A stretch of 64,000 nucleotides of DNA, from positions 810,449 through 874,448 of the forward strand of contig NMRA01000071.1 of assembly GCA_002633005.1 (NCBI GenBank), in the 5' to 3' direction. The DNA comes from Phoronis australis (taxonomy: Eukaryota; Animalia; Phoronida). How positions within the stretch are numbered: the first letter of the stretch is position 1; every line of letters starts with the position of its first letter. The notes below the pieces were generated by a model, which was not told where the DNA came from, did no database searches, and saw nothing but the letters and a program-made list of their open reading frames with translations. The translations under genes and the position numbers were made by a program. This document shows positions 1-64,000 of the stretch, piece by piece.

Positions 1-202
1 GTACTTTTGACGTGTTGCCTTGTGGGCTGACTGTTAGTAGTTTAGTTTGTATTTAGAGGTGCTAAATCAAGGTACCTAAACTACACGGTCAACGGACTCA
101 TAAACACGGGGCACGAACGCATGAACACGACTCACAGACCTGCAAACACTGTCCCCTGACTCACAAACATGGAAACTAACTCACAAAACACGATCCACGC
201 AC

Positions 203-381
203 CCAAATACACGGGACACGGACTCATATTCAAGAGGAAACACGGTTAACGGACCGTCAAACATGGGTCATGGACTCATCGGCTTCCTGGGTCAGCTGAC
301 ATCTTCATTTTGTCCGTGACCCGTGTTTGACGGTCCATTAACCGTGTTTCCCCGTGAATATGAGTCTGTGTCCCTTGTGTT
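203..381. repeat. ~70-bp imperfect inverted repeat (foldback/MITE remnant)
   Basis: Arm ~203-274 (caaatacacgggacacggactcatattcaagaggaaacacggttaacggaccgtcaaacatgggtcatggac) is near reverse-complementary to ~312-381; preceded by short aacacgg/gactcac subrepeats. Confidence 0.7.
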
Positions 382-595
382 TGCTATGTAATTTATCGTG
401 TGGGTTTTATTGTTTTGGTATTGCCTAATTATTTTACTGATTATCTGTTGAGTGTTGGAAACATGATTTCACCTGACTGTTGCCACACAAGTCCATCTTC
501 TATGAAAAATGATGTTTTATTTAGACCACTTACCGTCAAATGAAACTGGTTTCCACTTATTGGTTACTCTCAGGATGAATAGTTCGTGGGTTTAA

Positions 596-1907
596 GGTTA
601 TCTCCAACCTGATTTAGTGGCCTCCATTCTATCTTGTATATCAAAAAAACTAAGCTTTGTCGACTAGTAAAAGTATATATTTTCTGAAAGAACAAAGACC
701 AGGAAATAAAAATATTCTTTTTATATTATGTTCCATTATTATTTTTACGTAAAAACCTTTTTTAAGTCAAAATTTCATTTTATGAAAGATACATACATAG
801 CAAAATAACCTCTCGGTCGATTTTAACGAAACCTTTTTTAAATGAAAACTTCACCTAACACTGTTAAGAATTTTGTATTTGAGTCTGTTTGGTTTCTACG
901 ACAAATCAACTCGCAAAACATAAGGTATTTTTGTAAAAAATTGAAGTTGTATTCGTCTTTTGTCACATTACGCAAAAACTAGGCCATTATGTCAAATATC
1001 CTAACAGCGTTTTTGAGATTGATGACTAAACATTAACTTAGGAAAGTTTCAGCGAAATCCATCGAGCCGTTTTTGAGAACTATTCCTAAGTTCAAATAAA
1101 GTCAATTTGCCGAAGCAGAGAAAAAGCTGATTAAACTGGGACAAGTGAAAATTTCAAAGATCTCGGTTAATTATTCGATGAAAACTTTTTTTCGGTAGAC
1201 GTAACCTTAACTAACGTACACTCGCAGTGTCAACTGATTTTGCAGTGCGTAACTAACTTAATTATCATTAAAACCTCATAGACTTATCATTCCCAGCCAA
1301 TTTTTATGTTATTTACAACCTACTTGCTAAGTAGGTCACAGCTCATTGCCTTTATACGTAACGTGCTGGGAGACTGATATGCAACCAAGTAAGAAATGGA
1401 TAACAAAAATCGAATCAGTGGTTAAAGTGTATCATTAGCATAAGATCGAAACATCGAAATGTCAACTTATTAATGGAATGAAGGAATTAGGGTGAGGAAT
1501 TTATTTCTTTTCAAAACTTGCTGTGTTCATGACTACAGAGGCCTGAGGCCACTCATGCCATTCATTTTCAACGCCATCGGTCGCACAACTCCCTTAGGAT
1601 AAAAAGGTACAGTTTGTCTTTGTTTTTCGCGGCGTCATTCTATCATAAGTACACCTCGTTGGCTCAATGTTATGGCGACTTTGTGAATGAAAGGACTGAG
1701 GGTATACGAAGATGTTCTGCACCTGGCGAAAGATTCGATTTAATTGAAAGCCCTTTGACCTTGGATAAGTAGTAAACAAATATCCACGCGGTTGTGCGGT
1801 TCCAAGGTGGTTCTGCTAAATCTTTTTTTTCTCGCTACGCCGTATGTATTTTGCAAGTGAAATATTGTAAAAATGGCCAATTTTTGTGAATAAGGTTTGA
1901 GATATCC
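596..1907. mobile_element. Non-autonomous TTAA-flanked DNA element (Kolobok-like)
   Basis: TTAA (592-595) GGTTATCTCCAACCT ... AGGTTTGAGATATCC TTAA (1908-1911): 15-bp TIR with 2 mismatches, TTAA flanks and purine-purine termini; no coding capacity seen. Confidence 0.6.
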
Positions 1908-1999
1908 TTAAGTAGCCTGGACTGTTGTGTATTGCTTAAGACCAGCATCCATGTGTAAAAAAGTGCTTGTGGTTGTCATTACTACAACAGGAATTATGG

Positions 2000-2085
2000 T
2001 CAACCTACTATTGACCTGTATTGACCTGTTGTTGACCTGTATTGACCTGTTGTTGACCTGTATTGACCTGCTGTTAACCTGTACT
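2000..2085. repeat. 21-bp minisatellite (attgacctgttgttgacctgt)
   Basis: About 4 tandem copies; explains the LLLTCID repeats of ORF 1927..2109. Confidence 0.85.
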
Positions 2086-2252
2086 TATAGTACCTTTCCG
2101 GATCCTTAGAAAACCGAAAAAACGACACGTCTGGGGTTGTCGTTATTTTTCATGGCGTATAAATGTCGGTACCATGCCTTTTGTTGAACGTGAGGTTGTT
2201 GTGCGTGCTCGTTTTATTGAATATTTATATATTTTCACGTTCGTTGACGTCA

Positions 2253-2320
2253 GCCACTGAGTGGTGCAGTTGTAAAGTCGACGACCTGAAACTCTTGCGG
2301 ATCGGGTTCGAAACTGGCCT
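2253..2320 (+). mobile_element. tRNA-derived SINE head (degenerate)
   Basis: A-box-like TGGTGCAGTTG (2262) and B-box-like GGGTTCGAAACT (2304) at tRNA-like spacing; no complete cloverleaf. Confidence 0.4.
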
Positions 2321-3274
2321 TGGTTTTCCGCCAAAATGTTATTTAACGCCGTTAGATATTAACTAAATGGGTTATTAAACGGTTATATTGGCCATTTAAG
2401 GCCGATATTGTGGTATAAGAAGTAATACCCCATATGACATTAAGTTATCTCATACGCTTCGAATTCCTGAGTTTCTCTCATTTTTTCGGCAGGGTTTCTA
2501 AATACTTCAATCAGACTGTTCATGTGGCGGATCACATCCTCTTGTAAAAGAACAGTTCTAAATGTAACGATTTATTGCTTGAAAAGAGATACATAAATAA
2601 ATATGAAAACAACGGTAACTGTGCTGTGAACTTGTTATGTCTCCTGAAAATAGTTAAAAAAACACAGTTACCGATGAATCGGCGCCTGAGTTTCAGACGA
2701 TATAATTTTTAGCAATGGAAAACTAAGACAGAAGTGTCATAATTAACAGTCCTGTTCCAGATGTTACGATTGGGACCTGAATGCATGTTGAGTGTTATTT
2801 ACACTCCTGCAATTGCATTATTGAAACTATTTTTGTGAAGTTTGATGATCGAACCGGCTAATGACGTCGAGTCGACATTGACCAAGCTTTTGAACTTTCC
2901 ATGTCAGAGGAAGTATTGTGGTAGGTTAGTATGGAAAACATTATTACATGACCGTATTGCACTCGACTGATTCAATGTGTATGAGATAATGGTCATCGCA
3001 TGGCATACTTCATGTAGAAGCTCTTTTGTGGGCTGAAATTCTGTTATGGGATATGAGCCCCAACCATGCATAATCCTATACCAGTGCTTTGAGCTCCAGA
3101 GGTATTCTTAACACATGGATGACTATACTTGAAAGTTATCTGGCGCAGAATAAGGTCAAAGTGCTGAACATTGTGCAGTGGTTGTGTTTTATTGGAATTT
3201 AAATTCCATTCATTAATCAATGCTGGGACTACTAGGTACAGATTCAACTTGAGACCAGACCATGGTTATTTTAG

Positions 3275-6200
3275 GTTATTTGAAGTACTTGGTTGGACAA
3301 AATGTGGATGGCCTACACCTCAGATCTGGTTTCCCTAGAAACAGAATGTCGGAGCTCCATGGCAACATGTTTGTTGAAGAGTGTGACAAGTGCTGTACTC
3401 AGGTACTGTAACCAACAAACTGTCTTAAACATGAAACTGTCTTTATTTACAAATTTGACCATGCTATTGTCATGCATAGTTTTAGTGCTGAAAATATCGG
3501 CACTGTTTACAGTCTTATCTGCCGAGGAAGGCACTGCTTGTTAAAGTTAAGTGATCAATCCACAGGCTTAGCACTGAAACCTGTGAGACTGACAGCATCT
3601 GTGAGGTTTGTAACACCAGTTGGTCTACGTGAGACTGACACAATCTGAGATTTGTAACACCAGTAAGGCCTACGTGAGACTGACTGAATCTGGGAAATTT
3701 TTATCACCAGTAAGGTCTACGTGAGACAGACACAATCTGAGANTTTACAGTCTTATCTGCCGAGGAAGGCACTGCTTGTTAAAGTTAAGTGATCAATCCA
3801 CAGGCTTAGCACTGAAACCTGTGAGACTGACAGCATCTGTGAGGTTTGTAACACCAGTTGGTCTACGTGAGACTGACACAATCTGAGATTTGTAACACCA
3901 GTAAGGCCTACGTGAGACTGACTGAATCTGGGAAATTTTTATCACCAGTAAGGTCTACGTGAGACAGACACAATCTGAGATTTGTAACACCAGCATACTG
4001 GTCTACGTGAGACTGACACAATCTGATATTTGTAACACCAGTAGGCCTACGTAAAACTGACGCAATCTGTGAGATTTATAACACCAGTAGATCTAAGTGA
4101 GACTGACACAATCTGATATTTGTAACACCAGTAGGCCTACGTAAAACTGACGCAATCTGTGAGATTTGCAACACCAGTAGGTCTAGGTGAGACTGACACA
4201 ATCTGAGATTTGTAATTCCAGCAGTCCCTGATGAGATTCAAATGAAGCAAGCTTGACGATTTATAGAATGTGGACACAACTGTTAAAAATTTCACATCTG
4301 CCAGTCAGCAAAAGTTGCAATGAACAATGGATTTTTCATCAATTAACTCAGGTTGCATAATACAAAACAAACAGATGGATTCAGTAAAGTCCCACCGCAT
4401 TTTTTCAAGATGAAAATTGCAAGTAGCTTACAAGCACCGTATGGTAAATTCTAGGCCAGAAAGCATTACATTTTGCTGTTTTAATTTGAAAATTGACTTA
4501 GTAAGAACAAAGTGGATCAAACTTTGTTTTCTGTACAACACCTTGATACAAATAAAAGTGTAAGGTTTTGTCACTTCTCGTCTCAGTGACCAATGGTAAT
4601 TTCAACTCCATTTGTGCATCAGGACATTTAACACCAGCATGAGATGATACAAATAAGATTGTTGAATTTCATCGACACTCGTCAAGCTCGATTATCAGTT
4701 TTATTCTTTTAGTGGTTGAAAGAGAAGTGCTTGAGGTCGTCAAGTTCATTGCGCAAAGCTTGAACTTCTGCCATTACCAGCTCCTCATTGGTTGGAGTTT
4801 CCGAAAGGCGTCTCTTCTCTTTGTTGTATTCAAACTTAAGTTTCCTCAGACGCTTGAGAAATTGTGTGTTCCGCACAATTTTAGTTTTGCCTTTTTCCTG
4901 CTCTATATATATGTCAAGCCAGTAGCCAATCAAATCATTGCATGGAACGATGGAACTGGCTATTAAATAAGTTGCATACTTGGCACTTATTTTGATCATG
5001 GTTTTCTTTTCCTCTCTGAGTTCATCCATTTCATCGTCCAAAATTTTCAGGATTGCCTCAGGGCATGCTCTTTCTTCTCTTTGAGATTTTTGTCGAACGT
5101 CTCGCATCGTGTCATTTCCAGAATATTCTGATTTGTGTACAGTATGTGTGTGATATTTACTGTTATCTCCATACATGGAACTTGTAAAGCCAGTACTATG
5201 TGACAGTTTTGGAACAGTTTGGTTTACAGTGTGGGTGTGGCCAAGACCAGCTGTTACATGTTCCATGCAATGTGTCTGGGTACACATTTTCGGTGACAGT
5301 GACAGGCCCTGTTGAGCCAATTCAGCACTCTCAGATTGGCGATCCTGTTCATACCGTGACAAATTAACACTCTTTGTTTGTGTCTCATGTTTTTCCTCCA
5401 ATACCTGCAGCTGAACTTCTATGCGCTTTAAAGCGTTAGCCAATGGACGACTCACATTCCTAATAACTTTGTGTACCTCATGCATAATGATGGTGTTGTT
5501 CACTTTGTGATGCACCATGCTGTTTGTCCGACCAAATAGTCGATCTGTTTCTGCTGCCTCTCTCTTCCATCTTTTCGAGCACTTTTCAATGCGCTCATCA
5601 GTTATACCCAAATCTTTGTAGCATTCAAGGACACCTCTGGCTGCATTGTTGTTAAAGCAGAAGACATTCTGATCGTTTGCTTTTATTCTTATTTTTTTCT
5701 CCTTGAACATTGAGTTTAATGTTGCTATCATCTTGCCAATATTGGTGGATGTCGAGCGAGCGTGTGTGAAACAGAAAACAATATTGTCTGCTGCAGAAGT
5801 TGGCAATAATGCTAGTAATTCCTGTAAACAGTATTGTTTCATTGCACTTACTCTGGCGGTGCCTTTCATTACTATGAACACACCGTGGATTTCTCGATAA
5901 TGACAGAGATGTGAGAGAATACTGTCTAATATCTTCCTGTCCTCTTGATGCCCCTTGGTGTCACCAATACCGGGAGTGTCTATCAGTCGAATGTTGTGGT
6001 CTCCCACGTGCACCACCGACACCAACACCTCCCGTGTAGCCACATATCCAGTGTTAAACTGATAAGAGGTCTTTGATGCCATAAACTTAGAGTCATTTTG
6101 TGAATTCATGGCAGCTCTCAAATCTTCAAACTCCAAATAGCTGGCAAAGCTGCGAATCAAAGTTGACTTTCCAACCCCTATTTCTCCCAGAACCATAACA

Positions 6201-9200
6201 TTCATTTCCTTCATCCTACCTTCAGGCAGTAGTTCGTCACGTAGATACTCGTCTGGGTACTGCACGTAGTCGAGACCATGTACGCCTTCATCGCATCGGA
6301 ATCCTGTTGACGCTGGGACAAACTCCCCACACTGACACTGGAGAGTGAATGTCTTCAGTCTGTACTGGACCACTTTCTTGCACTTTTCACATGCCCATGT
6401 GGCAGGCTTTACTGTGCATCCAAAGGATTTGGGACATCTGACATACAGCCATGCATTTCCTGCTTCTATATATCTGAATGGCTTTGTGCGGCTGTGTACA
6501 ACCAGACACAGCTGATTAATATCTTCATTACATCCAAAGTTGTTGCTGCACTTACTTTTCACCAGTTGCTGTAGGGAGACAAGCTCTGACTTGAGGATAT
6601 CACTTGGATATTTGATGTACATCAAGCCATGCACCTGTTCATTACACCTATACACAGATTCAGTCGGGGTTGACTGACCACATTTGCAATAGAACTTCTC
6701 AGTCTCCAGTCCAAACTCGACGGTTTCCTTGCATTTTCTACACTGCCATGTCTTGGTAGTGCATGGACACTGCAGGTGACCAGAAATGGAACTTGGACAT
6801 TTTAGTTTGGCCTTTGTCCTCTGACGTGGGTAATGTTGGCAGTAAATTGGCTCATGGTGTTTTATCAGGCACATACCAGCTTCACCTTTCTCTTTTGTGT
6901 ACAAATCAGCACAAGTGTTTGTTCCATTTTCAAATACTGCAATTCTTGGTTCTACATGTTCCGACTGCCAAAGGTCGGTTCGTATTTTCTCATCCACAAC
7001 TGCAAACATTGTGTCTTTTGGATGAGTGCTTAGTTTCTGCCACTGCAAAAAAAATTCTTGCACTTTCATCACTTGGTTTGTGCTCTCCTTTGGTTTGTAG
7101 AAGACGTATGCTAATGGGGCTGTACTGGGTACAAATTGATCTTTCTTTCCCAAGTACTCAATTCCTATGTTTTTCCAGTCTTGTGATTCGCTGACTTGGT
7201 TTAAGTCACTCTGGAACTTGGTAAGCTGTTCTTCATACTTGGCAAAGCTGGCTTGATGTGGCGCTTGAGTGGCCAAATGATCAAGTTCAAAAACTTGTGT
7301 TTCTCCGCGGCGTATTTTGGTGATTATTTCATGGAGGTTGCTTCTGTATATGGCTGTTTCTTCTGAAATTTGACCTACATAGTCATCTATAGCATCCAAT
7401 GTGTTGTCTGGTACAAGATGGCCTGAGTCTTGTAAATCTCTCTGGATGTCATACAGCCTTTGGGTTTTCTTTCTCATCCTTTCAAATGTTTGAGATGCTT
7501 TTGCTATCGTCTCTTCCTTTACTGACTCAAACGTTATTTCCAGTATGATATCTTGTTTGCAAATCTTGGCCACAGCTTCTAGTGGCATCATGGTATAAGA
7601 TTGAGGAACTCCCTTCCCGTCGTTCTGTTCTTTCACCACACTTGGGATGCTCCTAGCAAGTGCCACGGCTCCTTCAAATGTAGTAGGAATGTCATCTTTT
7701 GATGATACATCAGACGTGCACTTAAATGTAAACTTGACATTCGTTTCTGTATCAGTGGCTCCAGCGTTTACTTTCCCAGAGGCACTTGAGGAGATTAACC
7801 ATTTGAGTGCTTCAAGTTTGCCTGATATGGTCCCACTGGTTGATGTTTCATCTTTGTTTTCGTTGTCAGACGACTCGCATGTTATGGAACAGGTAGCGCC
7901 CCATTCAGTTGCAACAACCACGTGGGTGGCAGTCAGATCGCCTCTTTGAACAGCTACTAGGACACTTGGGTCAACATTTTCCTGATGGCGTCTGATGGTG
8001 TACTTGTCGTGTGCTGTTCTAATCTTGTATATAAGACTCATTTGTTGTGAGCGTGCACTCTTCTTTGTGTCTGTCAAGTAAGACAAGGAACCACTGCCAC
8101 TTAGAAAGCCTCCCATGATACTAAGCTTGAGTTCTCCTTCAATGCCAAATTTGTTGAGTTTCTCTTCTAAGCTGTCTGACTGAACTAGCACGATGCTAGC
8201 ACTGCCTAAGTCTGTGTGTTCAACGTCTTCACTAGAAACTGCCGTTCGTAGCAATGAGTCGCACTGAAATGACAAGTGGATTATTTATCACAAACTACAG
8301 TCATTTTCATGTATTATGGTCAAAAGATAGCCCAGTGACCCCACTGTTGTTCTTGTCAAAGAAGAGTTTGACCATAGAAGAGGATTCGTGTTCCCATGTC
8401 TCATACAGTCGTAGCTGATATGGGCGTTTTACTGATTGTACAGTCAGTCAGCTGTACACATTACAGGCAACTTGAAATTGTGCACAGGTTAGGAATAGAG
8501 TGAAAGTAATTACTGACATTTTGTATCAGCCTTCCAACATTTGTTTTGAGAAATTTCGCACAGTTAAGTGAGTAATGTTGCAGGGTTAAGTGGATATTGT
8601 GCAAAGAGTTAAATGTACATTATGCACAGAGTTACGTGGGTATTGTGCGCAGAGCTAAGTGGGTATTGTGCCTAGAGTTACGTAGGTATTGTGTGCAAAG
8701 TTAAGCGGATATTTTGTTTAGAGTTAAATGGGTTAATTGTGTGGGTATTGTGGGTAGAGTTAAGTGGATATTATGCACAGAATTAAGTAGGTATTGTGCT
8801 CAGAGTTAAGTAGGTATCCTGCTCAAAGTTAAGCAGATATTGTGTTTAGAGTTAAGTGGGTTAATTGGGTGCAGAGTTTTAACACTTAAAAGTGGATATT
8901 GTGTATGGAGGTAAGTGGGTATTGTGTGTAGAGTTAGGTGAGTATTGGGTGCAGATTTAAGTGGGCTGTGAGGGAGGAATTATATGCCACAAATTTGTTT
9001 TAAATTAATCATTATTGTGTCAGTTTTGTTATTGAGCTAACAGTTTCCATTTCAACCAGTGCAACGCCATTTACTCAGCTATGGGAAATATGTGGTTGCT
9101 CAGATATTTGGGTTCTAAAGTGCCAATTTCTCAACATTAGGGCTCAAGTTGTTATTTTGCAGAAAATCACTGAGATGTTTTTTAAGATTAGCAACACTTA

Positions 9201-12200
9201 ACCTGTTCTTGCTACTTTTCCTTAATATTGGTTTCTTAACATTATGTACAGTTACTAATGAAACTCATTGTCTGTCTTATGGAAACATTCCAAAAGTAAA
9301 ACAGTCCTGCTATTTCTATGATTATTATAGCACATATTTAATGTTGTGTGTCCTGATTTAGCAAGTTAAACTAATTACCACAAAACTCTCCGTTCTGACA
9401 TCGTACAAGTCACCGATGGTGGCCACCCTGTCCAGTGCTGCACGTGTTATCACTGCCTGAGACATAGTCTGTCTTTCTCTCTAAACCTTTAAAACACAAC
9501 CAGACACTTGTTTTATTATGAAATACATTTCTGATGCATTTTGCTTTAATCAAACACTTGCTTTTAAATCCTTTAAAGTGGCCTGGAACGCGTTAAATGA
9601 ACTAAAATGCAGTATTGAAAGTGGTTCACTGCCACTGAAACAGAGTTCAACGTCCTCGGCAGATATTTTTAGTTTTTATGTCAATATTTTAGATAAGTTT
9701 CTTTTGTTATCAAAGCATTTTTTTAGTTTCAAATTTCAAAAAATAAACGTTCTTTTAACAGCTCACCAATTCGTTGATTTTTATCCAAGGCAAGGCACGT
9801 CTCATTTGGATTGGCAAGAAGTTGACACGCCACATTTCCCTTATGGGTAAAATGTGACCTTTGACCACAAGCGACTTTAAGCAAGTGACTGTCTACACAT
9901 GCAGTGGGAGGTAGATCTGAAACTCTTTGCTCGTATTTCAAAGACCGTGAATTTTGTGATTTTTTCTGGAAATTTCCTCACAGGGGAAAGTAAATTACTC
10001 TTTAATAGACGTTGTGAGATGTAGTTTTGTTAGGAATTGGTTTAAAAGATATTTTTGATGAGCTTTCACGTTCCATACCTCTTTAAGGTAACACAATATT
10101 GAGTATGCTTGTTAAAGTAGGCATAGATATCTGCTGGTTCTGACCAAGAAAAGAATTTTAATTTAGACTGGGTGTAATAGTGTCTGTAACAGGCCCAGAT
10201 CAGTGGCTGTAATAGGCCCAGATCAGTGCCAGTAATAGGTCCATGTCAGTGGCTGTAATAGGCCCAGATCATTGCCAGTAATAGGTCCATGTCAGTGGCT
10301 GTAATAGGCCCAGATCAGTGGCTGTAATAGGCCCAGACCAGAGGGTGTAATATACCCAGATCAGTGCCATAATAGACCCATATCAGTGACTGTTGTAATT
10401 TGTTGAGGGTTAAAGTCTCCCCCTGTAACCTTCTATCATCACCACTTTCACTGTTGTGCCATCCCCTTGGTGGTAGTGCGCATCACTGACAATATGGAGT
10501 GAACGGTCTAACCAGACTATATAAAGAAATCACTAAAGTTAACAGAAGGGGTGATAATTACTCCCTCCTCTCCTGATTTCTCCTTCTTGGGCTTCCGATG
10601 GTATCAAAATCCTTTCAGTGGGGCTATTCGGAAAATTCTCTTTGCGGTGTCGCTGCTGTACTAGCGGTGAGTGAATTGCGCATGCATCGCTGTCTGCATG
10701 TAAACAGCTGGTAAAAAGAGGGATTGTTATCAAAATACGTCGTCGCGCTAAGCCTTATTATTGCTATTTTCCGTGGTGCAAGTCTTCGACAGGTGGTCAC
10801 AAATTCATAAAAGACCTATAGTTACTACATTCGTGGAGAACTGCAGTCAATAGGGTCAACCAACTGACAAAGTGTGGATGGCAAAGCCCCATTGGGAGAC
10901 TACGTAATGTTACTTGGTAAGTTTTTAGCAATCATGTTTCTATTGACATCGTTCGGTGATGTTATCCCCACCAGTTACCCCACTGAATAACAGGTTTATT
11001 GAATGGAACTAAGTGTTTCTTTTAGAAAACTCACCAGGGACTCTGATGCCGGGTAGGACAGCAGCACATATTCACGTATTGTCTCGGGTGGGAATGCACC
11101 CAATTTAAGAGATTATGGTACGTGAAGAAGTCAGGGGTGACTTTTTTCACAGCAGTTTCTCTTCAAAGCTATGCTATGTCCAATAAAATTCTCTAGATGA
11201 GTGAGTTTCCTTATTGTATTGCAGACCCCATCCCCAGGACTACCAGATTAACTACTGAATTAATATGAATAAGCTATTCAGTAAACGTCGTAACATTGCA
11301 CTGGAATAAAAATTGACACCTAGAATGAATGTTACTCGTTGAGGTCAGAAGCACGTTTTGTTTAACCACTTTTAGCCTGTTTCACATATTTTAATCCAGA
11401 TCTTAAATAAGACTTGGGTTCAAAGATTATTAGTTTCTACTTATCAAGGCTTGGAATTTTCCGCGGAAACGCAGATTTCCTGTTTTTTCAAATGTTCTGT
11501 CTGCGTATTTTATTGTATTTCTGCGTAAAAAATCAGATTTGATATAAAATTTCCACGGCAATTTTCTTTCTTACCGCGGCGTTGCCGGCGACTTTCACCT
11601 CAAAAAGCGGAAGTTGCTCTTTATGTTTCGGAGGAACGTAAATTGTCAACATTGCCGGGGCATCTGGGATAGCGTGGTGGATTTTTCAATGGCGACTTGT
11701 GTGATTGCAAACCGTGGTGACAAATACTAGGACTCTGCAGCCAAAAATGTATGGAGGTGGGAGTGGACAGATGAGCTAAAAAGACACAGAAGCATGCTTC
11801 TCTGGGGGTGGTACCATTTTTTTTTAGTCCTCCCGAGTTTTGTCAGCAAAAGGTCCACATCAACTATTTCAAGGCTGGGAAGCGTGCATGTTTTGGGCCG
11901 TAAAAATTTCCACTTTTTTGTCATTGATCATTCCAAGCCCTAACATGTAAACATGAAGATGAAACGTCAAGTATGTTCTGCCTTACTAAAGTATTTTGTC
12001 TTGTTTTTTGTTCTATAATTTGCTAATATTCCTCTGACTATTCTGTTACAGGTGAGAAAATGACTGAAACCAGCTGCCTGACCTTTGGACAAAGTGAAAA
12101 GCAATTCTTCAGGGCCTTGACATGCCTGATTATGGACTCCTTTGCATGGGAATATTACAATTGTTTTTAACAATGTTGTTTCTTTGTATGTATGTGGTTG

Positions 12201-15200
12201 TTCAGTTTGCCACTTTGTTTTTTAAATACACTCACTGATAACAGTTTATTCTCGAATCTTGTGCATAGCAGATTCTTATCCAGCTAGCTACAATTGAAAA
12301 CATACTTTTTTGCATGTGGAACTTTTCTTGCAGACAAGTTGACACAAAACTTAAAAGCTCTTAAAATAACCACACACACACAAACAAATCAAATGCAAAC
12401 AAAGGGAATACTTCATTTTGATCGCTGCATATTTCTAGAGGTCAATAGGAAAATTGCAATTCGCAAGCGTAATCGGTAATCATTTCAGCTTTAAAAAGAA
12501 TAAGCGCAACTGCAGTGCATGGGGCTTAAAAACTGAGGAAATATTGTGGTTTCAATTATTAGTGACAAACTTTTCTGTTGATGAAAAATTTATTTGATCA
12601 TCAAAATGTAACATTAACGGGCTTTCTACTGACAATAAGATAATCGATGCAGTCACTGAATGTCATTTCCCCATAATGTGTACCAAATTGAAAAGTTTTT
12701 GCCATTAGTATAAAGCCTTTCTTCTGAAAGGAAAAGTTAATGTCACTCAGTGAGAAAGGACAGGTATGTATACCAGATGCTTTTGGTTTTCATTTTACAG
12801 GGATCTAATTTCAATGGCCTATAGAAGCGCTTGTAAAAAAGGCCCAGTTTCGGCACATGGCTTTCCTTCATGTAACCTCATTCAGCCTCAATAACATCCA
12901 CAATTAGATCCTTGAAGATAAACACAACAGCATATCACTTGACTTGTTTTGTGCCCAAAATCTGACCCTGAACTCGACCAGAGTTTCACTAGGTCTTCTT
13001 CAGCTTCAATCCCCCAAGTTCCTTCCAGGAAAGGAAATAAGCTATTGTCCACACATGACTTATTGCCTATGAAAGGGCATCCTCACCAACGAGGATGACT
13101 TGTGTAGCTGTCAGATATAGTTCCTCTTCATACACAAACAATCCACTGGCACGTTGTCTTATGGTAACTTCGCACTGCGATTCACATTTCTCCAGGGCCA
13201 CTGACTTGTACATTGTGCCATGCAGCACTGCTGATGTGTAGAAAGCTGTGGGAAGAGAAAGGAGTAACAAAGCTTGTCTATGTTGCGGCTTGAAGTGGCC
13301 TTAAAATGTCACTGAACTTGGAACAAATATTGAAATATGAATAATTAAGTACTCCAGGTTGGGTCAAAAATGCTACCCCTGTTTTTAAAAATATGATATG
13401 GTGACTGCTCTACAATTTCACACAAAATTGAACAATTACTATTTTCAGAAAGCAAGGGTGTATATAATAAGTAGTGCATAAAACTGCATCATTGTTTTCA
13501 TTTGTAGCCATAACAATTCTTTACACTTGTCTGCAAAATATGGAAGTTTTTGAGACAACTTCAAACCTTTATTACCCATTTTCAAGCCTTTATATTTTGA
13601 TACTTTCAGCATTTTTATACTCCGATTACAGATTCATGGGCCAGTCAAGCATACTTCTAGTCTGAGGGAACCGTTTCCCAGACTTTATTTTTTTCTAATA
13701 GAAGATATGAAGACTTGGGTCATTTAAAAAATGATTTATAATCTTTCTGTTGTTTAAGAGTTCACCATCAAAAATGCAATTTTCACAAAAATGGCTGTCT
13801 TGAATTTATAAACGACTTGCAACATTTCAAGGCATGAGTTAAGACTATTCATTCAATGAGAATTCAGAAAAAATATATTTTTATGCTTTTATGATTGATA
13901 GCAAAACAGTTTCATGAAATAAACTTGAAGGAACTTCATGAAGGTTAAGAATTACCTCACCATGCTATTTCCCCCAGACACTATTACCTGTTATTTCCAA
14001 ACATTCAGTTGCACCAAATTTTACAACCCCAACCCCCTATGCCAATCCCGCTTAACGACTGAATGAGTATATCAAAACGATTAACATACCTTTCTTTAAA
14101 TGTAGCTGTTCCTTTTCAGAGGCTTTGCTCGTTGTCTCCGATATAGAAAGTAGGCTCTGACAACAGATCTGCACTGGATGGGAAGATCTTGCTGGTTAGC
14201 TGCAGTCATCTGCTTAAAACAAATTTTTGTCCATTCAGGGATGGTACTGAAGCGATGCATATCTCCTCTGCACGGTACAAGCCCTCAAACCTATAAACCA
14301 AAGGTCATGTGAAAACAGATAGATTTCCATTTCAACGTGTAGTACATTTCCAGAAGACACAAGATAGGGAGTAAACAAATAGTCTAATGGATATTTGCCA
14401 CATACCCTTTGACATGGCATTGGACTTGGATTGTAATCTTAACTCACAAACTAATATCGAGTTAACAGCATAAACATTCAGCATTTGTTGATGTAACTGT
14501 CACTGCAGATAAACATGTTAGAAATCAATCCAAACAATAATACTGCTTTGATGTACGAAAAGATCCCGAGTTCTACATCAAGTATCGTAACACACATCAC
14601 AACAAAGATCAACCACACTGGCAACTGCCACGAAGTTGACATCGGTGAGTACCTCTGTTAACAGGCATCAGTAGAATAAACATGGAAAAATCGTTAAAAT
14701 AATCACAAACCTTACCTTTGTATAAGGTCGTGCCTACTTCCTCTCATAGAGGCACCCTTTTCACGCAATCTCTGATTCCGTTGGCGCGACTGCAAACCAT
14801 TTCACCATGTATTTAAAGGGCTCGCGAAATTGAGGCTGTTAATCTATCACCTCTAGTACACACGCGCCCTCTAGTTAATGTAAATTTTCCGAATAGCCCC
14901 ATTAGAAAACTATGGACTTTACAAACCATTTAACATATACAAGAAATTGTGATGTTTGTAAATGTTAAACTGCTGTGTAAGCAGTGAAGCTGAGTAGCCT
15001 ATTATGTGAGGTATACTCAGTTAAATTACAAAATTCTTAACTACTAAGCAGACAATAGACCAAACTTTTGACTATAAGTATGTACTAAACTAGCCCAAAT
15101 CACACTCAGGTTGACTTTATGTATGTACTACACTAGCCCACTGTACCACATCACACTGGTTTCATATTCACAAATGCTATATCCTTTGCTCACATTCTCA

Positions 15201-18200
15201 TTGAAAAAGACCAAAATCAGCCCGTTGAAAATTCCAAAAGGTTGTAAGTTTTTAAAAAGTCAGTACTTCAATACTAAAATGTATATTTCAAATATCAAAC
15301 ATGTTTCTGCATCATAAGGCCAGATACATCAAAAATCGTAGTATTCCTAACTTTAAGATGTCTCAATGGTCTTGCAAAGTTGACAGCATTTTTACTGAAG
15401 TAAGTGTCGAAAAAGCCATTTTAGCAGGATCAGCAAGAAAACGAAAATGAGGCTGGTGTCAAAAAAACAAAGGTGACTTAGTGCATGTCTAGGGTTAGAC
15501 CAAGTCCTCATAGAACTTCAGGAGAATCTGTGACTGTTGATGTAGAACCACCCGTAGGTGCTTTCAGAAATTGATACTTAGTCATTCATGTTTTACCAAT
15601 TATTAATTAAACCAATAAATACAATTGGTCTTTGTTATGTAGTTTGAATCATTTACAATAGGTGACTTGAGTCATAACATGAAGATGGACTAATGTCTGA
15701 GTGGCCACTGGCCAGTCCAGTTTAAACACTTAAGCTCTCGTGAAGTGACCAATCGCCAAAATTTTGACTGATGGCTTAACTGAGCTATCGCCTGTGCACG
15801 TCTGGCACAACGTGTATCAGACCGCCTGCAATTATTTTTTATAACTGACCTATCAGAGTGCAGCATTCTTGGCCCACCTTTGTCTGCGTTTCCGAGCGGC
15901 CATTTTACCCGTCAAAGAACACTTTCTCGAGTAAATCTTATTTTAGTCTATAACAGTATACTCAAGAAATTGTGCGATGAGAATCATGATGGTGGTATTT
16001 CTATGTCGTGTGTAATTCTGACAGCCATTATGCAGCTCGAGAAGCAATCCCATCATTTTTTGGCCAATTGCGTGCATTAGTTTGACTTGGACAGAGCCCT
16101 AGATCTGCCGTAGCTTACTGCTTGCCTTGGACAAGATGAGTGTGTACCTGATTATGAAGTACAACCTTATTTTTAATCAAAATATTGTAAAAGCACAAGC
16201 AGTTCTGTCGACTCCACCTACCTTAATTGGGGAATACCAATCTCGTGACCTACTTTTCATTTGGCGTAATTTCCTAGACGGCAGAGTAAAAAGTATACAG
16301 GTGAATATTCATTGTTTGTGTTCAAAATATATCCTGAAATCTATGTCATTAAGGTACATATCCAGCTTTATATGTCATGTGATCATATTGCATTTAGTAG
16401 CTCTGTCATTTCTCAAGAGAATTGGTGATCTGTGTGGGGTTTTTCGAAATAGTTTTCCTCGAATGCTTATTTTTTCATGTCGCCTTTACAAACTGCCACA
16501 TCGTAAGGTTGTTTTGTCGAAGCTGTTTTGGATAGTCCAAAAACACTTGTTGATTCTTTCAAGAATGTCATTCAGTAATAATGTATTTGCTTCCGATATC
16601 TTGTTTGTTTGTCAAGTGCCATGCAACTTTTTGCAAGGGGGCCGAGCTTGTGGTTGGTCAATTGTTGTTTCCCTATGCACTCACCAGCGTAAAACAGTAA
16701 ATTTTCATAGCATTCTCGATAACACAAGACATTAGTTTGGTTGTAAACAATGTCTCATTTACATTGCTGCCTTGAGCATTAAACACCACATTGATTCAAC
16801 CTATGACTGCCACCTATTGGTCAGGAGTGACTATCAACTGAGGCTGTTGTAAGGTTCAAAATATTGCTTTCAAGCTAGCATGTCTTAAACAGAATTTACT
16901 TCTCTGATTTAATCATCTCGACAAACATTCTATTCTTAATGTCATAGTCACACAACTATTATTTTAAATGCCTGGATTAAGAAGTTTACTCCAATAATTC
17001 AACTGTGTTAGACTGACGTATAAATCTTGTTCTTGAATCGTAACATGCTGTGAAGACAAGTACAAAATGATTTTCGGCTCCGATACAGTCATTTGGACAG
17101 AACAGAAGCACACAGCATTTAGCATCAAGATTATGTCTCACTGAAATGCACGTCTTGCATAATCATGAAATAAAGAGTCTCCAGAGAGGAAACTAAGTTG
17201 AACCATGCAGTTACGTGTTGCATCACTGGCCCATTGAACGCTGGCAAAATTTGAAACTTTGGATATGCTATAACACAATGCATGTAGGCAAGTCTATCCA
17301 TAGTATTGTAGACTAATAGGTCACGACTCAATGAAGCCAGAATTATGTTCAGTGAAACTATGTTCAGTAAATGATGTTGATTTCTTGTTTTCCTACCTCG
17401 CATAAAGTGCATAAATCATGCATTTTTGTATTTAATGCTCCATACTAGCCACACAGTTGAGTGGCATTGCTTGAAAACAGGTTATCAACGTATACTGCTT
17501 ACCTTTCTGTCTTGTGTTTCTTGGAATCCTTGCTAGTTACACTTTCAGTTTGTACTCCTCTCAGTTGTTGTTACAAGTAATGTTTACATTCTTTGCATCT
17601 CCAATTGCATCTTGGCATAAAATCAAACCATTAATACGTGATATGTTTATTTTTAGTAAATGGTTACTTACTGCAATTGAAATAGTCCTGTACACCCTGT
17701 GCTGTGTCCCACAGTTCTACACAATGTCTTTGTTATCAGCTAGACACAGGCCTATGGTAAAAAAATCAAGTATTACCCGGTTTTCTATACTTGCCTGGCA
17801 TTTGCATTGTATGTGGTCTTGTGAAACTGTATACATTATTGATCATTGGCTTTTATTAGCATGCTTACTTGTGACACATCTTGTAATGCATTTAGTAAAC
17901 ATTGTGCTGTATACAGGCATAAAAACATTTTGAAATGCATTTAGTAAACATTGTGCTGTATACAGGCATAAAAACATTTTGAAAAGATTCATTGATATAT
18001 TTTGCTTTTAACATAGCCTTGTGTTAGAGCGAGAGTGGAAGGGGGGGGGGTGTAGGGGGATGGGCGTGGCGTGGTTCAGAGATGTGGCATTTACAGTGTC
18101 CTGAAAAATATTGCTGTTGTAAAAATAACTCTGGCATAAAATCAATTAGGTGCAAACTACATGATCTTCTAAGAGATGTCATAAAGTGGCTGAAAACTTG

Positions 18201-21200
18201 TTAGAAAATATTGTAGTGGTTAAACACCTATTAGAAAACATTGTGTGATTCTTGTTTGCAGACAGAGGTATGGTCTGCCTGAGAATGTGAATATATTTTC
18301 ATTGCTACACCAGAGATTGACTTCATAGTATTTAGTGCAGAAAGTGAACCATTATATCCAGACTTTAACTATAAAACAGAGCACTTAAGTGAAACATGAG
18401 CAGAAACATCTCTTCAAAAGTAAAAGAAAAAAACAAGAACAAATTCATACGATGATAACAGGAGAATAATATGTTATGTGAATATGACATTCTAAGTGTT
18501 CATGGTTGTGAGTTTAGCCAACGGGCTATGTTGACTTAAAAGGCCATTAAAAGGCTCTGGAACATTTTCTAATTTTGGCCAAATTTTTGTATCCATTGGA
18601 CTTTATTTTAGAAGTCCATGCCATGTAAGTAAGAATATCACTGAATCATTCACTTGGTTGCTAAGTCTTCTTCTAGTGCCCTAGGTGGCGGATTAGACTT
18701 TGAATTTCATTTTCTGTAGCAATTAAATTGTTTTGCATGCAGAGTAGAAGTTGTTGCCTTTACTCAACCAAATCCGTTAGAGTGCCTTAAAAACTCTTGA
18801 ATTCCAGTTTTTAAGAGGTGTAAGACTCAAACTTGAATATAGTGGCCAAAAACCCACTACAGCCACACACAACACCATCACTACAGCCATACACAACACC
18901 ATGACTACAGCCATACACAACACCATCACTACAGCCATACACAACACCATGACTACAGCCACACACAACACCATCACTACAGCCACACACAACACCATGA
19001 CTATACAGCCACCCATACGAAAAAGAAAGTGAGAATCTCACTGGATTCCAGTTAGATTCCAGTTAGATTCTCACTAAATCACCAATTATAGTTAGAAATG
19101 CCAGTGAGAACCCAGTGGGAATTGAACAACAGGGGCAGTCAGTGAGATTGAGTGAGAAAATGTTATGTAACAGTGAGAATCCAGTGAGAATTTTGGTCTT
19201 ACAAAAATTCTGAGTGAGAATCAGTGAGAATTTCAGACTTAGGAAAAATCTGAGTGAGAATTGAGTGAGAATTTGGACTTGCCAAAATTGGAGTGAGAAT
19301 TCAGTGAGAATCTGAGATAAACAAACACCCTGATTGGCTGTAACTGTAGAAATTTCAGTTGAACCAGATTTCTGAATTCAAACTAAAATGGCTTCAGGAA
19401 TGAGCAGTTGGAGAAATGGCTTGAAGATTGTTGATGTTTTTCTCACAAATATTCTGAAATTACTGAACAGTTTGTCTGCAAGTCAACCACAGGTGATCCT
19501 GGACTGATTTTGCGTGTTAATAAACTTAAGGTTAGTACATTTCATACATGTAGTAGAGTGCATGAAGCACCAGTATTAGGCTGATGTCTTCATTCTGTGC
19601 ATGTTGACAGCTGAGTTTTCAGTATTTTGCTGATTCACCAAAGGCATTATAGTTATTATTTTATGTCTGCTATATTTCACAATTAGCAATTATTAAATTG
19701 TATCCTTAGTCAAAGTTCAAGATAAACTCACAAAAATAAGCAGTGTTTTGGTTACCAAAAAGGTTTGATCTCGATTCTATTCAGTCAGTGGCTGAAAAGG
19801 CACACAAAATTTTCTAAGTTCAAAATTCTCACCCAGTGAGATTTTCAGTGAGAATTTCATTAACACAAATTCTCACTAATTTGCATAGCATTCCTATTGA
19901 GTGAGAATTTCAGTAAGACAAATTCTCACTGAGTGGGAATGCTATGCAAATTAGTTAGATTCTCACTGAATTCTAACTGGAATATCACTGTATTCTCACT
20001 AGAGTGAGATTTTTTTTCTCACTAATTTAAATGGCATCTTAATTAGTTAGATTCTCACTGGAATCTAACTGGAATCCAGTGAGATTCTCACTGGCTTTCG
20101 GGATTAGAATTTCCTGAAGCCAAAAAAGGGCACTCACAACACTGATCACTACAGCCACACACAACACCATAACTACAGCCACACACAACACCATCACTAC
20201 AGCCACGCGCAACACCATCACTACAGTCACACGCAACACCATCACTACAGCCACACACAACACCATCACTACAGCCACGCGCAACACCATCACTACAGTC
20301 ACTCACAACACCATCACTACAGCCATACACAACACCATCACTACAGCCACACACAACACCATCACTACAGCCACGCACAACACCATCACTACAGCCACAC
20401 ACAACACCATCACTACAGTCACTCACAACACCATCACTACAGCCATACACAACACCATCACTACAGTCACTCACAACACCACCACTACAGCCACACACAA
20501 CACCATCACTACAGCCACTCACAACACCATCACCTCCGTGTTGAAATACAGCACTGATGACATCATTCCCAGACACATTACACACTTGTTCACATGTTCA
20601 CCACCCACCAGTACTCTTATTAGGGAGACGATTCAACCACCCCATGCTGTCAAGTTCTCAAATATTTGGCTTTGGTGGTTGTCGGTGAATGATGCAGTGA
20701 GACAAGTTAATGTCGTCGACTTTTCATCTAGTGCGCCAGTCTCTTAAAATCGCATTTCCTTGACTGTTGATCAATTCTTAGGAGTATACCTTTAAAACTA
20801 TCTCTAGTGTCGTTTTTGAAAAAAACGTTTTGTTGTGATGTTTTGGAATGGGACCCTTTGTTGTCATGGCATTCCTATTTAGACATGTTTAAAGACTGGC
20901 AAAACTCGGTCTTGGTTTATTTCAGTTTGAAGTGTGCGATTTTTGCTTGACCTAATGAGTGCTGTCTGATGTTTCACAAGCTGATGTTCATTTGTTGTAT
21001 TGCAGTACGTGCGTTCTCATGCAGTGTCCACTATGGGTCTGAAGTATACAGGAAATGTATGTAACCAGGGCAAGTCAAGGGGGCGGTGCAGGTGAGTCAA
21101 TACTTAATCATCTGTGTCATTGTGATTGTCACTGACAACAGATATGAGGTGATGGATTCGTCACTTGGTGAACGACAGATAACTTACGTAGTACTCTTAA

Positions 21201-23736
21201 GCCATGTACAGCACCTAGCAGGTCAAGAATTCAAAGTATAAAACTTAAGACTAGAATACAATCATCTAAGCGTGACAGGCAGTTGTGGTGTGGCTGCTAT
21301 TGACTTGCTCGCATGTTGATGTATTTTTAATATAAAGGCACATGCGACCTATTTACAAACAGTGTCACACAGCACCATCTTGCTTATAGTTGTGTGTGAA
21401 ATACACTCATGCGACCTATTTACAAACAGTGTCACACAGCACCATCTTGCTTATAGTTGTGTGTGAAAAACACTCATGCGACCTATTTACAAACAGTGTC
21501 ACACAGCACCATCTTGCTTATAGTTGTGTGTGAAATACACTCATGCAACCTATTTGCAAACAGTGTCACACAGCACCATCTTGCTTATAGTTGTGTGTGA
21601 AATACACTCATGCAACCTATTTACAAACAGTGTCACACAGCACCATCTTGCTTATAGTTGTGTGTGAAATACACTCATGCGACCTATTTACAAACAGTGT
21701 CACACAGCACCATCTTGCTTATAGTTGTGTGTGAAATACACTCATGGGACCTATTTACAAACTGTCACACAGCACCATCTTGCTTATAGTTGTGTGTGAA
21801 ATACACACATGCGACCTATTTACAAAGAGTGTCACACAGCACCATCTTGCTTATAGCTGTGTGTGAAATACACTCATGCTTTTCAAGGGTAGTGAATACC
21901 CTCATGAACAAGATTCACACTTTGCTTTAAAGTATTATATACCTGTACCCACTCAGTAGTCACAAGGCTTGTGTTGGTCCGACACTTCAGTTAGAGGTAT
22001 ATACCTGCACCCACTCAGTAGTCACAAAACGTGTTGGTCTGACACTTCAGTTTGAGGTATATACCTGTATCCACTCAGTAATTACAAGGGTTGTGTCAGT
22101 CAGATGAACGTCGTTGAGGTTGTGCCTCTATTGAATGTTGACAGTTCAGTTAAGTGCTTTAATATGTATCCACTGAGGACTTTTTTGTTTCAATATTTAC
22201 ATAATTGTATAGGTATTGTCAGTTGGTCTGTTCAGTGGTTTCCTCAGTGTTGTTACATAAAAGCGGTGGTGTGTTTCAGAGGTTGTCTTAGAGACACCAT
22301 ACTTAGTCATTGACAATAATTGTGTTGTTGTGTTTCAGAGGTCGTCTACGCGACACCATACTTAGTCATTGACAATAATTGTGTTGTTGTGTTTCAGAGG
22401 TCGTCTACGCGACACCATACTAGACTGGGAAGATGAGCTGCCTGAGGTTGACCTGAAGCTCGCTGAACTTCACTCAAAGTATGTGACGTGTCATCAGTAT
22501 GTGACGTGTCATTTTTCGTGAGTCATGTAACAAATAATTGAACAAAAGGGCACAGAATTCAGTGTCAAGGTTACAAACAAGTGAATACAGTGTTTACTAC
22601 ATTGACTGGACTATCATTACTTGATTCAACAATCTAATTTGACATTCACATGATTACGACACGATTTCCACTCTCAGTATCTGCTGCAGTGTAGCTACTA
22701 CTGTCTGAGATTTCACAGATGACCTAAACTGGCAGTGGCGGTCAGCTTGTACTGCTGTGGTTAATAAACAGTATCTGGTTAGACCAGACCTTATACTTTA
22801 CGTGGCTTTTCTGTTTTTTTATTGGTGGTTAACAGGTTTTTAAAAATTTACTTTCTTTTGATGTTGTATGGAGCCTAACATGTTAGGTCCAGCAGGGTAT
22901 ACCATGTATTGAACTGAAATGTTAGGTCCAGCAGGGTATACCATGTATTGAACTGAAATGTTAGGTCCAGCAGGGTACACCATGTATTTAACTGAAATGT
23001 TAGGTCCAGCAGGGTATACCATGTATTGAACTGAAACAAGCATCATGATGGTTATTTTTATTCCAGAAAAAGTGATTTGAGTTTGACACTGGGGACCTCA
23101 CTGCAAATTGTTCCTGCTGGGAACCTGCCACTGTCTGCCAAGCGCAACAAGGGCAAGTTAGTTGTGGTGAACTTACAACCTACAAAACACGATAAACGGG
23201 CCGATCTCAAAATAAACGCCTACGTGGACGACGTCATGATGAGATTGTGTTCGTTGCTGGGCATAGACATTCCCGACTATAGAGGGCATTCAATAGTTCT
23301 AGAGTCACGTCACACTGGAGAGGATGATAAGGCAATGATTGGTGTGCGAGTGGTGGAGGGGATAGAGCCTGTTAGTGTTAAACGAGATTTGACTCAAATG
23401 GTGGGATCAGAGTACCAAGGAGCCAAGGTTAAAAAAGCACAAGTGTCTGCTACTCATAATGGGGTCATCACATCGGAACTCGGAAGTGGAGAGAAAAAAA
23501 ATTGTTGCATGTCAGTTGGGGAGGTATCACATTGCGAATTAGGGATCGGAGATGATACCTCCGTGGTTTGTGATCGTGCGGATATTGACAGCAATGTTGG
23601 TGGGCGTTCGGGTTCTGAACAACACCGTGGTCAAGTGGCACTCAAGTGTTGTGTTGACGGTAGAGAAGGACTGTCTGAACTACACGATGTGAAGACTTTG
23701 ACCGAGACAGATATGAACACCATTAAAGGGGAATAG
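3275..23736 (+). CDS. SIRT6: NAD-dependent protein deacylase sirtuin-6 (5' exons not found in window)
   Basis: Exons 3275-3402 ([43 protein letters not shown]), 21006-21091 ([29 protein letters not shown]), 22398-22478 ([19 protein letters not shown]...), 23067-23736 ([22 protein letters not shown]...[16 protein letters not shown]...stop). All GT-AG and phases join. Class IV sirtuin motifs ([20 protein letters not shown]) match SIRT6. Confidence 0.95.
3575..4220. repeat. ~44-47-bp minisatellite (gtgagactgacacaatctgagatttgtaacaccagtaggtctac)
   Basis: Multiple diverged tandem copies; copy number is inflated by an exact duplication across the N at 3743. Confidence 0.85.
4709..9465 (-). CDS. Stonustoxin-like MACPF/CDC + 2x Cys-rich domain + septin/AIG1-like GTPase fusion protein (~1213 aa), nested in SIRT6 intron
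   Basis: Exon 9465-9379 ([29 protein letters not shown], donor GTAATT) joins in phase 0 to exon 8263-4709 (acceptor ttgtcatttcag). SNTX-type motifs: [62 protein letters not shown]. GTPase motifs: G1 GEIGVGKST (6187-6161), G3 IDTPG (DTPG at 5980-5969), [10 protein letters not shown]. Helical C-terminus. Confidence 0.88.
8560..8965. repeat. ~22-23-bp minisatellite (agagttaagtgggtattgtgc) in intron of nested gene
   Basis: More than a dozen diverged tandem copies visible. Confidence 0.85.
9577..10082. mobile_element. TTAA-flanked MITE (Kolobok-like)
   Basis: TTAA|AGTGGCCTGGAACG ... CGTTCCATACCTCT|TTAA; 14-bp TIR with 11 matches; TTAA at 9573-9576 and 10083-10086. Confidence 0.55.
10170..10392. 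repeat. 23-bp minisatellite (gtaataggcccagatcagtggct)
   Basis: About 9 tandem copies. Confidence 0.85.
10753..10916 (+). pseudogene. THAP domain relic (transposase N-terminus of the ISL2EU element)
   Basis: [34 protein letters not shown]: C-x4-C, HxF(P), W..A..R pattern; in-frame stop, start codon reads AAG; ends at a GTAAG donor. Confidence 0.65.
11445..11942. mobile_element. Putative hAT-like MITE nested in the ISL2EU element
   Basis: CAAGGCTTGGAAT ... ATTCCAAGCCCTA imperfect TIR (11/13); no clear TSD; contains a fragment (~11805-11890) resembling the right end of the MITE at 61903-62157. Confidence 0.4.
12800..13260 (-). pseudogene. YqaJ-like (lambda exonuclease fold) domain relic
   Basis: [38 protein letters not shown] (decayed YLAATPDGLV) and [35 protein letters not shown]; stops and frameshifts present. 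Confidence 0.75.
14716..14770 (-). pseudogene. SAP-motif relic, first exon of the ISL2EU exonuclease gene
   Basis: [18 protein letters not shown] followed by a GTAAG donor at 14715, just inside the right TIR. Confidence 0.55.
18855..19005. repeat. 24-bp minisatellite (cactacagccacacacaacaccat), left part
   Basis: About 6 copies; source of the MVLCVAVV and GCSDGVVC pseudo-ORFs. Confidence 0.9.
19012..20102. mobile_element. Non-autonomous foldback element with long TIRs and AGTGAGAAT subterminal repeats (EnSpm/CACTA-like)
   Basis: CCC...GGG ends; ~50-bp inverted repeat (agtgagaatctcactggattccagttagattccagt..) at ~19028-19077 and ~20043-20092; many agtgagaat/attctcact units near both ends. Confidence 0.7.
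20147..20535. repeat. 24-bp minisatellite, right part
   Basis: About 16 copies of the same unit as 18855-19005. Confidence 0.9.
21341..21878. repeat. 67-bp tandem repeat x8
   Basis: catgcgacctatttacaaacagtgtcacacagcaccatcttgcttatagttgtgtgtgaaatacact; near-identical copies, no spacers. Confidence 0.92.
21935..22100. repeat. ~60-bp tandem repeat x3
   Basis: tatatacctgtacccactcagtagtcacaa...gacacttcagtt unit. Confidence 0.75.
22271..22421 (+). repeat. 59-bp tandem repeat containing the SIRT6 3' splice site (3 acceptors)
   Basis: gtgtttcag|aggtYgtct...gacaccatact occurs with AG ending at 22279, 22338 and 22397. Confidence 0.9.
22880..23037. repeat. 39-bp minisatellite x4
   Basis: tgttaggtccagcagggtataccatgtattgaactgaaa, just upstream of the last SIRT6 acceptor. 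Confidence 0.88.
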
Positions 23737-24931
23737 AAATGAATACCATCCTGCAGTGACAATGTAAAAAATGGAACTGAAATCAGTTTGAGGCAATGAA
23801 GTATAGGACCAATCCTTGAAGTCTACTTTTGTGTGCATACTGTAAACTTACCAGATGACATGGCCTTACTAACAATTTCCATCAGTTTTTCCCCAAAAGC
23901 CAAACCTTAGCCAAGAATTTTAAAGATGACTGAGCATCTGATTTTAAATATAATTTTGGGGCAGATTTTTTGCCAGCCCAGTTTTGTAGCCAATTGACTA
24001 GTATTTTGGAGAGGGGAAATTGTTGAGCACCCCATTGAACTGGAGCAAATGCAGCTGATATATTAGACGTAGCACTACAAAAACTTTTGGAAGACTGCCA
24101 GGTTTACAGGTTAGGCAGAAGTTAGGGTACTCCTTTCACCACACCCCAGATCCGCTTATAGTGTGTAAACCACCCATTGGTAACAGCTTCGGTAGATTGG
24201 GTCCTTGGTAGCTAACCTTGTTGAAAATGATTTGCCCGACGTAGTCACAACGGCTTGCTTGTTTATTACTGATGCCTCCAGATACACTTTCTAGTGCTCG
24301 TCATTTACATGTACGTTCAATTTGTCATGGATATGACGTTGGTGGGATAATGCTACTTGAAAACGGGGGAAGATGGCATTTGAAAGCATAAGTTACCTCC
24401 AGCAGACGTAATTTCTGTCTTGAGGGAGAGGCAAGTGTGACCTGACTGTGTGGTATAGATCAACACCTGCTGAATGAGCTGTCACTGTAACTGGCTCAGA
24501 CTCAAACTAAGGGGTGAACACAAGTCTGATTGAAACTCACGAAATCTTTTCCAACTCACTCGAATTTTGTTGGCGGCCAAAACACCTTAAGGATATTTAC
24601 CATGAAACCCATTTTGTATGCCCTAGTTTTGGTAGGTGGCACATCCAGACTTCACAATCGTGGTCGAACATGTAACTGTGTGCTGCTGAAACTCTGTATC
24701 TGGAAATGTTGGATAAAACTTTGATAGACGGGCACATCGTGGCCTTACAATGAACATGTGCTGCTGCAGATGGATGCAGTTTCTGCAATCTCAAACTTGG
24801 TTATCTTTGTTGGAAGAGGTGAATTCTTGGACATCCGAATGCATAGTTTCCTACTTTAACTCATGGGTGTTACTTAAGAAGTTGCTCATTGTTCATAACC
24901 TCTGGACAGTTTGTAGTGAATTTTACGAGTT

Positions 24932-24940
24932 TTTATTAAA
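24932..24940. terminator. Candidate overlapping bidirectional poly(A) signals
   Basis: TTTATTAAA = AATAAA on - (24937-24932) and ATTAAA on + (24935-24940), in an AT-rich patch between the convergent SIRT6 and epimerase stops. Confidence 0.35.
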
Positions 24941-26104
24941 ATATTATATTTATAAACTTTGCATATTATTAAATATCAGCTCAAAATTCAACAACACATG
25001 CAACAGTAGCCTGAGCAACCATTGACGGTATTCACCCACTACACCACGGTGTTCACCTACAACACCACCTAATCGCTAATGGTGCTCTGCGGGATGGTTG
25101 TCGGCTAGTAAAAAAGTGCTGACATCTTTGGAAACATGACTATGAGTATCGACCTGGCCTGGCAGGGATTTACAGAGTACCCTCAGTTTATGGTGCATTA
25201 TCTGGCGAGTTCCTGCATGAAATCATGCATTTGTGCGAGTTTCAAGGGTCTGTATCTTCATAGCGATTGGATGGTGTGATCACAAAAGTATTGCCACAAA
25301 ATATTTTACTAAATTCCACAATTCATACTATGCTCATTTGATTGTTGTTTAGCCGTACTCATTCCAAAAAGTGGACTTGTGCTTTGAATCAGCGAGTTAA
25401 AAGTGTTGAGTACGTTTTCTGTCTCATTGACAAGTCAACAGATGTTTACAGGCAGACAACCATTCCATATTACATCTGAGAAGGGACACCGATGCCGTAG
25501 TTGAAGTCCTTACATTGAATGTTACATGAGTTGATTAGTAGCACCTTAACATTTCTGAAAAAACAGACCTGTACATGACACTACCAGACGGACAGTCTGT
25601 ATATTACCTGTACATGACACTACCAGTCAGACAGTCTGTATATTACCACTCCAAGGAGTTACCAGCTTACCACTTAAGACACTCAGGCCCGATGGTATTG
25701 CAAGTAAAAAAAACTAAGGAAGAATCCCAAACTGGGGTGAGTGTAGACACTGGGAGTTTTGAAACAGAGGTTTGAATCCTAACTTACTGCATACACCACC
25801 ATATGTTCAGTTCCTGAACTAGATAACATCTTGATTAATGACCATAACAAGCCCAATGACCATGGATTAAAGTAATCCTAATACCAACACCATATCTCCA
25901 TAAATAAACAGTAAAAAAACCTCCTAATTGCCGAAACCACGAATCGCCTTATTCCTCCATTATTGACCATCGATACCCTCCAACTAATTCTCCAATGTCC
26001 TTGTCTCGGCCTAGGAACAAATACTCTGGTTCCTTGTCTCAACACAGCAGCTTCAGATCAAAAAATCTTCTTCATATTCACAGCAGTGTTTGCATTGTTT
26101 GTTC

Positions 26105-26305
26105 ATAATTGTCCCACCCTTCATTCACGATTTTTGTCATGTTAGCGGAACTGGACAATTACAGAGGAACCTTGATGACTTGTCCCACCCTTCATTCATG
26201 GGTACCGTCAAGTTGAGAGAACTGGCCAATCACAGAGACACGCTAAGAACTTGTCCCACCTTTCATTCAGGATTACAGTCATGTTGGCAGAACTGGCCAA
26301 TTACG
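26105..26305. repeat. ~70-bp tandem repeat x3
   Basis: ttgtcccaccYttcattca...gaactggMcaatYacRgag unit. Confidence 0.7.
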
Positions 26306-26699
26306 GAGACATGTTAATGACTTCAAACTACAGACAAACCATATTTGAGAAATTTCCTTACTTATTCCTTGTAACCAAAGTTCCCCGTCACCAACTCAAC
26401 TGAATAAACATGGAGTATAGAGGAGCTGGGACTAGTGGAATGCTTATGGAGAGAGTAAGTTTGATAACAGGCAGGAACATTGTAGCATGCATTGACTATA
26501 ACAGTAATACTCACATCAGAGGAACAGATGAACATGTACTATGTTTGCTTAACCCAGAAAGCATTCTGCAGCACCTCAATTCAGACTTTATAAAGACAGA
26601 TTTTGGTTGACGTACTTGAATAAAATCTTACAGTCTGCTGTACCAGACTTAAGCGACTGACCAGGTTCAGTTACATGTAGTTTGCATCAAAGCACTGCA

Positions 26700-29600
26700 C
26701 TACAAAGATCCTACAGTCCCTTTTCTAACACTCAGTTCTTGTCCACACACAAAACTGTCTCCAGGTGCCAGCACTTGTTTCTCTGCCACCTTGCCAGCTT
26801 CGACACACAGCATATTAGGGTACTGATTGTCTCCAAAGTCAGACATTGCCTTGGCCTTCTCAGTCCACGGATTCCACAAAACTGTACAAAACACAAAAAA
26901 CAGTCAAATCTTATTACATCTGACAACATTACCCCCTTAAGAATGCTAACAGACACATAACGTACTAAACATTTCCAATTCACAATTCAATGCATGCAAG
27001 TGTACCCTGGTTACAATGGACTATAACTAATAACTAACAAGGTCAGTTGATGTATGCTGTATTGAAGTCCAACTGAAGCTTTCAGAGTGGCCTAACACTG
27101 TCAATGGACATAAAACTGATAACACTTGAGAGGTAGACATATACAAGAGTGTACCTTCACATACACAGTATGTGTGTACACTAACAAAATAATATAACTT
27201 CGTGAAGCCATTGATCAAAACTCAATCTACTGTCTTCAGAATGGATACGCAAGTAACCAAGTTTTCTCAGAATGGAACTGAGGTATGACTGGGATTAAAT
27301 TATGGATGACAAAAAAAACCCCGTCAACTTCAATGAAGTAAGCCTTGTGACTGCTTCTGCGTTGTAGCACCAAGCCGCTAATTAATTTGTAAAGACTTGC
27401 AAGGTCAGTTTATGTTGGCCTTGGAGGAGGAACTAGTCTGCATAGTGGCTTAGTTTGTTGTCGACGGTTGTAAATCACGGGCGTCTTTCACACAATACAC
27501 AAAGTGAAAGCAATTCTTTGTGAACCCTGCTTTTCATATTAGACTAGTCTCAGTTGGACACAGCTTAACAAAGAGTTTTACTGTTTAATTACTCCTCATG
27601 TATAGGTGAACAGCTGAGCCCTCAATGTGACATCATTCTGAGTAAACTATGTAGAACCACACCAGTCCTGTTGAGATTTTATATTCAGTAAACTGAAATG
27701 GATTTTTATTTGCAGTTTTCAGCACTGTTTTGTCAAGTTTCCACACAGTCGATAGAGCAAAGTTTGTTTTTTGTCTAAAGTCTGCAAGTTAAGAATAATG
27801 TGACATCATAAGTTAAGGTGACATAGCGTGCGTGATGACTCACCTGTGTCAGGAAGACTTTTCTTCACTATGGTGACAACCCGGCCTCCTGTGGTGTTCA
27901 TTATCGTATGAACATCAGGTGTGTTCTTGTAGATCCTGCAAAGGAAACATCTGATTATCAAGAGATAAAGTGATTTGGGAAACAGTTACTTAGAACTGGT
28001 TGGCGGGAGACATCTGGAGGAAGAGGGATCTTGGAACGGTTGAAGGGAACACTACACATTCTTTAGTTGTAAGATTGCTGAAGTGAACGACAAATACTAA
28101 TTAGAAGTGGGATCTACAAATTCTATGACCAAAGAACAAAAATGTTGTTTCCAGATTGAAATAACTGAATGAGGATCAGGTAAAAATCAAGAAAATGGTC
28201 AAGAGTTATAGTGACCTCCAACATGCTTGTATTTTCTGTACAAACCTGTAGATGCCATATTGCCATGTAGTAGGCATACTTACATTAGATACCCAATGTT
28301 CCCATGTAGTAGGCATACTTACATTAGATAACCAATGTGAGTCATGTCACGTGATCTAATATTTACATATTTGGAAGACCAGGCAGGGACTCAAACCGGA
28401 GACTTTCTAAACTCCTTGCAGATGTACCACTGATCAACTCAACTATAAACATAAATCCAATGTTTAAGTGCAGGACAGCAACAGTATGGATTACAGAGGA
28501 TTATGGGATTAAGTTTCAGTCGGGTCAGCAATCTTTTCAGAATGTCATGAGACATCACCGTGTTGACTCTGATGTAACAGGTTCAGGGATATCATGCATA
28601 GTACATGTTACCTGTCATAGTTGGCTGTGACCACCACTGGGTCTTCTTGTTCAACCATATTCTCCTTTGTCAGCTGAAAGTGAAGATTTTGAGAATCAGC
28701 GTCATGCATTGACAGAACAGGAACAAATCTTTGGCCACTGAATACAGCCATCCTCATTATGTTTGTGTTCACCCCACTGTAGCCTCTTTTTACCCTGACA
28801 TACACATACAATCATCCTCAACATGTTTGTGTTCACCCCACCGTAGCCGTCAATACCCTGACCTGTCCACACAACCATCCCCAACTTGTTTGTGTTCACC
28901 CCACCCTAGCCTCACTACCCTGACCTGTCCACACAGCCAACCTCAACATGTTTGTGTTCACCCTACTCTAGCCTCACTACCCTGACCTGATGAAACAGCC
29001 AACCTCAACATGTTTGTGTTTACCCCACTGCACTTCTGATTTCGTTTCATCACGGAACTCTTGACACCAGATGACAGTGATACCAATGTATACCTGATCA
29101 TAACATGTACACTGATATCAATGTATACCTGATCATAATATGTACAGTGATACCAATGTATACCTGATCATAATATGTACAGTGATACCAATGTATACCT
29201 GATCATAATATGTACAGTGATACCAATGTATACCTGATCATAACATGTACAGTGATATCAATGTATACCTGATCATAATATGTACAGTGATACCAATGTA
29301 TACCTGATCATAATATGTACAGTGATACCAATGTATACCTGATCATAATATGTACAGTGATACCAATGCATCATAATATGTACACAGAGAACAATGTGTA
29401 CCTGGCCATAATAGGTACAGTGAGAACAATGTATATCTGATCATAATTTGTGCAGCCTGCGAGAACAATGTATACCTGATCATAATATGAACATCCTTTT
29501 AAACCTGTGACACCAGACATGGTGACGTCAGACACAGAGAAGTAGGTGTGGAGGAGGCAGGTGAAGTCAAACTGTGTGTCACCTGCGAACATACAGCACA

Positions 29601-32600
29601 GTTACGTGTTATGTTAGTGCTGCTGTACACACAAAGGCCTGAATAAAGTATACACGTTAGATATAACCGTTGTACATGTCAGGCCTTGACATAACTTTTT
29701 AAAACGGTTGTCCTTTTCGGACAACTCTATTTCAGTTCAACTTGTTTGCATCAAAAATGACCCTATCAAAAATTTGAAAGAATAAATAACAACATGTCAT
29801 GTAGTTTAAACACTAGGATATTTTTGATGCTGCAGTTACAGTGTTTCTATACATACTATAGCCCCCCCTGGTGGGTTGAAGGGGAGTCACTTGGATGTCC
29901 TTTCATGATTTGTACATTGCAAAGAGGGTATAGAAAGCATTTTGAACGTGCATGCATTTAAGATGGGATTGACCTCAGTACACGAGTACGAAAAATTCTA
30001 GGTCGTCCATTTAGACAACTGATAAGAAATTCAACTTGTCTGCATTTTTTATTGTACTTGACAATCAGAGTAGTTGTTGATGCTGCATTTGTTAGATACA
30101 AATAACCACACACCTGATAGATACAATAAATTGTACTTCAAATAGATACAATAACTCCTATTTTTGATACATACAATGACTCTATGGTAGCTCACTTGTG
30201 ATTCAAAATATATAATTCAGGATATGCATATATGGGAGACTACTTTCTAAGAGGCAAAACCTGTTGTTTCATCTTCGTCCATGCCCAGTTTACAAGGTAC
30301 AAGCTTGACACCAACTACCAGGTCACTGATGCTACAGTCCTGACCCGGTAACCAGTTCATAAGTAGAACCTAGTAAATGTTCAGATGCCTGTTTCTCAAT
30401 GTATAATATATACAAGAAAGACCGAGGGAACACAGGCATCTGAACTCATTCCATTTACATTACAATGACATACCTGTGTTAACAACTCTGAGGCTCACTT
30501 CCAACAAAGACTTTGTAAGAGTGAGGCTGTAAACCAGTTTGAATCTAAAAAGAGCATTTAATAATTGTCACATGCATAGAAAAAACACTCTCCCATAAGC
30601 AAAAGATGAGAACAATATGAGCAGTACTTCACATAAACTGAGTATCAAATACTAGGTATAACATAATATTACAGCTATGGACAGGCTAGTGTTAACGCAA
30701 TGTGCATTACATCATAATATTTAAAATGTTGATTACAGAAAATATGGCAGAGCAGTTAAGCTCAGAAAGTGACAAGAAGTTAGTAATACTATTTAATATG
30801 CAACTCTTAAACTGGTGAGGAAAATGCATATAAAAACATTTTTAAGTCTGGTGGCGTGCTGATCAGACTTAGTATTCTATAAAGCCATGGTAATGACGGC
30901 GTTGGTAAAATGATTACAGAGCTGAAGTGGACAGTTCTTTGATAACTATGGAATGAGAAAGAGGCCATCACTTCAAAATAACAATAAACTCATCAATATT
31001 TTGTAAAACTCTTGCCAACATTTAACATCTTGCACAATTAAAGTTATTAAATCTTGCCAAGATTTTCTAAAATCCTTGTCCAGATTTTCTAAAAATTTTG
31101 CCAGGATTTCCAAAAACTATTGGCAACCTTTCTGATTCTAACAATTTTACCAAGTTTCTGAATCTTGTCAAGAACTAGCACCGGCTGTACTGGTACAGCG
31201 GTAACTATGGCAACTGCAAATATGGTACTGTGGAGGAGTACGTCCAGTAAATAGCAGCTGTAGATACAAAAAGAAGGCCATGCTATTCCGGAGGCACATG
31301 AAAATAATGACCATTCACGTAAGGTGGTCCACGAGAACACAAAGATCGTGTCAACAGTTTGAAAACTATCAAGTAGTTCAACAGCATAGATTGTGGGACA
31401 ATTGCCTAATAGCTACGTGAATCCATACATTCTTGAATGTTGAAGCATTGCTAGTGATTTTATGGTAATTCTTGCTCACCTGTGATTCCACATGCTTCTG
31501 GTCATCTCGTTGTCTACCAGGGAGAACGCGGCTCTGGAGTTCTCTCCGTCACTTGTAGGCGGGGTCTCAACGGACCACCTATTGATTCTGGCAAATCCAT
31601 GTTGCGGGCCAAGGCTCCAGGGACCAAAGCAGGCTGCAAATTTGTAGTTGAAAAGACTTAATGATTATACATACCCATCCAGAGGAAGATATTAGACCGT
31701 ATGAAGCGAGGTGCTCATAAGATATACCCGATGGATAGGTTTCTACTTCTTTATTGCAGTTATCTCCACACACAAAAATTCAAACAGGTTGTGTTTACAA
31801 CCACTTTGAAAATTTAGACAATGTGCAGTGCATATCATAGCATACACAAACAAGAGCAACCCGGAGCATTGAAATGCACCCACGAATGCATCACAAATGG
31901 TGTGCTTTTAGGGTTATTTAATTGTATCATAAAAATGGCCACTAGATGGCGCAAAAATATACACTCCATCCAAAAACGGGATCATGCCATATTTCATAAA
32001 ATCTGTTAAGGAACTTCAGAAAAACGAAGGAAAACAGAACAAAATGAAATTGCCACTTGTGGGCACGGCGTCCGTTTGATCCGCCTGACTGTCATAGTCT
32101 GTTATCTTCACATAAATTCACTTAGTTAATACTAAATTTAATAAAGATCCTGCAGTGGGTTTTGGAGATACAGTTATGGGCAAAAAACAAAACAAAACTA
32201 CCACTAGGAGGCGCCACAGTAGTCAGTCGCCACCATCAAACGTCCTCTTCACACTGAAAACATATACGCCAATTTTCAAAACCACCCCCAGAATGATTTG
32301 GTTGATCGAGGGGTGGACGCCAGAAACAAAATTTGAAAACAGCAATAGATGCTTGTATTAAAAATTTTATGAAAATATGTTGATGACCTTTGAACATACA
32401 GAGTTAAACGTAGAAAACTGAAATTGCCTCTAGGGGCACACCAGATGTCAGATCCGTCCAAAAGTCGTTGTCGCTCATTGTCTACATCATTAAATACAAT
32501 TCTAAATTTAGTAAAGATCCTGTGAATGGTTTAGGAGATAAAGCCATAGGCGCAAAAAAAAATGCCACTAGGAGGCGCCACGGTATTTGAAATTGTCGGA

Positions 32601-35487
32601 AAATCATCGTCAACCGTGCTCTTTATAGTAAGCACATACATGCCAATTTTCACAATCATCCTTTGAGCGGTTTGATTGATGGAGGGGTGGACGCAAAAAA
32701 ACAGACTAAAAAACAGTAAAAATGGCCACTAGGTGGTGCAAACTACATCGAATCCATCTGAAAACAGGAGGATAGCGTTACCTCACTAATAGGTGACTAT
32801 ATACCAAATTTCATGAAAATCCGTAAAGGACTTTTGAAGAAACAAAGGTAAGCGTAAAAAACTAAAATTGCCACTAGGGGGCACACCAGTATTCCGATCC
32901 CTCCGAAAGTTCGCTCATGCCGTCCCATTCATGAATGGAACATATGTGTCAAATTTCATGAAATTAGTCAAAGGGTTTTGGAGATAGAGTAGCGGATGCG
33001 GACGGACGCCGCACGGACGGAGATGACGGCATAATGCGTACGTATAATTACAAATATGTGGGCGCATAAAATGGATACTTCATTGTCAAAAATGAAAAAA
33101 ATAATTCAATAGTATTGCCTGCTATTTGAATAGGTCAGAGGCAAAATCAAACAGGTGACCACCTCTTCTTTCTTCTCATTTTTCTGTCTCACATTAGACG
33201 AGTACTGTTTCTTAACTGCTTTTTGATACAATACCATTATCTGCCTTATTCATTGTCAGCCTATATGGTTTTGTCAGATAGCAAAATTCTGGGAACCATG
33301 TGACATGAATGAACATGACATCCCACAGCCAGGGTGTCCAATAAGGAGCATCATAAATAAACCAGTCAAATGACAGATGCAGCGATTGCGTAATAAAGCA
33401 TTCGAGTTTGTGGTGAAGAGGTAGTATGTGCAATAACATTTTCTAAGGGTACGACTCTACAAAATCATAAACCCTTCATTGCCAGAAACACAATCAAAGA
33501 ATGTTCTAAAATGTGCCAGTGCTACATTCAGTGTTTTTGTGTTGGACAAACCACTCTCGTGTGAACACCTTCAAAGGTGGACAAACCACCCTTGTGTGAA
33601 CATCTTCAAAGGTGGACAAACCACCCTCTTGTGAACACCTTCAAAGGTGGACAAACCACCCTCGTGTGAAGGTCTTCAAAGATGGACAAACCACCCTCTT
33701 GTGAACACCTTCAAAACTGGTCATGACCGCTCTAAAAGTCTCTTAGTAAGTTACTGTCATTGTTTACAAAAGAAATAAAACCGTCCCCTACAATGTGACT
33801 TCCTTAAGCCAACACCCCTATGTGACAGCCTTATAGTATTAGGACGGAGACTTTAGGACAAACTGATGTTGAAGACTTCACAAACTTACGGAAGACAAGA
33901 GGAACACCACCACGGATGGCCTTGTTGTTGTCAAACACAGCTTTGTTACTGAAACAATTCAGAGTATAATTATGTATTGCATGAACAGATCAACAGATGT
34001 CAGTTGACACTCTTGTGAACACAATCACTCAACATAAAGCCTGCAAACACAGGATTATGGAAAAATCCTGAGACTTTGCAAGCAGTTGTCACACAACGTA
34101 ACACAGAACACTTAGGTTCTGAATAACCACCGAGACTGTTCCTTTCATACACACCTTGTGAACAGAACTTCTTGACCATCACATTTCCATGACAACAGTG
34201 TTGCACCTGGTAAATAAAAGAAAGTGTCAGACTCAGAAGTCACGTAATTATCATCTAACTTACACAACATACAAATTACACTCAATCATTACATTTATCA
34301 CCAGTTCCAATCTTATTGCTAATTTACCAAATGGGACAATTCCCTAATGACTTAGAATGCTCAGAGAGCTTGTATAAATTTCCACACTTCATTATATGTG
34401 ACCTGTAAAATTTAGATACAAATATTGCAAGCAGGCATTGCCAGCAATTATGCGTCAAAAATCCAATTCCAGGTTATATTGTAATATCAACTTCTTTGTA
34501 ATCTGAACACCGCCATATGTAGATACTTCTCATGACATCAGTTGATCGCTCCACAACTTTAGCAACAGAATAACGCCTGATAAAATAGCAATTTTTATAA
34601 CATTGACAAATAATTTAGTTTACTAGAGGAAGAGTTTAGTTTTTAATGACACTAATTATAGATCAGATTTTTTAATTCGCCCATTTCTTACCCACATCAA
34701 ACCAGCACTGGTCAGATATAGTGGTCCTTGATTTTGAGACCCATTATTCAGTTATTCAAAGGACGTACATTCAAGTTTGGGTCTCACTAGTGAAGAGTAG
34801 GCCAAGGCTTCTGTTTCATGAGGTGCATATTTGAGATTTCCACTTAATGAAGCCAAGAGTTCTGTTTGCTTTAGAGGTGATTGTGTCAATGTGAGTGTTC
34901 CATGATAAGTTATTGGTAAGAGCTGAGAGACCCCAAGGTAGGGACCATTTGAGTGGTGAGTTGTAACCTGTAATTGCATATCATGGGAGGAATGAAGTCA
35001 TACCACCTAGCTGCGGCACACAGTGTTAAAAATGACCGCTTACCGATTTTGGGAACTCTAGTGAACGAAGGAGTGCTCGAAGAAAAAGTTTAGCTAGGAG
35101 TATCTGTATGAAATGGAAGTAAAACATTGACGGCCTCCCACTAAGACATGTTCCCATGTGATGACAACGATACTTCAATATTTTAGTCGGTGTGTGGCAT
35201 AATTCGTTGAAAAGCTTCCAGCGTATGAAGCACCTACAGGATAGCTACACCGTCTCATTGAGCCAGCTGTGCGTGATAAGTTCAAGCCGAGGGTCTTGTG
35301 CCCTTGAATGTTGGGCTTATTGCTCAAGGGCATAAGTGAATTACGACGTAGCCACAACTTTGCTACACGTCGCCAGATGGTCACATTACCCGTGATATAA
35401 CCCACTACTTTCCGTACCGTGCAAATGAACTGTTACGTTGTTATTATCGTCAAGTTTCAAAACAACCAAATCTTCGGCTGCTGCCAT
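26700..35487 (-). CDS. Glucose-6-phosphate 1-epimerase-like (D-hexose-6-phosphate mutarotase, aldose 1-epimerase family), 282 aa
   Basis: Exons 35487-35418, 34206-34155, 33948-33890, 31633-31480, 30544-30474, 29582-29476, 28673-28612, 27935-27844, 26881-26700; 849 nt, all GT-AG, phases consistent. Motifs HGATLLSWK, KAIRGGVPLVFP, QHGFAR, LLHTYF, VLWNPW, MLCVEAG. Confidence 0.93.
28745..29030. repeat. ~57-bp minisatellite x5
   Basis: cagccaacctcaacatgtttgtgttcacccc...taccctgacctg unit. Confidence 0.8.
29075..29490 (-). repeat. 35-bp minisatellite containing the exon-6 donor site of the epimerase gene
   Basis: Minus-strand unit includes CATATTATGATCAG|GTATACATTG, identical to the real junction at 29476/29475; 8 near-perfect copies plus degenerate ones. 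Confidence 0.9.
31848..33072 (-). mobile_element. Helentron-associated non-autonomous element (DINE-1/HINE-like)
   Basis: On -: T-run start, subTIR ATGCGCCCAC, (GTCC)-type microsatellite, internal diverged tandem units (gccactaggRggcgc, aatttcatgaaaat), 3' subTIR GTGGGTGCAT with short hairpin, end CTCTTGTTT. Confidence 0.65.
33543..33716. repeat. 35-bp minisatellite x5
   Basis: ggacaaaccaccctcgtgtgaacaccttcaaaggt unit. Confidence 0.88.
34752..34990 (-). mobile_element. Non-LTR retrotransposon (CR1/L2-like) RT C-terminal fragment
   Basis: PYLGV...NLKYAPHETEALAYSSLVRPKLE matches the YLGV..RN..AY.SLVRP.LEY pattern; frameshifted. Confidence 0.7.
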
Positions 35488-35697
35488 GATCAAGGTGAAG
35501 GTCGCGAGCACTGTCCTACCTATACGATTATAAGCAAAACATGTTTTACGCCAGTTTCCTTCCATCTTTGCATGTAATATCCATAGAATATTCACTATAA
35601 GAAACGCAAAAATGGTTAAGTTTTGTATAAATTATTCAGGTGCCATTTTTCCATTTATTTAACGAAATGTCGCATGGTTATTTTAACCTGAACAAAA
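35488..35697. promoter_or_regulatory. Bidirectional promoter region (epimerase / PTCD2)
   Basis: Divergent ATGs at 35487 (-) and 35698 (+) are 210 bp apart. Confidence 0.7.
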
Positions 35698-38600
35698 ATG
35701 GCCGCCCTGTGTGGACGCATGTGTATCGGTTTTGGACGCAATACCTTGGGTCTTTCTTGTGTTAAGAATGTTAGACACAACTTGAGTGAGTTTTGCTTTT
35801 ACAAACGAGGATTGAGCGTTAATTCAAAGTAATTTCTGTTAAAATTAAATGTGATGTACAGCCGTTAATCCTTCTTAGATTATGTAAGCCAGAAGTGAGG
35901 ATTGTCAAAAAACTGCAAACTGCCAAACTCGCCCAAACTGGGCAAAATATACGAAGTTCTCTTTTTACTAAATTTGGACACTACAACTCAGTTTGCAGTA
36001 ATCCCGACCATGCGTACACTTTTGTAAATCCGGTTTCATATCACGCCTTCCTTCATTAAGGCTGCATTCCGCTCAGTGTCTGAAGTCCAGGGTCCGCAAG
36101 TTGGATAGGTTTTTACGGACGGCCACTTAATTAACAAGTGTGCAGCAGTTTGTTTACGTTAGCAGCTTCGCATTTGATTTTCTGCAGTGATAAGCCCTCT
36201 GGCTGTCTGTGAGTGGAATGTGCTTCAGTATTCCGTTATTTAAACTGTTGCCTCTTTCTTGAATTTACGTCAACCAAAACAGTATGTTTTTGGTCAAAAT
36301 CGACTCACATTCAACAAAGATATGCCAATTTCTTTTTTTGCAAAATTTTCAGTCAACTGTTCTTCCACAAGCTTGCGTATATGTCATATCATGTTACTGG
36401 AATTGGTTATATTTTAATAGTTATAACTGGATTTCTGAGCAAATTTACTTCTGCAAAGCTGTAATTGTCATCTCCCGAAATTATGTCTCAAGAAAATAGC
36501 TCTTGTACATGTCATGAAGGTTGTATTTTCCAGTTGATGACAGATTTCTTTGTTATAAAAGGCAATGAGAAAATTATGCAAAAAATGATTTTTATTAGAT
36601 TGTTTTTCACTTAAAGGGCTTTAATGGGGAAGGTGAGTGTCGGTTGACTCCCAGATTTTGTATTCAAAAGGGCTGATCCTTAGCTCTTGACTACTGGTTG
36701 ATATAAATTTCATGATAAGGTGATGAGCAGAACTGCGGTGTAAATTCTGGAGATCTATATGAAGTTAATGCATGGCAGTTCTTAGCAGTATTTTGATGTT
36801 ATTCTTCACTAGCTGTCTGGCTAAGCTTTAGCGTAACGCCAACTCACCAAATGTGTTCTGGCAAATTCACTAGTCACCAAACAGGAATTGAGGTTTTCAA
36901 ACTTCATTGGTAAGAGTGATACAGAAATGAACAAGGGAGCTGAGGTAAAGAGTTAGTGAACACTGAACAATGGAGATCACTAAGACGCTGTTTTCTTTTT
37001 CAATTTTTGCTGGAACGGAAAATGTGGCGTGTCTCCCGTTCTAGTTGACAATCAATGCCTCCTTTAGTGACCAATATACTAGAACTGTGCCTAGGTGCTT
37101 ATGGTGACCTTGGTTCATGTTGTTTACCTGGGAATTTTGCCAGATCACATTATGCTAAAGTGTTGAACCTTGCAAATTGTTTTAACTCTGTGGCACTATT
37201 AATGTGTATTGTTACACAGTTATGCTACTCAAGGAAAACCTTCTCAGTGACAATTCATTTTTCATTCCAAAGTTATATGTTCACATACTCTCCTGCTTTT
37301 AAATGTAGATGGCTAGACGTCCACACCAGGTTATTACTTTCATTGCAGTGACCTGTTATCATTTGGACATTTTCTAAGTTGAAAGTTAAAGGAAAACACA
37401 TTTTGTGAAGTCATTGATATTTCTCACGTATGTCTGATTATAGCCTTGTCTAGGACTCTGTTTAGCCACGAAATCCTTGGCTTGGATTCATATAAAAGAC
37501 AAAAGAGCATTTTGGAAGACAGGCTGGGAGATCTCAAAGGTTTGTTACTATTCAGTCAGTAGTTCATTCAACTTAATGAGCTTTGAACTTTATGGTAGGT
37601 CAGATGTGTGGTACATGTGTGAATAAAGGAGCCTTGTGTATACTTGTTGCATGGGTTGAAAAACCAGCCATTCTAAACCAAGATTACATCAGATTGATTT
37701 GGTGTAACTTGCCAATACTGTAAGGTATGGACATAGTGTACAACAGTAGAGAGTCACATGAGCTGTGTTGACTCAATGTAAAGCTGTATTTTGCCCTGTT
37801 TAACTAAAAACGAAAATGAAATTAATCCTTTTTACTCTTATTAAATCATTTAAAAAAATACTACACCACGATGAGACTATTACCAAAAAGAGCATAATTA
37901 CACAACATGTTTGAAAATTGCGGATTTTATTGCGATTTGTCAACCCTAGAATTTGAAAGTGGCGCGCAGGGACTTCCACTGAGTACGAGGTCAGTCACGC
38001 AAGACAATAATAACCATTTCCCATGAGTACATCACAGATCAGCTGTTGATATTGGCTTGGAATACATTTACAGACTGCGGTTGCTAAATAGGGCAAAGTT
38101 TACCTTCAAATTACTTCGTGACAAAGTAAAAACAGAGAAAGGCTTTTCATTGAACTAGAGATCTTGTTATGGCTCAGTCAGGTGTGTGTTTGTGAGAGTG
38201 GGTGCATGTCAGTGTGTGAGTGAGCGAGCCTGCAGGCGTCTTGATTTAAAGGGAGACTATCACTGAGAAGAGTTATTGACAGATTATTCTAATCATGTTT
38301 AACTGGTAAACATGTCAGACGGGATTTCAGTGAATGTCTATCAATTTATAATAAAATCACAGAAATAAATAATGTTTTTTGTTGTTTTATAGTTCTGCTC
38401 AAAGCTAATAACTTAAAGAGGTTTATCTCCAATACCTGTAATATTCCTTTTTATGACAAGCGCATAACTTTGTCCATGTTGGATCAAGTGTTCTGAAGTT
38501 CTAGTTAGCATTTCTGTGTGGTTCATTGTGATTTTCCTATTGTATTACAGAGTCATTTATGGAAAAAATGGAGGAATACCTCGCTTCAACAGCTCGCAAC

Positions 38601-41600
38601 ACGATCTTCACAGACGACTTGAAGACTGTGGCATATGTTGCATCAAACGACACAGATGTATCAACTTTAGTCAGCATGATTAAAAAGTAAGAAAGTGAAG
38701 CAGACACCAGGCTGTCATGGCCGCCTCGCTCATCAAATTTACTGTAAAAACTCATCAATTTCAGGCACGGTATGGTGGATAAGTGAAATTTTGTGTTGCC
38801 AATGTTATTTCATTCATGCCACGCTTTGCCATGTTCATGACAATAATTTGAACATTCACAACAGTGTTTGAAAAAGTGGAATAAAGACGATAAATAGCTG
38901 AATTTTGAAATAGCTGTACCATATTGAAATACTCTTTCCCGCTAGATGGCGATCAGGTCTTTGGAGGACAGGCGTTCAACACCACCTACACATCCCATGT
39001 AATGCCAATGGGTGATTTCAGCCTACTGGTATCAACAGCATTTTAATACCCTTCCTGCTGTCATTATGCTGGCAAATTTCCACCGTTATGTGTTGGCAAT
39101 TTATACAGATGCTTTACGGAAAAAGACAAACGTTTTAATCTTTCAATGTATGAACCATGTTCCATACATTTCCTACTGCGAAGAAGAATCTGCGACAAAT
39201 CCATTGGCTTAGGACGATAAAGTGGGAAATTTTCAATCCTAGCCCAAGCCGGTGTCGAACTGAACTTAAAGTAATCAAACAGTAGGAGGGGTTGACAGTG
39301 AAATTGATTCCCCTGTTTTTAAATAAATGAACCACTGTTTAGGAATTGAAATTTTTTTCCTCTAAATCTGAGTCAGGATCATTCACAAGACATTAGTCAT
39401 TTTTATGATCTCTGTACTCTTGAGAGCACCAATATGAAAAGTCTCCTATTGACTTATTATTTTTGGTGAGATTTCACCATAGAGGCACTGCTACTGTAAC
39501 TCTCAGTAGGTTGGCATTCATGAACATCACTGTTGCCACTCAGTAGGTTGCCATTATTGTACAGCCTGATGCAAGCTGTGCTTAGTTTGACAGTAATTAG
39601 TAGTAATTGTGGTGTTAATGTTTAGCTGAAAATGCTACTCTTTTGATTAAGACTTGTTGTCATTTCCAAAGAGGAGCTTCATTTAGTTGCTATTCCCTCC
39701 TGCCTAATCCAAACTGACCTGAGTCTGTATAATGAACATTCAGGTATCACCAACAGAACAGCGAGATTAGGTTTGGTGTGTTCCATTTCGGACCAATCGT
39801 CATGAGGCTGTTATATTCTCTTGATAAACCACAGATGGCGCTGGAGTTGTTCAAGGATCATGTAAGTTCTGTGCCACTTTGGTGTTGTTCTAGTACTTGC
39901 TGGTCCCAGATTCAGACCAGAATAATGTATTTTGATCTGTGACACTTCATTGGAATGTAACATTTGACATTCACCTTTTAGTATGGTACACAACAGCTGT
40001 AAACCAAGCAGACATGCTGAAATTATAGAAAAATGATGAAAGTTATCTCCCTCCACCCTTTCTGTGTGCACCGTCTGCCGTAAATGAGATAGGGCAATGA
40101 TACCCTGAAGTGTTTGGACTTGTGATACAAAAGGTTAAGAAATGTCAAACATGAAATCAGTCTTCCCTGTTGTCTCTTTACTTTGTGTTATTTAGATTTA
40201 TTCTAAAATGTTTTTGATAACTTGAAACAAAAATGATTACACTGGGATACTCGTTGGGCTTCATTTATGAGTTTAAATCAGTACAATACAAATTTTAATG
40301 CAAACCAGATTGTTTAATAATTAGAGACCCTTTCAGTGTGACATGATTTTTCAAAATAGACAGAATAGTTTACAGATTTTTTGTAAAACATGACATGCTA
40401 CTTCAATGTGGATGATTTTGAAATTATGAATTAGAAATAGTTTACATACTTTAGCCATAGAAAAAAAAGTTAATTATCTCATATAATGTTCTCCCACAGC
40501 TCACTGCCGACTGAGTACTCAGGGTGTAACCTTAAGGCCAAAGGCCAGTTCTGTGTACTCTCATATCCAACTAGTGAACTCATAGTGTCTGCTTACAGCC
40601 AGCTCTGTGTACTCTCACATCCAACCTTCCAGGTCTCTGTTTTTGGCTATAGGTAGCGCTGTGTAATCTCAGATCCAACTAGCCAGCTCACTGTGTACAC
40701 CAGCTTGGATGGTGTTTCCAGCTGCAGTTAAGGAAATCCTTGGGATCCAGGAAAAAGGGGGGGTTCTCCCACCATCGGCAGTAAAGGGTTTTACGCCAAG
40801 ATTGCTCAACGAAAACTCAACAAATTGGTGAATGATTACTGTGTAAACTTAAGAGTTGTATTAACATTCAAGTCTCTGGAACTGTCGAATTTATTTAACC
40901 CTAAGGACAAAATTCCTATGGGTCTACGGTCCAGGGTAGTGTTCAAATTTATCTGTGCTGGATGTGGCTCCAGTTATATAGGCGAAACTGTTCGCCATTT
41001 GAAAACCAGGACCAAGGAAATCTAAATTCCAACAGAGGTTCACATGTAAATATTCACCTACAGAGCTCCAATCATTGTTATCAGCAGTGCTCTTTCAAGG
41101 ACTTTGCAACAATAGACCAGGCAGTGACAACAAAGGAGCTTAAAATTGTTGAGGCTCTACACATCAGTTGATGCAAGCCCAATCTCAATAGGCAACTGGC
41201 ACACCACAGGTTGTCATTGTTGGTCTAGTTCATTGTCACTCCCTGTAACTGACTGTATCTGTACTTCTTTACTTGTTGCTGGGCCTAGCTAGGTGGCCAC
41301 TGCATTCTCTCTTCTGATGATGGTGTTTGAATAAATGACACCGAAACATGTCCTGTCGAATTAAAACCATTGTTGTTTTCTTTAAGAATTTTAAATTATT
41401 GGTCAGCATTTGCCACCAAGTCAGCAGAGTAAGAAAGTATTCTCGAGTGCTATCGTGGGGATTTTTGACAATTTTCTTTCTTTCACCAACAGTTGTAATA
41501 CCAGGAGGGCGGTAATAAAAAGCAATGAGTAGGGTAACTACTCAGTAACTTAATCGTCAAATTTAGAAAACTCACCTTGGGGTGCATGTTTGGAGCACAC

Positions 41601-44600
41601 GTGAGCCAAATGTACCGTGGTTCCAGGAATGGGAAGGCATTCATTTAGTAAGTTGGCTAAGAATATCATTTTATGCACCCAAAAGACCCTTGTGTATCCT
41701 ATTCGCTCATCGCCAAAAATCGTCACGACGGACTTTCATATTCAACCTCTGAATGATAACTAATAAGTAGATGCAGTGCTTAATAAGTTATTCTACAAAT
41801 GGCAGCTAAAAACACAACTTTTTTAGACTATCACATGTTGGTATAAGCACGCCATGTTTACGAGCTCAAGGAGAAGCTGCGAACAAAAGCACGAGTTCAG
41901 GCTCAAGTTCTGTTAGCGGTAAGTGGGTGATGGGCGGTTACCAGAGAAGTGAAAATTTTTGCAAATTGGCTATGGGCGATTACCAAAACAGTGGACGCAA
42001 ACATCAAAATTTGGCAAAATTCGGTATGGGCCTTACCTGGGGCATAGGTATTAACCCACGAGTTTACGTTAATGAATTTTTTTGATTGGCCCCAGTTTGT
42101 TATAACAGCCCGATTTATTTCAATTTTATAACAAATCAGGTGGCAATGCTTATCCAAATTTGTTACAATGGCTCATTTTGTTTAAATTGTAATAAAGCAT
42201 GCAGTTGTTGTAATAAACCTCTTATATTTGAAGTTTGCCTCCAGTGAATTATAATCACAAGTTGACCTACGTAGCACTGGGCCAAGTAAAAACATTTTAA
42301 AAGTGCTCACAGGCAAGGATTCGTTTACATCATACAAACTACTTAATGTTACTCTCCATACTTAGGCCTGGTTAATACCTTTGTTCTGCTTAAAGACTCC
42401 GGCCTCATTTAAGTATGGAAATTTTGACAGACTGCTTAATCCTGCCCTAAGAATGTCTGTTACCCATTGTCGGTTAATCTGTTACCCAATTTCTGTTATC
42501 CAATGTTTGTTACCCAATGACTCTTACCCAATGCATATACTTCCCCCTTTTGAGCCAGCTTTTCCCCCATAGTCACTTTGTAACAGCTTTAAGTCATCAT
42601 TTTATCACAAGTTAACATTACTTTTCATTCTTCATCAGGACTTGGATGGATTCTTTGACCAGATGTCAGCCTTCCTTGTTCTGTTAGACTTACTTTATGA
42701 ACATGGGATGTACAAAGAAGTTTTGGAAGCGTTTGATATAGTCAAGAACCGTCAGTTGTTGGGATTTAGGTATCCAAATGACTGTACTACGCTAGCTTTG
42801 GCGGCTTGTTACAAGTTGGTAAGTGTGGTAGGGTGTACAGCTTAAAGGAAATGTTGAGAGTTTCAGTTGAGCCAATATGGAAGGTAGTGTCTCAATAGTC
42901 TTAGTGACACCTGCGTTTCAGCAATTATTGAATCCCACTTAGATGTGTCAATTAACGACAGATTTTACAAAATATTAATGAACACTGACTGGCTCATAGC
43001 ACTTTCATTATAATTTCAGAACACGGCGGAATCATTTGAATGGGCCAAGCGCATCATTAGCGGTGCTCAAGAAATGGGTAGCAATCTGTCACAGAGGTCA
43101 ATATGTTATGTAGCCCTACTGGCTCTCAATCAGGTACTCTAGATATACTGTAGTAGATATACTGGTCTTGAAATGGGGATTGGGTGGTGGTGGTGGCAGC
43201 AGATACTTAGCTGTCATTGGTCACCAGATACAGGCTTACTTAGCTGTTACTGTTCAGAAGACACAGGCTTACTTAGCCGTCATTGGTTACCAGATACAGG
43301 CTCACTTAGCTGTCATTGATCAACAGGTGCAGGCTTACTTAGTTGTCACTGGTCACAAGATACAAATGCACAGGCTTACAAGTGAATGTACTTAATAGGT
43401 GTCATTGGTTGCCAGATACATGTCTGTTTTGACTCGTTATACCCTTGCACTGTTTAACTTTATCCTAAATTATTGTAGAACCAGCCTGAGGCTGCACTGG
43501 AACTGGTGTCTATAAGGCCAGAGAAGAAGGTGGGCATAGTGTCAAATATCCAGGTAAGGAGACGCACTATTGCAGACCAAGGTGAAGCCACTGTACCAGA
43601 TTAGTGTTGTTTCACTGTAGCACTAGCTTGTCTTATTGTTAATATATGCCTACTTTTGACAGATCCCACTACTGCTGTGCCCCCTATTGGCAATTTCAAT
43701 ATTTTACCTTTGGTGGTATGTCTTCTGAGTCCCTTGATGCATTTTCATGCAATTTTACAAATAGGAATCTATTATGGAGACGACAACACCTTCACATTTT
43801 CAGACGGATTCGACTTGTTTTGTGCAGCTGACCTTGATTTTTGGAAGGGTCCGACTTCTAATTGGCACTTTCCAGTCTGCAGTTGTATCTTGTAGTCTTT
43901 GTGAAATTTGGCAAGTGATTTTCTATGAATGTCACAATGAATGACGATGACTTGCGGTTGGATCTGACCACCACTTGGCTCCTAATGGCTGTTTCCGTTT
44001 GCCTCTGTAGCTTCAGAGCTCCGTGGCAGGTTTTATGATTGTGCATATTCTGTGCCACTTAGCAGTCATGTTTCATTATTGTCAAGTCTGTCCTACTGAC
44101 AACATCAACGCTAACGTTGACTTACAGATGGCTCCGACTAATGTGGTGCCCCCTAATGATGATTTTGTTTCTTTTTGTTGAATACATCACAGGTACACCT
44201 TGCATGATCTGTATGAAATTTTGCCAGTCCATTCCACATTGCAGCAGATGACAGCTTCTTTCGAATGTGTCAGACTATCACTGTGCCTGCTATTGGCAAG
44301 TTATGTAACAATTTCCTGTGTAGATTTTCATATTTGGCGCACGTGTACATATTTACCATATTTGATAGCCAAAACATTTGTCTGTGTGAATTTTTTATTT
44401 AGACTATTTGCAATATTTGTGTGTACAGGAAAAAACACAATATCCATGGTCTTCATGTGGATGGATGGAAATGCAACTTTTTGATGCTTGGTAATAATCG
44501 CTGACGTCAAAATAAAATAAACTTAAAGCCATCAAGACTAAGAATAGCAGCTGACTGCAATAAAATTGTGTCTGTTAAGTCGGCATCCACAAGTCGGTAG

Positions 44601-46183
44601 AAAAAGTTTGCATTGAAAGCAACTGTGTGATAGGCTGGTGATTGTATGCAGAACAATTAGCAGACGGCTTCGTAATTTTCCGAACAACTGACGTCCAGTT
44701 TGTGACTTGTTTCTTACAAATCACACAAAAATTAGGGACCTGTGCTGTACAGTATGTGTGTGGCTCATTGATTTGGATAAGTTTGTTTGGATTGTGAAAA
44801 TCAAAAATTTTTGCCGCTATGTTTTGGTTGAGTAGACTAGCTTAGCTGCCATCTGAAAGGAGTGACTATAGAGTGAAAGTGTTCAACAATATTTTAAGGA
44901 TAACTTGATGCTTTACATCCTCGCTAATTACACATTATTCTCATTCATAAATGTATTAAACAACTTTTTGTGTTAATTCATACTTTTTTCTTCTGTCCAG
45001 GCTTTGACCTACTTGGAGTTGAATCGAGTTGACGACGCCATATTGTGTCTAAAGGGAGCGCTTCATCAAGACGTGCCTTCACATTTCACAACAGGCAATG
45101 AAATATTCCAGACAACAGTGAGTGACGGGTTATGGGTGGTTGTAACAATCGCAACAAAATTGCTGTTGATGGTCTGGAATTTTTACTTTTACGAACAATT
45201 TACTCTAACATTGGGATAAAATAAACTAACTTAAGTACTGTTAACTACTTAAATTCACTGAGGACAGTTGGCAGTGCTTGGTTACTCATAATTTTCCACA
45301 CATCAGTTACAATTGCTATATTATCAGGTTATTTGGTACACCCCATCAGTAATTTTTTTTTTCAAAATCAGTGGAGAATTACAGTAATTGTTTTGAGATT
45401 GGTCAGTTGAAGTAATTTGTGACCGGTCAGTTGAAGTAATTTGTGATTAGTCAGTTGAAATTATTTTGTGATTGATCTGTTGGTACGAGTACCCTTTAAA
45501 AAATGCACTTGCTTGGCTTACGTAGAACAGATCTTGTCAATCAGAAGAAGGCATCCTCAGCAAAACAGGATATTTTGAAAGTGGCCTATGGGTCTTTACT
45601 CAATTCATAAAATGTTCAGTGCCATCCAACTTGCACAGTGATCCATTGGTGCATCACCAGAAATTCAACTTTTGAATTCTACCTTTAAATTCACTGTGAA
45701 TACCTTGTTTGAAGAAAATTGATAAATGAGATATAAAATGGATTTGCATTAAAATGTATTTGACAGGTTTTAATTAACTATACAGCTGAATATGTAACCT
45801 AAACTTGCTTAACCAATACACAAACAAGAGAATAAAGTCTTGATGTAGCCTAGACTGTACAATGGATTGAGTTTCAGTTTTGTCATGTTTCACTATTTTA
45901 CAGTTAGTGTTACATCTTGTTTCACTTACAGTTGGACAAAGTCAAGTCTGCTGTGGAGAAGTTGTCTGATGCAACAAGAAGGAAGAAGTTTGAGCTCCTG
46001 GAGAGGGCATTAGTCGAAGGCGGTCATGTTTCTACTCGTGACCTTGAACAGTTTGTGTGCATGACAATCACACGTCCTCGAAGACAGAACCAACACAGCT
46101 ATAAGTCACGTTACCGACCTCCGCCCCAGGCATCATTTAGTAGAGCACGCACTGACAGACGTGGAATAATGGACGGGGAATGA
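35698..46183 (+). CDS. PTCD2: Pentatricopeptide repeat-containing protein 2, mitochondrial (~398 aa)
   Basis: Exons 35698-35785, 36188-36208 (microexon, less certain), 37444-37539, 38551-38686, 39744-39861, 42639-42818, 43020-43133, 43479-43553, 45001-45117, 45932-46183; 1197 nt in frame. Arg-rich acid-free presequence; IFTDDLK, RFGVFHFGPIVMRL, GFFDQMSAFLVLLDLLY, LALAACYKLNT motifs typical of PTCD2. Confidence 0.9.
40760..41400 (+). mobile_element. Penelope-like retroelement 3' fragment (GIY-YIG endonuclease relic)
   Basis: KDKIPMGLRSRVVFKFICAGCGSSYIGETVRHLKTRTKE, then frameshifted LKIVEALHIS*CKPNLNRQ; followed by a hammerhead core. Confidence 0.85.
41314..41352 (+). ncRNA. Minimal type I hammerhead ribozyme relic (Penelope-associated)
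   Basis: CUGAUGA, stem II GGUGU/ACACC, GAAACAUGUC with palindromic stem III; stem I pairing appears lost. Confidence 0.6.
43198..43420. repeat. ~36-bp minisatellite x6
   Basis: cagatacaggcttacttagctgtcattggtcac unit. Confidence 0.8.
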
Positions 46184-48600
46184 ATGTCAGCACTGACAGA
46201 TGGTGCGTTTGTGTGTTCAGTTCACTGGTCCTGAGTCATGACGTGCAGCATCTGATTGACTGTTGTGTCCATGGTGATGCTCTTAGAACTAATTTGCATT
46301 GTGATACCATGCTGTTAGTTTGGACGCTTAAATCTTATGTAAAGGTTTAGAAGCAGTGGACAATCATCCGTGTGATGCGTGCTGATGCCTTGTGGAGATA
46401 TCCTACTTCAGTACTTGAACCATATACAAACAAGGAACACAATGTCCTCACAACTGTGGTTGTTTAAAAAAATAGCGTGAAAAATTGACTATTGAAAGTT
46501 AAATATTTATTTCAATACAGTAGTACAACTTTTCGTTTTATTTCTATCTAAAAATCATTGAATTCTTCTACGGTTTTGCACCTGATTTATCATTGGAGTT
46601 ATGCCTGAACAGCGCTGGATGCTAAGGTTAACACAAAGTCTCATTTGGCAACTTAACTAAAATTCCAGGTCGCCAAAAGATATGTGAGGACATCAAAACT
46701 GAAAATCCACAATCTGAGGTTTACCAATTTGCCATGGACTAACAATAAAGGTCCTACATGCTCCATTCTTAGCATCTTAGGTGAACCTCTACAATTTTTC
46801 CCTTTCTCCCTGTAAATGTTCATTTTCTTTCTCCTACTCCATTGCTCTCCCCAACCAACGAACATAGAGCGCAGACGATCGCATCCACTGTTGGCGAGGG
46901 TTTCACCCATCTTACTGTTGTAATTTAAGTGTGGATTTGATATGTGCTTACTGCTGTGGTGGCAAATGCACCAATTTCATGAAAAAAAAACGGAACAATT
47001 GTGAACCAAAGGTAATTAATCTATGAAAACTGTTAGTAATTAGTTTGCAATTCACACAGACTTTGAAACGAATTTAGGGGAATTATGTTCCGACTGTGAT
47101 ACTGGCACTGTGGAGACTTGAAATTTTCTCAGGTTGCCAAACATAATCTGAGGTTGCCAAATATAGCGCTGTCTTGCCTTATGTAAAATTACAACTTTTT
47201 ATGACTTGCCGTTTTAAAACTAGTCTCAACTTGTCCCTTACTTGGATTAAGTAAGTTTGGAAAGAACTATATGTGCCGGTTAGCAGCAGGTTGACCACAA
47301 TTGCTCTTTTTACCCACCCACAGCAGCAATTCACAAGACTTTGTCCAATGACGCAATTGTTTTGGTAGGTGAAACTGTGACGCCAAGAGCCATCCTGCCG
47401 CACTTAAAATGTTGTGCCTAGGAACTGTTTGCGTTTAAAATTTGGTCAATGTCTTATTTTGTGGCCCAAAACGAAGTTCTGTTTCATTGTTTAAGGCTGG
47501 TCCACGTACCTACAAATGGTCTTAGTCGCCGTGTGCTGCAAATACATTATTTGTGGTCATTATTAGTTCTATCAGATAATTGACTTGCTTTATTAAGAAC
47601 AACATTGGGGAACTGGGTTGCAAGTGTCACTCCTACTCGCTGATTTCATATAAGTGGTTTAAAGTTCAGGCTGGTTTAAACTGATCTTAGATCCGGTTTA
47701 AAGATAATCTGCATTTCATAAATGTGGTAACATTTAAACCAGTGGTCTAGTAAAACCTGGTTTGACCAGTTCATGAGGAACCCTTTCCAGCTGAAAATTG
47801 ACCGTCGGACGGCCTTCGTCCGACGGTTGNTGATTAGATATATTGCTTATCTTTCATATTACTTCATTTATTGTAAAATAATTGCAATGTAAGTGCAACC
47901 AACCTATTGGGATGTAACGTTTCTACAAAATTCGTTCTCAGCCAATGTAACTACCATATAACAGGTTTCTGGTTCCTCCATATGAAAATCCAGGTCAAAA
48001 AGAAGGTCACAAGTAGTCCTATTCAGTTGGAGAATTTTATGATGCCATCTTAACTGAGGCAGGCCAGCCAGCTGACTCTCTATTGTGTTGGCAGGGAATG
48101 GGGTAATTGAAACTTGCGCTTCAGTTAACAATTCTAATTGGGTTTTGGCTTGAATTTTCAGCAGGGATAGATTCGTCATGTGAAACCTGGTCTAAGCTGG
48201 TTTTCATTTCTCAACCGGAATTAATTAACTGTCGTAATATAACACTTAGACCTGTAGCCTTTAAGCTAGAAGTAGAGGAATGACCATAGACATATTTTAA
48301 TATGTAGTATTAAAATACTATAGACCGGGCGCACGCGCTACTGCAGCTGACAACTTGACGCCATATTGGAGAGTGCTACTAGTCACGTGACACGGCTAAT
48401 TGCCGTGTAAACGAACGGAGTAAATTGTCCTTTTCAATATATCTAACAAATAAACTGGCCGAAGAGTGTAATTTTTTCCAGAAACATACAAAAACATGTG
48501 ATGTAGCACTTGCATTTTTTAAGAGTTAATCAGTCGATAGGGAAAATATCGAACTATTAGAAGATCGCAACCAGTGGCAGATTCTCCATGACGGCGACAT

Positions 48601-50645
48601 CCCGTTGCTCCCAACTTGTTCGATTGTATAGCCCAACAACAACTTGGGAAGTTTACCCCCCATAGCCAGTTAACTCCATCCTGGCGTTGATGGTCGGAGG
48701 GCCTGTGCTCTTTTGTTTGATAATTGCTCTAATCTCCGATCAGGTCGTATCTAGCCTGACTGGGGTGGGCTGATAAAGATGAAAGTTAAGTTAAGCCAGA
48801 TATTATCGCACGTTCAGCACCCCTCACGTCTGGAAAAGTTACTGAACGACAAGACGCTGTAGTGGAGTGGCCTGAGCGGCTGCACGGCTGTTAATCCACT
48901 GCGAGCGTGTTATTTTTTTTCGTTTTTTTCAAGAGAAACCACTAAGAACGCGCAAATTTATCATCTTCGTGTCACTCGATGCAAATATATTATATCCAGG
49001 AGACGTGCCGATCACTCGGGACGTAGGCCTACTTTCGTGGTGCCCCAATAAGCCTTTTCATGGAGTGTTGAACAATGACCCCGGGTGATTTTTAATGGGG
49101 TCTAAATTTTATGTGAACTACTGTGAAGATGACCTCATTGGTCATATAAATGAATGACAGGTTTTTGGAGTTCATAGTAGGGCGTTCTCCCGTTCAGTAC
49201 AGAGGTTGTGAGCGTGTGATAACATCTAGCTCCTTTGTTAAATGCCGAGCATAGTCTTTTGTCTGGGAGGACACCACTAGATGCAGACAAATTATCTGCC
49301 AGGCTTATAACCTATCACATGTGACCACAGTCAAACCCAGTACGTTGGCACGTTCGGACATAATAGACTGTCTTAACTTCAATTGTAGTTGGGCGATTTC
49401 GGTGATTCAAAAACTATAAGCTTGATCAGTATTTGATGGGCAATTCATAAAAGTCATTGCTTTATGTTCAAACATTTTATAACTTAACTTATTTTTAACA
49501 GCACAGCCCTGTGAAGATATAAGACTCTGTTCACGAGTGTTTTAACGTTTTGCAGATGTTCCACTGTTTATAAGTGCTCATGCTCACATGTCACGTGAGA
49601 GTTAGTCGAAATATAGAGTCGATATCTTTAAGAAGGGCGTTGTTATTATTTTGTTATCATGTTTCATCGTAAATCGTTTTTAAAAATAAGAATTTAGTTG
49701 TGCACCATCGGCACATCGGAGATTAGACCAATTATCGAACAAAGAAAAGAGAGCTGACCCTCCAACCTAAATGCCAGAATGGACTTTATCAGTCGTCAGT
49801 GTAAGATATTGGCTATAGCGGTCATCCGCCCAACTTAATTGTTGTGATATACAATTAAACAAGTTAGATTCAACGGGGGGACGCCGTAGTGTAAAAAGCA
49901 AAAACAGACTCCGTTCCTTTCCTGTTCACTCGCTCGGAATTGCCAACGTGCAAATATTCTTCTCTCACTGACGCACGATATTCCTCTCTCACGGATCTGA
50001 AGAGCCCCCGATCAAGCACCAGGCACTTTTAGGCGTTTTGTAGTATCCCCACACTGTGTAGTTGTGTGCTCACAAAGAGATCAGCCCCGCTCCTCACACA
50101 TTATTTCGAACCGTTCCTGTCCATCCCCGCCCTTAATCTGATACATTACGGCGTTTTCCCGTTGCTCCCAACTTGTTCGATTCTATAGCCCACAACAAGT
50201 TGGGAAGATCCGATGACCCCTGTAGCCAATATCTTACACGACTGATTAACTCCATTCTGGCATTTATGGTTGGAGGGCCGGCTCTCTTTTGTTCGATACT
50301 TGCTCTAATCTCCGATGAGATCGTATCAGCTAGCCAAACTGGACTGTGCTGCTAAAAATGAAAGTTAAGTTATAACTTATTTGAACATAAATCAATAGCA
50401 TTTCTGAATTCCTTGTCAAATGCTGATCATGTTTAGTGTTTTCATCACCAAAATCGCCAAACTACAACAGAAGTTAAGACTATTTATTCTGCCAGGTTTC
50501 AGTAACCCTTTGAAGCCTGGGAGATAATTGGCCTGCTTGTTATACTGGACAAAAGACTGTGCTGGGCAGTTAACAAAAGAGCCAGATGTTATTGCACGTT
50601 CAGCACCCCTCAAGTCTGGAAAAAGTTGCTGAACGACAGAACGCC
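48601..50645. repeat. Three diverged copies of a dispersed repeat (two direct, one inverted)
   Basis: 48601-48855 resembles 50158-50645 (latter with an insert); ~49718-49827 is an inverted partial copy of ~50213-50315. Confidence 0.7.
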
Positions 50646-53220
50646 GTCATGTATACGTACCGCGCGACCATCAGCCGAGAAATTTAGAATAAATTCTTCT
50701 CTCACCAGACGGTTGAATAATGACAGGACAGGTTTTCACGGACCTGGGGTCATTTTTTTCATGGCCTGAAAATTTTTCACATTAAATTTAGACCCTGTGA
50801 AAAAACTAACCGGGCTTTTGGGTGTATTTCCATTCGGTTTCGAGTGGGAAATTCTGTACTTTGGGTAAAGGTTGGATGCGCAATTTAGTCCTACAGGTTT
50901 GATATTTTGGTTACTATGCACTTTACTTTTAACGCAAGTTTCGTCACAAAACAGAGAGCTCGTAAGCAAGCACTGTAAATCTAAAAAAAAATCTAATATC
51001 AACTTCGACATAAGTACAGATTTTGCAGGGATTTGTTTGTTTTGATACAACAGAAAACATCTGATTTTGTAATACATATTTAGAAATGTGTTTTTAAAGC
51101 AGTATATATTTCAATTGTACTGATTTCGATGCCCCGGCTGGGGTGTAAGTTCGGGGATGTTATTTTTCAGTACAAGTAAAAGTACAAATCATTGTTATTA
51201 ATACTAAATGTTTACTTAAATATAATTAGCAAACAGCATCATCATTGGATAACTGCATATGGTAGTCAATAATTATCTTTTTAATTGATCTTATAAGGTC
51301 TCAATCACCAGGCAAGACTGATGTGGAAACAACGCACAGAGTCGCTCCGCTTAAACTATGGTGGCAGAACATAAAAAGCTAGTTGCAGCACCACTAAACC
51401 CCATGGCCGAACCAAAACACCCATGACTCAATGACATGACCAAAAAACTTAACTCTTTGGCTGCAAGCATAACACTGCGAGCCCCCCGATTTTCTAACTG
51501 ATGCCGTAGGGCTCCCAGTGCTTTTTCTATGTTGAGATCGCCGAGTCGAGCTTGTGTAGACTGGGTCGAGAGGGTTGTAGGTCGTGGGTCGAGGGGGTGG
51601 TGGGTCTAAGGGGTCCTGGGATGTAGGGGTCGAGAGGGTTTTTGAATAATCTGGCAGTCAATGGGCTGTGTGAAATTTTGGGGACTAACGGAGCTCAACA
51701 CACAGTAGTGCGATAGTCTTCATATAATGGGTAACTAACCAACTCTTCACGTTTACAGAGCTGAGTATTGGCTTGAAGTTGGCTGGCTGGCTAGAGTGCA
51801 CATTGCCCACAGTCACACCAGTGTAAACTGTTGATGCGGACTGGTTGCACCGGCAAATTTTCGTCTGAAGATCGCGAGGACTGAGTATCACTTTGTGTTG
51901 CCTCGGCTCAAACAGGTATCCCTGATGCCCCACATTTCACACTAAAATTTATTACGACAATATGAAGACCGCCACTTGACTGCACGCTTAAAATGGGACA
52001 CTGATTTTACCCCCAGCGTACGTCACGAGAAACAGCGCTCCAAGCGGGTGATTTTTTGAGTTTCGTTAGAGAATATAAGTTTACTTTTTGATGTTGAATT
52101 ATTTGCGAACATAACCAACAATTCATAGAAAACTATGCAAAAATTATTCAGAATAAAATACAGTTCCCTTTTAAGGCACCATTACTATACGTACATGCCC
52201 CGAAGTAACCTGTCAGTTCCAGCAAGTCCATTTAGCCCCGCACGAGATCCCTTGTCAGCGAGTCAGCAAGCCTCTCTTTCCCTGGGTTGCATATTATGTG
52301 ATATTAAGCAGCTTCACAGATATTCAGGTATGCCCTCAATTGTCCGGCAGGTTTTACGTTAACGCTGTTACCGTAAAGCATTTTATCCAAGGAATTGTAT
52401 AGAATGCAATAGTTCAGAAGTAGACGCATGAGCCTCACGTGTTGATGGTAATGAAATGGCATTGATGACAGCAACGACGATGACGACAATAACAATAACA
52501 AAAATAATAGTAAATTACTTATAAAATACAAAACTGTTACAGGAGTAACAGTAACAAAACCAATTTCATATTAATATTGATATTCATATAAACAAAGACA
52601 AATTCAGCAATACATGTAAGTGCATGTTCTTAATGCGACTTCAACGAAATCTCGATAACTGAGTTCCTAAGCCACCTTTGTCGGTCAACAAGGGAGTAAT
52701 CCTGCCGATCATGACAAGACGAGCGCCATACGAGAATTAATGAAGCCACCTGGGTGAGTATTGATGTGAACTCACCAACGGCATGACGAATCAGCTGCAT
52801 GAATTCCTGCCCAAGTTTGCCTCGATCAACGATTACGCGGTCGTAATTACGAGCGACACTTTCTCCGAACGGCACATCAATTCAATAACTTGAAGCCACC
52901 TTAGCGTCCCCTTAGTGTAAGATTACCTTAACTCGCACTGGAAAGTCGCCGTTATGTTATAACGTAATGTGGCCTCGAGGTCACCTTAGCACCACCCTAC
53001 ATGTATCTCTGACGTATGAGACGCGTACGTTCCGATCGAAAACTCAGAATTAAATGTACATTTTCTGTTCGTGTATTTACGCATAGGTAATTGTTCGTGT
53101 CCGCAGTGAATATCGTGTGGCTATGAAAAGCGCTTTCCACTCGGAGTGTCAGCAGACGTGGTGATCCAATCGCAGCTGCTTACCAGTCGATATTGTTTCC
53201 TTCCTTTCTGTGAGTACAGG

Positions 53221-53229
53221 TATATAAAA
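53221..53229 (+). promoter_or_regulatory. TATA box candidate for the LRR-Ig gene
   Basis: TATATAAAA about 100 bp upstream of ATG 53327. Confidence 0.5.
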
Positions 53230-53326
53230 TGCCTATCAACCGCAAGTATTCTCTCACACATGCAGTAGTATCGCGTGGAATGAGTACGCTGTATGTCATC
53301 TCACGATGTATTGAAGACTTTTGCTT

Positions 53327-56107
53327 ATGTTGCTAATCTGCTTAGCCGTGCGAATTAGCGTTGCTTCCTCATCAGGATGCGAAAAACCTGTTACGGTATT
53401 GACCGGAAAGTTTATGGAAAAGTATTGGGGTAGAAGTTTCATCATTTTGGACAACTGTGGAATTCAGCAAATTGAACAAGGTGCATTCTCACCTGTGCGA
53501 GATCATACAGTAAGCCTAACTATTTCAATGAACAACTTGACCACTCTCGATGACGGATCCTTCGAGCAGTTAACAAACCTACAATTTTTTCGTCTGGACA
53601 GTAACGCCATCATGCGCCTCTCAGAGAGATCATTTGAAGGTCTTACTTCTCTACTCAGTCTGGATCTCAGAAATAACAGAATAAGTTTTATTCCAGATCA
53701 TGTCTTTTCTCCACTGCATTCTCTAAAATCCCTTGAAGTTCAGGCAAACAAGTTAAAAAGTCTACGCCGTGCACAGTTTAAAGGGTTAAGAGAGCTCCAC
53801 AGCTTGTCGCTAGCTTTTAATGAGTTGTCTCACGTCGAACAAGGCGCTTTTGAAGACTTGAGGGAGCTTGTTGATCTCGACCTGTCTCATAATGGTTTAC
53901 TTTCTATTCCGCCTGGTTTATGTCACGATTTACCGAGTCTGCGTTCACTGGGTCTGAGTAATAACCAAGTACGATCTCTTCATCGGTCGCCATTCCGGGA
54001 GTGCAATTCTTTAGTCATTCTGGCACTTGATGAGAATCGAATAGACGAATTACAACAAGACAGTCTGGTGGGTCTTGACGTCATGGAACGGCTTAGTATT
54101 GCAGGAAATGGCATGACGAAAATACATGACTCTGCCTTGAGTTCAGTAGTCAAGCTGAACGTTTTACTTCTAGGACGTAACAATTTTTTTAACTCATTGT
54201 CCAAATCAACGTTCGCGGCTGTCCGTCACCTTGAAGTATTATACTTACACTCGAGCAATATTTATGAGTTACCAGAAGGGATTTTCAAAAACCTTTCATC
54301 TCTGAACTTAATTGTTCTCAGTGAAAATAAGATGACAACCTTGACTGGAGGCATACTATACGGACTGTCAAGTTTAACTGACTTAATCGTCAGTAATAGC
54401 AGCTTATCATATGTGGACTTCAATACATTTCAGCAAACAGAGAATCTCAAAAAGCTGGATATTTCTTACAATAATTTAACAACAATGTTTCATGTTCCAG
54501 AAAGTTTAAGAGCTTTGGATATTCGCGGCAATACCTTGTCTTTTATACCACGTGACGCATTCTTCGATCGAACTTTGGATGTTTTAAGAATTGAGACGAG
54601 ACAGCCTGAGGTCTTCCCCCCTATACATGTGAGCTCAACTCTGGAGATCTTTCTACACACAATAAGCGACAACAGTACTTTTCAAAAGTCAATTTCTGCC
54701 CCGGTTATTCACATCTACTACCTTGGAAGGAGAGATGTTACTGTTGGTCGTACATTTCTAGAAAACATTCAAGGCTTGGATATGAACTTGAACGGGATGA
54801 AGATTCGACGGATAGAAAGTCACGCGTTTTCTCATCAAACTACGGTGTATTCTCTCAGTCTCAACTCGAATAGGCTAACAATAATTTTTGCAGCGATGTT
54901 TTTTGGACTTGGAAACCTCAAAAGAATTGATCTGTCCAAAAACAGCATACACCTGATAGAGTCTGGTACTCTGGAAGCCCTACCCAACCTTACGTCATTG
55001 GTTTTAAGCGATAATAAATTGAGAATTCTTGATCAACATATGCTGACGTCTAACTCTCTGACATTGGCCTTTTTTACATCCAACTTGATCGAACACGTGG
55101 AAGAGGCTGCTTTTCAAAGACTCCCAAACTTGGAGATGTTAAGTTTGCACAGCAATCGGTTGCTTTACATTGATTCAGCAATGTTCAAGAACGCTTCGCG
55201 TTCAATTCGTCAACTCAACCTGGGGCACAATATGATTCAGCAAATAGAACCCGGTGCCTTCAACAACCTCGTAAATCTCAAGCAATTGTCACTGACAAAC
55301 AACCGGTTAATGACCATCCAGACTAAGGTGTTTGGCAACTTGAAGAAACTTGTATCAATTCGACTTTCCCATAACGAAATTGAATTCATAGCCGAAAACG
55401 CGTTACCGCAAGCTATGCAAGTAGATATATCATACAACAAATTGCGATCGATTTCAATTTACAGTTTCCAGAAAACTGCCGGCACGACATCAACGAAACC
55501 GATGGAGCTTTTGTTCGCGGGAAACCCTCTCCACTGTAACTGCTTTCTACGGCCTCTTCAGGAACTTCTAAAGAACGGATCTCTGAAGTTTTTACGAAAC
55601 AGCAATCGAGTTTGTTCCACACCTGCCACTGTAACTATGCGGAATTTCACTTCTTCCAACCTAACTTGCCAGAAACCAGTTTTCACCAGCTTAGCAATAA
55701 TGAGGGAGGCCGAGGTTGCTACTATCGAGTGTGTGTTTTCCGGAGACCCTCCTCCCGAAGTTCATATTCAAAACTTGCCCAAACCAATCTTGAATGTTTC
55801 TAGTCATTCCTCCTATCCCTACAGTTCAATAAAAGTCGCCGTCAACGCACTTGATATGCAGCTGCCTCGCGTTAACGAGTATTTGTGTGAGGCAGAAAAC
55901 ACGATGGGTTATGCCGTCTTCAAAATGGGAAAGTCTCAGTCGTTTACCAAGAATGCAGAAGGCGTGAGATACATTGGCGAAGGAGTCGAAATTGCTCTCA
56001 TCGTCTGCGCAACTGGTTTTGTTGTTTCCTCCGTTGGCCTCGTTCTGGCTGTTGTTTACATCAAGCGGTTGATTATGAGGCGTGAGGTGAAAGAGAGTTC
56101 TACGTAA
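53327..56107 (+). CDS. Intronless leucine-rich-repeat / Ig-like single-pass membrane protein (926 aa)
   Basis: Signal peptide MLLICLAVRISVASS; more than 20 extracellular LxxLxLxxNxL repeats; LRRCT NPLHCNC..C..P..C; Ig-like ATIEC...YLCEAEN; TM IALIVCATGFVVSSVGLVLAVVYI; 14-aa tail. Confidence 0.92.
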   Translation: MLLICLAVRISVASSSGCEKPVTVLTGKFMEKYWGRSFIILDNCGIQQIEQGAFSPVRDHTVSLTISMNNLTTLDDGSFEQLTNLQFFRLDSNAIMRLSERSFEGLTSLLSLDLRNNRISFIPDHVFSPLHSLKSLEVQANKLKSLRRAQFKGLRELHSLSLAFNELSHVEQGAFEDLRELVDLDLSHNGLLSIPPGLCHDLPSLRSLGLSNNQVRSLHRSPFRECNSLVILALDENRIDELQQDSLVGLDVMERLSIAGNGMTKIHDSALSSVVKLNVLLLGRNNFFNSLSKSTFAAVRHLEVLYLHSSNIYELPEGIFKNLSSLNLIVLSENKMTTLTGGILYGLSSLTDLIVSNSSLSYVDFNTFQQTENLKKLDISYNNLTTMFHVPESLRALDIRGNTLSFIPRDAFFDRTLDVLRIETRQPEVFPPIHVSSTLEIFLHTISDNSTFQKSISAPVIHIYYLGRRDVTVGRTFLENIQGLDMNLNGMKIRRIESHAFSHQTTVYSLSLNSNRLTIIFAAMFFGLGNLKRIDLSKNSIHLIESGTLEALPNLTSLVLSDNKLRILDQHMLTSNSLTLAFFTSNLIEHVEEAAFQRLPNLEMLSLHSNRLLYIDSAMFKNASRSIRQLNLGHNMIQQIEPGAFNNLVNLKQLSLTNNRLMTIQTKVFGNLKKLVSIRLSHNEIEFIAENALPQAMQVDISYNKLRSISIYSFQKTAGTTSTKPMELLFAGNPLHCNCFLRPLQELLKNGSLKFLRNSNRVCSTPATVTMRNFTSSNLTCQKPVFTSLAIMREAEVATIECVFSGDPPPEVHIQNLPKPILNVSSHSSYPYSSIKVAVNALDMQLPRVNEYLCEAENTMGYAVFKMGKSQSFTKNAEGVRYIGEGVEIALIVCATGFVVSSVGLVLAVVYIKRLIMRREVKESST

Positions 56108-56504
56108 TGACGAAAACAGCTATATAGGCCTACGGATTGACACTTCACTTGTCAGTCAGTTTTAATGCCGATGTAAAAATTTCACTCAAAATGTAACTGA
56201 TATCACTAATTTAAAAATGTTTATATAGTAGCTTAACTAAGATAAGAAATTATAGCCGTTGACTTGAAGTTGTGAACTGGTTATGTGCTAATCAAGTCGT
56301 CCAAGCATTATAAGGTTATCCTCACAGATAGTCGTTGGCAATTTTGCTTCAGACCCTTGAGACGTAACCATTCAGGCGAGAATGAGCGTTATAGGCCCAA
56401 CCAACATAATGCTTAGTGCTTACAACAACCTCGAATACGACCATATGTTTTGATGATATGTGCGATTCGGAGTGGTCTCGAAAAGTGTCCATATTGCCGG
56501 AGAC

Positions 56505-56720
56505 TACTATTATGAAAAGTTGCTCGTGCCGACGACGCAGTAATAACAATCTGACAGACAATATTTCAGTTCTTGTGTTTCAAAAAGACCCTAAGATCGC
56601 TCAGAAATGGCACACGTTGGGGCTTCGGACAATGGTATGGCAGTACCCGGTGGATGAAGTGGTCAGTTCAGAGGTCACGGTGGGCTCACGGCAGCTCATT
56701 TCTAAAATATCGTGCTTCGA
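56505..56720 (+). pseudogene. Degenerate THAP domain, probably from a DNA transposon
   Basis: MKSCSCRRRSNNNLTDNISVLVFQKDPKIAQKW resembles C..C.N....SLH.FPKD....KW; a Kolobok-like end (TATAAGGTTATCC, 56309) lies upstream. Confidence 0.45.
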
Positions 56721-57372
56721 CCCGTCGCAGGAACGGAGATTTGATAAAGGTTTCGTCAACATGTAAGCTCGTTTGATGAACAAAACAGATCATTGTGATG
56801 TACCATTGCTGAATGTGTTGTCAGACACATTTTGAGTGATCCTTAGTTTCTGTCCGACCGTCAGCACAGCAGAGTAATCTTGTAACAGGCAAGACAGAAA
56901 CCAGTATCATTTACTAGAAATAAATTCCAATTGGCACTGCAATAATTAGACATGACAGTTCATGATAAACGCAGTCGGCATGCAAAGAAATGAAATCAAT
57001 ATTGCCGCTATTCGCGACTGGGATTTGGTAGTCAGAGTATTAGAGCGATTATAGATTTAGCAGTTCGTGACATATACATATTACTCGACACTAAAGTGGC
57101 TAGAAAATTAAACAGTAATTTAATAAAAGACTAGAAATGTAGAAATGCCATCTCTGAAATCATTATTCTACAGGCTGAGTATCGGACACGGCTTGACGAT
57201 ATGTCGCGGTCTCACTCATTATCCGTTTCACCCGTGTGGCCTGAGTCACGGTCGTCTTCGCCCCCATCTCCATACCTGTATTCATAATAATCGTCAAGCT
57301 CGCTTTCTAAGTCTTCGTAACTTACAAAATGACTACTATCCGCCATTACGTATATGGTGACAACTGATCTGG

Positions 57373-57690
57373 TTAGGTTGTCAACGTAGGGTTCTTTTCA
57401 CGGATGCAAGTGTCCAAGAAAAGTAGGTGACCGTACTTGACGTTATGATCAAGGTTGTTAATGTGATCGTTGAATTCTTCAACAAAACATTCCTTCTTAT
57501 GTACAAAGGTGTCATCCACGTATCGGTACGAAAGAAGAAGTGTGTGAGGGGCCTCCTCAAACCTTGAGAGCTTGAACGTGTCCATGCATGTGTACAGATT
57601 GGTTATTATGGGTCTGATAGGTGAGCCCATCGTTGCACCAAGTTCTTGTCAGTAAAACACATCTTTGTACACCAAGTATGCGGTGCTGAG
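57373..57690 (-). mobile_element. Penelope-like reverse transcriptase fragment
   Basis: VFY*QELGATMGSPIRPIITNLY...YRYVDDTFV...EEFNDHINNLD...LLFLD. Confidence 0.85.
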
Positions 57691-57819
57691 CTGCAAGCTG
57701 GGTTGGTCCTTGCCCATGGTGGTATAGGAAGCCCATGATTGGTCACGACGCTTGAAACCATAGGTGTGCATGGTATGTTTACTTCATGAATCTTAAGATT
57801 CTACAACATCTCCTATCCC

Positions 57820-58025
57820 CCTTAGAGGCGGGGGAAGGCCTCACAAAATGCCGTCTACAACTCCCTAGTTTCACGTGACGGCCAGTCGGTGTCTCACCTG
57901 GCTTCCAAGCGACGGGGAAAGGCGGGAAGTTTAGTCCTACATCAGTCAGCACTGAAGAAGGGCCCGGGTAGGTCCCAAAACTTTGCGATCCAAAGGTTCA
58001 CCATACTCCGAATCTATAATTTTCC
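57820..58025 (+). mobile_element. Penelope-like 3' end/pLTR with decayed hammerhead core, inverted relative to the RT fragment
   Basis: RGGG..VYNSLVSRD-like endonuclease C-terminus; GCA CUGAAGA-stem-AAAA CUU UGC at 57949-57986 (GAAA mutated). Confidence 0.5.
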
Positions 58026-58358
58026 ATCACTCATCATAAGAATGATTCTAAATATCAAAACTGTTCTCTGTTAGTCCATTTGAATGATAACCCATGTACA
58101 CGCTGAGACTGGACTTAGTCTGTTTAAACCGATGTGGGTAAAAATGGCCAAGTAGAATCTGACACAAAAATGACATTACAACTTCACTCTTCCTTGAGCT
58201 AACTAAATTTGTTAACAGTGATAAAAAGACCAACAGTCTATCTTTATTCTGTGACTACATTTATGGAGCAATAGGATGCATCGCTTTCAGGCTCATGAAA
58301 TAGAGTCTCACCTATTGGACAATTTCTCTGTCAATTTTTCAATCAGCTGCTCTTCTTC

Positions 58359-58445
58359 CAAAAGGATGTGTACAGTCCACAAAAGGATGTGTACAGTCCA
58401 CTAAAGGATGTGTACAGCCCCACAAAATGATGTGTACAGTCCGCA
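58359..58445. repeat. 21-bp minisatellite x4
   Basis: caaaaggatgtgtacagtcca unit. Confidence 0.85.
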
Positions 58446-61400
58446 CAAAGTTATCGGAGTTACAGTAGTTCATAGCATTTACTGTATTATTATGGGCAAA
58501 ATGAATTTCTGCAAAAATGTTACACCAGAAAATATGTCGCTTAGCTCGTGGCGTGTTTGGGTGTCAGTTGCGCACTGTTTTCAACTCTACAACAGATTTC
58601 TCTATGCTACCGACGCATAGAATGACGCAAAACACGACGTTGGTTAATTTTTTTTCGCTTAAATGACTGTAACCGTTACTGCGAGACGGTTAACTTTCAG
58701 ATTTGCATGCCCCTACCGGTCATTAACTCTACATATTGAGATAAGCCTCGGGACGAGCTGACAAGCAGAACCAACCCAGCCCGTGCGAAATTTCAAGGTC
58801 TATGCGAAGTTAATACAGCGATACCTATAACCCTTACCAGGACTCTTTTGAGACTTTTTATGAATGAAACATTAAAAGAAACGAAAATACTTTGTTCTTG
58901 TTTTTATCTGAATTGACACAAGCCTATCTTAATTTTACATAGCACTGTGGAATCAGGACCTTCCGTTTTTATCGTAAGGTTGTTTTTTACAATCTGAGAC
59001 AGGTGACGGTCCCGAACGGGACTTTATGTCATTTTGATTGCAATCAGCCCATGCAATGATTTTTTTGTATTAGGTTAACATCATCGATTATTACCAAAAA
59101 ATATTAATTGTTGGAACTGAAAATGTTTCCACATTTCATTCACGTTTTCCTGTCTATTGTGGTAAACTGAAAGACTTTTAAAATTAATCAAATGTCTGAT
59201 GTCAGTGTAAGTCAAAGTCACAAGCAGACAAAATGATTTTTTTCCAAATTATCTTGTCAAAAGACTTTTCGAATGAAAAATTGTAATGTCATTAAAAATA
59301 CAATCTAAGACATTTCTATTAGTATTATTCAATTAAAAATTACTAAAATATCTTTTCAGTAACTGAAGAAATACAGTCATCAAATTCGTTGCGTTCATTT
59401 CAACGCCTTCTCTTTTCCAGACTGAACACTTTATTTGACGCAAATTTGTTTTTAACCATGTAAATTCATCGTTTTTGTCTTTAAGTTATTGTTTCTCCAT
59501 AATTCTACCCGTATTTTCTAATTTAAATTTTGGATACATCATTTTATAGCAAAACGAGGCTTTAACAATTTCGGACCTCATATTATCACTGAATACCTTT
59601 TCCAAACCTCAACAAAATTGCGCAGCACGAAAACAGATTGAGATTCTGAGCTGTTACGTATGCTAAAGCGGAACAACTTCGCGGTTAGCAATTTCCTGAC
59701 GATCGATAAAGTGCGGAATAGGTGCTCAAGCTGCCACAACTTCCTGTCAAAAGGTATCAAACTGTAGAGCACCTCTCGTGTGATCTAATTGGACATGTTA
59801 TTGAAGGAAATGTAGCTCTTAAATCCATCTCGTGCCTCACGACGAAGCATATCCACCCTAAACACATTCCGTCACAGCCGTTGTGCTTTGTGCACGACAT
59901 TTAAAGATAAAACTTACATTTTACGCTGCAGTTATGCGATGTAGTCAACATAGTTTTTTCTGATTTATTTCATTCTTTGGAAATGTTTGATAATCGGCAC
60001 AGAGTTACGGTATTTGTTGACACCAGAAAATGATGTAATTCCTTTTTTCTCATCACAAAACTCTTTCATTAATAACAAAGGGGCGTTGGAGAGGGGTGTT
60101 GTCGCACCCGGCAATATTATCGCCCCTATGTGTCGAGTTTGGCGATATGTGCTGTCATATTGTGAAGGCATATATTAATGTGTCGCTCCCTAAACGCATT
60201 TACCTTTCGCTGCATTGCTTGAGCGTGCACTTCCATGCATGGAGCATTACGCGGTACTGCGTGTAAGGCGCAATTAATGAAGCAATGGGTGAATTCAAAC
60301 TTTAACGAGGAACTATCCCAGTAGATGATTACGCCAGTTCAACATGTCTCCCTTGCAGGAATCGGGTGTTCACACATTTTACAATCGGACCGGACCAAAC
60401 AAAGTACAAATGAAACCAAAACAACGGAGCTAGAATTAACTTCAAATCCCAGGTTTGAATAACAGTTAGTGTAAAGTCTCACAGCGTCCAACCTGGCGAG
60501 TTTCTTGGCTCAAAACAATAGAATTCTAAATCCGAAAATTTGCGTTGGGTTGTCTCGGTACTTTCAACTACCTTTTGAGCTGACTGATTGGTTTGTTCTA
60601 TCATGCAACCACTTGTTTTATGTCTGTGGTTCAGTTGAGAAATTATGTAGTACACTGTAAGTGGTCATATCTTAGTTATAGGAATGTGAATGAGACGCCT
60701 CAATATTTGACTCACATAAAACGACAGAAAAAGACTACATCTGCGAGTAAATAATGACAAATACAAAAGTATGTTTACGGAACAAAGTTCGTTGAGTGCC
60801 TATTTGGGACTGTTTTATACAACTCAGACAGGGATCCCGCCAAACATAGCCTAACGGGGAAAAGGAAAAATAGTCTGCCGGCATCCGTTCGAGGACCCCC
60901 GTGAACATTTGATTTCTAAAGCTACATGTACGGCTGACCCCTTGCGACATCCTAGATCCGCCATAGTGCACAGAATGTGTCAAAACGTTCTTTCTTTCAT
61001 GCTGTAGTGTTGCCTAGTGTTGTCAATGCAACCTCCAATTTGAATCCGGAACAGTTAGTCTTGAGCTGAACCGTCCGAAATAGAATTGTGACAAACTTAG
61101 TAATTTACATTGTAGTTTGTATGTTAACTAATTAGTCAGAACTTTAGAATTGAAAACAACAACTTTGCTTAGGCTGACAGTATGCTATTTGGGGATATTC
61201 ACAGAGCTCTTGATATATCATTTATCCAGGTTCAGTAACGTGTGTCAGATTATCTGTTCAGCTAAATAAGGTATTATGAACAATATCGAATATTTACTGG
61301 AGCAGTGATAGGTTCTCTTTATTGATTGGTCAATATTTAATGCCATTGAAGGCAGAGTCACTGTCAGTCGTGAGTCACGTGTGTGCACTCACTGTTCATA

Positions 61401-61902
61401 TGTCAGGCATCTGTATGATGTATGTCAGTGCAAGTGGAGACAAAATCACATGTGAAAGATATGCCACCAGTCAAAATTTGAATCGGAAGGGACCAATGTA
61501 TCTCCTGAACTAGCTCCTAGATTTGAGACCATGTCGGCATGTTTTTTTTAGCTGCAACCGGGGAGTGCGTTCAATTTTTTTAACCCCAATCAAGAAAATC
61601 TCCTGCAAAGGTTACTGATATATCTATTCGTCACTTTCTGTGTGGTCCAGCCGTTTCGTAACTGCATGAATTATGAGGGACAGTAGGCCTATTTAGAGGA
61701 TAGGGTCCCGTCTTTTATAGCTGTCCGTGACTTTGAGAATCGGGTATTCACTGACCTCGATTCAATGGATGAAACTGGTTCCCCGAAGCGATCAGAACTA
61801 TATTCAACCATAACTTTTAGAATGGACTATGGTGCTGCCTGTGTCGATGACGGCAGTAATGCCGATCACGGCGGCATGAAGTCACGTATTATGAGTGCTA
61901 TA

Positions 61903-62157
61903 CATGCGCGCACNGGGGGGCTCGGGGGCTCGAATGATCCCCGCATTTGGCAAAGTAGGCAAAAAGGTCCGCCTCAGAGAAACAAAAAGTCTGAGAAAAC
62001 GAGACAAAAGCCCAATAAAAAGGCGCAAACGCATATCTCACAGTTTCGAAAGTGGCACCCCGTTTTTTTATTTTTTAGTCCTCCCGCTTTTTTTCAGCAA
62101 AAGGTTCACGTCGTCAGAAATTTGAGCCCCACATATTAAAGGCTGGGTGCGCGCATG
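61903..62157. mobile_element. MITE with 5-bp TSD
   Basis: CTATA|CATGCGCGCAC ... GTGCGCGCATG|CTATA: perfect 11-bp TIR and 5-bp TSD; contains an N at 61914. Confidence 0.75.
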
Positions 62158-64000
62158 CTATATGGCTCTGTAAGCTGGCAGTCATACAATGCGCTTGTCA
62201 CTTTTGTAAATTTCATTAAAAAAGTGCTAGCTTTTACAACGTTATAACTTTGTTTTCGCAAAAACCTTATTTAAGATTGCGGTAGTCTTTGATTAAAGCT
62301 AGTAACTTGAAAAATCCTTCGAACAAAAATAAATTTTAGGCCTTAGGGACAATCTTGATGTATGCGTTGAATGTAGGCTCAATGGATCTCAGTGCTTTAT
62401 TTGTATTTGCAATCATGTTGGAAAAAGCAAAGACAACTTGTTTGGGTGTAGATGCAGTTTTCGCCAAGATGACTGCCCCATGTTGCGTTTGTGGATTGAT
62501 GGGTAGCGGCTGAAAAATCAGAAGTGGTTTCGGGAAGTCCTCAAACAAGCCATCATTGCAAAGTTGATCGACAGCCCTTTTGGATCACAATTTTGGAATC
62601 TGAAGCAACATTTTCTTTCGCAATTTAGTGTTGGCTTATATCCTGAATCGGTAGGAAAATGGTAGCTTTGAGACGAAAAGTGCCAATTTTGTGTTTGTTG
62701 ACTATTTTTCTTGCCTAGCTTGCTTTCGAATAGGAGTGAAAGGGCCGAAAACACAAGACAGAATAAAGTTTCTTTGCTCATTGGTACGGTTTGTGATGTG
62801 CAATGACTCAAAAATTTTCATTCTTTGCATACGGTTTTCTACAGTGCGAAGAAAACGTGATAAAACCATCAATGCGTCTTCTGTTAAGTAAAACCTAGTG
62901 AGAACTGCTCTGCGTCTCGTAAATGACACTTTGTGGAGCCACCTTTTGAAGTTAGGGGGTACCAACTGCTATTTGACCGGCAGGGCAACAAACTACATGT
63001 AACTGCACGGTGGAAATGTAGAATTAAGTGTTGTATTAATGGAAATTCGAGGACCCTAGAATTTTGTTATGAGTTTACTCAAGTACGTTTTTATATTGAT
63101 ATGAGCTTTGTCATTAATGTCAAAGATTGCATTAGGAAACCAGATTGTTCAGAGTTATTTTGGAGCTTTGCAATTCTTTTCTATATCAACAGGTGTGGCC
63201 GTACGCCTTTGACATCACAAAATTTGATCAAAGTCCCCAATGTGTTGCACAGAGCAATTAACACACTTGCGATGTCTTCACAGCATTGAAACACTGACTG
63301 AAATAGATTGAACAAACAAGGAAAGAAACTGGTAAATTTTAAACGTCTTTGGCCTCTGAAATTGATTTCCTCATAAAAAGCGTCTTTCCTTTCTGGGAAA
63401 AATTTGGCCGAAACGCGGCTATAGGTTCGTATTTGTTGACAACAGTTTTGAGTCAATGCATGTTTACAATAATGTATTCATTCAGCGTGAAAGATCATTA
63501 GCGTTTGTATCCTGACGTCGGACAAAAGAACGAACCGAGTACTTAACAAAAAGGTTGATTGATATCAGGCCTCTGAAAACCGGTGTCGTCTGGAACATGG
63601 ACTGAACGGGAGCTATAGTTGTTAGGTCATTTCGTTTAAAATGGCACTTTACGAATCTTGATCATCTAAACAATCCAAATAACTTTACTTCCGAGGGTGA
63701 TCAGAGATCTTGTAAACTGGCTATCAAAAAGAAGGCTTTTATGTTTTTTTTTTTAAAAGTAGTTTATGTACCCCTGCATTTGAGTCCATATACATGTACG
63801 CCTCTGATTCTGTGGCATAGTGACTAAGTGTCTAAGTTCTACTTTTTCTTTTTCGGCAGTATTTACAAATTTGCCATCTCTTATATGAGCAACAAACGGC
63901 AAGCATGAATAATAATACCTGATTAGTAAATGCTTGTAATGTCCTGGTGCAGTGCTTAATTGTTTCGGTAGCAAATACAAATTGATCAACTCATCTCGTT

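Follow-up and report, generated by a model that had tools for sequence, protein, structure and literature searches.

The 64-kb window, that is, the whole stretch of Phoronis australis DNA analysed here, carries on its minus strand a gene of two exons that join in phase 0 and total 1213 codons (Table 1). The first-pass annotation had described an intact frame of this length with one coding intron, and this description held: exon 1 is followed by GTAATT and exon 2 preceded by TTTCAG, giving GT/AG ends in phase, and exon 1 is backed by homology, its tblastn match to the sea-star relative P0008 reaching 65.5% over 29 residues and running on into exon 2. The called proteins of nine relatives start at the equivalent exon boundary and lack the exon-1 motif, as is expected from a shared intron. 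The 9379-8263 junction, proposed earlier for checking in RNA, yielded no spliced read in any of the three raw-read runs. All five stonustoxin/neoverrucotoxin motifs named in that annotation occur in the translated protein and follow the stated order. The predicted lack of a signal peptide agreed with a crude hydropathy test, in which exon 1 had no hydrophobic signal-like stretch, and with 0 of the 71 family members tested carrying one. Neither a second family copy nor a tail remnant was found within the window.

Table 1. Features of the Phoronis gene, with positions in the window.
Feature	Position	Strand	Basis
Exon 1, 29 codons (87 nt), start of MACPF/CDC domain	9379..9465	-	sequence; tblastn with four relatives
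Intron, phase-0 GT-AG, 1115 nt, containing a 23-bp minisatellite (8557-8965)	8264..9378	-	sequence
Exon 2 (3555 nt), open frame of 1184 codons plus stop	4709..8263	-	sequence
SNTX-type MACPF/CDC domain (with exon 1); two helical bundles where membrane-inserting hairpins sit	7571..8263	-	Pfam PF24674, PDB 4wvm, model secondary structure
Helical (FAT-like) domain	7193..7570	-	segment layout, model; inside the 1-465 match to 4wvm_B
DUF7656, alpha/beta domain at the position of the stonustoxin thioredoxin domain	6875..7177	-	Pfam, layout, model, fold match
Cys-rich domain copy 1, predicted Zn-binding; 16/17 family-conserved positions kept	6569..6856	-	column conservation, layout
Cys-rich domain copy 2, old internal duplication, ligands kept	6230..6457	-	layout, repeat comparison
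GTPase of the Toc34/GIMAP/septin clade; G1 (6187-6164), G2 Thr and G3 (5980-5969) cores kept	5492..6214	-	Pfam, fold matches, alignment
Homopolymer in GTPase domain; run X1 contig (depth 4.65) with one-base insertion, possible frameshifted allele	5691..5692		single low-depth contig, may be error
First stalk helix and eroded Cys/His domain DUF8206, low model confidence	5090..5491	-	alignment, layout, model
Second helical stalk; 4991-5031 is the alignment site of the expressed sister gene's reads	4724..5089	-	layout, reads
AATAAA hexamer just 3' of the stop codon, possible poly(A) signal	4700..4705	-	sequence

The N-terminal half was compared with known proteins by sequence and by predicted structure. 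Pfam searches identified MACPF_SNTX (PF24674) with an E value of 1.2e-14 and 54.6 bits against a cut-off of 27, and DUF7656 at E 1.1e-3, below its cut-off, and the closest PDB sequences were stonustoxin alpha and beta (E 4e-19 and 1e-15). Supportively, Foldseek ranked stonustoxin first, with GIMAP7/GIMAP2 next, and residues 1-465 of the structural model superposed on residues 11-504 of stonustoxin beta (4wvm_B) with a Z score of 18.5 and an rmsd of 4.1 A over 371 aligned residues, a continuous fold match that places helical (FAT) and thioredoxin domains after the MACPF/CDC domain. The MACPF/CDC region was modelled with sheet and helical bundles at a pLDDT of mostly 78-92; both hairpin-forming regions have a family-normal length, many small residues and a beta-amphipathic pattern. 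Within the four N-terminal segments (MACPF, helical, DUF7656 and Cys domain), 41 of 45 family-conserved columns are kept. Sequence, Foldseek and model superposition thus agree with the stonustoxin-type N-terminus proposed at first reading.

In the accessible text of PMC10566576, SNTX proteins have a four-domain layout. The Phoronis protein resembles stonustoxin alpha/beta (4wvm) and fish SNTX-like proteins in carrying the MACPF/CDC, helical and thioredoxin-position domains in order, and differs from stonustoxin in that no Pfam match to PRY/SPRY was found at E<=1, Cys-rich domain(s), a GTPase and a stalk standing in its place, and in its size (~1200 vs 700 aa). The likeness in sequence and fold, together with a sea-cucumber relative automatically named neoverrucotoxin subunit beta, would fit a venom or defensive toxin secreted like stonustoxin. 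That reading is extremely improbable: PRYSPRY is absent, there is no secretion or venom sign, the relatives reach far beyond fish to venomless fungi, amoebae and bacteria, and expression is near background. Moreover, a GTPase and the predicted Zn domains require the cytosol.

The first-pass annotation had also noted two Cys-rich repeats, and both are present. They share 35 of 97 residues and 10 Cys/His, and their identity by codon position is 0.45/0.61/0.41, the second positions being most alike. The doubling is not a family trait: it is private to the Phoronis gene (1 of 220 proteins), and the relatives have a single such domain and, typically, the different DUF8206. No fold for the Cys-rich domain or DUF8206 appeared among the matches listed, the whole-model lists being filled by the G domain.

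For the GTPase domain, the assignment to the GIMAP/Toc34/septin clade was confirmed by Pfam AIG1 (E 2.8e-6, 27.3 bits against a cut-off of 27), by a Foldseek match to GIMAP7 (E 1e-8) and by the fold scores of model residues 688-935 (Toc34 Z 16.6, GIMAP2 Z 15.5); MMR_HSR1 matched at E 3.8e-6. A septin proper was rejected, as the Septin profile stayed below its cut-off (E 3.4e-5, 23.7 bits < 26.2, profile positions 4-80 of 280) and septins ranked below Toc34/GIMAP in the fold searches. In the family, one identical G1 octapeptide occurs in 71 of 74 matches, which indicates that the GTPase is strongly constrained there. The Phoronis copy keeps 53 of 86 family-conserved positions of the domain, including the G1, G2 and G3 cores as well as the arginines conserved behind G3 and within the G4 region; in the G4/G5 region several family-invariant residues are changed and others kept. 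The earlier claim of intact G1 and G3 therefore stands for the cores, but the remainder of the domain ranks with the most eroded of the family. A dead pseudo-GTPase was not adopted as a description, because the G1-G3 cores are kept.

Beyond the G domain, DUF8206 gave no profile match and retains 4 of 14 conserved columns, although its remnants align. The C-terminal tail is 3 aa long, vs at least 30 aa in 109 of 114 members (family median 62 aa), and the last 30 residues are basic in 92 of 114 members. In a typical member, the C-terminal module is predicted to fold as a single confident unit (pLDDT 86, pTM 0.81). Since the DUF8206 remnants align, and given its placement in the tree, the Phoronis copy is by descent a derived member that lacks DUF8206 and the basic tail.

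The family itself comprises 433 clusters at E<=1e-30, and one fixed eight-segment layout is found in 114 of the 219 relatives retrieved, from an octocoral, echinoderms, rotifers, nematodes, fungi, Dictyostelium and a small bacterial clade. Neurospora, Aspergillus, Dictyostelium purpureum and sea urchin carry members, and local expansions occur, with eight sea-star entries on one scaffold and three Dictyostelium entries on one contig. This range, patchy across kingdoms, and the local clusters suggest immune-like evolution. Similar fusions had been anticipated in other invertebrates and fungi; they were found, and the range is far wider, including amoebae and bacteria. A separate observation is that Dictyostelium Q54QA1 (1199 aa, uncharacterised, Z 7.5), listed in a table of PMC8986115, has the family's length. 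In FastTree phylogenies with SH-like support, unrooted or midpoint-rooted and used without any claim on the direction of transfer, the Phoronis copy was nested among octocoral and echinoderm members (36-45% identity, support 0.997-1.0), with a branch length of 1.05 vs 0.03-0.21 in its sister clade. An order-wide search returned one strong and one weak match in 401 bacterial genomes, so that the family is rare in bacteria and the neighbourhoods of its genes there are barely sampled; the GTDB pattern scan gave 2 of 600 matches listed. One weak G-domain match was obtained among 81 candidate viral contigs, no family match on plasmids, and 0 of 70 in a first metagenome scan.

The first-pass annotation had proposed that PRYSPRY was replaced by Zn repeats plus a GTPase. 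Because the family reaches amoebae and bacteria, the reverse is more likely, the GTPase-bearing form being old and the PRYSPRY form a fish derivative, as judged from distribution rather than from a rooted test. The SNTX branch was reportedly defined by Ellisdon et al. 2015 (PNAS). That paper may list such fusions; the titles and abstracts searched, with subscription journals outside their scope, contained no functional account of the fusion, in line with the earlier statement that none was known.

The divergence of the Phoronis copy is distributed unequally along the protein. Near-invariant columns are kept at 19 of 19 positions in the N-half and 40 of 61 in the C-half, the lowest C-half retention of 131 sequences; a Fisher test on conserved columns gave p 1.5e-5, which is indicative only, the columns being taken as independent. 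In neutral simulations of substitutions only, in which indels would lower survival further, the C-half remained stop-free in 0 of 2000 runs at 67-70% retained identity, corresponding to the observed excess divergence, and in 28 of 2000 at 85%. The C-half was eroded in a gene whose frame remained open. A long-dead pseudogene kept open by luck, which low RNA, unconstrained-looking variants and the C-half erosion itself could indicate, is largely refuted by these simulations and, with an N-half free of erosion and intact splice sites, is very improbable.

Present use of the gene is doubtful. Same-species RNA of unspecified tissue and challenge state, of which 18-19% of each run was read, never exceeded a depth of 1 in any gene bin of the three runs, in either orientation. 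A sister gene is expressed, with 14 same-sense reads and a contig of depth 47.8 that have family-typical flanks, paralogues being visible through read flanks only. Among 16 coding variants, most of them from contigs of low depth in a single sample and counted without a control gene, 4 were synonymous and 12 non-synonymous (pN/pS 0.8, neutrality not rejected, p 0.45), and in the C-half the ratio was 7 non-synonymous to 1 synonymous. The possible frameshifted allele lies outside the coverage of the second DNA run. Given the eroded regulatory half, the near-silent RNA and the unconstrained-looking variants, the Phoronis copy illustrates a GTP-switched effector poorly.

A high pN/pS also fits diversifying immune genes, and the Cys ligands retained in both repeats and the retained G1-G3 cores speak against a fading gene. 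The copy could instead be a working specialist, inducible and diversifying, that serves as sensor, decoy or second subunit. It would co-assemble with the typical sister protein, in the way that stonustoxin alpha pairs with beta, and detect a pathogen product by means of the duplicated Cys domain and the remodelled GTPase. The open frame survived heavy divergence, the pore module is wholly conserved, the nucleotide-phosphate motifs are retained, the Cys duplication is old and maintained, a sister gene exists in the same species, three other members (P0112, P0161 and P0083) likewise combine an eroded C-half with a normal N-half, and stonustoxins are described in the accessible text of PMC10566576 as two-subunit proteins. 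Against this stand the near-background RNA in all three runs, the C-half variant ratio and the possible frameshifted allele, and we consider such a role possible but rather unlikely.

The closest proteins are themselves uncharacterised. The Phoronis protein belongs to the same family as the MACPF_SNTX, DUF7656, G domain and DUF8206 proteins named 'G domain-containing protein' in UniRef, and differs from typical members in its doubled Cys domain, its eroded G domain and the loss of most DUF8206 ligands and the tail. SNTX-FN3-septin/AIG1 fusions of fish and Daphnia type (P0077-P0080) share the SNTX-type N-half (probability 100, E 1.5e-39) and a C-terminal AIG1/septin-like GTPase, whereas they have FN3 repeats instead of the Cys-rich domain and another G1 sequence, and are likewise uncharacterised. 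GIMAP/AIG1, Toc33/34 and septins share the G-domain fold (Z 15-17) and a helical extension, but are small or have CARD/HINT-type partners, at only 13-18% identity. The lancelet AIG1 genes are expanded, dispensable defence genes, with no MACPF fusion mentioned in the accessible text (PMC12373286).

Another comparison is with the interferon-induced very large GTPase GVIN1/VLIG-1, an immune GTPase with a MACPF-like predicted structure (Z 12.3 in human, 11.7 in rat and 7.9 in mouse; S1 table, PMC8986115), which differs in having ~2400 aa and two GBP-like large-GTPase domains vs 1213 aa and one Toc34/GIMAP-type G domain; GVIN1 was absent among the sequence relatives retrieved. GVIN1 is described in the accessible part of a preprint as antibacterial and coating cytosolic bacteria, and the main text reports this coat with no occurrence of MACPF or pores (10.1101/2025.03.24.645074). 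MACPF folds can be non-lytic, with scaffold roles, according to the accessible part of PMC8986115. The family might accordingly be non-lytic, a MACPF ring serving as scaffold and GTP driving a coat on microbes or organelles, as with GBP1, GVIN1 coats or dynamin-like remodellers. GVIN1, a MACPF-fold match described as a coat protein, is one precedent; the G-stalk module also matches bacterial dynamin-like proteins, mitofusin and GBP-type proteins more weakly, and a cyanobacterial contig and tandem forms show it without MACPF. This remains improbable, as both hairpin regions have the features of their family noted above and, among relatives with a solved structure, the nearest forms lytic pores.

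We give an even chance to the reading that the gene is an intact, strongly diverged member of a widespread, undescribed family whose members would typically form GTP-controlled defence pores inside the cell, the Phoronis copy being a once-specialised spare under relaxed selection. Its starting points are the domain order, folds, family range, asymmetric erosion and expressed sister gene documented above, and its mechanism draws on folds and analogy. At rest, the protein would be a soluble, self-inhibited monomer in the cytosol, which the basic tail and Zn-tipped stalk would recruit to a membrane, be it that of a microbe, of a microbe-holding vacuole or the cell's own. GTP-driven pairing of G domains is known for Toc34, GIMAPs and septins; GTP binding could likewise pair the G domains here and so concentrate the MACPF/CDC domains, which would form a ring and insert a beta-barrel, leading to death of the microbe or infected cell. 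GVIN1, which matches the MACPF fold and is reported to coat bacteria in the cytosol, provides a precedent for such logic. After duplication, the Phoronis copy would have retained the pore module and phosphate-binding core and doubled the Cys domain, whereas its base-binding side, the Zn domain of its stalk and its tail would have disappeared at a time when the gene was still translated; it may now be rarely transcribed and drifting.

More tentatively, and with a chance short of even, the family may be an overlooked immune executioner common to bacteria, amoebae, fungi and animals, combining Zn-domain sensing, a GTP switch and a perforin-type pore in one chain; it would be ancestral to the stonefish toxin through a trade of GTPase for PRYSPRY, and the copy in the window would show the spin-off of remodelled sensor or helper subunits.

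Perforin-type pores are activated by proteolysis, acid, calcium or partner subunits. If the proposal is true, a GTPase in the same chain would be a different principle of control for them. Pfam already lists each of the domains separately, and the Phoronis copy is the weakest family member for study; the fusion, however, is old and large, keeps one layout and occurs in tractable organisms, and is therefore testable at once. The main text of a 2025 review of fungal cell death does not mention MACPF, perforin or GTPase. The family would supply fungi and amoebae with candidate effectors of cell death, give the stonustoxin branch a likely ancestral role and parallel human GVIN1.

Reading the window gene as two exons (table below) gives the same 1213-aa total that had been claimed for it. 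At the level of sequence comparison, exon 1 is confirmed as real by relatives: it has a 65.5% match over 29 residues in the protein P0008 and less strong ones in P0026, P0035 and P0052, each of which runs on into exon 2. Nine relatives are called from the equivalent exon boundary and lack the exon-1 motif, which fits an intron held in common. The region 4097-9571 is covered by one single-copy DNA contig that differs at 15 letters and by a single gap, which rules out an artefact of assembly at this locus. High-copy repeats lie at 9520-12500, starting ~55 bases 5' of the initiation codon; the DNA depth in them is 400-11700 vs. 4.65 in the window gene, and they draw many RNA reads originating from other repeat copies. 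Elsewhere in the window, the product of a single open frame of 930 aa has the appearance of an unremarkable LRR-Ig receptor of the cell surface. A 24-bp minisatellite at 20131-20533 yields several overlapping open frames, and a weak beta-flower Pfam match there was rejected as a spurious product of the minisatellite.

Features of the window and of relatives' proteins (P-numbers) and DNA loci (L-numbers)
Feature	Position	Strand	Size	Remarks
Exon 1, window gene	9465-9379	minus	29 codons	
Exon 2, window gene	8263-4709	minus	1184 codons	
Intron between exons 1 and 2		minus	1115 nt	GT-AG, phase 0
Open frame in window	53315-56107	plus	930 aa	many leucine-rich repeats, Ig domain, hydrophobic C-terminal segment
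G-stalk-DUF8206-tail protein without MACPF	L001:4743-6848		701 aa	Nostocales genome bin
Doubled or tandem G-stalk-DUF8206 forms	L009, L012, L014, L020			proteins P0141, P0159, P0163, P0180, P0185

Pfam profiles placed MACPF_SNTX on the window protein (E 1.2e-14), with DUF7656 under the cut-off, and the AIG1, MMR_HSR1 and Septin profiles all fell on its single GTPase; stonustoxin alpha and beta were the only strong PDB sequence matches. An AlphaFold2 model built from a 20-sequence alignment (mean pLDDT 70; residues numbered in the 1191-aa exon-2 frame, P0001) had high pLDDT at residues 10-570, 690-970 and 1075-1185, and dropped below 50 across Cys repeat 2 and residues 972-1073. The first-pass annotation had predicted a MACPF/CDC fold at the N-terminus, and model residues 1-465 indeed superposed on stonustoxin beta 11-504 with Z 18.5 (rmsd 4.1 Å, 371 aligned); the GTPase also proved GIMAP-like as proposed, residues 688-935 matching Toc34 (Z 16.6) and GIMAP2 (Z 15.5). 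Foldseek ranked stonustoxin first, followed by GIMAP7 and GIMAP2. PMC10566576 describes stonustoxin as MACPF/CDC, FAT, thioredoxin and PRYSPRY; three of these four domains are present in the window protein, whereas PRYSPRY is replaced. The fusion as such is neither stonustoxin nor septin nor GVIN.

The same architecture is widespread. One search of 7991 candidates gave 78 matches, and 74 of these were of fusion-family type, coming from animals (octocoral, sea star, sea cucumber, brittle star, urchins, rotifers, nematodes, springtail, mite and fly) and from Rhizophagus, Glomus, Terfezia, Neurospora and Dictyostelium. A representative search counted 433 clusters at E ≤1e-30, a figure that rises to 1429 at 1e-10; the best 150 were retrieved. 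Using family-built profiles, the order MACPF-helical-DUF7656-Cys-G-stalk-Cys/His-stalk was found exactly in 114 of 219 relatives, the others being mostly shorter pieces of the eight-segment layout; the Cys/His domain is Pfam DUF8206. A basic C-terminal segment was present in 92 of the 114 members, and no signal-like stretch was found in the 71 family members tested. A typical C-terminal module, that of P0099, was modelled from a 60-sequence alignment (pLDDT 86, pTM 0.81) as a G domain, a long helix, a long beta-hairpin with the Cys/His domain, a second long helix and a helical bundle, and its G domain was nearest to Toc33/34 and GIMAPs, with septins and dynamin-like proteins matching more weakly. 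Family genes also occur in local clusters: a single scaffold carries eight sea-star entries, and a single contig carries three from Dictyostelium. G-stalk-DUF8206 units without MACPF were found doubled within a chain or in tandem genes, where the regions on either side are unassigned. In a second clade, the N-terminal half of the family is followed by FN3 repeats and then by an AIG1/septin-like GTPase (P0078); fish (catfish) and Daphnia names on P0077 and P0080, neighbours within this SNTX-thioredoxin-FN3-GTPase type (P0077-P0080), suggest that the pore/GTPase pairing persists into vertebrates.

Bacteria also carry the family. WP_321486095.1 of an uncultured Draconibacterium (1229 aa) contains all eight segments, and its cluster representative sits on a 5.27-Mb contig; a Dolichospermum planctonicum fragment falls in the same 90% cluster as full-length 1200-aa proteins. 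The full-length members P0236/P0087 (Draconibacterium) and P0222/P0036 (cluster with Dolichospermum) are bacterial or probably bacterial. The Nostocales protein at locus L001 is 60-62% identical to full-length members, and the genes around its own are plainly bacterial. It is transcribed divergently from an HTH-NB-ARC-TPR gene and belongs to a run of small genes of unknown kind that includes a beta-flower ORF, with a PIN toxin gene nearby; the region resembles a defence locus, here in a filamentous cyanobacterium. Bacterial members cluster together (support 1.0), adjoining the marine-invertebrate clade that contains the window gene, and are rare, with one strong match among 401 genomes of the order of that genome bin. 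PMC12107551 discusses horizontal movement of stonustoxin-like genes, which it treats as defence genes of fish. Because of its wide range, rather than from a rooted tree, the GTPase-bearing form is more likely to be ancestral to the PRYSPRY form of fish.

Within this family the window copy is unusual. Among 220 proteins it alone has two Cys-rich domains, and the repeat recognized earlier holds up, 35 of 97 residues being identical with 10 Cys/His in common; the likeness is greatest at second codon positions, and the duplication is accordingly an old one that has been maintained. Conserved columns were compared with 130 full-length relatives (1050-1450 aa; four FN3-type or unrelated matches left out). 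The window protein kept 19/22 columns in MACPF, 5/5 in DUF7656 and 16/17 in the Cys domain, but 4/14 in DUF8206 (median 14); at 93% conservation it kept 19/19 in the N-terminal half vs. 40/61 in the C-terminal half, the lowest C-terminal retention among the 131 sequences. Of the claim that G1 and G3 of the GTPase are intact, the cores stand, G1, G2, G3 and two conserved arginines remaining, but the rest does not, since only 53/86 GTPase columns are kept vs. a median of 82.5, a level equally low in 2 of the 130 relatives. What has been lost lies in the insert preceding G2, in the G4/G5 region, in the first stalk and among the Zn ligands, and the tail is 3 aa vs. at least 30 aa in 109/114 members. 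Relative to tree length, the branch of the window gene is about twice as long in the G domain (0.92/14.2) as in the N-terminal half (0.81/24.9). In neutral simulations at this divergence the frame stayed open in 0/2000, indicating that the C-terminal half was reshaped during continued translation. P0112, P0161 and P0083 have a normal N-terminal and an eroded C-terminal half; such remodelled copies may recur in the family.

Present use was assessed in RNA from three runs that carry the same species label; the 11.0-12.8 million records taken per run amount to 18-19% of it. Across the window gene, depth was ≤1 throughout, with reads in both orientations, and the predicted 9379-8263 junction gained no RNA support, no intron-spanning read being found in the three runs. 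Under looser matching, 14 of the 23 reads mapped from run X5, sharing a single orientation, aligned at 4991-5031 with <90% identity, as did a contig of depth 47.8 from run X8. Translation of their flanks gave residues typical of the family, indicating that a sister gene under the same species label is transcribed more strongly. DNA-sample contigs gave 16 coding variants, 4 synonymous and 12 non-synonymous (pN/pS 0.8), two of which recur in RNA reads from another sample; the synonymous to non-synonymous counts were 3:5 in the N-terminal and 1:7 in the C-terminal half, neutrality not being rejected (p 0.45). One contig carried a one-base insertion in a homopolymer within the G domain. This pattern, of small numbers and with no control gene, is compatible with relaxed or diversifying selection. 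That the window copy is instead a working sensor or helper subunit appears unlikely, and is less favoured than a fading paralogue.

Taken jointly, that the family is a cytosolic GTP-licensed pore-former and that the window copy is a once-specialised paralogue now fading has, in our judgement, an even chance. G domains of Toc34, GIMAPs and septins pair on GTP. From the folds, domain order and conservation shown here, we infer that the tail and stalk of a family protein would bind the target membrane, its G domains would likewise pair upon GTP, and the MACPF/CDC domains clustered by this pairing would insert a barrel. The best precedent found is GVIN1, whose human, rat and mouse proteins are MACPF-like fold matches in the S1 table of PMC8986115, a likeness absent from the main-text GTPase passage of that paper and from the main text of the GVIN1 preprint (10.1101/2025.03.24.645074). 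The preprint reports GVIN1 as a coat on cytosolic bacteria and mentions neither MACPF nor pores in its main text, so a non-lytic coat is still a live alternative to the pore.

The component domains are known and separately catalogued, and the fusion is present in databases as 'G domain-containing protein'; it was undescribed in our literature search, whose coverage left out Ellisdon 2015 and its supplement. The interest lies chiefly in the family and less in the window copy, and the family protein may be likened to a perforin of the stonustoxin branch on which an immune-GTPase control module would act.
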